A stretch of DNA of 64,000 bases from assembly GCA_964252035.1 (NCBI GenBank), contig OZ176209.1. One strand, 5' to 3'. Positions 1 to 64,000 of this stretch are shown piece after piece. The notes beneath the pieces were generated by a model. That model ran no database searches. It was not told the origin of the DNA and saw only the letters and a program-made list of their open reading frames with translations. The translations under genes and the position numbers were made by a program. Origin of the DNA: Podarcis erhardii (lineage: Eukaryota). How positions within the stretch are numbered: the stretch's first letter is position 1; the number at the start of each line of letters is the position of its first letter.

Positions 1-520
1 GCTATTTATTCCACAATAAAAAGTACTGAAAATAAATGGGTTTCCATTTAATGGAAATTCCTTCTCTGATTCTCAGTAGTACTCTTAATTTTCTTGAGGG
101 AATTTTAGAAGTATACTCATAATTGTTCTGTGTGCAATAAAATAGAACTTGAATGATTAGGCAGCAAAGGAATTTCTTTAATAACTCCTCCATTTTGATG
201 TACTTTGTCATGACAGTTGTCTGGTGCCTGCAAAACAATGAAGAGTAACACCTTGTCTCGGGGCATGCTGACTGAAATATGACATGTTATTGATGGAGGA
301 ATGGTAGCAGCTTGGATTGAATTCATAAACATCTCTTAGCTTGGTTACAAAGTTCAACAGCCTCTGGCATCTCTCCTTGTTCAAAGTGTGCACATGGCAC
401 TTGATCTTTGTGGGTCTTGCATGCTGCTAATCTGAATGTGAAGGGAAAATACTTTCTGCAACGTTCTTATTCCCGTCATCCTTCTGAATGAAAATAATCA
501 TTATACAGAGCATCTAACTC

Positions 521-656
521 ATGAAGGCAGAAGGTCCACAGCGACGTAGGTTTTCTTCATGTGCTGGAGTTTCGCTGCCTCCACGGGCTGATGGTCGGAA
601 ACTTGTCCGGAATGCTTCATTCGGAGGATACAATGCACTTTCACCAGTCTTCCGAG
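521..656 (+). CDS. OSBPL8: Coding exon 1, ORP5-type N-terminus MKAEGPQRRRFSSCAGVSLPPRADGRKLVRNASFGGYNALSPVFR(G)
   Basis: ATG 521 has an in-frame TAA at 515-517. Candidate acceptor TACAG ends at 508. Donor CGAG|GTTTGT at 657 is phase 1, matching the next exon. Colinear with the recalled ORP5 N-terminus MKEEAFLRRRFSLC...DPRKLTRN. Confidence 0.85.
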
Positions 657-2984
657 GTTTGTTTTGTCTCACTTTTTAATGTTCTCATGAAAATATTTAT
701 TGTAAAAGCTTCTACAAATACTACTTTTTTTAAAAAAAAAGCAATTTTCTAAGCTGAAAAAGCACCTGGATTCACGTTGAATAAAATAAAATGAGATTTG
801 GAAATAATGATTCATGGTTGGCATGTGTTCTCGGGCAGCGCTTTCCTTAAGTTCAGCATTAAGAACGAAGTGCTTCATTGTAGATTGCGTGTGATTGTAC
901 ATGATGATGATGATGATATTACATAATGAGAATGATACTTGACTGAATATGGGTGGTGTCTTTCTTACCTGCAATTTAAGAGAATTTTCAACATACTGGA
1001 ATCTACAACCAAATGATTTTCAAGTAAACGGAACATGGCTTCTAATTAGGTGCAGGTCCTTTTGAAATCTGGAGTAGACAACATAGCAGGACTTTTGACT
1101 GTTAGAAGTAATCTTCAAATGTAAAATTTGAGGCCATGTTAATCAGTGTTGTGTCCTTTAATCCTTACATTCCTTAATAATGTAAATAATAACTTGGAAA
1201 TACTCATAATGTTGTATATCTAGTTTGCATTGGTTCTAATGGACTTGATCAGTCTTGAAAATGCACAATTGCAAGGTTACTGTAAATGTGTGAGTTAGTA
1301 CTACTGTAAAAATTGATTTATTTAAGACAATTGCAACCTTCAAGCTAATTGCATTTTAATGTACCTATTAGTTGTCTACCTCTTCTTTTGTGGTTAGTAG
1401 TTTCAACACAAACATGATGTGAATCCCCTGGAAACTAGAAATAATGCTCCCTCTTTTCATGTTTTTGTGTGTGTAAGTAATAAACATTTATACAACAAAA
1501 CAAAGGACAAGCAGATTTGCTGTACTTCTATAACTGCAGCTTCAATCACTTATTGCAGAGTTCTGAATGTAACCACAACATTGCATGTTTCCTTCTCATA
1601 GTTTGGTTTTCAGGATATCTGAACCAAGCCAGTAAGTTGCATAACAACTCTTGTAAGGAAGTATGTTATTATTTTTACTGAGTTTTTGCCATATCTTACT
1701 AAAAGTCCAGTTTGACATTTAGAGTGGTTTAATACTCACAGACAAAGTGAGATGTATGTGTGCTAGATCTCAAATGCAAGACAGTGTAGTTAACTTAGGT
1801 ACTGCAACCTTACCTTAATTATAGCCTTTTAGATGAATTATCTGGGCGAGGGAAACACAGTATCTGTTATTATGAATTTCATGCTGTTGAATATGTCAGT
1901 GGTTGACATTTGATTCACATTCCTTCTTTCTTTTTTAAAACCAGTTTATGTGCGTGTAACTTGCTCACTGACTTTGTATGAAGAGTAGAGCACCCTAGAC
2001 ATTAATTGTGGTGTCATGAGCCCCATTCTCTAGACATATCACAAGGTACATGAATGCTTGGAGCAGTAAGATGTTGCGCACTGGCCCTTGCCCATACAAA
2101 TATCCAAAGAAAGGCTGTGCATGTAGAAGTTGCTACCAAATCTCAGTTAATCCCAAATTGTTCTAGGGAATTTCCCAAGCTCCTGGTAAGTTTACCAGGA
2201 AGATAACATTTGCAGCTAATACTTTCCTGAGGAATTTCTGATTAAGATAAGTGAATTCACTTGCCGCTTTGTGGTTACTACGATCTGCCTTTATTAACAC
2301 AAGGAATAGAAATGGCTTGTTAGCACTACTCACCTTACTTGGCTTTGCACAAGCTCTGCTTCATTCTGTTTTATGCTCCATTGATTAGTTCACATCCGTG
2401 GATGTGTGTGGTGGTATGTTGTGAATATGATAATGCCTAATCCTAGCGGCTTACTCGATCATGAATTTATTATTAGATTCCACTTCCGTCTTATTTTTCT
2501 GATGCCTGATGAGAAGGCTTTGCATTGTTGGAACTGCTGTAACCTGGGGGTGGGCTGGCAAGCCAGTTCTCCTGTGGACTGAAACTCTCTGTGCTTATCT
2601 ATGTTGTGCTATGTGCTACTAGTAGTTGGATATTTTCATATAACTTAGCAATTGAGGTACCTCTGAATGCCTGGAAGGTAAAATACAAATGTATTAAATT
2701 GGGACAGGGTTGACAACTACCATTCATGCTTGGAACTTTGTAGGTTGGGAACATAACCACTTTTGGACCCTAGGTCTCACACAACATGGCTTTAATATTA
2801 AACAAAAAAAAATCCTAGTTGTAAAGGAATTACAAAAACATTTGGTGAACAAATGGTGACATATACACCATGTCCCTAAGCATATTTGGTCAGAGTTTTA
2901 ATAGCTTTGACTTATTTAGGATTTCAACCTTAATGGCATATGGGATACACTGATTTTTTGAAACCATTTCAATTTCTCTTCAAG

Positions 2985-3055
2985 GTTTTGACAGAGGGAA
3001 GGATGATGCCTCACAAAGTAAAGATGATTCTACACAATCAATGTCAAAAAGCAAG
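2985..3055 (+). CDS. OSBPL8: Coding exon 2 (GFDRGKDDASQSKDDSTQSMSKSK)
   Basis: TTCAAG| acceptor, |GTGAGC donor, 71 nt. Matches ORP8 GFERGKEDISQNKDESSLSMSKSK. Confidence 0.95.
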
Positions 3056-5206
3056 GTGAGCACCTTAACCTTCAGACAGCATAGTTCAGTTTGATGCTTC
3101 TAAGTGAGCTTGGATACGTAGTTGCAATTAATTTAATATTTTCCCTACCTATCTCATTTGTGGCTTATTTTAAATAGTAAGGTGAATTATGTTTATGTGT
3201 AATCTTTGTTTATAGCACAAAAGTAAGCACTAATATTTGTTTTTAAAGCCAGTTTGTGAAAAAAAGTGAGGGCTGCTCAGGAGATTCAGTGGGCCTTTGG
3301 TGAATTCTATTAGCTACTTGGTTAAGTATGAGGTATATTATTTTAGATGAACTAGCCATAGCTGGCAATAGGCATTGGAGCAGCCAGTGACAAGGTAGAA
3401 TCCACAAGTAAACCTGCAACTTATGTGCATTTCACTTGTGCACATTCAGCTTTACATGCATGTCAATTAAAAATAGAAAGGGGGCGGGGTTCTGGGGGAA
3501 ATGACTTTGGCAATCCTCTCTGCCGTTGAATCCAATGAATTTTGACTATACATGATTTTGGTTTTAGGCGCAATCCCCAGAACATAGCCCCCAGGTAAGT
3601 TGCGGGTTCTACTGTACTACATGCTATATGTTTTATGGTGAGTGCAACTCACACTTGAACAAGATACAAACTACCAAGCCATAGAACTCTTCTCAGGGTT
3701 CAGGCTTGGTTTTTGGCTCCCATCCAGACCACCCACTCGTCCCCACCCCAGGCACAACTTCAGCTTCTGAACAGCTTCATCTGCTTCTGTTGGAAAAGAT
3801 ATAGAGCAGAGTGCCTTGATGATGACTCATCCAAAATCCTTTGATGATGGCACCCAATGACTTCACTTAGGTGTTAAACAGCATGGAAGACAGCATTGAT
3901 CCCCACAATATAATTGCCATGGGAACAAACAGAAATCTCCCAGAGTGGTTCTCTAAACTTGGGCCATCAAATAGGGACAGAACCACAGTAATACACTGCC
4001 TCCAACTTCTGTTTAATGGAGCCAGTCCATGAGGATACCATGGTCAATGATATGAAAAGCTATTGAGAGCTTAAGGGCAATCAACAAGGTTGGAGTTCCT
4101 CTCCTCATACAAATAAAAAGCCAAGGTGACCAAAGCTTTCACTGTGCCAAATCCAGGTTAAGAAAGTATGTACTTTCATATGTGTACATGTGACTGGTGG
4201 ATTAGAGCTTTTGTCACATTTTCTTGAGATTGGTGGGTGTTTATGTGTGTGCGCTCTCTCTTTCCCTCCCTCCCTTCCTCTGTCTGTCTCTGAAAACTTA
4301 GTAAAATAGTTTTGGGTTTTTTTTGCGGGGGGGGGGGGGATAGCCTTAAATTTAGCCAGAAGATTTGGCTGGTTCCTGGGCATCTCAGTATTAAACAATT
4401 TGTGTCAATAAAACGTGTTTTGCTGTACAGGGTAAGAAATGGCTTGTAACTCATCCAAAGTTTATTTTTAGTCAGTACAAGATGCTGAGACGTTCCTAAT
4501 GAGTTAACTTGGTTACATTATCAACCAATGTTGAGTGATGATAGACTGCTAGAATAACTCTGCAACCCTGCAGGGTTCATCTGTCATTCTCAACCAGTCC
4601 ACCCCCCCCCAAAGCTATTGGGTGGCACATGCAGAGAAACCATTTTTAGAACTTTCAAGGCAGGAGAAATAAATGCTGTGTGATGCCACAGCAGCATGTT
4701 TAATAAAGAAATATTTTCAGTGGTAAAGGCACTTAAGTGAGGTGAAGTTATGGATCTCTAGAATTAGGGTGTTTTGGGGAAAGCAGGCTGTAATAATGTA
4801 TTTGAATAACACTGATATAACAGATTCAGGGAGCAGATCTTAGTCTGGAGAAATTCCATGTTTTCCTTGAGGGGCCAGGGGGTAAGTAAGTGCGTAGGTG
4901 GCACTGGACAAGAAAAGCTATTTGTGTTTGCATGTGTAAAGCTCAGTGGACAATGTCAAGTTTTTGACTCCTTTCTTCAAACTGGGTTATTGTTAAATGA
5001 TATGACAGAAGAAGCCAACGTTTTGAAGTACCACATGAAGGATTCATTTACAAGCTCTTTCTATGCCTTGATTAAATGAAGCGACATAAAGGGAGCAAGC
5101 AGCAATCTGAAAAACTTGTAGCTTCTATGTTTCGCTTGAAGTTTGACTGAACAGCAACTGCTCTAATCCTTCATTAATTATTTCCTTGTGTTATGTATAT
5201 TTTCAG

Positions 5207-5302
5207 TCAGAATCTAAGCTTTATAATGGCTCTGAGAAGGACATCACTGCCTCCTCCCCCAGCTCCTCTACTACCAAGCTCACAAAGAAGGAGTCTCTTA
5301 AG
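5207..5302 (+). CDS. OSBPL8: Coding exon 3 (SESKLYNGSEKDITASSPSSSTTKLTKKESLK)
   Basis: TTTCAG| acceptor, |GTGAGT donor, 96 nt, phase 0/0. Confidence 0.96.
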
Positions 5303-6278
5303 GTGAGTTGCTTTCCAGAATAGAAAACCTACCATCTCCAGCCTTTTGGCTATAGAATACGACACCTCTCAGTGGCCTCAGAAGATAAATGTGAGATACA
5401 CAATAACTTTAAAGAAATGCTAGAGCATTCCAAGATGTGCTGCTGTTTCTTCAACCAATGTCGTAATTTTCTCCAGAATTCACTGTGTTTAGCCTGAACA
5501 TAGCCCTCTAGTTCTAGAGTGTGGGAGAGGACACAGAAGAAGCTAAATTACTTTTTGCCCTCTGCAGGTCTGGTTCTCATTGAGTTTGTAAGCCTGTTTA
5601 TGGGCTCACTTTCATGCAGGTATTATTCAACCTTATTAACTCCCACCTGTGGTCTAAAATGGTGTAGTCCAGACATGACTTCACCACCTTTGTAAAAACT
5701 AGGCTACAGATAAAGTACCGGTATATATGGTGTGCTGGTTGTTGCTGCTAGTGATGCACAGAAGCTGTCCTCCACTTTGAACATGGCATGACCTGTTTCT
5801 GCTGGAAATATTAAGTGTGTTACCAGCCCATTACTACTTTGCTGAGTGAAAAGCGTTCCATGGGTTCCACCCCACTGCCTCTCATACTATTTTATTTATT
5901 TATTATATAACATATTTATATCCTGCCAAGTTGAAATTCAAGGCGGCTTACAACATTTAAAAACACCAGTCATAGAATAAAGAATAATAAAAACAAACTG
6001 CTTAAAAAAGAATACTATATATCTAAAACCAGCAATTAAAATTTGAACTGGTAGCAGCAGCCCAGTCATCAGCATCATCCGCACCTTAGTTTCCAAATGC
6101 ATAAAGCCTTTACTGCAAAAGTAAATTGTTGCTTCCTTGTCTGTACAGAAGCAGGAGCCAAGCCAAGCCAAGCCACACTGATCGTATCAGGAAGAAGAAA
6201 CTTTGTTTGCTGATTCTCTGTCCTCAGCACTGCTGAGGACCAAAGATTCCAATAAGCAAGCAAGTAAGATCCACGAGG

Positions 6279-6432
6279 CTCTTGCTAGGCAGAGTAGAGA
6301 CTCTAATGTCGTGCTTAGCCTGATAATATGATGGGTGTCTATTCTGCCATGTGGATCTTATGAGGGGGAAAGAAACGTTGTTTGCTTATCAGATCAGCCA
6401 GGAAGCTGGGTCTCTATTCTGCCTAGCAAGAG
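6279..6432. repeat. Inverted-repeat element with 24-bp arms (possible MITE)
   Basis: 6279-6302 CTCTTGCTAGGCAGAGTAGAGACT versus 6409-6432 GGTCTCTATTCTGCCTAGCAAGAG, 22/24 complementary. Confidence 0.55.
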
Positions 6433-6832
6433 GTGAGGTGTGTGCCTTAAACCAACCTGCATAACAAAAGCAAGAGCAAAGCCACATGGATATTTGCTGA
6501 TCAGAATCTCCCTGCCTTGGCAGGGAAGCTTATTGCTATTCTGGGGCTGTCTTACGCCTTACAGATTGTGCAGGCAGAAAGCAGCTTTTACTTCAAAGTA
6601 AAGCCTTTTACTCTGCAACGCCAGCTGGGAGGCGGCATGGGCTTATGCCTTCAGATTGGGCAGGCAAAAAACCTAGCCATTTACTTTGCAGTAAAGTGTT
6701 GCTTCCTGCCTGCAAGCTGGGCAGTGCCAGTATATTACAGGGTAAAAAAATATGAAACATTTATTGTGGTCTGGAGTTCATAGCAGTAAGAGACAAAATA
6801 TCAATATATCATAACCCACCGCTACTTCAAGT

Positions 6833-6940
6833 CTCCAGATGTTGCTGAACTCCCATCATCCCTGACCATTGGCCATGCTGGCTGGGGCTGATGGGAGCTG
6901 TAGAGTTAATATCTGAAGGGTCTCAGGTTCCCCATTCCTG
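6833..6940. mobile_element. Fold-back hAT-type MITE (CTCCAGATGTTG...CTCCCATCA family), partial
   Basis: Family core plus end CAGGTTCCCCATTCCTG; related copies recur through the window. Confidence 0.7.
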
Positions 6941-7151
6941 CTTTATAGGAAATTGGTTTGAAGGCAATATTATGTAATGCCACTTCTTCTGATAGATAAA
7001 CAGCTGTCCTAAAACTTTCGTTTTCTTCATACTACTATGGATTGAACTAAGCATGTTGCAGTTTGTTTTGACCTTTGCATTTATAGCTCCACGACTTCCA
7101 TTTTCTTAAATTTCTTACCCTCTGAATTTATTGTTCATTCATTATTTACAG

Positions 7152-7253
7152 GTTCAAAAGAAAAATTACAGGGAAGAGAAGAAAAGAGCCACAAAAGAAC
7201 TACTTAGCACAATCACAGACCCATCAGTCATTGTTATGGCTGACTGGCTGAAG
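7152..7253 (+). CDS. OSBPL8: Coding exon 4, polybasic segment (VQKKNYREEKKRATKELLSTITDPSVIVMADWLK)
   Basis: TTACAG| acceptor, |GTCAGG donor, 102 nt. Matches ORP8. Confidence 0.97.
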
Positions 7254-7854
7254 GTCAGGAATTATGTGTAATATTGAGTGAAAGTTGTAGCTGTTGTTTA
7301 TTTGTCAGAATGTAAAAGAATTCAGATCCTAGTTGGTTGCTGATTGATGTTTACCACTAAGAAAAACTCCATTAATTATATCCCAGAGGCTCAGTACTTG
7401 ATGCATAGGGAACCAACGGGGACACCTTGCCACTGCTTTACAGTGGTTGCCATGGCTACATCTGTCTGCAGTGACTAATTGAATTGGTGATCACTTTATA
7501 TTAAATACAATGTGAATTATGAGTGATTACTCTGGAAACAGGAAACTGTTACTTTAAAACAGATTCCTTCTTGCAGACTCACCAAGCCACATTTCATACA
7601 TGATAGCATAAAGCTCTGGGAGTTTCAAATGTGTGAATTTCAATGATGATATGAATAGCTCCAGGAAGAGGATGTAAATGTAGCACGGGTATCAAATAAT
7701 CTAAGCTGCTTAATGTCAGTGTGTTTCTTGCATGTCACAGGAGAATTAAATTACTTCTGCTAATCAATAAAATATTCCACCTGAACTCTTGTTGTTTGTA
7801 CCTTGTTTTCCTGTATTGGCTAAAGTGTAAGGGCTGTTAACATACTACTTTTTT

Positions 7855-8040
7855 TCATTGATTGATTACATTTGTATCCTGCTCTTCTCAAAGGCAATGT
7901 TTTATCCTCACAAACCCATGAAAGTTAAATTAGGTTGAGAGAGTGTGATTTGTTCAAGGCTACAAAGTGATCTTCGTTTCTGATTAGGGATTTGAACTTG
8001 CATTTCATATTTCAAGTACATTCCCTAACCAGTAGGCTCT
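7855..8040 (-). mobile_element. Squam3/MIR-like CORE SINE, degenerate
   Basis: Reverse complement resembles the copy at 17030: TTATCCTCACAAAC, AGGTTGAGAGAGTG, GGGATTTGAAC. Confidence 0.55.
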
Positions 8041-8410
8041 GCTGGTGTCAGTTGAGACATATTCTGCAGGCATGGGAATCATCCCAAGTTTCTGTATTTA
8101 TTTACATATGTAAAATAACTTCTGACATAGTAAATTAGTTTTCATTTTAAAGGAATACTGTCTGCATGGTGCAGTTGATATCCTTTGGTAATTTGATTTA
8201 CTAGTTATGCTCAATTAACAGTATACAAACATTAAGATGTGTTGTGCCTATAAGTATTTGTGTGAAATTTGAATAGCTCTTCTTCATTTTTGCAATTCTG
8301 AACTGGTTGTGTATATTGTAAGAAGGGTCTTGCTGCTTGGCCAGGAGGGATTGGGACTGAAATGTACTTAAAATGTACTTAAAATTAAAAGTCTCTTTTT
8401 TTCTGTTAAG

Positions 8411-8614
8411 ATTCGAGGTACACTGAAAAGCTGGACCAAACTTTGGTGTGTGTTGAAACCTGGAGTACTGCTTATTTACAAAACTCCTAAAAATGGCCAG
8501 TGGGTAGGAACAGTACTTCTGAACGCTTGTGAACTCATTGAGCGGCCTTCAAAAAAGGATGGATTTTGTTTCAAACTTTTCCATCCTTTGGAGCAATCCA
8601 TCTGGGCTGTTAAG
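8411..8614 (+). CDS. OSBPL8: Coding exon 5, PH domain (IRGTLKSWTKLWCVLKPG...FHPLEQSIWAVK)
   Basis: GTTAAG| acceptor, |GTAAGT donor, 204 nt. Overlaps ORF 8450..8671. Confidence 0.98.
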
Positions 8615-8940
8615 GTAAGTGAATATGTATTCTTAATGCAGGTAGCGTTGAATAGAACATTACACCAATGACACATTAAACCTATCTGCATTGTTAAATA
8701 TTAATGATCACAGTGTGCTTTCAGTTGTCAGCTCAGCTATCCCTTTGCTAAATTTGCTTGATTTTCTAACATACCAAAGCCCTGAGCAGTGTGGTTGCAT
8801 TGGAGAAGTATTGGCCTTCTGCATAATCCTGTGTGGTCTTTATTGTGAAAGCAGCCACTAATCATAATCTTTGCCCATATAAAATGTGCACAGTAATGCT
8901 GTGTTACAGCTCCTGAATCCCTAATGGATAAGGGATTCAG

Positions 8941-9296
8941 ATGGTTAAGGGGTGATATGATAGCCATGTTCAAATATATAAAAGGATGTCACATAGAGGA
9001 GGGAGAAAGGTTGTTTTCTGCTGCTCCAGAGAAGCGGACACGGAGCAATGGTTCCAAACTACAAGGAAGAAGATTCCACCTAAACATTAGGAAGAACTTC
9101 CTGACAGTAAGAGCTGTTCGACAGTGGAATTTGCTGCCAAGGAGTGTGGGGGAGTCTCCTTCTTTGGAGGTCTTTAAGCAGAGGCTTGACAACCATATGT
9201 CAGGAGTGCTCTGATGGTGTTTCCTGCTTGGCAGGGGGTTGGACTCGATGGCCCTTGTGGTCTCTTCCAACTCTATGATTCTATGATTCTATGATT
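8941..9296 (+). mobile_element. CR1 LINE 3' fragment (5'-truncated)
   Basis: Open RT C-terminus RLRGDMIAMFKYIKG...FLTVRAVRQWN.LPR..ESPSLEVFKQRLD, followed by (ATTCTATG)n tail. Confidence 0.95.
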
Positions 9297-9934
9297 CTAA
9301 TGGTACCTATTTTATTATCTTGTAGGCATTAGGATAATATATTTTCATTCTCTCGGGCCTTTTAATGATTTGTGCTTTAAAATCGTATTGAGAAGATTCT
9401 CTTTTAAAACATCAAAAATTGCCACATTTTTACTTTGCCGTTTTAAGTTCCTATTTTAGCATGCGTATTGTGAGATTTATGTTTGTTACTTTTTATTGGT
9501 CTTATGTATATTTGTATTGTTTTGCATAATATTACATTGTAAACTTACTGGGATTACCAAGAGATTATATAAGAGGGGGTGGATCCAACAGGAGGATAGA
9601 AGATTGTACCTGGAGAGGACAGAGTGCCTCCATACCCCATCTAGAGTCCACTTAAAAATGGGTTAGCAGCAGAAATCAGCCCTGGATATTAGGAACAAAG
9701 GCATCACCTGAATTACATGTACCTCCATTCCCAAGACAGGCAAAAAGGGCGCAGTCCATTTGTGGATGGATCTCTTGTGAGAAGCCATAATTACACTTGT
9801 GAGGTTTGGATCTCTTGATACACCAGGCAGTATAACTTCTATGCCTTTTGGCTCTGCTACTGAATATTCTGGATGCTAACCAGTAAACCCAACCAAAATG
9901 TTTGGGCGGTTGGATGGGGCAGCTCCCTTATGAA

Positions 9935-10245
9935 GAAAGGTTGTGACTTCTTCACACAGCGTATCGTTAACTATGGAACTCGCTTCTACAGGAGGAAGTG
10001 ATGTTTAGATGGTTTTTAATGAAGATTTAATTTATTAATTAATTGAGGAGAAGGCTGTCAACAGCTACTGGCCATGATGGCTGTGTTCCACCTCCACTGC
10101 CAGACGCAGCAGTTGTTGGGAGTTGCAGGTGGGGCAAGCTCAGGTCCTGCTTGTGTGCTCTCCACAGGCAGCTGGATTACCACTTTGAGAACAGGATACT
10201 GGATTAAATGGCCATTGACCTGATCTATTAGACTCTTCTTATGTG
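9935..10245 (+). mobile_element. Old CR1-type 3' fragment
   Basis: CTTCTTCACACAGCG...TATGGAACTCGC and GAGAACAGGATACTGG...CTCTTCTTATG. Same family as 38035-39209. Confidence 0.65.
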
Positions 10246-10827
10246 CTAAGTTGTAGTGTCCTCTGTCCACCCCCTCCTGTTTATCTACACACATTTGGGA
10301 GTCCATGAGCTTCAAATGAGGATCATTCCAACTCTCCAGACCGAAATGTGTGATTTTTTCTTGTAGCTGAGCTACCTTCCAATTTCTCAACAGTGATTGA
10401 AGAAAGGAAGCGTACAGATGGTGTTGGCTGTGCCTTTCTTCTTCGCCAGCTGCATGTTCTACTTAAATGTATTCTTGCTGTCATTTCTTTCTTGCTTCCC
10501 ACCCCAACATGAATGAGTAATCAGAATTTTTAATGCCACCAATATTTTGGCCTCTACAATGTTTTTTTCTTAAAAAAATAATAATACAGGAGTGAGTGGG
10601 AGAAGCACCTGGAAATTTTAGTTCTAAAGATCTTTTAAGAGGAGGAGGATCCAAAATAGGGGATATTTTTTAAATTAATCTGAAGAGCAGATTCCAGTGA
10701 AGTATGACCATTGGTCACATAATTTGCAATAGCAATTGCTGATTGACAGAGAATCCTGGATATTTCATTAAAATTGTGCCTTCAAATTATTCTAAAACTC
10801 TTGCATCTATATTGTTTGTATTTTAAG

Positions 10828-10912
10828 GGTCCTAAAGGTGAAGCTGTTGGATCCATAACACAACCACTACCCAGCAGCTACTTGATCATCCGAGCAGCTT
10901 CAGAATCAGATG
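10828..10912 (+). CDS. OSBPL8: Coding exon 6, PH domain (GPKGEAVGSITQPLPSSYLIIRAASESD)
   Basis: TTTAAG| acceptor, |GTAAAT donor, 85 nt, phase 0/1. Confidence 0.97.
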
Positions 10913-11693
10913 GTAAATAAAAGCACATTCTGTAAATAACATTTTCTGTGAAGGGCAGCATAGTAAATCCTAATGTGATTAAACAGTTTCAGGAAATATT
11001 CTTTTACCAGCAACACCATGTATAGCTCAGATGTTTTTTTACCCCAGATTTCTTTTTCTCAAAATATTCACAGTAGGATAAATGTGGATTAAAAAATACG
11101 AAAACCAGAGCTTGCAACCAGTGCAATATAGGTACAGCTTCCCTTCAGAAGACTTCAACCTTATAAGACTTATAAGGCACAGCTGGTCAAATGTACATGA
11201 CTCATTGATTCTGTGGCTATATATTCAGACTCCCACCTGTGCAGTGAGACTTCCTCTTGCCCGCCTCTGCTCCATAGGCTTTTTTTGGAGTGAGCGGAAC
11301 TTTGACAACAGATGGGAGAAGGGATGTGCAGAAAGAGAAGAGGGAGAGGAACTCCTTGTGCTAACAGTGGAAGACTTTTTTGCATACAGACCGAAGTTCA
11401 GTGCCTTTCCCCCTGCCCAGTATATCAGAAGCTACTAGTGTTGCAGTCCCAAGCATACGTGAATAAAAACATGTCCTACTGAAGTAAATGAGACTTAACC
11501 AAAAATATAGTTGGAATCTGGCTGTAGGATGTGTTGAAAGAGCACAGATAATCATTTCTGGTCTTAAGAGGTCAGATACAAAATCCTAGTTCTGTGCTTT
11601 AAAGGTACATCCATATGAAATGCAGATCTAGCATACTATTCAAATGGTGAACTCAGTAACATGGGGTATTATACTAACAAAAAATATTTTTAG

Positions 11694-11862
11694 GTAGGTG
11701 TTGGATGGATGCATTGGAGCTGGCTTTGAAGTGTTCAGGTTTGCTCAAGCGCACAATGATTAGAGAAGGTAAAGAGCATGAAGTGACCTTAACAGATGGT
11801 GCACACGTGTCTTTCTATGGTCTGCTACGTGCAAACAACGTGCATAGTAGTGAAAGCTTCCC
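11694..11862 (+). CDS. OSBPL8: Coding exon 7, end of PH domain (GRCWMDALELALKCSGLLKRTMIREGK...VHSSESF)
   Basis: TTTTAG| acceptor, |GTAAGT donor, 169 nt, phase 1/2. Confidence 0.96.
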
Positions 11863-12907
11863 GTAAGTTGTTCAGATTTATAACCTTTATTGTGGTGGGG
11901 GTGGGGGTCATGAAGCTTGTTCCAAGGTTAAATTCTTACTGTCGTTTAAATAGTTTTCCAATGTTTTCTTTTATTGGTTACTTTTTTCACTCTTGGCAAA
12001 ACTGTTGCTTGCTATACTTACTGAAAATATCACTAGAACTTTTAAATAAGCACACAAGAGGCACATGGTATGAAAATAATGGTATCTAAAAGTAACTTTT
12101 TAGTTTCTTTATATATTCACATGTTAACTTGTTGAGTACAGATATGCTTAAAGATGCAATTGTGTTCTTATATGTGTTAGTTTATGGTTGTGGAAGGACA
12201 TAAGATGGAGGGAAGAGACGTTTTCATCCTTCCCTTTTTCTTTTACACCATCCACCTCATAGTCTTCTCATAGGCTGGTGAAGACCTATCCTAGAGGGCA
12301 GTGTTCGAAACTCCCATTGTTCTGGACACATTTTGTGATGGGGAAGTTCATTAATGCTCAAGCAGTTTCTGAGCTCTGGGTGCAGTACTGCGCCTAAGAT
12401 TTTGGATTAACACTGCAGAGTGAAAAGAAAGGAGGACCTTTTTCTGCCTCCCCACTTCCAACTACCCTCTGAAGACTGGAGAAGAGACCCTCTTCAGAAT
12501 ATTAGGGGCGGGGGAAGGACAAGACCATGTGAAAAATGAACACAATATTTTAGCTGCAGTTCATTCATTTTCAGCTTTGTATTTTTATTTTTTTAAAAAT
12601 GTGACTAGACATTCCATTGTTGTGCCTGTAAGCTAGGTTTAAGGTGCTTCCATATCTCAGTTTCTAACACTGCTAGAGGGTCCATGTAGACAAGGTAAAT
12701 GGCCAAATGAATGATTTAAAAGCTACCTCCGGCCCTGCACCTTTCACCAATGTTACAATTCTTTTTTACTGTTCCCTGCTAACACAATAATGATTTCCTT
12801 AAAAAAACAACCCAAAAAACCCCAATTATCAATATTATAGAGCTGACTTGTAGGGGGACCTGGGAAATAGAATTTCCTGGCCATTTCCACCATACCTTGA
12901 GGCTATA

Positions 12908-13155
12908 CAGGTAGCCCCCAGTTTACACGGGGGTTACGTTCTGAGGCATCATACACGTTGATGAAATCGTGTATATTTGAAAGGCATTGGGAAAGCCTGC
13001 AAACACCCCATTCTGCCCCCTGCCCTGCTTTTTTAGTGACATTTCAGTGATGTCTTTATGACGTTTCCTGGTCACTTCCATATACACAGTTCCATATACA
13101 CTTCCATATACACAGTTGGACACATATTGAACGTGCATAAATGGGCAGCTGCCTG
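12908..13155. mobile_element. Tc1/mariner (Tigger-like) MITE
   Basis: TA at 12906-7 and 13156-7. Imperfect TIRs CAGGTAGCCCCCAGTTTACACG / CGTGCATAAATGGGCAGCTGCCTG. Internal TTCCATATACAC x3. Confidence 0.75.
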
Positions 13156-14119
13156 TAATCTTCTCCCTCCCAAACACATTTAAATAGCTGAGTACCACCA
13201 GTTCTGGAATAGGGTTTGCACCTGTAGTAAACATTTATTATGATATGGAACTGGTTTGCTATTGTTTTGCCAGAAGTTATGAAACAGCTACAAATAGAAA
13301 CTATTGCCACACACCTACTACTACTCTTCAGCTCACTTGTTATGTTTCAGTCACTCAATACAACTACAGGAGCAACAAACTACAGAGCGGTGATTGGTTG
13401 AGTTAGCTGTGAGTCACAATGCTGGTACTTACCAGTGGCTTGAACTGCTAAAAGACCCCACACTGTGACTGTAGCACTCAATTCAAAGATAAATTATTGC
13501 AATGATTCCTTTAATTACAGTGTTGTAGCTGTACAAACATTTCTGTATTAACTCATATTGATGTATTTTGCAAGAAATGCTATATATTTTAATACTAAAA
13601 TGTTATCTACAATTTTAATGGCAAGCTTAGTACATTCTTAATTTGATCACTACCTATGTATGAGTATAAATGTAAATGTATTTTAAACAGCTAAAATGGA
13701 AAGTATGGATTGTTTCTCTGAGTCCATGGGGTAAGATCTGCTATAAAACCTAAGCAAAAACATACAATTGCAGTCTAAGCTGTAGTAATTGCAGTTCTTT
13801 TTATATGCATAGTTACTTGGTTAGTGATAAAGTAATGATGCTATAGTATAAACAGAGGTAAAACCATATGAAAAAGTTTAGGAATTGATGTTGCATAAAT
13901 TAAAACTTGGGATAGATCCCAGTCAAATTTAAGTGTTCCTGTGTCCCACTCATTTAAATGTGCTTTTAATTTTTCCATTGAGACTGAAAAGTGCTTAAAT
14001 TTGACTTTATCGCGCCTAATGTTTAATGAACTGTCCACTCAAAAGCCATAAGTTGAGTTGAGTTGCTAAATTGTATAAAGGAAAGCCCCAGGATTGAAAC
14101 CTATCTCTTCTTTTTTAAG

Positions 14120-14345
14120 GCTAAATGATAGTGAAATGGAAAGGCATCACTTCAAAGATCCAGATCTGTATTCTGATAAATCAGATAGGGAAAATGATCA
14201 TGATCGCGATGAATCGGATAATGATGGCTTGGGAGAAAGTGACACTGACACATCTGAGCGGCAGGATGACTCGTACATTGACCCTGAACCTGATCATATC
14301 AAGGAAACAACGTATTTGGAAGAAGTTCATGAAGAGCTTGGAGAG
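14120..14345 (+). CDS. OSBPL8: Coding exon 8, acidic linker (LNDSEMERHHFKD...EEVHEELGE)
   Basis: TTTAAG| acceptor, weak |GTTAAA donor, 226 nt. Inside ORF 14094..14393. Confidence 0.95.
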
Positions 14346-15288
14346 GTTAAAAAAAAAAAGTGTTTTTATGCAGTAGTAATGTTTTGGTTTTAATATTTTG
14401 AAACTAAAATTGTACCTTGGAAAGGCAGTCATTTTGGCAATATTTGAATTGCAAAATGGTTTCCTTTGCCTTTTTATCACACACTTTCTTGTCTTATGTC
14501 CCTCTAGCTGTAGGTCAGTTTTCAGACCACTGGTAGATTAATTGCTTTGGTAGGTTAATTTTTAAAGCATATCTAAGCATAAGAGGCCACCATAAAAAGC
14601 AAAAGAAACTGGTAGGATTTGGCCAAGGGACTATGGCTGGCTAAAGTTGATGCAGATTTAGAAATAACTTGACAAATCGAAACGCTAAGAGCCAGCCAGT
14701 CACCTGAGCCGGCCCAAAGGTAAACAGAGATTATTCTAGATTGACAACTGATAAGAGCAGCGAAGACATGCCCAAGGGCATTAATCAAGGTGAAACAGAA
14801 ATTTTGAATCTCATGGTTGAGTTAGAAGTTGTAGTGTGTTGCAGGTTATCTAGCCTTGGTTTGATAAATAGCTGTTTGGTGTTTTTTAAAAAATAGTTCA
14901 CGTTTCCTAAGAGCAGCATGTGAATTGCTTCACATGTTATATTTTGGCACTTGCTCATTCATGGCTGCAGGTTCCGGGTTTTAATTTAAAAAACAAAAAC
15001 AAACAAAAACAAAACTGCTTAGGGATAAATTGCCCAGAGTTGAGTCAGTTGGAGTGCTTTCTCTTAAGTTGTTCTTTGGAGCATTGTGTATTTTTGAAGG
15101 GTGGGTAAAGCAAGTTTACTGACAAACATGGGCTCTGACCAATGCAAAATAAATATGAATTCACCCCACGTCATAGAGAAGGCATTGGCAGTTTTGAACC
15201 ACAGTGACTGAAACCAAATACCTTCTGCAAATGTGCTCTTTCAATTAGTATCATGTTTATGTTCTATTCTCCTTTGTTGTTGTTGAAG

Positions 15289-15473
15289 GCAGGAGAAGCT
15301 TCCCAAACAGAAACAGTATCAGAAGAGAACAAAAGCTTGATATGGACATTACTAAAACAAGTACGCCCAGGAATGGACCTCTCCAAGGTGGTGCTGCCCA
15401 CGTTTATTTTGGAAACTCGATCTTTCTTGGATAAACTCTCTGATTACTACTATCATGCAGACTTCTTATCTGA
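15289..15473 (+). CDS. OSBPL8: Coding exon 9, ORD lid ([61 protein letters not shown])
   Basis: TTGAAG| acceptor, |GTGAGT donor, 185 nt. Inside ORF 15253..15477. Confidence 0.97.
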
Positions 15474-15634
15474 GTGAGTTGATTTCATTCCTCTACAATA
15501 AAAACTAACTTGATGTATCCGCTCAGTATTTTGTTTTCAGAAGCATTTTTTAACAATGCTTTCTTAATAAGTTGTAAAACATGTCACGCTTGCAATAAAT
15601 CATACTTCTAGCCCCTGGAATTTTCCTATCTTTT

Positions 15635-15910
15635 GTGGGGCCTACCTTTAAAGTCCTAAGCACCTTGGGATTCATGTACCTGAAGGAGTGTCTGTTCCCA
15701 CACCAACCTGCCCATGTCTTGAGAGCACCAAGAAAGGTGCTGATCCAAGTACTGCCTTTAGTTAGGGGTTCGTTATGGTTTTTACAAGGTAGAGGGCCTT
15801 TTATGCTTTAGACTTTGCCCCGACTTGAGAATTTATTTCTAAAGGACTTCACACAGCAAGTTTTTCAGTGTTGTGAGAAGGCTTTCTTATTTGCTCAGGC
15901 ATTTTAGTCC
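15635..15910 (+). mobile_element. L2 LINE 3' fragment, degenerate
   Basis: ACCTTTAAAGTCCTAAG...TACCTGAAGGAG...AACCTGCCC resembles the L2 ORF2 end (TFKAL.GLG..YLKD.L). Confidence 0.55.
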
Positions 15911-16193
15911 TGTTATTATTTCTAGTTTGTACACAAGATTTTTTTTTAGTTTTAACTTGTCTTCTGCCTTCTTATATATATTTACTGGCTTTATTTGTAT
16001 TTCCATCTTGCATTTGAATTAGTTCTTAGTCACACTTTTGTACACTGCTCTTTATTGTTTACGGACAAGATCTGCTTTTTACTCTATCCACATATTAATA
16101 GTTTTGAGATTTTATTGTACATTGTTCTTTAATTAAAATAAAGACTGTGTCCAAAAAAGTACTTAGATTTGCTTAACAAATCTTGTTTTCTAG

Positions 16194-16275
16194 AGCTGCC
16201 CTTGAAGAGAATGCTTACAATCGTATGAAACAAGTTGTGAAATGGTATTTGTCAGGATTCTACAAAAAGCCAAAG
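16194..16275 (+). CDS. OSBPL8: Coding exon 10 (AALEENAYNRMKQVVKWYLSGFYKKPK)
   Basis: TTCTAG| acceptor, |GTAACG donor, 82 nt. Confidence 0.97.
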
Positions 16276-17029
16276 GTAACGTGTCCCGAACACTTTCTGT
16301 GGTAGCAAATCCCTTCCCCTTTCACTCTTTTTCCTTGCCCCCACCCCCATACACTTTGGTGCAGATCAAAATTTGCCTATATACTCATGAAGGATATTTC
16401 TAGATACTAGTATAATAAGCCTGTAGGATGGTAGGGTGGTGGCTTTAATCATGGTGTTTGTTGGTTATATCTGTAGCAGGCAGGGTGGGTTAAAGAGGGC
16501 CCTTTTCTGCCACTCTTCACCTTCCTGAATTAAAATTTTAATTTAATTATAAAGGTCTTCTGTGACCATAAACACTTTTGGCTCACTATGCCATGTGGCT
16601 TCTGGAGGGTGGGCCGGTGGTCAGTTTTACCCTCAGCCCCAAAATAGTGACAGCTCTTGTGGGAGCTTAAGGGTGAGAATAATGGTTGTGCAGTGTAAAA
16701 TCTAGCACAATAGTTGTGTTAGAAGTAGCTTGTTGTGCAGCAAGTTGTACATCAAAAAGTATCAGGGCTTCAGCAGTCTGTTGCACAACTACCTTCGAGA
16801 ACCATCCTGGCTTTCTATCCTCCTGCATAAACTATTCTGCTAGCACAACTAATATACACAATCAGTACATATAGTCCTCTATGTTAAGAAAGGCATACTT
16901 TTTGCACATTATTTTTTCTCCCTAAACACTCGTAATCAGTCATCTCTATTTCTGGTTGACTGACTCCTCAGACACCAAATAGCAGCTATGGCAAAGGTCC
17001 CTGTGAAATACATGCCATATGGAGAGTTG

Positions 17030-17240
17030 GCATGGCATTGTGTTGAAATGAGACATGGGAGACCAGGATTCAAAGCCCCACTCAGCCATGAAGCTCACTG
17101 GTGATGTTGGGCCAGCCAAAGTGTCCTTGCCTAACCTACCTCACAGGGATGTTGTGATAATAATATGGGGAGAGGGACCATGCATACCACTTCGAGCTCC
17201 TTGGAGGAAATGTGGATTAAAAATGCAGTCAATCAAATAC
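17030..17240 (+). mobile_element. Squam3/Ther1(MIR)-derived SINE
   Basis: B-box-like GGATTCAAAGCCC, CORE GCCATGAAGCTCACTGG, CCTAACCTACCTCACAGGG, tail GAGCTCCTTGGAGGAA. Confidence 0.75.
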
Positions 17241-17572
17241 TTAACTAGTATTTGGTCAAATAAACACACAGTGCTGCCTCTTCTGCTTTTGATGTGAGCA
17301 CTGCGGTACTACAATGCAAAGTTGGCAGGCAGTGTTGTCTAGTGATTTGACTACTGGACTGGTTTAATAAAATGTAATGTGAGTCACAGAAATACATTTC
17401 CATAGTTGCTGTGCCTCTATATGCCCTACAAATATGAAATTTACCTTAGCTTATCCTGAGAGAGAATGTCACCATAGGGCTTTCCTTTAAATACTTACGA
17501 ATTGAAAACTCTTAGGCCCTTCTTTTTTCAGTTGGAATGTATTTTCTTAGCAAAAAATGTCTCTCTTTTCAG

Positions 17573-17671
17573 GGACTTAAAAAACCCTACAACCCTATCC
17601 TTGGTGAGACCTTCCGTTGCTTGTGGGTTCATCCAAGAACAAATAGCAAGACTTACTATATAGCTGAACAG
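17573..17671 (+). CDS. OSBPL8: Coding exon 11 (GLKKPYNPILGETFRCLWVHPRTNSKTYYIAEQ)
   Basis: TTTCAG| acceptor, |GTATTA donor, 99 nt. KPYNPILGETF ORD motif. Confidence 0.98.
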
Positions 17672-18188
17672 GTATTACCAAAGATGTAACAATTATTATT
17701 TTTTTATAACTAACAGCATTTCTTCAAGTTTTGTATTTCTTTACAGTGTCATCAAATAAATGAAGATGACCAGAGGAGAGCTTGGCATAATAGAACCATA
17801 ACACTTCTATTTTAGCATGTTTCATTTTTCCTTCTTTCCTTTCCTGTTTTAGGGATATTGGTTAGATTACGGTTCTTACTATTTTAGGCCTAGGGCTCTT
17901 TCCTATGTTGAAGGAAACACCAAAAGGACAAGTGACTGGTTTCTCTTCAGATCATATAAATCTTTCATACAAAGGTGTACAGGACTGCAATTTTTAGGGT
18001 GGAAGACCCATAAGACTTGGGATATACATTAAACATATTTTCCAAAAGAATCTTAACTGCACAGATTAGACATATTCCATTGCTGATGGCATTGATTCCA
18101 AAATACTCCATGTGACACTGTGGAGATTTCCTTCAAATGTCAGCAGGAATCTCTCAGCCAACATCATCCTAAGTCTTTGTTGAGGAGT

Positions 18189-18632
18189 TGTCAGGAGTTT
18201 AGCCTACACTCGAGTAGGACCCTGGTAGAGACACATGCCCGACTGGCATGTTCCCTCCCTCCTGGTCGATAGTTCAGGAGCTTCAAAAGCTTTCTTCTGC
18301 CCGAACATCACAGCGACCTATGCCAACCAGCACACTTAGGGATCCGCAGAGTTTGCGCATCATGCGTGTGACAGACCTCAGCAACTCAGCATGTTGGCTA
18401 ATCTACTTTATTTACATATAAACACACACGGAGCACTGCAATATGGCTCCCTCTCTCTCTAGCATCAGACAACAAAGAGAAAAAGAACAAAGGGCAATAG
18501 TCCCACTTCATGGAACACAGTAACACAAACACCCTGTCTCCGTCACTTCCCACTCTGTGGAGTCAAAACATATACCGTCATGTGAAAGACAAAAATCCCA
18601 TGACTGCAATCATGGAGCCGGGAATTCTAACA
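18189..18632 (-). mobile_element. Solo LTR (Gypsy-like), antisense in intron
   Basis: TG...CA ends with terminal inverted repeat TGTCAGGA/TTCTAACA, minus-strand AATAAA near 18410, CpG-richer than flanks. No TSD seen. Confidence 0.65.
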
Positions 18633-19362
18633 AAATTTGAGGTTCTTTCTGATACGCTAGGTGATGTTTTGAAACCCGTAAACTTGTTTCACAAAGTTTG
18701 ATAATCTGAAGGCAAGCGTTGTGGTGATATATGTGTCTATATGCAGGACATGCGCAATCAACTCACTTGAGAACTGACTTGTGAAGTTTGAGAATGGTTC
18801 TCTATATTTGGATGTGACTTGTTTGTACTTCCCACCTTAATTAAGAATAACATGTTACAGTTCTCAAATTTTCTAGCCCATGTGTAAATATTCTTTTGAG
18901 ATATATGTTTGAATATCTCAAGTTTGATGGGTTCTCCACAACAGACTAGAGTTTATGAGTGGGATGCTAATTTAAGGGCAAAATAATAAGTAATTTTTAA
19001 GAAAAGATGGTGGCTCTGTCTAGTAGTAAAACTGGTGCCTGAAATGCAATAGTGAGGTATGTACATGTGTGTCTCAGTTTGACTCATTTGTAACTATTAC
19101 TTTCTCTTTAACAATAAGCCAGTTATCAGCAGTCATAACTACTGCAGGTTTCTGGTTAGTTCGTTAGTTTAATTATGTTGATGTCATGTTTTTGCACAAG
19201 TATCTTCAATAATACTTGGTGTGTAGCTGCATATTTGGTGAATTACATCCACTTGCCTAGTGATTAGGATTCCAAAAAATAATTCTTCTGCACCCTTTGC
19301 TTGTTGCCACAGATTTTCAGAGCAACTCACCTGCTTATATTGAATTATGTTGCTTTCAACAG

Positions 19363-19459
19363 GTATCTCATCATCCTCCAATATCTGCCTTCTATGTAAG
19401 CAATCGAAAGGATGGATTTTGCCTTAGTGGTAATATCTTGGCCAAATCCAAATTTTATG
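19363..19459 (+). CDS. OSBPL8: Coding exon 12 (VSHHPPISAFYVSNRKDGFCLSGNILAKSKFY)
   Basis: CAACAG| acceptor, |GTAAGA donor, 97 nt. Completes the EQVSHHPP fingerprint. Confidence 0.98.
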
Positions 19460-19712
19460 GTAAGATCTTGGGTTAGTTTTTTCAGTGTCTACAAAAATGT
19501 GCCTATTTTTAATGATGAAAGTGTGTTAAATAATAATAATTTGATGAATGCAGTGATAAAAATGAATTGAAATAGCTTTCTCTCCACAAAAAAGAGTGCC
19601 ATAGTTCTTTTAAATTAATATTAGTCTACAGAATTTTCTGTGAGGACACTATTTAGTCTTGTACACTCTCTGGATGTGCTTCTTTGAATCTTAACATTTT
19701 ATTGTCTTTCAG

Positions 19713-19811
19713 GAAATTCATTATCTGCCATTCTTGATGGTGAAGGACGGCTGCTGTTCCTAAACAGAGGAGAGGAATATGTAATGACCATGCCATATGC
19801 ACATTGTAAAG
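19713..19811 (+). CDS. OSBPL8: Coding exon 13 (GNSLSAILDGEGRLLFLNRGEEYVMTMPYAHCK)
   Basis: TTTCAG| acceptor, |GTAAAA donor, 99 nt, phase 1/1. Confidence 0.97.
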
Positions 19812-20965
19812 GTAAAAATACCAGTTTGGCCAATCCAGCCTACGGTACTTACTTCTGGCATGCACAGGTAGCTTGAGAGTGAGACAAAGTCTGGGCCGAC
19901 TTGTATGGAGGTGTGATTAAGTGAAGAAACTGGAGAAGAAATGACTACTGTTTCTTCTTTTGCTCATAACCATAACTCAGGGAGAAAAAGGATTGCTAAA
20001 AAGTAACTGTTGCTTGTTTTGGCCCATGAGAAATCATGGACTAGAATATGACCCAATTTTCACACAAAAAATCATTTTTTTGTGGGAATTTGGTCCTTCC
20101 CTAATTTGGCAGACACATTCTGTCTGCAAAAATCCTTCAATAAATATTTAGTTGTGCTGCACAAAGGCCACTTCTTCATTCAGCGGTGTCCTTTATTACA
20201 TGTAAGATTGAATAATGGGGTATACATGATAGATGGAACTTAAAATATGCTAAAACCCTCCTACTCAATGCAAAAGTGAGCCCTCTCTGTGAAAGAACAG
20301 TCCAGATAGTTTGCATCATTTCTAAAAGAAGATTAGGGTTGTGAGTCTCCAAGGGGAGAGAAATTGATAGCTGTAGGTCATACTGAGCTTTGCACAGCGC
20401 TGGGACATTTGAAGGGCATTCTCTGTATACCTAAGAACAGGACAATGAAGGACACAGTGCTACATACAGTGAATGATAGCAAACATTGGTCACACTCATA
20501 GCAGACTCATTAAAATAAGCAGAGTTACTCCTTATATGGTGCTGTTGGTTATCACACAGTAGTTGTGCATATTTGAACTTATAAACAATTTGAATTTCTG
20601 CAGTGAAGATAAAGCAGTAGAATAAATAATGTCTTCTAAATAATTACTTCCAATAAGTAATGTCTTCCAGTGAGGATTTTAGTATTTTTGAATTTAACCA
20701 GCTGAAGATTTCTGCTGACTTTGTTTGTTGCTTGAGGGCTTATGAGCCTTTGATAGACAGTGGCTTTTTAAAGAAAAGGATTAGCCATATTGGTGGATTT
20801 TTCCTCTTGTTATCCATCTTGCCGTCAGTTAATTTTTCTTGGAATGTAACAAAAGGCATGGGCTTTAGTATACCATCTTTCATTATACTGTAGGTAGAAA
20901 TGGAAGTACAAAATGGAGGTAGCTTTGTAACAGTATTAGAATTAAAACGAGTTCTTTCTTAACAG

Positions 20966-21063
20966 GAATTCTGTATGGCACAATGACTTTAGAGCTTGGA
21001 GGAACTGTTAGCATCACATGTGAGAAAACTGGATACAGTGCAGCACTTGAATTCAAGCTAAAG
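20966..21063 (+). CDS. OSBPL8: Coding exon 14 (GILYGTMTLELGGTVSITCEKTGYSAALEFKLK)
   Basis: TAACAG| acceptor, |GTTAGT donor, 98 nt. Confidence 0.97.
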
Positions 21064-21481
21064 GTTAGTCAAACCTGTTTATAGGCACCAGAGGATTTAG
21101 CGTTAGAAAATACAGAGTAGTGCATTCATTCTTTTGGTTCTGCAGAGGAAATGAGACCTCTTTTACTGGCCTAGTTTATTTTTTAAATGCTGGAAGCAAC
21201 CTTTGAATATTAGTGGTGATGGTGATAATCATCATAATAAACCCTCCAGTACCTTGCAATTCTTTTCACACTTACCTATTGAACTTAGTGAGATGTATTT
21301 CTCAGTAAACAGCACAACCCTAAGCATATTACAGTTTTGGACAAAAAAAATCACTCTGGTTTTTTAAAAAAAAATCTGACCCAAAGTTAGCTATATTTAT
21401 TAATCAGTAGAATAGTTCATAACATTTATTTAGAAACTATGCAGAAAAACAAGACTTGTATATTAATCCATTCATTTTAAC

Positions 21482-21572
21482 CAGAGATGGGGAACCTGCT
21501 GCCTCCCAGATGGTGTTGGACACCAGGGATTATGGGAACAGCATTCAGAGGCCATAGATCTCCCCAGCACTG
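21482..21572. mobile_element. Fold-back hAT MITE, internally deleted
   Basis: CAGAGATGGGGAACCTG...TCCCCAGCACTG. Flanks ATTTTAAC/ATTTAAAT resemble a degenerate 8-bp TSD. Confidence 0.6.
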
Positions 21573-22287
21573 ATTTAAATAAAAATAAAGTAGTAGATTT
21601 AATACTTCTGTAGCTCAGATATAGTGCCATAGTTATTAGTTGCTCTAGCCATAATGTGTTCTGTGCACTTCCAGCATAATTTTTCTGTGTGGATAATTTT
21701 CTTCAGATAATCTCTCAAGGAATGTAAGAAGAGTTCAGAATTTGATTCTACTTAGTTCTGAGGGAATGATGACAGACATTATCTTAGGCTGACATTTCAG
21801 AAACCTCTTAGCAGCTTTTAGTAGCCTAATTTGCTTGTCATACAAAACCCTACTTTAAATAAACAGTACGTTGATGTGAATGAGCAGCATGCTGGTGTAC
21901 ACTGCTCAGAAGTTCCCAAAGAACTTCTCTCCTACTGCTGTCATTTTCTGCAGACCAAACATACCAGAATCTGGCTTGTTGTGTCCCCTGAACATGAATT
22001 TTTGGTTTCCCACCAAACAAACCACAAGCAGTAGAACAAATATTGGTTTCTGCTCATGATTTGGGAATAAACAAACCACGTGCCTGGGTTCAGAAAACAT
22101 GGCAAGCCTCCCTTTGGCTTACTTCATCTGCAGCACAATAGGTGTAAGGAAGGAGCACTATGGGAACTTTTACGTTAAACCCATCATTTGTTTTAAAATA
22201 TTGGCATAATGCAATGTGTTAACTGAGACATTATCTTATAAAGTTCTACACAGCATTATCAAGCATCTGATCTTTTTTCTTTAATAG

Positions 22288-22377
22288 CCATTTTTGGGCA
22301 GCAATGACAGTGTTAATCAGATAATGGGGAAAATTAAACTTGGAAAAGAAGTGCTAGCTACTCTGGAAGGCCACTGG
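22288..22377 (+). CDS. OSBPL8: Coding exon 15 (PFLGSNDSVNQIMGKIKLGKEVLATLEGHW)
   Basis: TAATAG| acceptor, |GTGAGT donor, 90 nt. Confidence 0.97.
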
Positions 22378-22869
22378 GTGAGTAGCATATTTATTTTCAA
22401 ATGTTGGGTAACCCTTTAAAATTTCTCTTACATTCATTGAATTATTGGTACATAATGCTGTTAAGAATGACACATTCCCCCCAATCCCCCCTTTGATTAC
22501 CCTAATTGCAATTCGGATCAAATATTTATTGTACTTTTTCAGAGGCCTTTCAAAAATTTGAAATTCCACTTCAGATTCTTTGTTTTCTAGATTCCATTGG
22601 TAGCAAAAAGTTTTGCAGAAGTACTGCATCTGAGGTCAAAACCTGACTGAAAGTAAATCAGGTTCCCTTAAATCAAGTTCCTCTTGCTGAAATAAGAGAT
22701 CTATTTTCAGATTTGACTTTAAATTGTCCCCAACCACATATGCCAAACTGGCAGAACAAACCTCATGGTTGCAAAAAGTGACTTTCTGAAGGAAGTCTTT
22801 GTTCTTATTGACTTTGTAAGATTGTTTACTCTTTGACTACGAAGTAATCTAATATGTTAAACATTACAG

Positions 22870-23006
22870 GACAGTGAAGTTATTATTAGGGACAAAAAGA
22901 CAGATGTTTCAGAGACATTCTGGAATCCAACACCCGAGATCAGACAGCGCAGATTAAGAAGATACACAGTGAAGTTTGAGGAGCAAGGTGACTTTGAGTC
23001 AGAGAA
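22870..23006 (+). CDS. OSBPL8: Coding exon 16 (DSEVIIRDKKTDVSETFWNPTPEIRQRRLRRYTVKFEEQGDFESE)
   Basis: TTACAG| acceptor, |GTAAGT donor, 137 nt. Confidence 0.97.
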
Positions 23007-23295
23007 GTAAGTTCATATTAAACCTGCTTTCTTATAGATTAATACATAGCAAGCATCATGCAGCTAATGGCTGGAAGCAGGAAGGGTGGAGGGTGAAAAA
23101 CATAGTACAGCAAAAAATACAGGAACTTGAGTTGGAGTAAATTGGAGAAATAATTTCTAAAATAGGTAACAAATTGAAATCAAGCTTATGTGGTAATTGT
23201 AATTTTGTTCAGATGATACGGCAGAAATAAACTTGCAATGAATATATTTGGACCAGTGTCTGATTCTTAACAGTTGTATTACTTGTATGTGCTAG

Positions 23296-23481
23296 ACTTT
23301 GGCAACATGTGACCCGAGCTATAAATAACAAAGACCAATCAGAAGCAACTCAGGAGAAATGTATTCTTGAAGAAGCACAGAGAAAGGCTGCCAAAGAAAG
23401 GAAACTTGCAGATGAAGAGTGGGTATGCAAACTGTTTGAGCCAGATCCACTCACAGGGGAATGGAACTACAGATATGCAGA
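23296..23481 (+). CDS. OSBPL8: Coding exon 17 (LWQHVTRAINNKDQSEATQEKCILEEAQRK...GEWNYRYA)
   Basis: TGCTAG| acceptor, |GTAAGT donor, 186 nt, phase 2/2. Confidence 0.97.
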
Positions 23482-23792
23482 GTAAGTTTTGGTTTGCTTT
23501 CCCTTTCTACTTGGGATACTAGCAAACAATTTTGAAACAGCTTGTCACATACTACATACTTGGCTGTAGTATGTAGTCTGACTGGTAATATGATCCTTCA
23601 TGCAGATATATCAGATAATGTTTTCCTTTAGATGAAGAGACCCTCCAGATCAGACAAGATGCATATTCCAGTCTTGATCTTCTTCATGAAATGCTAGTAC
23701 CTTGCATTTTGGAAAGAAACAGGATTATTAGTTTTTCTTTTTTTAAGTAGACTTACTTAACTTGCATTGTGTCCATTCTCTGTTGCCCACAG

Positions 23793-23880
23793 CACAAGAC
23801 CTTGGGATCCACTGAATGATATGATACAGTTTGAAAAAGATTGTGCTATCCAAACAAAAGTCAGACATCGGACACCAATG
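23793..23880 (+). CDS. OSBPL8: Coding exon 18 (TRPWDPLNDMIQFEKDCAIQTKVRHRTPM)
   Basis: CCACAG| acceptor, |GTAAGC donor, 88 nt. Confidence 0.97.
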
Positions 23881-24593
23881 GTAAGCTCTTGTATGATATT
23901 AAGTGGGCAAGTAAAAAAACAGCAGATTATCCTTTAGAAGGCAGAGTCAAATATTTGTCTCATGGCCAATTGCCTTGGAGAGATTAAAACTGTAATGAAA
24001 TCCTTCCTTCTTACCTGAGGATAAGCAAGGAAAGTTCACTGTTAGCAGAACTGAAGAAGCTAAATGGCAGTCAGCATAACTCCTTTCCATGCTACCTTGC
24101 ATTTCAAACATGAAAGCTGGTTGTTGATTTCTCCTCCTTTTCCCTGGATTTAATGGTATTGCAAGGCCGAAAGGAAAGGCCCCATTACTGGAAACAGTAT
24201 TATTTCACTTCCTTCACAATCTTTTATAAATCCTTGTATCTCTCAGAAATATCCATAGAATCTCCAACACCAAGCCCCAGAGGTTTTGGTCTCAAAGAGC
24301 AGCTCTTAAGAACGGATTAGCAGTACCCAGATCACTAAACCTATGAAACAGAGGCTCTCTTTCGTTCATATACCTCAAACAGTCTCATATAACATGGTCA
24401 GATGTTTCTTCCACCCCACAAAGTTCACAACAACCAGAGTCAATGCCTCCAGCCTTACAGAGACCACTCTAAAGAGCACAATGCCTCGTCAAAATTATGA
24501 ACAGACTGAACCTTTTTCTAATATCAAAGCAGGTTGTCACAGCAAGTGTTTTATCTGTCTTGTTACTGAGCAGATATGTCTTATGAATTGCAG

Positions 24594-24693
24594 GTTAGTG
24601 TTGCAAAAATAAAGAGGTCTGCAAAATCGAAGAAAGGGGAGAGTGGCTTCTCATCGCCAGAACCTGATAATCAGGACTCCTCTGGTAGTGAAG
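24594..24693 (+). CDS. OSBPL8: Coding exon 19 (VSVAKIKRSAKSKKGESGFSSPEPDNQDSSGSE)
   Basis: TTGCAG| acceptor, |GTAAGT donor, 100 nt. SSPEPDxQDSSGSE matches ORP8. Confidence 0.94.
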
Positions 24694-24957
24694 GTAAGTT
24701 CACACTATCCATTTTTCTTTTCGGATAGAATGCAGTAGTAGTTACATGCCTTTACTTCGTTCTCCTTTAGACTAAAGAGGTTGTGTTGTAAAACAGTGCC
24801 TTTATTTTAGGATTGGGAACAGTTTTTTTGTCCTGAGTTATGAAAGGCAGAAAAAGAGAAAAGTTGCGTGATTTTGTTTGGTGAACTAAAAGCATTTGCC
24901 TTCGTTAAAGATTTCCATTCTTTAACCTATCTTGCATTATTTGAATTACTTCTGAAG

Positions 24958-25060
24958 CGCAACACAAACACAGTGCAAGAATCCGAAAGAAGACGCTAGA
25001 CCTTGGTGAACTGCAAAGTGCCATTGACTCTATAAGAGAGACGCAAGAAGACATTAGAAG
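24958..25060 (+). CDS. OSBPL8: Coding exon 20, coiled coil (QHKHSARIRKKTLDLGELQSAIDSIRETQEDIR)
   Basis: CTGAAG| acceptor, |GTGTGT donor, 103 nt, phase 1/2. Confidence 0.92.
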
Positions 25061-25358
25061 GTGTGTATTTTTGCAAGTTTTTTCTGTCTGTTTTTACTGC
25101 GAGTGCTTTGTTCAAAATAAAAAACACCACTTATTTATATGTGAATCAACTGCTAAATAAATACATTATATCAAATCATCCTCGTAGGTCATCAGTTCTC
25201 AAAGGTGTAAATCAGACTTCTTTAGTGAGGCATGACCGGTTTCTTAAATGAATGCAATATAATCTCCGAACTTTCTTTAACCAGTTTCTTTGTACTTGTG
25301 GAGTGGACCAGGAATTCACTAGTTTTATTGTGTCTCTCTACCTGTGTTTTGTTCAGTA

Positions 25359-25669
25359 CAGTGGTGCCTCGCAAGACGAAAAGAATCCGTTCCGCGAGTC
25401 TCTTCGTCTTGCGGTTTTTTCGTCTTGCGAAGCAACCCTATTAGCGGATTAGCGCTATTAGCGGCTTAGCGGCAAAGTGGCTATTAGCTGCTTAGCGGCT
25501 TAGAAAAAGGGGGGGGAGAGAGAAAAATTGCAAGACTCGCAAGACGTTTTCGTCTTGCGAAGCAAGCCCATAGAGAAATTTGTCTTGCGAAGCGCCTCGA
25601 AAAACGGAAAACCCTTTCGTCTAGCGGGTTTTTCGTCTTGCGAGGCATTCGTCTTGCGGGGCACCACTG
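25359..25669. mobile_element. Young Tc1/mariner (Tigger/pogo-like) MITE
   Basis: TA TSD. 22-bp TIRs CAGTGGTGCCTCGCAAGACGAA / TTCGTCTTGCGGGGCACCACTG with 1 mismatch. CpG-rich, internal TTAGCGG repeats. Confidence 0.92.
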
Positions 25670-26519
25670 TAGTAGGAAAATTCCATGTTTGCTTCATGGA
25701 GTACTTGTCTCAGGTGCCTCAGTGCATCCTTTAGATCTGCACAATATTCATCCTCTGTTTTGTTTCTTGTGTTTGTCTTGGCCAAAACAAGACAACATTC
25801 GATCATAAGATCTCTTATGTTCTTAAGAATAGTTATCAGGCATTTTTGTCTATGGCATGAGAGTTAATATCTAGGTCTAATCTTCCACATTGAAGAAGTG
25901 GATTACCAGAAATTTCTATATTATTATTATTATGGTAGATTAACTAGTTGATAGATCTACTACTGAAACTCATTAAAGCTTCAAAGACCAAAAATGTGAC
26001 TCTGTTTTAGCTTTCTAAATAAGGAGTCGATCTAATGTGTGTTTCTCGCCAAATCCCTTTGAAATTAATGGCAACTGTATAGGAGCATTGCTTAGAGGAT
26101 AGTCATGTGGTATTTCTTTTTGTTCAGTTTTTACCATCCCTAAAACAGTTGTCTTTTGCTTTACTCATGCCCCAAATAGCCAAATATATGCTTTTGCAAA
26201 AGTTACTTTGGAGCAGAAATTTCCAAATATTTCACTGTTGGAGCTTGTAGAAGTTGGGCCCACATATTTGTGCCTGCTCTAAAGTGAACCCCACCCACTT
26301 TGGTCCCCCATTTTTAGAACTTGGCTTTCATCCCGAGGCTCTAATTGTGGCCTCTGATGCTGGTGAAAACCAGTACTGTAGGAATTTCTAAAATAGCTGG
26401 AACAAATCCTGATCTAATTGCCATGTATTTAGTATGTGATATTTCAATAACTTCTGTGGTGCTGATTTCAGAATTGGCAACCTTTTGAATTCACCTCTTT
26501 TGTTCATACATTTTTGCAG

Positions 26520-26655
26520 AGACATCACAGCTCTAAGAACCAGAATGACTTCAAGCTCACAGACTCCAGATAATAACTTCTTTAACTTCAAGCACTATGT
26601 CTTCATTTTACTGATGATTCTCCTGCAGCTTGCAATCAATTACTGGTTTAAATAG
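26520..26655 (+). CDS. OSBPL8: Terminal coding exon with TM tail anchor (DITALRTRMTSSSQTPDNNFFNFKHYVFILLMILLQLAINYWFK*)
   Basis: TTGCAG| acceptor, TAG at 26653-26655. The hydrophobic YVFILLMILLQLAINYWF followed by K resembles the ORP8 C-terminus. Confidence 0.94.
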
Positions 26656-27992
26656 AATGACTGGACAGATGAATATATGAAGTGGAAATATCATGTTCTT
26701 CGTGGGACCATATTTTCATCTTGGTTTGGCATCAAATAAGGCAATATTATCTAAAACACAGGGACACAGAAGATTTAAGTCTTGGCCTTATAAGGCTGTG
26801 CTCACATGGAGCAATGTCCGTTATATTCCGTCCTATCCAGATGACATGGACAATGCTTACATACCAGTACCTTTCTCTTTGCATCTTTAAAACGCTGGAT
26901 TACTGCCTTGCATATTCTAAAGTGTTGTAGACTGCTCTGATAAATATCAGTACAGAATATAGCAGTCTGGGAATTCAAAAACACATATCTTTCTTCACTG
27001 TAATCATATAATCTCCAGTGGTCATATTAACAAAACAAGTGAATTCTAACCTAAAACGTCTTCAGAGTTTAGTGGGAATTATGGTCTTCATACATTCATT
27101 AGGAAAATTATATCCAGTGATACTCATTTGGAAACTTAATAGTGGTAAAAAGATTAAACTACTCAGTTGTTCATTGCCATTAAAAGATGTTTACGCAATT
27201 AGTCCAACATTTCATTAATCACACATTTCTGTGACTGTTACTTATCTGCAGTTTTCCTTAGTTTATGAAAATGGAATTCCAATGATCACATTAGTGAATT
27301 TAGGAGAAATACCATTACAACAGTCCAAAGAGAGAGCTTTGTGTGCTCAGCAACATTCAATTCATTTCTTCCCAAACAGCATCGTCTGTTGGCAAATTGC
27401 AAGGTGCTGTATTATACAGTGAACAGTTTCAGAAACTCATTATGTTGAGGTGCAGACAGTGGAAACCGTGGTTACTGTTGGGGTAGAAAAACAGTTCTGT
27501 TTGATACCAGAAAAGACTTTCTAGGGTAATGAAGCATCAGCATGGTTTTCAACAAACATTGGGTTTAATGGAGCCATTTGAGCCATCTGAATGTAATTGT
27601 GTCTGAACAGTTATGCTATAATATACAGTCTTGGGTAGCAACCTCAGCGTTTCAAGAATAAATCCCAGGAGCCAGGTAATTCCCACACAGTGCTGTTTAT
27701 AAACATTCACTTTGAGGGGCCTAGATCTTAGCACTCACAGTAAATGAAAAAAAACCAGTCTTCAAATCTTACTGGATGCTTTCAAATTTCCAAAAGACAA
27801 ATCTGTAGGATGTCCCAATTTTCAGTGATCTTCTTTTACAGCAAATATAAATTCTTTCAATCAGTTCAGCAGTGCAATGTTATATAAGAAGCTGTCAATT
27901 TACTACTTTGGTTAGGTAGTCTAAAACAACTTAAGCAGAGCAAGATATCCTGGATTCAAACCTTTCTGGTTTAATATTTGCATATGTCCAGC

Positions 27993-28110
27993 CCAAGATG
28001 GAGAACCTGTGGCCCTCCAGATGTTGTTGAACTCTTAACTCCCATCATTGCTGGCTGTAAAAGTGAAGAGTTAAGAGTCCAGCAATATTTGGACAGGCTT
28101 CCCATTCTGG
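27993..28110. mobile_element. Fold-back hAT MITE inside the 3'UTR
   Basis: GGAGAACCTGTGGCCCTCCAGATGTTGTTGAACTCTTAACTC ... GAGTTAAGAGTCCAGCAATATTTGGA. Confidence 0.7.
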
Positions 28111-30461
28111 TCTTGCCTGTCTCTCAGGTCTTTCGCTTTTGTTCTGCCTTGTGGACTTTTTGCCAAATCCAAATTTTAAAAATCATCATAAAAATATTTA
28201 TGCTGAGGTTGATGATCTATATGTATTAGTGAGCATTTGGGACAACTAGCTGTTCATACACTGCAATACCCAGTGGTCAAAACTGTTATGTTAACTTGCT
28301 TTCACTGGACTTTCGCCCCTGTCTGCTTAATGTGCATACCTAATATATTCTATGTCTGCCTGCTTGCACATAAGTTCTGTTCATGCATAATTTTTTTGTA
28401 GAGCTGGAAAACATATTCAATTGCTTTATTCTTTGGGACATTTATTTATTTATTTGCTTTTAAGAAAACTTTCTGTGGCAAAGTTAAGTCACAAGAGTCC
28501 TGTCTTCTCCTGTCTCAAATATAAAAAGCACAGCTCTTAAAATTTAAATTCCTGCTTTGCTCCTTTACAGAATTCCTTGGGTGAGCAAAACAAAGGAATT
28601 TATTGCCTGACTAATTTTTTTATACAATGTGGTTGATTATAGGCCTAGTTTGTTCATATATAATATTTAGCTATGTGTATACAACCTTAAATTCCTTCAG
28701 ACCAACTGTTTTCTGCACATAGTTCTAAAAACCTTGATTGTACAGTTTGTAGAACTCTGAAGGCAATGACGTCCCTGTTAATTTTTAGTATTTAAAGCAG
28801 AGCACTTGATTTCTCACTCAGTTGTGTATATTTTATGTACAGAAGTAGAAAATATTCAGAATTGCTTGTTACTGCCATATTTATGGCTGTTTGTTTAAAA
28901 GAAATGCACTATAAGCCTTTAATATGCCATGTAACCATTAACATACCTAAAAGGAAACTAAATGTGTTGGGTGTAAAGTAGTAAATAGAGTTCTGGCAAT
29001 ACACAAAAACTTGTGACTCACGTGTTAGGTTAGTTTTTAACTATTAAGCATCCCTTATAGGAGTACAGCATGCTTCCTTTTCATGAAAAGTTCATTCTAA
29101 CAGCTAATCTGTATGTATCAAAGGATGTTACAGTTCACTGCCCTCCTGTGCCTTTGGGGAAAAACTTCTTGCCAATTCAATGTTAATGAAATGGAATGAG
29201 AGTTAAATACATTCATCTCATCTACCACGATGGTAGTTACTTGCTTTAACAACTACTTTCTTCATGGTTTTTATCCTGTTGTAAATAGAATACTTAACTA
29301 CTAAACTCTTGTGACTGCTATGTTTCTACTGTATCCTCAATTTTTGGGCATCTTTTGAGAGCAGGCCATCAGAAACTTGAGTATTGTAATAGTGCCTTGA
29401 TGGAATTTACACAGAGATGAGGTGTGTTTATGATAACAATGTTGTCAAGGTTGTGCCATATCTATTCATTAAATTTGGAAGTTGCTATATTTCCAATATT
29501 AACTTTCAGACAAACAATTTGAAAAAGATATGGTACATTTATTGAAGAACACATCAAATATTTTTTTTCTTTGAATAACTAGTAATGACTAGGACCCACA
29601 AGATGTCCAGATTTTGGAGTATGTCTTCTTGTACAATGAAGCTGCAATGCTTTGTTTGTGATACTACAAAAATAGCCATAATAAAAATCATAACATCACA
29701 GACAGATTATTTTGGCTTCACTTTGGTTTTCATGGGTCAAAACATTCTGAGAAAATAAACTTTTGTGAACAAAAGTGTGTGGGGGATGTGAGGAGGAAAA
29801 TTACTAAGAATTGAAAGAAAACTAGGTCTCCACTTCTTGATGGAGCTTGTGGAAAAGAACACTTCTAATCAAATAGCTTCCTTGTGTGAACCAAAAAACA
29901 CTTTTAGTGGATTTAAACTTTGGCTCAAATCTGGAAAGCACTTTTAAATATAAAGCATTCTGCTATTCTTGAACTCTTGTTCACATTCTTTAGTTTTTGA
30001 GCTTCACACAGTTCCCACCACATTTATTTTTTTTACTTTAACACATTGCTTGGATTTTTATACTGTTACACTTTTTTAACTGAAAATGGGCTGTTTTACT
30101 AAAGCTGTACAGACCAGTGGTTAATCCAGTGCATACAATATATGTAAGGAAAAGGTAGAAGTTATGTCAGACAATGCGAATGTTAATGCACATATTTTAT
30201 ATAGAGAGAGAGAAGAAAACCCTATTCATGAAAGTTTTTTGTTTCTACATATCATGTAAAGTAGCATTATTATTGCACTGTTTTCTTTTTTAAAAAAAAT
30301 CATGCTGCATGCAGTGTGATAAGAGAAGCAAGTAATTCCTTTAAAAGAAGTGGAAATTGTGTGTTGCATGCTTAAATGTACAGCTGAGTTCCAACTTGTT
30401 TAAAAGGCCATTTGTAAATTTAAAGCTCTACCATTGGTCAATAGTTTTGTACACTTGAAGA

Positions 30462-30472
30462 AATAAAATAAA
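30462..30472 (+). terminator. Polyadenylation signal (two overlapping AATAAA)
   Basis: AATAAA at 30462-30467 and 30467-30472, TGTA elements upstream, GTTGTTTTGT downstream near 30500. Confidence 0.7.
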
Positions 30473-31079
30473 GAGCTGTGATCAAGAACAGTACACTTGA
30501 GTTGTTTTGTATGGCTGAAACCAGCATCTAAAAGTCGTTGCCACTCTTGAGAAGACTCATTTATAATTCAAAGTTAAAATATTGAGTTTAAAAAAAACCC
30601 CTGCTACTACACATTCATATAAAAACTGAAAAGCTACAGTGAAATATTCCTCTTCATTAGACCTCTCCTCCTTGTGCACCCCTACATGAATTAGCCACTA
30701 AGCCACGCTTTAGTTTAGGGTTGATAATTGGTGAAAAGGGGTTCTCGTGCCTTTAAGAGCTGTGTGCCAGGCAGAAATTCAACAGATTAAGCCTTTTCTG
30801 ATACTGAAGCACAATTATCGGTGAAGCTTCAGCCAGGTACTCTCTCATTGTACGTTGCGCCATGCCTTCTTTCTGGGCAGCCATGTTGCATCGAGCCATG
30901 CCATTTTGTGACTGGAGCCCACAGCAGTCTCAAAATTTGAAATGTCCCCACTAGCCCCCAAAAGCTGGCCCATACCTGTCCCAAAGCAAATGGCCCCCCC
31001 ATTGCAAATAAGACCATTCTGGCCCATTATATGCTTTGTAATTTTTCAGCAGAACCATTTCAAAGCCTCCCAACGTGGA

Positions 31080-31310
31080 TGCAGTAGGTACCTCGAGGGG
31101 TCGAGGGGAAAACAAAAGGCCAGCGTTAGAAGTTCCAGTTCTTCAGTGCAGTGCTTGGAGATAATGGCGCCATCTTGCCCACCTCCTCAGCGGCCCCTGG
31201 AACAGAAGTTAACTGGGCTGGAAGACGACAGCGTGGAAGCTGAAGAGCCTGGTTTGTTGTAAAAAGGTTGAAGAATAGGCAATTTGGAAATGTAGTACTC
31301 CGACCTGGCG
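31080..31310. promoter_or_regulatory. Candidate promoter patch with palindromic YY1 motif
   Basis: Locally GC/CpG-enriched. ATGGCGCCAT palindrome at 31164-31173 includes CAAGATGGCG on the minus strand. Confidence 0.4.
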
Positions 31311-31317
31311 GCTGCTG

Positions 31318-31620
31318 CTTTTTTTTTTTAAGTAATTATTTTTATTCAGTTTTTATAACAGCAGTACATTAAATAATAATAACCAGCCTTTGTAACAAAT
31401 TGGATCCCTGAGGAGTTCTCTGCCAAAAAAGTCATGCTATTCTTATACAAGAAAGTAAATCATTACTAACATCGCAAACATCCCTTTGCTTGCTGTTATA
31501 TGATGAGAAACACATAATACTAATCATTTTTTAAATTAAGTAAAATTTAATACAGCCTCTGAAAACAAACCCATAGCATTCGATTATAGCGTCGTTTTAC
31601 ATAATATTAATACAATAACG
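31318..31620 (-). mobile_element. Possible L1/Tx1 3' end
   Basis: Poly-T followed by TTATTTTTATT and AT-rich sequence. No TSD found. Confidence 0.3.
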
Positions 31621-31638
31621 GTCAGAGAAACATATATA

Positions 31639-31692
31639 CAGTGCTTTTTCTGGGGGGATGCAGAGGTGTTCATACCCCTAAACGTTTTGTGA
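31639..31692. mobile_element. hAT MITE end fragment (same family as 34890)
   Basis: CAGTGCTTTTTCTGGGGGG...CATACCCCTAAACGTTTTGTGA matches the reverse complement of the right arm of 34890-35036. Confidence 0.65.
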
Positions 31693-32063
31693 CTCTTAAC
31701 AGGAGAAGAAACTTTTTTAAAATTTTCGTTTCTTTTCTAGCACGGTGAATCGTCACTTCCATTGCTACCCCCGATGATGGCCTCATTCCCTGTCACGGCG
31801 TTTCCTGAATCTCAGACGGAAGCGAGCGTTTAATGTGTGAAGCAGTGTGGAATGTGGATGTGTGGTGTTTTACTGATGAAAGTTTGGCCTCACTGAGGGG
31901 CAATATTTCAATATGAGTAATGCATGTTCTTTGTACTTTTGTCCATTTACTGTATTTATTTTCCCTGACTTGAACTATAAAATGGTGGTTTTCTTGAGTC
32001 AGAATGAAAGTCCCCCAAACATATTTTTTTTAAGAAAAAAACACTGCATATATAATACTAAGA

Positions 32064-32102
<39 letters not shown>
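32064..32102. repeat. (AAT)13 microsatellite
   Basis: Read directly. Confidence 0.97.
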
Positions 32103-32721
32103 TAATTACAATAAATCACCAGTGCTCCCACCATTTTTCAACCCAAGTGCTGCAGTCCTGCTATCCAACCAGCAGGCTTTCAAAGCAAAGGCCTGGGGTG
32201 CAAATCCTGAAGAGACTCCACATTGTCAGGACGGGAGTCTTGTCATCATCAGGCTTTTAAAGGTACAGGAATCCTGCAAAAGGGCGTGGGGTAAAGTTCC
32301 ATGTTTGCCTTTCTTTCCATCCCTACCCCTCATTGTGGAGGGCAAGTGGCATTAATTTAATTTGCTGCAATTGAAAGGATCCTTGAACCCTGCCTGGTAT
32401 TTTGGAGGGTGGCAACATGAGAACGGGCCTTTTGTGGGGTGGCTCCCCATCTGTGCAATGCTCCTCGCAGAGAGAATCACCTGGCTCCATTACATGTCTT
32501 TAGGCGCCAGGAAAACACATTCCTCTTTACCCAGACCTTCAGCCATTAAATAATCTAGGGTCTATTTAAGGGGACGATGACGACTGTTATGATTATTTTA
32601 TTATTATGCTCTTTATTTTTATGCTATTATTACTATGTTCCTTAAAAGATGTTTTAATGTTGCCTACTGCCCTGGGAGCTTTTGATAAAGGGTGGTATAT
32701 AAATTTAATAAACAACAACAA

Positions 32722-32812
32722 GGTAGGTTAGGCTGAGAGGCAGTGACTGGCCCAGGGTCACCCAGTGAGTTTCATTGGGATTTGAACCCTAGTTTATCTA
32801 GTCAGTCCAACT
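32722..32812 (-). mobile_element. Squam3/MIR-like SINE fragment, next to an L2-like tail (~32600-32720)
   Basis: AGGTAGGTTAGGCTGAGAGGCAGTGACTGGCCCAGGGTCACCCAGTGAGTTTCAT..GGGATTTGAACCC. Confidence 0.7.
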
Positions 32813-34039
32813 GATGAAAATAGGCACACTTGAGCAAAACCTTATCTAGCCTGCTCTTTCTGGGAGAGATTTGCCCCCCTCAAAATCAGTCTTAGGCTTT
32901 TCGAATCTGGACTGCAGAAACCAATGAAACACACAAAGAACAATAACATCAAAATAGTACTATGAGGTGTGAAACGACAAGAAAATGTTAATGACTGTGT
33001 AAAAGAAAAGAACGGCTTATCCATTTTAGAGTGTTTGTCAGTAGAGGAGCGCTTTTTGCAAGTCACAGGAAATTAATTGTTCAGGCCTTCCTAGGCTTCT
33101 TAGTGACTGGGACTACTCAGATGGTAGGGGTGCAAATATTATTATTATTAGGCAATGTTTACTATGGAACTACCTCAGGATTTTGCCAGCTTCTACTGCC
33201 TGCTGCTAAGAGAAGTGTTTGGGTTGGTTTGATGAAGCGGCCTGCTCTTCAGCTGCACTCTGTTACTTGCTTTGGGTTGGTATTTCATGTTATTGAGCAA
33301 AGTGCTTGTGCTTTCCAGAGCACTGAAAATGCTACAGAAAATGGTGAGAATGCTAGATATGACTCAGGGCTGTAAGGAGAAAGTCTGAAAATCGCAAGGT
33401 ACGCATGAGAGTTGCGCAGCAGCATTTAGAGAGATACACAATGCCTCTAATTAGTGTTCAAACACATATTCTGCAGTGAGACACTGTTGTGTTAACAGAA
33501 AACAAAACAAAACTAGGAGAGTTAAATCTGCTAGGAAAATAGTATGCGCATACACAGATTATCAGAAGTTCTCCTCTACTGCTCTGTCCTTAGCAGATTT
33601 ACCTGATCCTATGTACTCAGTGCTAAAATAACTGAAAATGGCTGTGTTTGGAAGGCTTACCAAACTATACGGAAGTGTGAATATTTAGCAGGAAAAAGAT
33701 GCCAGTTCCAAACTCACAGCAGCCAGTCCCCAGAAAAATAGCTGGAATGGAAACATCCGTGCACATGCACTTAAAAATAAGAAGATAATTATAAAAGCAA
33801 TATCCAGAGCAATTTCCACAAGGAAGCTCTGTTTTGCCAGTAAGGGGTATCTTTGAGTTGCTGTTAACATTGCTGTCTGTCTTGCTATGCAAAGCAGTGC
33901 CGGTTACCAAACACTGGCAACTGCTGATATGCCGCTAAACATTTGAAAAACATCTAGAGGGTGCAGAAAAAGAACCCTTAGTTAGCTTTGCCTCAAAGTC
34001 AGTGGTGCTCTTGGAAAATAATCAACAGATCTGGACACA

Positions 34040-34420
34040 TGTTACAAAAACATTTTTTTACCTTATTTAGCTTATGTATTTCCCTCACCCGAGCTGTACA
34101 CAAGCAGGCAAAGACTACGCCTGCGTGTAACCTACTGCTTCTCCCTCTTCAGTTCTCGCCTGGTCCTAGGAGACAGTGGAGCAGTGGAGTTGGAGGCGGC
34201 AGGAGGAGGAGGAGGAGTGGAAGCCTTTACACCAGCCTGACCTATCTTTCCCTACTTCTCCACCCATTCTTCACTCTCCAGTCCTGCAGCTTCTCCTGCC
34301 TCTGGCTCTTGTCTCCTGGCTGTCACAGGCTCCCCCAGATCACTGATCCTTTCTTCCAAGTCAGGATCCAACCTCCCTTCTCCCAGTGCCCACTCCTCAG
34401 TATCCTGCCAGTCTCTGACA
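34040..34420 (-). mobile_element. Degenerate Gypsy-like solo LTR
   Basis: Minus strand starts TGTCAGAGACTGG with purine-rich (GAG)n segment; plus strand begins TGTTAC. No TSD. Confidence 0.45.
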
Positions 34421-34580
34421 GGCATTAAAGGGGGGGGACCCCTATCATGCCTGCAGTACCTATCTGCTAATTAATGGCAGGCATCAATGCCCCTTTTGTT
34501 CAGGAGAGGGGGCATTATTTATTTCCTTTTTGAAGGCATGTTATTTGATGAAATATGCTAAACTGATTTGGATTTCCCCA

Positions 34581-34582
<2 letters not shown>

Positions 34583-34618
<36 letters not shown>
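34583..34618. repeat. (GT)18 microsatellite
   Basis: Read directly. Confidence 0.97.
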
Positions 34619-34620
<2 letters not shown>

Positions 34621-34889
34621 CCTATGGAGTTGAGCAATGAAGATTCAGCAGTAGTTTATTATTTATTCATCATTAAAAATTGTATACTGCTATGCCATTA
34701 AAATATATATCAAAGTGGTTCACAGCAATAAAAAATGTAAAACTATACAATAAAAACCTAAATTTAAAATTTAGCAGTATTTATGCCCTGCCTACTAACC
34801 AAAGTTTTTTGAGGCAGCTTACCATATATTTAATACACAATAAAACAGACAACTGTACAGTAGTCACCACAGCAGGGCAAACGTGTATG

Positions 34890-35036
34890 CAGTGCTTTTT
34901 TTCTAAAAAAAAAAAAAATGTTCAGGGGTACTCTCATTTTCCTACTCATACTGAAATACAGCCCTTCAATGAGGCCAAACCTAGGTTCACAAAATGTTTA
35001 AGGGTATGTGTACCCCTGCTTCCCAAAAAAGCACTG
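34890..35036. mobile_element. hAT MITE
   Basis: TIR CAGTGCTTTTTT / AAAAAAGCACTG. 8-bp TSD CGTGTATG / GGTGTATG (7/8). Confidence 0.85.
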
Positions 35037-36984
35037 GGTGTATGTAAGTTCCCCTTCCTGTTGTTTGCCAGTGTCCCAGCAAATGCCATTCTGCAGCTGA
35101 ATCGCCTGGCTTTTGAAGCAGATAGGTGTTAGCCCCACATAGGCCATGCCTTCTTCACTGGCTGGGTTAGCAAATGTGTTACATCCCTTCCTCCCAGGTA
35201 TCAGATCTAAGAAGGGAAGCCTCTCATTAAATTCTGCTGCCCCTCTGTTTTCTTTATTACTCTCAGGAGAAGAGCAGCCTTTCGAAAATTTTCATTCTAC
35301 TTACCGAGCAGCCTCTTTGCCTGCCCATCTGAGCTGTCACTTACCCTTCTTCTCTACATAAGCAGAGCAAATTCATTAGGATGCACAGAGCCTGCCTTTC
35401 ATGTAGCATCCTATTTGTTTCTTCACCTTCACTGGAATTAAGCAGCTCTTGAAATCTAGGCAATTCAGAACAAGCTGTAACGAGGATATCTGGCACAAGC
35501 ATGCACTCGGGAGGAACACTCCCATCTGTTATCATCTGCATTCACAATTGTTTTGAAGCGGAAACTGCCACGGTGTTACATCTTCTGCCTCAGTTCTGAA
35601 ATGAGCAGTATAAGTCAGGGGACCATTGCACACCGATATAGGAAACTCCAACAATGTGGATATAATCAAAATTCTATGAACTTCATGCTAGCAGAATCAT
35701 AAGATGGGAACAAAACAAGGATGCAAGTAAGTCTGCTCCCATCACACAGTAGGAACAAAAACAGTTTTCTCCTTTGAAATTACTCGAATCCGTCCCAGGA
35801 AAGAAAAGTTTGACTGCCTTCTTGGGTACATATAGAACAACTAATCAGCAAAAGACAGAAAACTTCAATGAATATCCAATTCCCTCTGTTCAAAACAACA
35901 CATACCAAGTCAGATGGCATGCTATAGATGTTCTGAATTTCTCCAAAAATGTATTTATTCTGCCGACACAACATCTGTTGATGGATGTTGGGGGATTCCT
36001 TTTCACAATCGCATTCCCTTAAGAAGGTGGTGTTTCATAGGTCAAGTTTCACCATATCTAGAAGAAGAAAAAGGAAGAGTGCAAGGCTACCAACACTTAC
36101 ATATTAAAAACCGTTTCAACTTAGAGTGTATACTTCCTCTCCAGCTCTAGATCCAACATCACATGGGATTAAGGAAAAAAATTAAAAGAGATAACTCGGG
36201 GGGGGGGGAATAGCTCCCTCTCCAGGGATAGTCCTAGATACAGTACTTAAAATATTTGGGGCACAGATCATGACATAAATTTGCATGTATCCATTTGTAT
36301 GTATGGATGTGAATGTAAGCTGATTTTCTGAGTGGATGGCAGGGGAGTCCAGCGGTTAGGATGTACTCTGAGCTATGAGTATCTGCAGGTTTTTCTGGGC
36401 CTGGTACACTTTGGGTGTTTCCAGCCAATCTATTTATTGAGCATTATTCTTACTTGATGTAAGAGATGTTAGGTGATGTTAGGTCAGAGTGAGTGTTATC
36501 CCACACTTCCCAGTGCATTTCCCCCTCATTTTCCTTCCCACAAGAAGCCAGCTCTTTGGGGAAAGTTGGTTTGTTGCACAAGAGCTTCAAATCCATTCTA
36601 ATTTTGCAACCTGAATTTCCTTCTGTGTGATTGGATCCCACCCACCAATAGTGACAAGTCTGGAAATGCCCTGCATGTAGTGGATTGAGCCCTCCACATG
36701 ACCTTTCAGTCTATTAGCAAGAACTGCTGCTAATGCACATGTTAGAACTAAAGCAAAGGCTTCTGGGTCAATTAAGATGGAGAGTGGCTGTCGTTTCACT
36801 GACATTGCAGTTAGTAGTGCACTCAGATTCCCTATAAGCAATTTTCTTTTTCGGGGGGAGGGAGTTGGAAAACAGGAAGGGTCTGGAGACCTCAGGTCCA
36901 GCAAAAAAGATCTGGGTTTTGAGAGCACTAGACCATCCCATAACATGGCCCCTGTTCTCCTCCATCATTGCATGTTTACTTATG

Positions 36985-37226
36985 CAGTAGTACCTCTGGT
37001 TACGAACTTAATTCGTTCCGGAGGTCCGTTCTTAACCTGAAACCATTCTTAACCTTAGGTACCACTTTAGCTAATGGGGCCTCCTGCTGCCGCCATGCTG
37101 CTGCCACACGATTTCTGTTCTCATCCTGAGGTAAAGTTCTTAACCCAAGGTACTACTTCTGGGTTAGTGGAGTCTGTAACCTGAAGTGTTTGTAACCTGA
37201 GGGGTTTGTAACCTGAGGTACCACTG
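36985..37226. mobile_element. Tc1/mariner (Tigger-like) MITE, 242 bp
   Basis: CAGTAGTACCTCTGGTTAC ... GTAACCTGAGGTACCACTG|TA. Same family as 57026-57267, opposite orientation. Confidence 0.88.
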
Positions 37227-37913
37227 TACTACTTGGAGCAAGTAGAGGGTTAGAGGCACTGTAGCAAGAGATGGAAAATTATCCCCACAAAGTACGTGCA
37301 TGGAGCTTAAGAGCAGATAACAAATCTCTCTTTATGAAGTTGATGGAGACTGGCTAGGTCATTAGGAGATAGCAGCATCACCACAGCATGATTTGCACCT
37401 GCCATTTTAGTGCAATACAGAGCTCTAAGTGTAGGTCCTGGAATGAGATCTATTAGAAGCAAATATTCCTAGGGTATGAGAGATACCAGAATTCCCTGTC
37501 TGCGTATAGGTGGCTGGGAGATGCATCTAAAAGAAATGCTCTCAGGGAAGTTTTCCCCCTGCAAGTTCAACTTCTCAGTATTTTGCAGGAGGGATTCGAG
37601 CATATACCAGAACTCTAAGCACATTTAAAGTTAAAGCACTCTACCAGTTGTGGGGAGGGAGGGGGGTCGCGACTCGGCAGAGTCAAAGGGAATGTATGGT
37701 GCTATTACAATTTGTTGGAAAAGAATATGTAAGGAAAACAATAAAAATTCACTTGGAGAAAAAAATAAAGCACTCTATCACCCTAGAGCAGCAAGTCCAC
37801 TTTTTTTTTTTTTTAAAAAAAGAACTTTTTGCAGTTTGTAAAGTGTGGGATGAATGGACAGCAAGGAAATGGGTAAAAAGTGGGACTTATTCCCAGGTAC
37901 GTGTGTGTGCAAG

Positions 37914-37998
37914 ACTGCAATCCTATGCACACCTACCTAGAGGGAGCAAGCTCCTTTGTACACTGTAGGACTTATTTCTAAGGAAACCTCCACAGGAT
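37914..37998. repeat. Short squamate palindromic repeat (GCAATCCT...AGGATTG family)
   Basis: CTGCAATCCTATGCAC...CAGGATTGTG. Related copy near 63620-63698. Confidence 0.45.
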
Positions 37999-38151
37999 TG
38001 TGTTGCAAAATCCACTAATGCAAACAAATCAATAACCACCAACTTGGATGGCTTTAAAGAGAATTAGGCAAATTTGTAGATGATAGGCTGTCAATGACAA
38101 GCAACCCGTGATGGCTGTGCTCTGCCTCCAGGGTCGGAGGCAGCAATACTT

Positions 38152-39054
38152 GTGATTCGAGGACCCGATCCCCGCTTGGGGGAATAAAGACACGTGGACA
38201 TGGTATATAAGGTTAATGGGCCACAACTTTATTGATTACAGCATGTGAGAAGGTATTGGCTTAGGCATTGGACCACGGAAGATTTGACTCCAGCCACTCG
38301 GAGAGGGGTGAGTCTGAAGAGGGGTTAACCACCAGGAGGGGGAGCCTGTTGATGCTAATACAACTATAAGCTCTCCCCTGATGTCACCGAGGGTCATGCC
38401 ATGGCCCCCCGCCACACAGGCATCGGACAGAATCCACGACCGCCGGATTCCTTTAACGGAATACCCAAAATTGAAGGGCTAGGTGATGGCCACACCTCAC
38501 CCTTCCACACACCAACAACACATTCCAATGCCTAACCGCCACCCGGGCCCAAGAGGTTTGCCGCCAATACCCTCACAGCTGCAACCAATCTCTCAGACTA
38601 CTGGCGATGTTAGCCAGCCAAATGTCGTTTCCCCGATCCGAAAGATGAACCCCGTCATCCCGGAACAAGGTCCGGTCGCCAATCCGGATACCATCATGAG
38701 AGATAACCAGGCCATTCATAAAACGCACTTTGCGCACTATCAAACAATTTAAGAGTTTCCTGGATTTCTCATTGGCCATAATGTTATGTGCACCGCGCCA
38801 AACCCTTCTCTTCCGGAGTGAGGACCAGAACAAGGTAGTTCCAGGAAATAAAGCAGCCAACTCGTCCAAGTCTTTTTTCATGCTCCACAACAAGTCCACG
38901 CTCTTCCTGTTGGTGAGGTCATTCTCCCCCAGCTGAATGATTAGAATGTTAGGGGGCCCAAACACGGCGACTTTTTCGTTCAGCAGTGGCATGAGTTCCT
39001 CCCATCGCATGCCACGTCCACTCACAACACCTCCTCTCTGGAAGGAGGAGAGGC
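38152..39054 (-). mobile_element. Ngaro/DIRS-like tyrosine-recombinase retrotransposon 3' fragment
   Basis: GC/CpG-rich block with SGNH-hydrolase ORF, then noncoding terminal region with CAATAAAGTTGTGGCC on the minus strand. No RT or YR sequence present. Confidence 0.6.
38573..39025 (-). CDS. TE-encoded SGNH/GDSL-type hydrolase domain, N-terminally truncated (150 aa open frame)
   Basis: RGMRW (block II Gly), IIQLGENDL (block III GxND), DDGVHLS..GN (block V DxxH). Block I Ser absent. Confidence 0.75.
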   Translation of the reverse strand: MSGRGMRWEELMPLLNEKVAVFGPPNILIIQLGENDLTNRKSVDLLWSMKKDLDELAALFPGTTLFWSSLRKRRVWRGAHNIMANEKSRKLLNCLIVRKVRFMNGLVISHDGIRIGDRTLFRDDGVHLSDRGNDIWLANIASSLRDWLQL

Positions 39055-40304
39055 CTTCTCAATACTAGTTGCTGGAAACCACAGGAGGTGTGGTCTTGGG
39101 TTCAAGTCCTGCTTGCAGATTTCCTTACGCATATGGTTGACCGCTGTAATACAGGACGCAGGACTAGATGGGCCATTGGCCTGATCCAGCAGCCTCTTCT
39201 TATGCTCTTTTCTCTATTTACTGTACTGTACTGTACTGACTTTTTATTCTAGGGATTAATAATATTTTGAATTCAATGCAAAATATGCATCAGAGGGGAA
39301 TTATTAGCAATTCACTAATGTGTGCACTCCAATAACCAGCTTGAGACATGGAATTCATGTATGGCAAACAAAAACAAAAAAACAAAAAAATTATCCAGGC
39401 AAGTCTTCGCAATTCAAACAAGGGAGGAACAAAGACCGAACGCGGAATACAAATACAAATATCCATTACGGTTTTGAGAACAGAGATGAAAAGGCTCAAT
39501 ATTTGCTAGGCATTAAATTGAATGATGATTGTGGAAGGAGCGATCGTAAAAGGATTGGTTGCAGCAGCTAAAATTGAAATCAGGTTATGTAACGATGCTG
39601 TGATTTGCTAAGAGCAATGCTTTCAAATCCCTCCCTCCCACCAAACTTAATGGTGTGCTCTTTCTTGTTGCTATGCAGCAAGGCTACCATAAAAGAAATG
39701 TGAGCAATGCAAAAGCTATGGCCTAATTTTGCTAATGATCACTGGAGTCCTCCTAGTGACCTTTTAGCAGTCTGTGCCTAAGTTCTGCCCTGATCCAGAT
39801 TTTTCAATAACAATCCCACTCCAGCACAACAACACAGTATTTATCTCCTTAGCTGCATTAAAAAATAAACAAATCTGACAGCAGAGTCACAACAACATCT
39901 GTTTTATAGATAGCACCCTAAAGCTAACCCATTCATCTTGATTAAGTCATGCTTCCAATAAGAAAGAAGAAGATCCAAAGTCCTTTCAATATGCAGTATA
40001 TATTTGTGTTTTCTTGAAGGTGTATAGATGAAACTCACTTCTAGACAACCTGTTTACTCAGCACTCATCCTGATTTATTTGTCCAAAGTTTTCAGGGAGG
40101 TTACTGAGCAGCTAGTTCTTTCCAGCTGTTTATTCAACATGCAATCTGATTTGTTTGTGGGGAGGTTATACAGTGTCACATCAAGCAATTTTTATCCTGC
40201 ATTTTCCTGCCACCTACCTTCCTACAAAATCCACTCTAATGAATTCATCCCACTTTAATACTTGAATTTAATACCTGAATTTTCTTTAATTGCTTTTGTA
40301 AAAT

Positions 40305-40529
40305 AGTGGCAGTCTGTAAACCCCTTAGGTTTGCCACAGGGGGGCAATTTGATTTTTAAGAGGGGCAATTCGAGAATGAGTTAGACCAAGTTAATGGCCT
40401 TTTAGGCTTCCTCCATGTGAATAGGAGTTCACTTTTTGAATAATAAGAATTATATGTCACAGGGGGAGGGCATCAGGATTTTAGAGATGCTTAGGTGGAG
40501 CATGGCCAAAAAAAGCTTGGGAACCACTG
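40305..40529. mobile_element. hAT (Charlie-like) non-autonomous element, right part
   Basis: Ends AAAAAGCTTGGGAACCACTG. Left TIR not recognisable. Confidence 0.5.
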
Positions 40530-40882
40530 ATCTAAACTGTTTGAGAAGCACTGAAACTAGATATGTATCTTCCAATTGCTTGATATAATCACCCTGTGGC
40601 TGTTATCAGAGTTAACCACATGTTTATTTAGTCACATTCCTTATAGTGGGGTGGGATTGCTGAAAATAATGCCAATATATTTCGCATCTGGCAGGCAACC
40701 AATGCACTGCTTTGGTTTCAGATAGTATATAGGTAGATGATTTTTTTCAGCTCTCCCACCCCACTATTAGATACAGAGAGGCTGACAGAAGTAAACTACA
40801 ACTGGCAGCCCTTGATACAGTAGACAGGACATTTTCTCTAAACAACTGTAAAAGAAGCTGTTATACAACTGCACCTAAAGAA

Positions 40883-40924
40883 GAAAAACTGTGCTGGACA
40901 ATTGAAAAACTGTGCTGGACAATT
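40883..40924. repeat. Perfect 21-bp tandem duplication
   Basis: GAAAAACTGTGCTGGACAATT x2. Confidence 0.95.
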
Positions 40925-40954
40925 ATCAGCCAGCTGCTAATAGTGATGGTGGCA

Positions 40955-41270
40955 GCACAACCACAGACATTCTTGGAAGACACCGATGATCTTGAACCAT
41001 TTCAGTCCAAATTCAGGTCTGGCTTTGGGACCCAATCAGTCTTGGTCACTGTGATGAATGGCTTTTATCCAGAGAGGGGTACTGCAACCTGTTGATGACG
41101 CTTGACTTCTCAGTGGTGATCAATACCAACATTCTCCTGTAGGATGGGAACTGTTGGCACTGAACTTTAGTGGTTCCGTTCCCACCTGCAAAAATGTTCA
41201 TGGCGAGTAGCTTTGGATCGTGCTCCTCACAACCTTTTAGCAAGAGTAGCCAAGGGAGCCACAACAAATG
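40955..41270 (+). mobile_element. L2 reverse-transcriptase relic
   Basis: Translates QTFLEDTDDLEPFQSKFRSGFGTQSVLV, similar to L2 LDPFQSGFRPG.GTETALV. Later TAGTGGTTCCGTTCCCACCT corresponds to QWFRSYL. Confidence 0.6.
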
Positions 41271-42904
41271 TAAAGGCGTCAAGGGACCCTCTGAGCCCCT
41301 TGACATTTGAGAACTGGACTTTGCTATGACAGGGGACTCGCTTAGCCATGGATTCATTCCATGGTGTTTCCACAAGGTTTCAGGCTGCACCACCTTGGCA
41401 GCTGCAGTCATATGAGCCATGCAACTATCACTCAACCTGGACTGGAGGCAACCATTGGCTAGAAAGGCCCCAGGTCATTGGCAGGTGTTGCCTTTAACCA
41501 TTATAGCAGTAGGATGGATGAAACTACAATCCAGCAGGTTCCATATGAAATGCAACACTGACGTCAGCTGATGGGGAATAAGTCTGATATCTGCAGGCTA
41601 GATTCATCTATATTCAGTCTTGTAGGGTGCCCTTCTCAAGCGCTTTCCCACTTGACACCCCATCTCGTGGCAGTCCCAGATTCAGGATTTGGGCTTCAGC
41701 CAAATCCAGTTCACAGCCCAAGTAAATCTCCCAAGCCCAAATTAAACGAAGCACATTGAACATGTATCCCTCATGTGGAGTTTTCATTTCCCTGCACAGT
41801 TTAGGTTTAATAATATCTGTTAGGTCATGGAGCCATTTTGAAAGAGCAAGTCTGCTTTCCAACCCCAGTTTAGGACACAGTGTTGCTGTTTCTAGCAACT
41901 AAAATAGAGAGATCCCACAGCTACAAAGTAGAGAAAGTTAATATACAGATAAAAACCTCTCCTATGAAGCTCAAAAGGGAGATCGGGAGCTTTGAAATGC
42001 TAATAATTGGATAGGATGTAAGACAAGTTCCAGGGGAATGCATCTCTAAAGCCATCGAGCCTGATCTGATTTTATATTGCTTAATAAATTTATGAGGCAC
42101 CAATTTCACCAGCTAAGCATTCTTTTTTAGCTAATTTGCTGAGAGAAAGAATTCATGTCTGGTACAGCTTAAATTGAAAAATATAAATGAAACTGAAGCC
42201 ATGTTCTATGTTATTTTGTCATTATTACTGAATGCTAAATATTATTCAGTGCTTACAATAATTGCCCTGAACAATATCCACAGGGGAAGAAAATGCTCTA
42301 AAGTGTTGATTCTGCGTCCCGCACCCTCTCGCTGGTATGATTTCAAGTCCCCCAGAATAGCAAGTTTAGGGCAGAAGCATAAAAAAGAAGGGCTGTGAGA
42401 GATACGAGTTTAACTGAATGAAACTAGTAATGCTATCTCTGCTATGAAGTTTCCAGAATATAAAAGTGTATATGACCACCACAATGAGGTTGATCAGATG
42501 ATAAGAACAGGACATGAAGGAGAAAAGTACAGGACTAGCCAGCCCCTGGGAGATTTTTAAAATGTTTTTCATAAGTGTCCATTATGACCAATTCGTTTAT
42601 GCAGATATAAATTAGAAAATTTCTATATTGGAAATGCTTTAGGAACATTGCCTGCCAAAATAAATAAAATAGCGGGTTGTGAAACTGTTTCCTCAAATGC
42701 CTCACAATTTCATTCTGTGGAAGTAGAAATTGTTTTGCATTTCTCTTAAAATAAATGAAACCTCTGTATGGTACACGGTGATGCTTTTGTGGTTGGCCAC
42801 AGAGTGCTGGTTCAGAGTGCTGCAATGAACAAGACGTCCTCACAACATTTTTGTTCCACACAGACACAGGAGTAGGGAGGGACAAGAAACTCAATTCAGT
42901 TTAC

Positions 42905-43294
42905 ATTTAAAGTAAAACTGAATTCACCTGCTCTTCCTGAAACCAACCAAAATGCAACTGCTCTTTAAAAGCCACGCTTCTCCAAATTTTGCAATGCAGT
43001 TCGGCAGGCAAGTTATATGTAGAAAAATGAATTTACTAGCGAAGTGTGCATAAAAATGTGCACACTGGATAAAAAAAACATACAAAATGCATCGCTTTAG
43101 GGAAATGGCTTGCAAAACTGTGTATTAGGCAAAATTGCACTCCAAAGCGTATATTAAGAGAGATTCACACTAAAATTCAAATGCATTTTCATTATGACTT
43201 TTTGAAAAGATAACAAACAGATGTACAGAATTGATCTTAAGTTTGGAAAAATGAGGAACCATGAAAAATAGAAACATAGGTTTGTCCATCCCTA
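42905..43294 (-). mobile_element. Non-autonomous DNA-transposon-like repeat (TAGGGATGG-end family)
   Basis: Ends CCATCCCTA; reverse complement resembles 52525-52915. Confidence 0.55.
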
Positions 43295-43642
43295 TACAGG
43301 AGCCTTAATCTCAGCAACAATGCTAGTTTGCCAATGGAGGGAGCTGTTGGTCTGTTCTTTTCCGTGTTTCAGTGCTGCCACTGCAGGTGGCAAGAGGGTG
43401 CAATTGCATCTACCAGCTCAACAAGGATAGACACTGAGTCAAGCAGGTCCCATTTGATCTTATAAAGCTGCTCAGGCCTATTTGAATATAAACACAGGAA
43501 GTCCAAGACAAAAAGCTGCCTTATGCTATTGAACTATCTAGCTCAGTATTGATACTGACTGGAAACAGCTCTCCAGGACAGACAGGCATTTTTCTCATCC
43601 TTATCTGAATACAGTAGGGATAGATAATATAACATTTTGCAA

Positions 43643-43660
43643 CTCTCTCTCTCTCTCTCT
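43643..43660. repeat. (CT)9 microsatellite
   Basis: Read directly. Confidence 0.9.
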
Positions 43661-43868
43661 CCCACACACTTTCTTCCCTCCTGTAGCTGACTGGCTCAGA
43701 ATGTGGTGCTCAGAGTACCAAAGCTTGTGTATTTGAGCCCCATGCTGGCTAATACAAATGAGGGTGGGGCCTCTGCATTTTCAGGCAAGTGTACCTCCTG
43801 AGCTAAAGATGGAGACTGTAGTCAGCTCCTGTTGTCACTGCCATGCAAATCTCTAGCAACCCTTAGAG

Positions 43869-43996
43869 CAGGAGTGGCCAATGTTGTGCCTTCCAGATGT
43901 TGCTGGCCCCCAGCACCCATCAGCCCCAGTCAAGGGTCGGGGTGATGGGAGTTGTAGTCCAGCAACATCTGAAGGGAACCACTTCTGCTACCCTTG
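43869..43996. mobile_element. Fold-back hAT MITE, full length
   Basis: TTCCAGATGTTGCTGG...CCAGCAACATCTGAAGG arms. 8-bp TSD CCTTAGAG / CCCTAGAG (7/8). Confidence 0.8.
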
Positions 43997-44023
43997 CCCT
44001 AGAGGCAAACCGCTTAGACAGTG

Positions 44024-44149
44024 GGTTGGATTCAGGCCTAGTCCTGTTTAGAGTGGGCCTATTGAAATCAACAGGATTTAGGCTAATCACAACTAGCTTA
44101 TGTCCCATAGTTATCAGTGGATCTGTTCTGACTAAGTCGGAATCCAACC
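44024..44149. repeat. Palindromic short repeat/MITE
   Basis: Perfect 10-bp inverted ends GGTTGGATTC / GAATCCAACC. Confidence 0.55.
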
Positions 44150-45207
44150 TAAAATGGGCTCTAGTACAATAGCTCTTTACATGCACAGCAAATATTCTAT
44201 TTCAGCTTCTTCCCAGATGCAACTGAGATGCTTAAAGCTTACTGACTAGCTTACTGTCATTTTCTCTGTATTGATAGTTTTAAAGGTCTTCTATTTATTT
44301 AGTTAGTTAGGTAGCAGTGTGCCTGTTTTAACAGAATGCTCTCCATTTTATGGTACATTTTATGTTCCTGCCTTTCTTTGACCAGGGTACAGAGATTTGG
44401 GTATGTGGTGGTATAATAGCATGGAATAATAAGGATTAACAGGCTCAGGTTCTCCAGAAGGTCAAGTACCTTGGGTTGATTGAGAGTGTCCAATCTGGGC
44501 TTGTCTGGGCTGTAGAGAATCCAGGTGTACAGAGGAAAGGGGAAGCAGGAAACTGGAGGTGGGAACTTCAGGGTTTATTTTCCTATCCAGCTAGCTACTG
44601 TTAAAATATTTATGTTGAAATGCTTTGGAAAGAGAACATTGCTTTGCATTGAGGCATTAGAGAAAGCGTCCCAAATCTCAAGAAACTGATGGTGCTGGCA
44701 GGTTTGTTTGCAAGGACTGCATTCTCAATAAGCATGCATTTATCTTTTTCCTGACTATTCTCTTATTTAAAAGGCCATACTGGTTGTGCATTAGCCTGGT
44801 AGGAATCATGAATATTGTGCTATCATGTGTTGTTTCTTCAACCCACAAATATATTATTACTGTTATGTCAAGTATATTCCTATGACTTCTTCAGCTTTAG
44901 TTTCTCGTCACCTTGTTGCTCCTGAGGACAAAGGAAACTTTTCAGCAAGATAAATGTAATTGGACTTGCCTCACTTGCCTGACCCAGCAGAAAGATGATT
45001 CCTGTTTCCAGCCTGCAACAAAGAAAATACCTAATTTAGCAGTGATGACATAATCTGCGCCAACTCTGAAGACTGGAAAGGATTTCTGAAACCAGTAGGC
45101 TTGAATATGCAAGGGGTCCAATTCATTTATTGTTCTAGAGCAGCATTTCTCAAGGCGTGAGCCTCATGGCTCACAAGCCGACCCAGGCACCACAGTATTT
45201 CAGATTT

Positions 45208-45341
45208 CAGGATCTGGCTAAGCCTTCCAGATGTTTCTGATTGCAGTACCCATCCGCCCCAACCAGCATGGCTGTGCAGGCAATGACTGATGGGAGTTGC
45301 AGCTGAAAAATATATGGATGGAGGCAAGCTGGGCAAGGCTG
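45208..45341. mobile_element. Fold-back hAT MITE, degenerate
   Basis: CCTTCCAGATGTTT...CCCATC...GATGGGAGTTGCAG core. Confidence 0.55.
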
Positions 45342-46122
45342 ATCTAGAGGCACAGCTGCCCTTAGTCCACCACTCTAACTAAAACTGCCAAATTTCATGT
45401 AATGATGTGGGTGGCACATATGGCCCTAGAACCATATAGTCTCTTTCTTGATCTTGTTTTTGTTTTTGTTTTACCCATGCTATCTCTCAAAACTACAGAG
45501 AAGGCTAACAATTTGAAAAGTATACTAGCATTTAAATATCTTCACTGTAAAGCATACATGCATGCAAAAGACAAGGAACCCTCAAGTGCTACTGTGCTGC
45601 CTCATTTTATCTGGCTTTTGAAGGTAATTCTAAAGGAGAGATGTGTGGGTGGTGGTGGCACCTCAATTCTCAGTTGAGAGTGAGCACACAGAAGGTGCCA
45701 TTGTGAAGCTACCCTCCACTAACTGCAGGGTTGACACTGAGAGAAAGGAAAGGGAGCGATCTCAGAGTTGCTGAGTGGAGAAGCCATCTGGGAATCTATA
45801 AGGTAAAATCAGAACGGTGACTGGAACGCTACTGCAAAGTAATAGGCCTCTTAAAACTGCCTTGTTAAAAATTGGATTGACACACTAGTTGAAGTCTCTG
45901 GATAGATTTCGAGGGCAACCACACCTCTAGCCGCAATAATTTCTGGAGAATCTAAAGGCATGAAGGATTCTGATAGCAAGGTCATTAAAAATTGAAAGCC
46001 AATATCCTGACTTTCTCTCCGAGTTGACTCTGTGGTGCTTTTATCTACTGCTGCTTTCAGATGGTCAAGATGGCTGAGGAAGCACAATGGGCAACTTCTG
46101 TTATGCAGTCATAACATTTCTG

Positions 46123-46440
46123 TCAGGCCTCATCAAGAGTATGCTTCTGGTTGTCAGATGTGCAGTCCAGAAAGGCAAGGCTGAGGCTGGAACCAGCAAG
46201 ACAGGGGCCAAAGGGCAAAGGCAGGTGTAATCCAAACAGGCATAGTCAAAAGTTGAGTCCCAAACGAGGCAGGGCACTAGGAGTATGAAACTATTCATAA
46301 CAATAAGTTGCTGTGGGACTGATGGACCAACTCCTGAAGCCTGGGCTTCATAGGCCAAGGTGAGTCAAGATTGGCCTGTTTGAGGGTGGGGATGTCACCT
46401 GATGATTACTGCTGCCTAGGTGATCCTCTTTCCCTGCAGC
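46123..46440 (-). mobile_element. Degenerate LTR-like segment
   Basis: Starts TGTCAGG with purine-rich AGGC/CAAA repeats typical of lizard Gypsy LTRs. Boundaries uncertain. Confidence 0.35.
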
Positions 46441-46641
46441 ATATAGGGTTGCAGGAAAGGCAGAGTACTGGTAGTGTAGGAGGCAGGTGCCAATTGCTGA
46501 GTGTGCCAGTTCAACCCTCACTCCTCTGTCACCCTCCAGTTTCATGGCAGGAATGTGCTAGATTGTATAAAGAGCATACATACACGCAGCCTTTCCCCAA
46601 AAGGTTTAGTATTGCTATGGGCCACACCAATCTCCAAGCGG

Positions 46642-46978
46642 TGTCAGATTCCAGGGGTCTTGGCACTTCACCAGGTTTTGTGTTTCCTTTGGGAGAAATG
46701 AGGCACAGCAGAGACTACAGTGTCTTTAAGATTATATAGTTTTATTTAAACATATATAAACCTTAGCTTTGATGGAGAGTGTTCAGAATACTGCACCCCA
46801 ATAGTGTCTCTTGTTGCATCTCCCATAGCTTCAGCAAGCTTGGGTTCAGAAGAGAAGCCAGCCATGCTCCCTGGTCTCTGGGTACAGCCCGTCCCTGCCA
46901 GCCCTCACGGAGATCTGCCCACTTCCTGCTTCTTCTTCCCAAAATCCCAAAGCAGAAGGCATAATGATGACAGTGACA
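46642..46978 (-). mobile_element. Solo-LTR-like segment
   Basis: TGTCAG...TGACA ends and minus-strand AATAAA near 46743. No TSD. Confidence 0.4.
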
Positions 46979-47025
46979 TATGACCAATAGAGTTTACCAA
47001 GGTATGCATGCATCATGTTAAGTTA

Positions 47026-47349
47026 GGTAAAGGTAAAGGTACCCCTGACCGTTAGGTCCAGTCGTGGAGGGAGCCAGCGTTTCTCCGCAGACAGCATCCG
47101 GGTCATGTGGCCAGCATCACTAAGCCACTTCTGGCGAACCAGAGCAGCACACGGAAACGCAGTTTACCTTCCTGCCAGAGTGGTACCTATTTATCTACTT
47201 GCACTTTGACGTGCTTTCGAACTGCTAGGTGGGCAGGAGCTGGGACCAAACAACAGGAGCTCACTCTGTCGCAGGGATTCGAACCGCCTACCTTCTGATC
47301 GGCAAGCCCTAGGCTCTGTGGTTTAGACCACAGTACCACCTGTGTCCCT
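47026..47349 (-). mobile_element. Sauria SINE (Squam1/BovB-partner), near full length with ~40-nt internal deletion
   Basis: (GGTAAA)n tail, GGGTCATGTGGCCAGCAT, GGGATTCGAACC B-box. 13-bp TSD TCATGTTAAGTTA at 47013-47025 and 47350-47362. Confidence 0.93.
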
Positions 47350-47689
47350 TCATGTTAAGTTACCATATCCCAAATTCTCAGTATTTGCCCATTCTCTAGG
47401 TTCACTGTACAAGTGCTGGTATATGCACCTTCTAGTAATGTTTTCAACACCGATGTGCCTCGTGGTTTTGTTAGTGAATAGCTAGCAGTTTCTTACACAC
47501 AAGAGAAGCAGTTTTAAAGAAATGAACACCTCATGTACCTGCTTAAAGGAGTGCTCATGTGATGACTAGGTGGTAGGGCCATGCTGCCTGGAGACTTCCA
47601 TGCAACTAGGACTCATCCTGTACTCCATCACACATCTGGTGCATTAAATGGGCTTAAGAAGTATTTAAAAGTATGAGTTGAGGAGTTCC

Positions 47690-47850
47690 CAGTTCAAAGC
47701 TTGGACGAGGAAGTAGCCATATGCAATTCACCATCTCAGCATCAGAATCCCACCACTGAACCTGCAATATGGGGAGCATAATATTGACCTACCATACAAG
47801 GTTGTTGAAAGGTTTGCGTAGATGATACACGTGAAGTGCTATGAATATTC
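47690..47850 (+). mobile_element. MIR-like CORE SINE relic
   Basis: GCAATATGGGGAGCATAATATTGACCTACC..CAAGGTTGTTG..AGG...TGTGAAGTGCT-like 3' part. Confidence 0.45.
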
Positions 47851-49300
47851 AAAGTACTGTATGAATGCTAACTTTTGCCTAATCCATATCCTTAATTGGG
47901 CTAAAAATGGATCAGAGAGGGAAGGGATGCTCTTACAGAAAACGCAATTGATCCAAAGGCACAGGACACTTTAAAACAGACCACAGCCAAGCACTTGGAT
48001 TTAGCATTTGATCCATACTGTTACAGAGGATGAACTGTGCGAGTTGACTTCAAAGCACTATTATTGCTCATGCTTTTAGGAAGACGAGTGCTTTCAGCTT
48101 TTGTAGCAAGGAGAGGGGTTTTTTTTGGCAGATGTCAAATAAAAGAAGACTGCATTTTTAAATCAAAGGAACTGTTTCCAGCATGGAGGGGAAAGTAGGC
48201 TAATCAGTTAAGTATCGGCAAACAACTTGGCCCAGCAGTCTTAATGCTCCCAGGAAGATGAATCAGTAAAGTTTGATCTACTTTCCCATCCATCAAGTAG
48301 AGAGCAAAACAACCACTTTGACAACAAAAGGCAGAGTCATGATTGCAGATATGTCCTACTTTATTGCTCAGCCTCTACATTAATAGTCTCAGATTCGAGT
48401 TGTAGGTGAGAGAATACATAACTAAATGCAACTGATGCTAAGACTAATTGAATGGCACAAGTGACATTTTTTTCTTTTTCATTGGTATATGATTTCAGAG
48501 ATGTACATACATGCTGGACATTATAACCCCATCAAACATGCTCTGATTATAATCAGTTTTAATTAGAGTCAACAACTGTTGACACAATCTCTTACATGAA
48601 CTCATGTTCAGAATGGTGACAATGCAAACCGATGAGCTTTGAACTTCCCACCTTCCAAGCCATTTTTGCTGAGGGGTGCAATGGCAAAAAAGAAAAAAAC
48701 AACCCTCATTAAAAATAAGTGATGAAATATAACCTTCCTTTCTAACCACCAGCGGTTGACAAGCCTCAAGAGGGTTCCCGTTTGTCTCTCCATACAAACA
48801 GTTGTCTATGGTTTCCGAAATTATGGCTTCGCAAACAAGCACCATGACCACACATTCCTCTTTCACCCCTTCTGTTTCCTCCTCCCATTGCATGGATTTT
48901 TCTTGAAAAGAGTTAATCCGAATTAAATGGAGGAAAATAGTTGCTGGCATTTTGATGTCAATGACATTGTGTGGACTCTGCAAAAAACAAAAACAAAAAA
49001 ACTTTCATGTGTGAAAAGCACCAGTCCCATAATTGGCACTCATTTGAAAGCACCTGTAGTCACAATTGAGATCTCTGTGTTCGACAACGAGACTAGTGCT
49101 GTTTGGACAAAGCTGGTTAAATATTATATTAGTTTGGACTGGCCGTGTATCAAGGCTTTCCAGTTTCACTGGGAAGTCAGTTCACAAAGCAGCTGAAATT
49201 GCTTTTTATCTGGAGCTGCACCAGTTTTTGAAAGGGGCATTTAGACACCTTAAGGAGATTAAGCTAGCATCACTTTGACAATCAGAGCAAAAACTCAAGT

Positions 49301-49494
49301 AAGAACTTGCTGAATTAATTTTGGAATTGGGATGTAAGAGGAGGGGGTGGGGGGAAGTCAATGAAAGTGGGTAAAGAAACTTAGGGTATGTAATTGTATT
49401 TGTGTGTTTGTTTGTCTTTGTCTTTGTGTGTGTGTCTGTTGTTATAAAATGTAAAAACCCAATAAAAATTATTTTAAAAAAAAAATAAAAAAAA
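49301..49494 (+). mobile_element. L1/Tx1-type 3' end with poly(A)
   Basis: G-rich then GT-rich 3'UTR, AATAAA, poly(A). 12-bp TSD AAAAACTCAAGT at 49289-49300 and 49495-49506. Confidence 0.8.
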
Positions 49495-52400
49495 AAAAAC
49501 TCAAGTTTTTGAAAACCTGACAGGTAGATCTTGCTCTCAGAATGGCAGTAACTAAGGAACTGGATTGACAACAAAGATTGATAGGAGTGATTGGGCAACA
49601 CGACTGGACCTAACGGTCAGGGGTACCTTTATCTTTTTATTATTCCTTTTATGAAGAAAAAGTGGATCTGTGGTGTTTTCAAGGTGATCATAACAGTGCT
49701 GAGAAGAAAGTATTTTGCTTACCTCACACTGAGGACTTTCCCCTTTCATTTTGCCAGAGAGAAGCAATTCTAAATTTTGGATCTGGCACCAAATGCAGAG
49801 CCCCCAAAGTGTGATTATTCTGGCAAAAACACTTGGGCAACTTAGAATGGCTTTGATCAATGACTGGTAGGGAAAGGGTTACACTCTACTGTTTCCCTTC
49901 TCTTCCTTTATTCAAGAAAGGCACCTTACCAAAGCTGCTTTTCCATTTAAACAAAAACAGAAACATGCCCTGCTGTGTGTGCAAAAGGCACTTTGTCCCT
50001 GAAATCTGTGGATATGCTAATACACCGAAGGTGAGACCTAGTGATCCATGCAGCTGTTGTCATGACACACCACCCACACTGAGCATTAATTTCCAAGGCT
50101 ATTGCTCTGCATCAGGGGTTGCTTATGCAATATGTAACCAGTCGCTCCTTCTCTAAATAGAGCTGTACTACCTCACAGTGATCGGGACTACCAGATGGCA
50201 AGAGATTTCAACTCTTGGCTCCATCATGATGATCAGAACAATGCATGGTCTTGCCCATTTGGGATTTGTTCTGTTGGGCAGTGAATATTCAACATGTATG
50301 GAAATGTAATATGGGATTGTGCTGCCTTCTGGATGTCTCAGGAGTGAATGGCAGATGCTAGCAATTGTTGATATTTTCACCCCTCCCATTGACAGAATCT
50401 CCTGATCTGATGTTTTGAGAAAGGAGAGGGCGGAAACTGCTCTTCTACTCTTTTGCTCCTGCCTGACTGCCTGACTCTGTGTGTGGAGAGAGTCTTATCT
50501 ATGTAGTGACTAGATGGCTGTGTGGGAGATGTAACACTCATGCAAGCCGGTAGTTCTTTAGTTTGTAGTAGCTATTAGAAATAAAAGGAGTTATGCTTCA
50601 CAGGTAGCTTCCGCATTATTTATACTCTGCATGAGTCTGGCGCTCACAATGCACAGTTGTGGGTCCAGTGCACTGGCACCTGTTTTCCAGGATTGGAAGG
50701 TCTCTGAAACTGCTCCAGTCACCTAGCCCAGTTGGGGCAGAACCAGTTATTGAGCCCAGTCGCTGACATCAGTTGAAAGGCATATGGACAGCAATATCAC
50801 TCAACTGAATGTGAGAATTCAAGCAAATAGAAACCATCTCTTTGCTCTCCTCAATGATCTATCCTGGTGGATTCTATTTATACATTTTTATTACTAAGTC
50901 CTGACATTTAAAACTAGAGAGACTGAACTGTGGTCCAGGATAGCGCGCGCGCACACACACACCCTGTTGGCTTTATTCACAACATGTGAAGTCAAAATTA
51001 AAAGCATGAATTCCAGAATCTTTCTATGACAGCTGCAAAAGCAAAAGGATCCCATAAGCAGCTTTTTGTTAATGGCCCACATATCAGGAATCTCTATCTC
51101 TCTTTCTGGTCATGTCCAGATGAGTTGTTTATTCCTGTCTGCAGGAAGGTTAGATGTCATGGTGTCAAGCAAGTGTTGTGCACACTTTGTTCAGTGTATT
51201 TTCCCACCCCTTTTCCCATCTGAAAATGCCCACCCAATTCTTTTGGGGAAGCAGGCTTGTTGTGCAAGTGTGACACTCCAGTTAAGGAAGCCTTTAATTT
51301 TACTCTCTGGCTGAATTATTCCTTCAGTCTAACAAAGGCTTAAACAAAGGACCTTGTGGTTGTATAATTCCTTCTCAGATGCCCTAGAGGTCCACAGCTC
51401 CCTCTTTTCTCAGCGTTCACTTGAAAAGCTGAATGCTAGGAGCTGCAGACATAAGAGACATGCCTTGCTCTGTGCTGGGTCCAAAGCTGTGATGAATGGA
51501 GAAGCAAGATCCTTTGGGGTGTTAATGCTGTGTTAATACTCCCATCTGATGTTCACTTTGTATATATGTGTAAATAAAACCATATATCCTGAAGACACCA
51601 CAGTCTCCACTGACCTTCATTCCAAGGAAGCTGAATGCTGGGTAAAGCACCTGGAACTTCTGGAGTCTCTCACTAGGAAGATTGGGGTGGAGTGTAATGG
51701 ATACTACTGGCAAGAGGACATGGTTGTTTATACTTGAAAAAAATACACATACTGTATGCTTTTTTTAAAAAAAAAATCAACACTCAGCATTTATAAATAA
51801 ATGCTGTGCTATGTTGCTCACACCTGATGGTCTGCTAATTGATATCTGAATAAGGAAGGAAAATAGAACGCCTAATTCTGAGGTATTGAACACCTTGGGC
51901 ACAACTCTTCTTTGTTAGGCAACAATGGGACAAAACTAACATTAACTGTGCACTTCAAAACCGGACATATAGATGGCTGTCTAAGGGGCCTCCCCTTCAA
52001 GGCCAAGTAAGTCCAGGGTCTAAAACTACCTAGCTGTGCTGCTGCTTCCAGTGTCGATGGAGCAACACTGATTTTTCCTCTACCAAAAAAAGCTATGCAA
52101 ATGTTTAACAGGAGTCCATAGAGGATGTGGCTGCTGAAAGATGCTTCAGGCTGAACTGTGTCCATGACAGGGCTCTGTCAAAATCTTTTAATGTTAACAG
52201 TTGGAAGGGGAACTGTGCAGCTGGTAAAGCCTTTCATGCTAAATGCATTTTCAATGAGATAAAAGTAAGATTAATGTATGATGATTTTGCAAAGCTCCTC
52301 ATAATTCTGGAATTGTAAGAAGAGGCCTCTTAGAACACAAATAACCCAGCGATTTTCCACATACGGCAACAACCATTTCAGCAACCCCTGAGAGTAATCC

Positions 52401-52524
52401 TAGTGAGAGGAGATGTGAGCTTAGTTTCCCCTGTGAAATTCATTAGATTGCATTAGAACAATGGTTCTCAAACTTTGGGCTACAGGTCTCATCATGAAGG
52501 CACCCTATGGGTGATTGGTAGTTA

Positions 52525-52915
52525 AGGATGGGCGAATCTGTCAATTTTGGTTTCTCTTTGTTTCTCACTTTTCCAATCTGAAATTTTGGCTCTCCATGTT
52601 TACACATCCAATTGTCTTTTTTTTTTGTTTAAAAAAATACTCACTAGCATTTTAATGCATATTTCTAATATACTCATATTTGTATGTGACTTGGCCTAAT
52701 ATACACATTTTTGCAAATCATTTTCACTAATACATGCATTTTTATGCACACTTTGCCTTAGTATGTGCATTTTTTAACCCATTGGCAGGAGAACTGAATT
52801 AAGAAATTCAGACAAGTACAACTTTGGAAAGATAACTTTTTTCAGTTCACATATTGTTTTGAGAAAGGCAAATTAAATACATTCACCTTTAAATGCTAAC
52901 TGAATCCAATTTACC
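52525..52915 (+). mobile_element. Non-autonomous DNA-transposon-like repeat (AGGATGGGCGAATCTGTC family)
   Basis: Similar to 42905-43294 in opposite orientation; related piece near 53555-53720. Confidence 0.55.
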
Positions 52916-53050
52916 CCCCACCGCTGTTTGTAATAGAAGATCTGGGTTCATCTTACTCTTTGCCCACCCAGCTCCCAAAATCCTTGGCTATCCTGCTAGA
53001 AAAGTAGGCCATGTTCCTCCTAAATGGAACTCATCAGAGGGATTTCCAGA

Positions 53051-53197
53051 CAGTGGCGTAGCGTGGGGGGTGCAGGGGGGGCCGGCCGCACCGGGCGCAA
53101 CATCTGGGGGTTAGGGTTAGGGGGCGCAAATCCATGGGTTAGGGGGCGCAAATTACTTGCCTTGCCCCGGGTGCTGACAACCCACGCTACGCCACTG
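53051..53197. mobile_element. Young hAT MITE containing TTAGGG repeats
   Basis: Perfect 17-bp TIR CAGTGGCGTAGCGTGGG / CCCACGCTACGCCACTG. Perfect 8-bp TSD TTTCCAGA at 53043-53050 and 53198-53205. Confidence 0.96.
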
Positions 53198-55243
53198 TTT
53201 CCAGATGATTGGTTTAATAAGCCCACGTGGCAGTTCCCCCTAAGTCACCATGATACTCTGAACTTAAAAACAAAAACAGGAACTAAATGCTAATGGCAAT
53301 ACACTTACATCCAAAAGTCTACCTAAATTGCTCCATTGGCTTTTTCATTGCTCACTTGGGTGTGCAGAATGTCCAACTGCATTTTTGCTCCCCACAATCC
53401 TCTCCCTTTGCTCAGCTTGTATGAGTTTCTGCTTCTCAGTTAAGTAGGGATGGGTTGGGGAGGGGAAGCTGGGATCAAACATCAGCTGCTCTACATTGCA
53501 ACGTATGATAAGATAATTCTTCAGCATATATATAGTATTTTTACAGGTGTACACTTAGGGATAAGAAATTCCATTCAGTTAACATATAAAGGCAAATCTA
53601 CCCAATTCTCATATTCGGAATGAACACCAGAACCAAAACACAACCACTTTTCAAAATTCATTCTTATATGAATTCTGCAATTCACTTCTCCAGCCTAGAA
53701 ATATGTACAAAATTTCAATCTCTCCCCCTGCTCTGCAGCCTGATGGAATGTCTGTAGCCAGGTGACTACTGAGGAAAAGCCAGGCCCCAAGTTGATGGAA
53801 TAGCTCTGCTTCTACTCTCTCCCTTGCTACACAGCCTGATAGAATGCTTCCCCATTAACATAGCATGTCATTACATTCAAAATTCTCCCACTCCACCTCA
53901 CTGGCTGCTACTTGCGCAGGGAGCTCTGAGTGGAATGATGTCACCATGACATGAATCTTCTTCAACTAAACATTATTGGGGAAATATGGGTAGGAGATAA
54001 GGAGCTATTGTTCTCTTAACCTCTGGTTTTAGGGCACTAGTTCAGACCTTATAAAATCTAGTTTAGGTCTCAGGTTTCAGCCACTATTTGAGACTTATGT
54101 AATTGCTCTGTACTACTTTTCCCTGTACAGTATCTCTGTATATTGCTTTTAAAATAGAGATTGTAAAAGCTTTGCATGCAGCATAAACAAATTAATTTTG
54201 CCTCTATTGCTCTAATGCAAGGGAGGGAGATTCAGCAATAGCTGAATATTCTGAAGATCTTCAACTGAATCCTTACACTTGCTGTGACTGAACCAACTGG
54301 CTCTAATTAAGCAAATGCCTCTTTGCAAATGAATAATGAAGGATTTTATACGAAAATTAAATTTTAATATCTGAGTAACTAAAGGCAGTGTTTATGTAAT
54401 GAGGGATTACATGTTCAGTTCTTAAGCATTAAGGATGTAATGTTTGCTTAAAATACAGCAAAAAGTCTTCTACATGATTTGCTACAATCACTTAATTAAA
54501 TGGGCTTTCGTAGGATTTACCTGCAGCACATATGGGGTGGTGGTGTTTAAAATCCCACAATTATCTGCATGCTTAACTAGCCAGTGAAGTGTTCAATACA
54601 GTCAGCTACTTCATGTTCATCATAACTGAAAAGGGCTGGGTGCCTAACAAAGAGCAGGAAAGTATCTGAAAATGTGTCTCAAGAAAAATGGGATTCAGCA
54701 TACTCCTCTTTCTTCGTTGGTGTCTATTGCTGTTGAACAGCATTGCTCAAATAACTCATTCCCTCTCCAACCCCTTCTACTGCCTTCTTAGCAATAACAC
54801 TCCAGATCTGGAAAACTCCCCCCTGTAAGCTTTGGTTGTCCCTGACTCTGAATATTTTTTGGTGGCAACTGAAGGCCTCTGTCTTAGCAGGCCTTTGGGA
54901 AACAGTGTGCTCAGAATGAACGATTGTAATGTTTTGTGACTATTGCTTTTAAAATGTATTTCTTATATCTGTTCATTGCCTTTGTGCTGACCTGCTACAA
55001 CAGCCCATGTGTGTGGAATGGGGGCGGGCGGGCTATAAAACCTATAAACAAAAAGACATCTTACTTGGTATTGAAGCCATCATGTCTGCATTTGTCAAAA
55101 GTTCATTTTTTGTTGTGTATTCTTAGGAAGGGTGTAGCTGTGGGGATTGCCATGAAGAGCAATGGCACTTCAGAATTTACCACTGCTCCAAAGAGGATTT
55201 GTCCTCCGAAGTAATGGCGAGATTCCAGTGACGTGATAATCAA

Positions 55244-55335
55244 TGTGCTGCCCTTCAGATGCTGTTGTGCTACAGCTCCCCTGTTATCCCTGACCATTCA
55301 CCATCTTGGCTGGGGCTGGTGGGAGTTGTGCTCCC
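55244..55335. mobile_element. Fold-back hAT MITE, degenerate
   Basis: CCCTTCAGATGCTGTTG...CCCTGACCATT...GGCTGGGGCTGGTGGGAGTTGT. Confidence 0.6.
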
Positions 55336-55944
55336 CAAAACCTGAAGGCATCACTTGCTTGCTCCATAGCCCCTCCTGATATTACCTCACCAGTGTGGGA
55401 CAACCCTGTAGAGAGAACTGTGCTGTAATTATAGTAACTGTTTTATGTTATGCTTGGATCCCTCTTCTTTACCTAATATGACTGCAGGTGCATGAGCAGT
55501 TTATATAATGCTTGCTAGAAGTACACCCACGTATTATTTTATTTCTCAGCTGTTTCAGATGACTGGGCATTTTTCTTATCAGGTTTCTCCTGATCTGAAG
55601 AGATAGAACCAGATTGTTCTTCCACACTGGAGACCTTTAGCACTGCTGAAGCATTGCTTTGCTTGAATTAGCTGGAATGGGCCTATGCTGTAAGGATCTT
55701 GAAAGGCAGGTTAGAAATATTATAAATACATAATATGAGCATTCAACACAGCACTTAATAAAGATGGTATTATCTGATGATTCATTTCCCCATGTTCAAG
55801 AACTTTCTAAAATAAAGTAAGTCCCATTCAGCAAAAGTCCTTTCTAACAATCATTTCAAAGTTTCCTCTGTGCAGTTCTTGCCTATTCTGTTTTTATTTC
55901 TCTTGATCATGGTTGGGGTAGTGATATATAGCATATAGCAGCAA

Positions 55945-56145
55945 TATATAGCCTTTAATTGACCTAATCCACCTTTATAGCTATCTAAGGCGATTGCACT
56001 CAGCACCTCATGTGGCAGTGAATTTCACAGTCTATGTGCTGTGAGAAAAAGTACTCAATTCTGGCTGTCCTGAAACTCACACTATTCAACACTATTCAGC
56101 TGCCTTGGGATGACCCTAGGTTTTTACACTATGACAATTAAGAGA
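55945..56145 (-). mobile_element. Old CR1 fragment
   Basis: TGTGGCAGTGAATTTCACAG...GCTGTGAGAAAAAGTACT...CTGTCCTGAA is the antisense of the CR1 ORF2 end. Confidence 0.5.
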
Positions 56146-57025
56146 AATTATTCAGTTGACAATAAAAAGACTATTCTTCAGTAATCCACCAGCCATCGCC
56201 AAGAATTTGTTTCTCATTAGAATGGGCTGAACCTGCAAACAGGAGACTTCTAATCCAAGGTACAGGAGCTCTGAAAGGTACAGGACCTCTGAAACTAACA
56301 GCTTGCTACCTGCACTGGACAGGCTGATGCTGCAATTGTGTTTTATTGCACACACAAATAACACAGGAGTGCAACACAGAAAACACTGGAACTGTAATGG
56401 TTTGATAGCAATGTTTGCATACTCCATAAAAAGCGAATGAGCTAAACATGGCAACTTTTGAGAAAGAATCTGTGGGGAAGCAACCGTAGTTGTTAAGATT
56501 GTTTGATGCACCCAGTTTCAGAGAGCGATGTATCTGTTGAGGCGTGCGAGGCTTTTATGGTGCTTGTGGATTGCTAAGTTTAATATTAGTTCCCAGAATA
56601 CCCAGTAACAAAGAATAGTTCTAGAGAGAAAGGCAGCTATTATTCATATGCCTGCTTAGTAGGCCAAGACAGAGGAATGCTAAAGTAATGTATTCTGTAT
56701 ATTCTTGCCTAAAAAGAGAGTTTTAAAATTGGGGTTATCTGTAAAAGAAGAAACAAAAGGGGTGTGTGGGTGGGTGTATATATTTAATGCAATCAGCAAA
56801 TAACTGCTATAAAACTATAGGAAAAACATATAATAATATGATTGTATTACTGTGAACTCATTTTTTAAATAAATTGCATGCATTGTTGTGCGAGAGCCTA
56901 ATAGTAAGTTCTTCTCTCTCATAATTATTAGTAATGCATTCAAAAGGAACACAGTTACATTTTGCCACCACACTATGAATTCATTTCAGAAGCTAGTATC
57001 ACAGCTGGATGATAGCATATTACTA

Positions 57026-57267
57026 CAGTGGTACCTCGGGTTACATAAGTTTCAGGTTACATATGCTTCAGGTTACAGACTCTGCTAACCCAGAAATAGT
57101 ACCTCGGGTTAAGAACTTTGCTTCAGGATGAGAACAGAAATCGCGTGGTGTCGGCACGGCAGCAGCAGGAGGCCCCATTAGCTAAAGTGGTGCTTCAGGT
57201 TAGGAACAGTTTCAGGTTAAGAACAGACCTCCAGAATGAATTAAGTTCTTAACCCAAGGTACCACTG
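57026..57267. mobile_element. Tc1/mariner (Tigger-like) MITE, 242 bp
   Basis: TA|CAGTGGTACCTCGGGTTAC ... TTAACCCAAGGTACCACTG|TA. Confidence 0.9.
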
Positions 57268-59320
57268 TATAGGATCATCATTCTTTCACTAAGTGATTTT
57301 AAGGCGATAAGCCAAAAATTGCTGGTCTTGCAGCAGAGGGGGCCCTACAGTACCTTCGCTCTCCCTCTCCCATCCAATTTTAACCCATACTGGAATATCA
57401 CTAGTTCTTCTAAAAACCTTAAGGCTGTGTGGTACTGTACATGCAGGTGTGGGAGAAGAGAAACACTTCCCAGGCCAGGGACTGTGTGTGCATCGTTGAT
57501 TGGTTACACACAACCACTGTCTCTAAATACTATTTTCAGCGTAAGCTTTCTCTTCACACACTCTGTGGGATCTCAGCTCTTTTTATAAGATAATTATCAG
57601 AAAACAAAACACCTTCTTTCTTCTCATTTCCAGATATTTGTCAAAAAGAAACATAGTCCACAATTTGCGAGCTGACTGGTGAACGGTGACAGTGAACCCA
57701 TTTCGACTTGCCTGGAAAACATTCATTTATTTATTTAAATGGCTGCCTTGGAAGCTCTTTTGAGGGAGAAAATTGAGGCTTTCCCCTAAGAAAGTTGCAA
57801 GGAAGGACCAAATAGGCAAAGTGGTATGTAATCCTGACTGGCCCTACTATGAGGTAAGGTGAAGCATCCACCTTGGGCAGATTTGGACGACATGAAAGGG
57901 TAGCAAATTGTCAAGCTCTTTAAACTGTAATTATTGCACTTTATTGCCAGGGAGTAGGAGAGATGCTTGTGGGGTTTTCTGTCTGAGGTGCCCAAATAAC
58001 TTGGACTGGGCTGAGGTACTATGCACCTTCATTTGCTGTGGGGACATGGTACCATTTGCTACTCTGCCTCAGGCAGCAAAATACCTTGGTCAGCTCTGGC
58101 TCTTCCCTTTCCCCTCAGTTTGCACCTTCCTCCTCTGTAGCAAAGGAAGCTTCTAGCCAGGACAGTACCCAACACATTCAGGTATTTATTTCAGTAATGA
58201 TTTAAGCATCTTATTTAAAATATATTCTTTGTCCATTGGGCAAGCAGAAATGCTTTCACTGATGGAACAATCTCCTTAAGTTGAATTCTACCCAATATTC
58301 TTCCTTGTGTAAGTGACCCCAGAGTTTGCTTGCTTTTGTCTTTGGAGATTTCTGAAACCTCCAATCACTTAAAATGTGAGCTGTAGTTTGTTTTTTTAAT
58401 CATATGGGTCAATAAAGTAATAGTGGTTTCTCCTTACTTCCCCCCACCCCTTCACCCTTGCAGAATACATATGCAGATCCATAATAACAAACTGAGGACC
58501 AGTAGAGGTCCAGAAAAAGTAACTGGCAAATCCAAATTGATGGTAGACTGGAACCAATAGGGTTCACACATCCATCCCACAATAATACATTTGCAGAGCA
58601 AATATTGTGCGGACTAGAAGTTAAGCGAATGAACCCCTCGCTTTGATTTTGTCCTGCCAAACAGCCTCCCTGGCTCTCTCTCTATGTGTGGTCACAATGG
58701 GCAGAAAGTGGCTTGCACAGCAGTTAGGACTACAGTTGTAGTCCAGCACATCTTGAGTGCATGAGGGTGAGGAAGGCTCTTCTATGGTGTGTACTAGCTT
58801 GGCCCCTTTCAGCTTATTTTGCTTCTCTCCATGGCTACAAAAATAGATTCCTGCAGGGTTATTTTCTATCAGCATAGGTATCTGATAGCCAGAGTGAGTC
58901 AGAAAGAATTGCTATCCTTGACATTTCTGATACACCACATAAGGATGCTGAGTAACATCAATTAGTGTTATTACAGGCAGACGATACACCTTAAAAATGC
59001 ATTAGGATAAGGTGAATCTTAATGCAACAGCTATTTTATTCAAGTATACTAATGTACACAAAGGAGACCACTGCTTCAGGTGCAAGGTGTATATGGCATA
59101 GATCCTGTTCAGCTACGAATTTGGGTATCTCACTGGATTGCTGCTGTTGAACTGCTGTGCAGTCATTCTCCTGCACCCCTTCTGTATGGACCTTGGGGTA
59201 TGCATAGGATAACTTGCTAAATAAGCACATCTGGGAAGACTCTGACTAACCTACCCTATCTCAGATTAACCAACCACATAGATTTTTGTGCTAAAAAAGG
59301 GCTAGAGAGAACCATGAACG

Positions 59321-59459
59321 CAATGTGTGGGGAACCTTTTGCCCTCCAGATGTTGATGAATTACAACTCCCCTCATCTCTGGCCATTGGTCATACTTTCT
59401 GGGGCCGTTAAGAGTTCTAATTCAGCAACATTTGGAAGGCCAAAGGTCCCTCACTTCTG
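59321..59459. mobile_element. Fold-back hAT MITE
   Basis: GGGGAACCTTTTGCCCTCCAGATGTTG ... CAGCAACATTTGGAAGGCCAAAGGTCCC. Confidence 0.7.
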
Positions 59460-61212
59460 AACTTCATGGAGTAAGACATATCATGTTGTGTGTCTCCTGG
59501 CCTCACCAGTCAATGATACGAAGTGGGCAATCATACATAGAAATATAATCTTTTTATTCTTAACTATGCAAAATGAAATTTGACTTTAATACAAAGCTCC
59601 ATTTGAGAATAAACTTCAATATGAAAGACTCCACTATTTCAAACTGAATACTCAGAGAATATTCAGAGAAAATTAGCATTTAAATTTTGGACGGTGAACT
59701 ATTTTAGGAAACCCTCCAGATTGCCTTTAACTTATATCCCATTCTGTAAGACTACAAAACAAATTTTCTACCACCAAGAGAGGAGTTAAAAAGCTTTTTA
59801 TTCCACTGTGTAGTTTCTTCAGTTGTAAGCCACCTTAAGGACCACTTCAATGAAAAGATGGGATATAAATCTTTTAAATAAACAATAAATCTTTGAACTC
59901 AGTTTGAGATGTGATGCCAGAGGGCTGAAATTTCAATGCTAAATATTAATCTGAGCATGGCTCACTGCAGTTAAAATAATAAAGCAAAAAGGCAGTGAAT
60001 TAATCAAACTTCAAAAATAGAGCCTACTGAATTATAATACCAATTAATAATTTATTATAGCAGCACACGATACGACAGTTCCCAGATCAGAGAGACCAAC
60101 GAAAAGAAGAGGCATTTGATAAGCTTTGGATAAAGATAGAAACTGATCCAGCAAGTTTTAAAAGGTGAACTTTCCACACAATAACAAGTAGGGTTGTTTG
60201 GGGTTTTTTTGCCGAGTAAGAGCCGCAGAGCCAACTGAGCTTTCTTCCTGAGGAAATCTTAAGGATCTACAGTTCAGCCAGTGGCTTCTTAGTAGTTTGC
60301 AGCCAAGAGGTGGGATGTTTCAAAGACAGTGAAAGAAAGGTAGAGCTCACCCACTGCTCCTATTCAATCTGTTTTCAGGACTCCACAGGAGTACGTATAT
60401 GAAAATGTAGCTACTGTACTTCTTTCGGTGTATTTGAAGCCGTAGAGTTTATTGTCTGCCAATAAGCATTCAAGTCTTGAACCTGTCCATCCAAACTTAG
60501 GTAGTGTTACTAGAGAGCGAAGGTGGGCATGTGTCTCCTCTAAAAATGCCCCCCTTTCTTCCCCTTCTGCTGGAAAAAAACCACCGTATTGGTAGTGGAT
60601 AGCCAAAGCGGGAACCACAACTGCTGATTGCGCCCAACAAGCCATATCTGCTTTCCACCTCTTTCTTCTGAGACATGCTGCAAGTGGCAAGGTTTTGTGA
60701 CTGTAAAAACCTATTTGACGTGGAAAGAGTTTTATGACATCATATCACATTCATCCCACCCACCCCTAATATTACCACTGAATCCGACATAATTGAGACA
60801 AGGTCAATGCAAGCATGTGGAGGTTCTTGCACAAGGATATGTCTGTCTTTTGTAGATATTTATCAAAGCATTATCAATTGGATTTTTAGCACAACAAATG
60901 CAAATTTGCTTACTCATTTGCTGTGCATAGTCTAGTGCCTTCTATCTTGAGGTCATTCTTCTGTTGCAGAGATACTGCATTTTCAGAGCGACAGATGAGC
61001 TGTATTTCATACCTGATGAAATGGGATGCTTTCCTTAGACAGTGCATCCATCACTGAATGCTGTTGTACAACTGGCATGCCGTTTAACTAATACTGTCTA
61101 TGATGACATAACTCTGAACAATATCTGGAAAAGTTTACAGCCAAGGGAACTTTACAAGGTGCTGCTTATCATCATCTGAGCTTTCTTTTCTAACTAGCTG
61201 CAAGCTGTATGC

Positions 61213-61322
61213 CAGGTGTGGGAATCTTTGGGCTCCCAGTTGTTGCTGAACTATAACTCCCATCATCCCATGCCATTAGCATGTTCAACAACATCTGGAG
61301 GTCCAAATGTTTCCCACACCTG
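61213..61322. mobile_element. Fold-back hAT MITE, internally deleted
   Basis: Perfect 12-bp ends CAGGTGTGGGAA / TTCCCACACCTG. Confidence 0.75.
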
Positions 61323-62002
61323 CTGTGCATCATAAAGTAAGTTTACTAAGGACAAGAATATTGCAACCCAGTCCCAGAACTCAGTCCATTAGACTCTGAA
61401 TTTGAAAACCTGACAAAATGTAACGCTAATCATTACAAATATATTTAGTTTGACAAATTCATGTTTCTGCGCAACTGCAGCAGAACTTGCAAATGGAAAT
61501 ATGTGAAACAATTGTTGTGGGTAGGTTACTGCATGTTAGTTCATCTTATATATCAGATTCTTAACAGCTTGAGACAAAATGTAAGGCATTACCCCTTTCC
61601 CTTGCTCTCTAGCATTAACTGTACACATAAACACCGAGCATGTTTCTATATTATACATGCCTCACCAGCCCATTGATCTTATATTTTTTTTATGAATCAC
61701 TTTCAGTTTATTGTGTAATATCTGCAGTTCCAATTGCAGTAATTGGGACAGTACTGGGATGATATAGGTATTGATCCTGAAACACAGTAAATAGTTTGTA
61801 TCATATGATTTAGATGAGTCTGTTTTATACAGACTGGATAGAACTGCAGACACTGAGAAAACAAATTTATGCAGCAATTTTATTTCAATCAATACTTTGT
61901 CATCTAGAACTGACTCATATCTAACCCATGACCTTCAGCTCAGTCTGACATGGAAATCTCCCAGTCCTATTTCTATGATGTCTGCTACCAACTTATACTG
62001 TA

Positions 62003-62156
62003 AAGGTAAAGGTAAAGGTAAAGGGACCCCTGACCATAAGGTCCAGTCGCGGACGACTCTGGGGTTGCGCACTCATCTTGCTCTATAGGCCGAGGGAGCT
62101 GGCGTTTGTCCGCAGGCAGTTTTTCCGGGTCATGTGGCCAGCATGACTAAGCCGCT
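62003..62156 (-). mobile_element. Sauria SINE, 5'-truncated
   Basis: (GGTAAA)n tail and GGGACCCCTGACC...GGGTCATGTGGCCAGCATGACTAAGCCGC. 10-bp TSD TTATACTGTA at 61993-62002 and 62157-62166. Confidence 0.93.
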
Positions 62157-64000
62157 TTATACTGTAGCATCTTGTAAATAATTGTTCAGGCTCTGTTTCT
62201 CTAATATCTACTGTAGCTCTCCAGTTACCCTTTATCCCCTTATTACTATCCCAAAACCTGTCTTGAACAGTCACTTGTAGCTCTGTGATCATCCCAAGGC
62301 AAATCTGCTTCGACTTGGTTTTCGCTAAGGCCCAGAGACCATGCTAGTGCCAGGCTCGCTGGCTACCCCCACGCCTTCATTCAAAAATGCATCCTTCCAA
62401 TGCTTCCTTTCATTAAAGAAACAAACAAACCCTGTCAAGCTTCATCAGAGGTATTTGCATAAAACATGCAGTTTGACCCAGAAGAGGACTGTGTCACACT
62501 TTAGTATTGTTATCCAAAGCTACTAAAACGCATTGTTTTGCATCTTATGCCACTTTCTGATTTTCTCTATGCACTGTACTCCCTGTGTGCATAATTAATC
62601 CTTGTGGTGTTAAGGCAAGAATCACGGTTTGTCCCTGAAGAGTTGAAAAACTAGTAAGAAATAAGATACTTTAAAGAAACTCATATTTATGTAAAAAAAA
62701 TGTATAATCACATTTCAACTTTTCATTCCACCCCATACCACATTCTTGTTCTCTTTTCTTTTCTTCTCATGATGTTCCAAGAGGTTCTACCTATATTTCT
62801 CTTCTTGACTGTTGTGTCCCCTGGGTGGAAAACTACTCTTTTTTCGCTAACGCAAAAGAAACAAGTGAAAACAGAAAGATGGGTGGGAATCTCATTTAAA
62901 CTTACAAGGAGAACTGAATCCCCTGCAATGTGATAGCATCACTGGGGCTCTATTAAACTATAATCTAACTTGTTTCCTGATGAATCACTAATCTGCCTCT
63001 GCTCTAAAAATATCAGTCAGGAAGTAAAGAACAATAGGGAAGGTACTGTGAGTCCTTCACTGAATTACTATCTTGATTATATATGTAACATTTTCATTGC
63101 CAAGAAAAAGTGAGCACGTCATGTTTGATGCCCCACAACTGCCATAGAAAAATATATCTTCCAAACAGACTATTTACTGAGCCATCAATTTCTCTAGCAC
63201 AATGCTGGTGCCATTTATTACAAATTACAATGTAAGATCCAAAGAAACCCTAAATAATCCATATGCTAATGTCACCAAGCTCAATGAATGAACATGCTCT
63301 GATCCCGCAGCTTTAAGAATTTTGTTAGTGGCAAAATTCACTAAGTGGCACAGCTTTTCCCATCACAAAGCTGCAGTGATGGAAGAAGTCACGCCCGTGA
63401 TAGTTGTCTATCCACTGTATCCACTTAAGTTGGTAAGTCTTTCAGGTGCCACAAGACTCCTTATCCTTTTTTGCTACAATTTAACTAAAACTGGGAAGGT
63501 ATTGTATATTGCAATTGTGAAAGCATCTAAATATGTCTCTCTGCAGTCAGTTCAATTATAAGTTCTGTAATATAGTCAGTCCTATTAATACTCACTTTAT
63601 TCTGGTAAAGGTCTCCCATGAGGCTGCAATCCTACCTGGAAAGTATAAGACTCATTGAACAAAATGGTATTTACTTCTGAGTTAAAATGCATAGAATTTG
63701 GTGGATACTTTCTGGTCCACTGCAGAAAAAGAAGGTTTCTGTTTCAAGAGTGCACAGCATTCTTCATTTTTGGGCACTTCCATGCTAGCCATTTACTTTA
63801 TGCTTGCAGTGTCCCAGGCACTCATTTTTAGGTATATTTCCACATGACATCATGCTGGAATTGAGCACGTCTTGATTCAAACCCCTCCCCCACCTAACAT
63901 ATTATATAGCTTTACCTAAGGGGGGGGGGGATAAGACCAGTAAAATTACAAAAACTGGACAATTCAAAGTGAAACTATTTTATATTGTTGTAAATTGCCC

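Follow-up and report, generated by a model that had tools for sequence, protein, structure and literature searches.

A probable ancient ORP5-type start exon used as an alternative 5' exon of OSBPL8 in Podarcis erhardii

The different engagement of ORP5 and ORP8 with the plasma membrane has been explained largely by their N-termini; the acidic N-terminus of ORP8 inhibits membrane binding, and ORP5 bears a basic arginine cluster instead (Sohn et al. 2018, PMC5940310). Only two ORP8 variants, ORP8L and ORP8S, are treated in a review that also mentions up to three bands on blots (PMC7356933). Here we describe an alternative 5' exon of OSBPL8, referred to as E_alt, in the window, a 64,000-nucleotide stretch of contig OZ176209.1 from Podarcis erhardii (Table 1). 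As in ORP8L and ORP8S, an alternative 5' exon upstream of the polybasic and PH region changes the N-terminal net charge, which is +7 for E_alt, -3/-4 for ORP8L and +1 for ORP8S. Both of those variants contain the MSQRQGKE...SPASPHSQ exon, however, whereas the E_alt isoform is wholly without it and encodes a peptide unrelated in sequence to the ORP8L and ORP8S N-termini. From these comparisons the E_alt isoform appears to be a third N-terminal class of a known gene, and no new kind of system. Literature searches for alternative first exons of OSBPL8 and for strings of the peptide's motifs returned no description of E_alt, and the published accounts of ORP5/8 that were found cover ORP8L and ORP8S only. 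The novelty is nonetheless modest: the initial annotation had spoken of a hidden ORP5-type exon on an ORP8 body, and while the exon and its splicing are borne out, it is not hidden everywhere, given that automated annotation already includes isoforms of this type in a few fish and shark species.

Table 1. Features at the 5' end of the OSBPL8 locus, in window coordinates (slashes mark exon boundaries here and in the text).
Feature	Position	Strand	Remarks
E_alt, alternative 5' exon of OSBPL8	217..656	+	440 nt as present in RNA
E_alt 5' leader	217..520	+	10 upstream ATGs, each opening a short ORF
Candidate ancestral acceptor position	478..479	+	AT in the window
In-frame TAA	515..517	+	one codon ahead of ATG521
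E_alt coding part	521..656	+	ATG521 + 45 codons + 1 nt, phase-1 end, 136 nt
Intron between E_alt and GFDRGK exon	657..2984	+	2328 nt, GT..AG, removed in RNA
Shared ORP8 exon (G)FDRGKDDASQSKDDSTQSMSKSK	2985..3055	+	after AG 2983-2984; GT at 3056-3057
Next constitutive ORP8 exon, SESKLYNGSEKD...TKKESLK	5207..5302	+	RNA loose end behind 3055; tblastn

The body of the gene is nearer to ORP8 than to ORP5, and by sequence the gene appears to be the OSBPL8 (ORP8) orthologue. In tblastn comparisons, the polybasic exon (7146-7259) was 94.7% identical to ORP8 versus 71% to ORP5, and the PH exon (8405-8614) 97% versus 91%. Pfam searches found the PH and Oxysterol_BP domains, the latter starting at 15286-15477, and the ORP8-specific exons GFxRGK...SKSK and SESKLYNG, as in mammalian ORP8 (P0032, P0075, P0083), are both present. 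The window was also searched for the canonical ORP8 exon and for the exon that precedes E_alt in RNA, and neither is in it; tblastn with canonical ORP8 N-termini likewise gave no similarity in the window, as the initial annotation had held.

E_alt is real and transcribed. The joint 656->2985 (GT..AG) was seen in the RNA-type contig sets X1 and X5 and in two raw RNA-seq reads of X23, so that the earlier proposal of a phase-1 donor fitting the 2985 exon is matched by spliced RNA. Record 1 of X1 and record 4 of X5 span 214-654 without a break, with loose ends before 214, and the acceptor used before E_alt is the AG at 215-216. The exon start at 509 proposed initially was not upheld, as the exon begins at 214/217 in the RNA contigs and no RNA joint or loose end was found at the acceptor 507-508. 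This AG is also not conserved, being absent in the alignment from L001 and L003, two of four contigs (L001-L004) that are tetrapod- or sauropsid-like as judged from similarity alone. RNA places another exon 5' of E_alt, outside the window and ending in ...GAGGATGAGGATTCCCAT(CAG), and E_alt is the second or a later exon of its transcripts. Only 30 nt of the preceding exon are visible in RNA; its last codons are readable as ...SSEDEDSHQ, comparable with mammalian ORP8L, which has ...SSDESQ before LTPGKMSQRQ.

E_alt is not the sole start but takes the place of the canonical ORP8 exon in a share of the transcripts. The acceptor at 2985 is common to both, and the canonical exon end ...SFSPGTVHGH/G is joined to it in X1, X6 and X23 (12 reads). 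The canonical exon predominates in X6 and X23 (12 vs 2 reads in the latter), whereas E_alt predominates in X1, with a joint depth of 50 versus 12.7 for the canonical-junction contig, and in X5, where the joint has a depth of 41, the assembled path runs via E_alt and a single contig of 3536 nt continues through the ORP8 body.

From the ATG at 521-523 the frame translates to MKAEGPQRRRFSSCAGVSLPPRADGRKLVRNASFGGYNALSPVFR plus a single G, and the donor letters are CGAG/GTTTGT at 656/657; the 136-nt open reading frame with an in-frame TAA just upstream had been claimed from the outset and was confirmed from the sequence letters. The encoded peptide is basic and carries the motifs RRRFS and RNAS, and tryptic peptides such as NASFGGYNALSPVFR would be specific to the E_alt isoform. 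ATG521 has a weak Kozak context (C at -3, A at +4) and is preceded in the transcripts by the 10 upstream ATGs of the E_alt leader and by at least one more in the preceding exon. A Pfam search with the 45-aa peptide found no domain, and an ESM Atlas feature search returned only spurious IS110 transposase clusters, which were discarded. Short ORFs are common in the window, where 83 of at least 70 aa are listed; a 45-codon ORF is therefore unremarkable by itself, but its homology and splicing exceed chance.

By sequence, the E_alt peptide and ORP5's first coding exon are homologous. BLASTP aligned it with an ORP5-like protein of Corvus kubaryi (isoform X3, P0034) at 21 of 43 identical positions and 0 gaps (41.6 bits, E 5e-11), a significant alignment that bears out the gapless count of about 21/45 in the initial annotation, and hhalign of the ORP8-exon profile against the ORP5-exon profile gave a probability of 99.2% (E 1.2e-19). 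In our comparison set, which comprised P0034 and the fish ORP5 proteins P0035-P0037, the ORP5 exon shares with E_alt an MK-E start, RR(F/L)S, D-RxL-RN, a length of about 45 codons and a final PG codon interrupted by the intron; the ...PG/ boundary occurs in P0025, P0026 and P0096 as well as in ORP5 P0034-36. R9, R10 and S12 are invariant across 11 ORP8 exons in the alignment, as are R10, R11 and S13 across four ORP5 exons. Unlike the ORP5 exon, E_alt is located in OSBPL8 and joined to the GFDRGK exon specific to ORP8. It carries RNASFGGYN(E/A)L in the second half, where ORP5 has RNL(S/F)(Y/F)G(G/A)DND, and its peptide has a charge of +7 versus +1 to +3. The ORP5-type exon is the start in all ORP5 models compared, whereas E_alt is one among several alternative 5' exons of OSBPL8.

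Exons of the E_alt type appear to be conserved from sharks onward. Searching 1.84e9 proteins with the peptide, phmmer returned 18 matches (best E 1e-11), 17 of which carry an E_alt-type exon; one match, P0017, is an unrelated repeat protein. Three NCBI models begin with an exon orthologous to that of the window and share the architecture M(M)K..RRRFS..RKLIRNASFGGYNE..G, followed by a GFxRGK-type exon, SE(S/T)KLYNG and the PH domain: ORP8-like proteins of the whale shark Rhincodon typus (P0096) and Sinocyclocheilus rhinocerous (P0025), and ORP8 isoform X5 of Tachysurus ichikawai (P0026), in which the GFxRGK-type exon of the other two is replaced by the variant FERKEE. The whale shark genome has the layout, donor and phase of the window, with an exon of 142 nt and an in-frame TAG 15 nt before the ATG. 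These models are predictions from other species, to which the window's lineage adds the 5' extension to 217 and many upstream ATGs. In some unverified fish models built ab initio (P0002, P0007), the E_alt-type exon continues the frame of the MSQRQ exon. Word-based protein searches with the exon alone recovered fish fragments only, under a 0.55-1.75x length rule that hides full-length proteins, and the absence of mammalian matches says little because the protein library lacks even the window's own short ORF.

The coding part of E_alt evolves as coding sequence, under purifying selection. Across four tetrapod-like contigs its dN/dS was 0.19-0.41, with third-position changes in excess; values involving the window were 0.19-0.29, and the three comparisons with the window gave Fisher p 4e-3 to 4e-5. 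The donor AG/GTTTGT is invariant across the compared contigs and the in-frame TAA is conserved in L001-L004. In L001 and L002 the start ATG is lost, but another ATG has arisen in frame 7 codons further on. DNA conservation begins only at about 455-499. Positions 478-479 (alignment columns 39-40) read AG in L001, L003 and L004, and we infer that they served as the ancestral acceptor and were mutated in the window's lineage; the AG at 215-216 reads AA in L001 and L002, and the segment 217-479 looks lineage-specific. Between X1, X5, X6 and the window there were 0 differences in the coding part versus 5 in the 304-nt leader, a weak contrast, as about 2 coding differences would be expected.

We consider it probable, at roughly 0.68, that E_alt is an ancient ORP5-type start exon that acts as an alternative exon in OSBPL8 and is spliced in frame to the ORP8 body. 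On this reading the exon lies within the intron that separates the canonical N-terminal coding exon (...SFSPGTVHGH, upstream of the window) from the GFDRGK exon, and its segment 521-656 represents an ancient first coding exon, with an ATG after an in-frame stop, 45 codons and a phase-1 donor, a phase by which splicing to 2985 keeps the frame into the ORP8 body. In the predicted protein, the acidic or neutral ORP8L/S N-terminus would be swapped for a 45-residue basic peptide, the putative equivalent in ORP8 of what the first coding exon encodes in ORP5. As MK-E, RR(F/L)S, D-RxL-RN and the split PG codon are common to both exon families, the exon most likely arose before ORP5 and ORP8 duplicated and was retained in ORP8 alongside the other starts. 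The initial proposal of an ancestral ORP5-type first coding exon kept on an ORP8 body thus finds support in the junction reads, the ORP8-closer body, the hhalign result, the NCBI models and the RRxS motif.

Inclusion of E_alt could instead be mainly non-productive or regulatory in this lineage, lowering ORP8 output or yielding little ORP5-like protein, with the ORF as a relic. This alternative is unlikely, though it would be consistent with the 10 upstream ATGs and the weak Kozak context, which argue for low initiation efficiency at ATG521, with the loss of the AG at 478-479 and the use of a lineage-specific acceptor at 215-216, and with the minor share of E_alt in X23 and X6. The ORP8L-like end of the preceding exon also speaks for it: if that exon is ORP8L coding sequence in the frame ...CAT CAG/, translation would meet a premature stop at TGA 280-282. 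However, in X1 and X5 the E_alt transcripts are the deeper ones or form the main path of the assembly, an unusual behaviour for substrates of NMD, and the low dN/dS involving the window points the other way, as does, more weakly, the excess of leader over coding differences. A poison exon in particular would sit poorly with the constraint on E_alt's own ORF and its conservation from shark to sauropsids.

The remaining alternatives fare worse. An ORP5-like start on an ORP8-like body, with no canonical N-terminus within the window, might suggest a third ORP5/8-family paralog instead of the OSBPL8 orthologue, but this is very improbable and contradicted by RNA, in which the canonical ORP8-type exon ...SFSPGTVHGH (cf. 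...SLSPASPHSQ in mammals) is linked with the acceptor at 2985, by the GFxRGK and SESKLYNG exons, by the 94.7-97% identity of the polybasic and PH exons to fish ORP8, and by arowana and sturgeon models that have the MSQRQ exon and an E_alt-type exon at one locus. The idea that the similarity to ORP5 stems from a recently captured OSBPL5 exon or from gene conversion has nothing beyond the similarity itself in its favour and was rejected as extremely improbable: the ORP8-type exons, 52-76% identical to the window, form a conserved shark-to-sauropsid family of their own with RNASFGGYNEL, distinct from ORP5-type exons, which carry RNLSYGGDND instead, and the window peptide is 63% identical to shark ORP8 versus 48-49% to bird ORP5. 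The abundance of short ORFs and the empty Pfam result would fit a chance ORF within a non-coding 5' exon, a vanishingly improbable reading contradicted by the phmmer and hhalign E-values, a dN/dS well below 1, and the conserved start, phase and donor.

Under the preferred reading of an ancient start exon retained in OSBPL8, ATG521 would be translated in this species, and the E_alt isoform may bind the plasma membrane more like ORP5 or ORP8S. The invariant serines of RRRFS and RNAS match basophilic-kinase consensus sites; these two residues are candidate regulatory sites and stand out as testable. Going further, choice among the 5' exons of OSBPL8 could give either an acidic or an ORP5-like, arginine-rich N-terminus, the latter isoform being the major ORP8 mRNA in some tissues, translated, constitutive at ER-plasma-membrane contacts as ORP5 is, and switched by basophilic-kinase phosphorylation of the RRRFS and RNAS serines, a proposal that is possible though doubtful. 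If true, the mammalian division of labour between ORP5 and ORP8 would in other vertebrates be partly a matter of isoform choice inside one gene, and the ORP5-like isoform might be the third ORP8 band on blots. E_alt would settle what the ancestral ORP5/8 N-terminus was like, and the constrained arginine-cluster exon implies that a non-acidic, ORP5-like form can come from the ORP8 gene itself. In work on fish, amphibians, reptiles and birds as models, this would bear on how knock-outs, antibodies and isoform-specific rescue are read.

E_alt, at window 217-656, is a transcribed alternative 5' exon of OSBPL8 (ORP8), one of several starts, with a usage that varies by sample. When RNA from four data sets (X1, X5, X6 and X23) was compared with window 1-3300, the 656->2985 joint predicted by the initial annotation was found in an X1 contig of depth 50 (given as 654->2983, GT..AG, cut +2) and in a 3536-nt X5 contig of depth 41 that extends through the ORP8 body for approximately 3 kb more; two raw RNA-seq reads of X23 span it as well. 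This splicing places ATG521 in frame with ORP8. Reading of window 1-3300 and translation of 509-658 likewise bore out the proposed ORF, a 136-nt frame reading MKAEGPQRRRFSSCAGVSLPPRADGRKLVRNASFGGYNALSPVFR and one further G, and the in-frame stop before it, a TAA at 515-517. The exon boundaries required correction: RNA contigs carry E_alt from 214/217 rather than from 509, AG 507-508 showed no joint or loose end as an acceptor among the X1, X5, X6 and X23 alignments, and the following exon ends at 3055, not 3056.

Features of the E_alt locus and its counterparts
Feature	Position or source	Sequence	Remark
5' exon spliced to 217	outside window, upstream	ends ...GAGGATGAGGATTCCCAT(CAG)	loose ends at 214
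E_alt acceptor	AG 215-216	tactttgtcatgacag/TTGTC	RNA contigs carry exon from 214/217
E_alt donor	656/657	CGAG/GTTTGT	sequence reading
ORP8 exon after E_alt	2985-3055	(G)FDRGKDDASQSKDDSTQSMSKSK	preceded by AG
Microexon, 27 nt, in frame	3568-3594 (+)	GCGCAATCCCCAGAACATAGCCCCCAG (AQSPEHSPQ)	bordered by AG and GTAAG
CR1-type LINE 3' ORF fragment	8924-9214 (+)		within OSBPL8 intron; in line with a sauropsid genome
E_alt homologue	L001:767-952, L002:911-1096		related species with ATA start
P0096	Rhincodon typus ORP8-like		NCBI model starting with E_alt-type exon
P0025	Sinocyclocheilus ORP8-like		NCBI model starting with E_alt-type exon
P0026	Tachysurus ORP8 isoform X5		NCBI model starting with E_alt-type exon

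The 2985 acceptor also takes a second upstream exon, whose end (TCA TTT AGT CCA GGA ACA GTC CAT GGC CAT/G) translates as ...SFSPGTVHGH/G, the counterpart of mammalian ...SLSPASPHSQ/G (proteins P0032, P0075 and P0083). E_alt is thus not the sole ORP8 start. This canonical exon was searched for in the window and was absent, in agreement with the initial annotation, and therefore lies upstream of it. The canonical exon predominates in X23 (12 reads vs 2 for E_alt) and in X6, whereas in X1 the E_alt contig has a depth of 50 vs 12.7 for the canonical-junction contig, and the assembled X5 path passes through E_alt; the two junctions and their sample-dependent balance therefore identify E_alt as a genuine alternative 5' exon.

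The exons downstream of 2985 are plainly ORP8: in tblastn, window 7146-7259 was 94.7% identical to fish ORP8 fragments vs 71% to bird ORP5, and window 8405-8614 was 97% vs 91% identical, with a PH domain and the start of Oxysterol_BP detected by Pfam. A third ORP5/8 paralog is contradicted by these identities and by the canonical-exon junction. Within this region, the 27-nt microexon was joined between 2985-3055 and 5207-5302 in six raw X23 reads and an X6 contig and skipped in nine X23 reads; none of 145 fetched ORP8/ORP5 proteins contained its sequence.

The exon spliced to 217 was also sought in the window and was absent. Its end (GAGGATGAGGATTCCCATCAG) is readable as ...SSEDEDSHQ, similar to mammalian ORP8L ...SSDESQ immediately preceding LTPGKMSQRQ, and on these 33 nt only it is possibly the ORP8L first coding exon, in which case its frame would terminate at TGA 280-282.

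Purifying selection acts on the E_alt ORF, an ancient coding unit and the paralogue of the exon with which ORP5 starts. The suggested gapless identity of about 21/45 to ORP5 was confirmed by BLASTP (21/43 vs crow ORP5, 41.6 bits, E 5e-11), and profile-profile comparison of 11 ORP8-type with four ORP5-type exons gave a probability of 99.2% (E 1.2e-19). RRxS is invariant in both families and RNAS among ORP8-type exons. The two families are mutually distinct and each is kept from fish to sauropsids; they hence separated long ago, which makes a recent conversion from ORP5 unlikely. Together with the splicing, this homology supports the earlier reading of an ancestral ORP5/8 start exon on an ORP8 body.

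A phmmer search with the 45-residue peptide was run on 1.84 billion representative proteins, a library without the window's own short ORF and in which mammalian silence carries little weight. Of its 18 hits (E down to 1e-11), one, P0017, is a repeat protein with no relation to the exon, and the other 17 carry the exon at 61-79% identity; the named sources are sturgeon, tuna, turbot, tongue sole, arowana and icefish. The canonical MSQRQGKE exon and the E_alt-type exon occur at a single locus in arowana (P0016) and sturgeon (P0002). Turbot P0012 as query retrieved the NCBI models P0096, P0025 and P0026, whose architecture is precisely the one predicted, as well as true ORP5 N-termini from Corvus kubaryi (P0034) and fish (P0035-P0037). 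At the RefSeq locus of whale shark, an E_alt-type exon of 47 codons + 1 nt has an in-frame TAG 15 nt upstream and a CAG/GTTTGT donor, and its phase-1 partner lies 7.5 kb further downstream. In the ab initio models P0002 (Acipenser sinensis) and P0007 (Thunnus orientalis), MSQRQGKE and MMKEEG exons share a single continuous frame, readable as an in-frame cassette in these fish or perhaps as a prediction artefact of unverified models; teleost proteins P0009-P0013 and P0022-P0024 have long open stretches upstream of the ATG.

Four tetrapod-like genomic contigs (L001-L004) were alignable with the window only from ~455-499 to 665, the coding part and a short leader, with the donor AG/GTTTGTT and upstream TAA conserved. 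Pairwise dN/dS was 0.19-0.41 (dS 0.5-1.0), with third-position changes in excess (Fisher p 4e-3 to 4e-5 for three comparisons involving the window). In L001 and L002, ATA replaces ATG521 and a new ATG stands in frame seven codons further on (MRRRFS...); just ~270 nt of intron separate this exon from the GFDRGK exon, vs 2328 nt in the window. Where window 478-479 reads AT, L001, L003 and L004 have YYAG, and the window acceptor AG 215-216 reads AA in L001/L002. The AG at the place of window 478-479 is thus a candidate ancestral acceptor; after its loss in the window lineage, the acceptor would have shifted 263 nt upstream to 215-216, bringing in 263 nt with most of the upstream ATGs (nine). The main rival to a translated E_alt is that this lengthened, ATG-rich exon is largely non-productive or regulatory in the window lineage, as might be expected from a leader (217-520) with 10 ATGs, each opening a short ORF, and from the weak initiation context of ATG521. 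We consider this rival the less likely of the two, and place the probability that this species translates the ORF at about 0.6.

An ORP5/8 review describes two ORP8 variants, L and S, with up to three bands on blots (PMC7356933). No mention of the E_alt-type N-terminus was found in the searched ORP5/ORP8 literature. Automated NCBI annotation already has this start for a shark and two teleosts; the isoform is therefore not new to databases, but only to that literature and, according to the initial annotation, to this genome's track. The finding is real.

Function is inferred. RRRFS matches R-R-x-S, the PKA-type consensus, and RNAS matches R-x-x-S, making both candidate phosphosites. Unlike ORP8L and ORP8S, the E_alt isoform would lack their N-terminus, and its own carries a net charge of +7, vs -3/-4 for ORP8L. 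According to published data, membrane binding is inhibited by the acidic N-terminus of ORP8, and the corresponding part of ORP5 carries a cluster of arginines (PMC5940310; PMC7356933); on this basis the predicted E_alt protein may, as a tentative analogy, be nearer ORP5 and ORP8S in its plasma-membrane behaviour.
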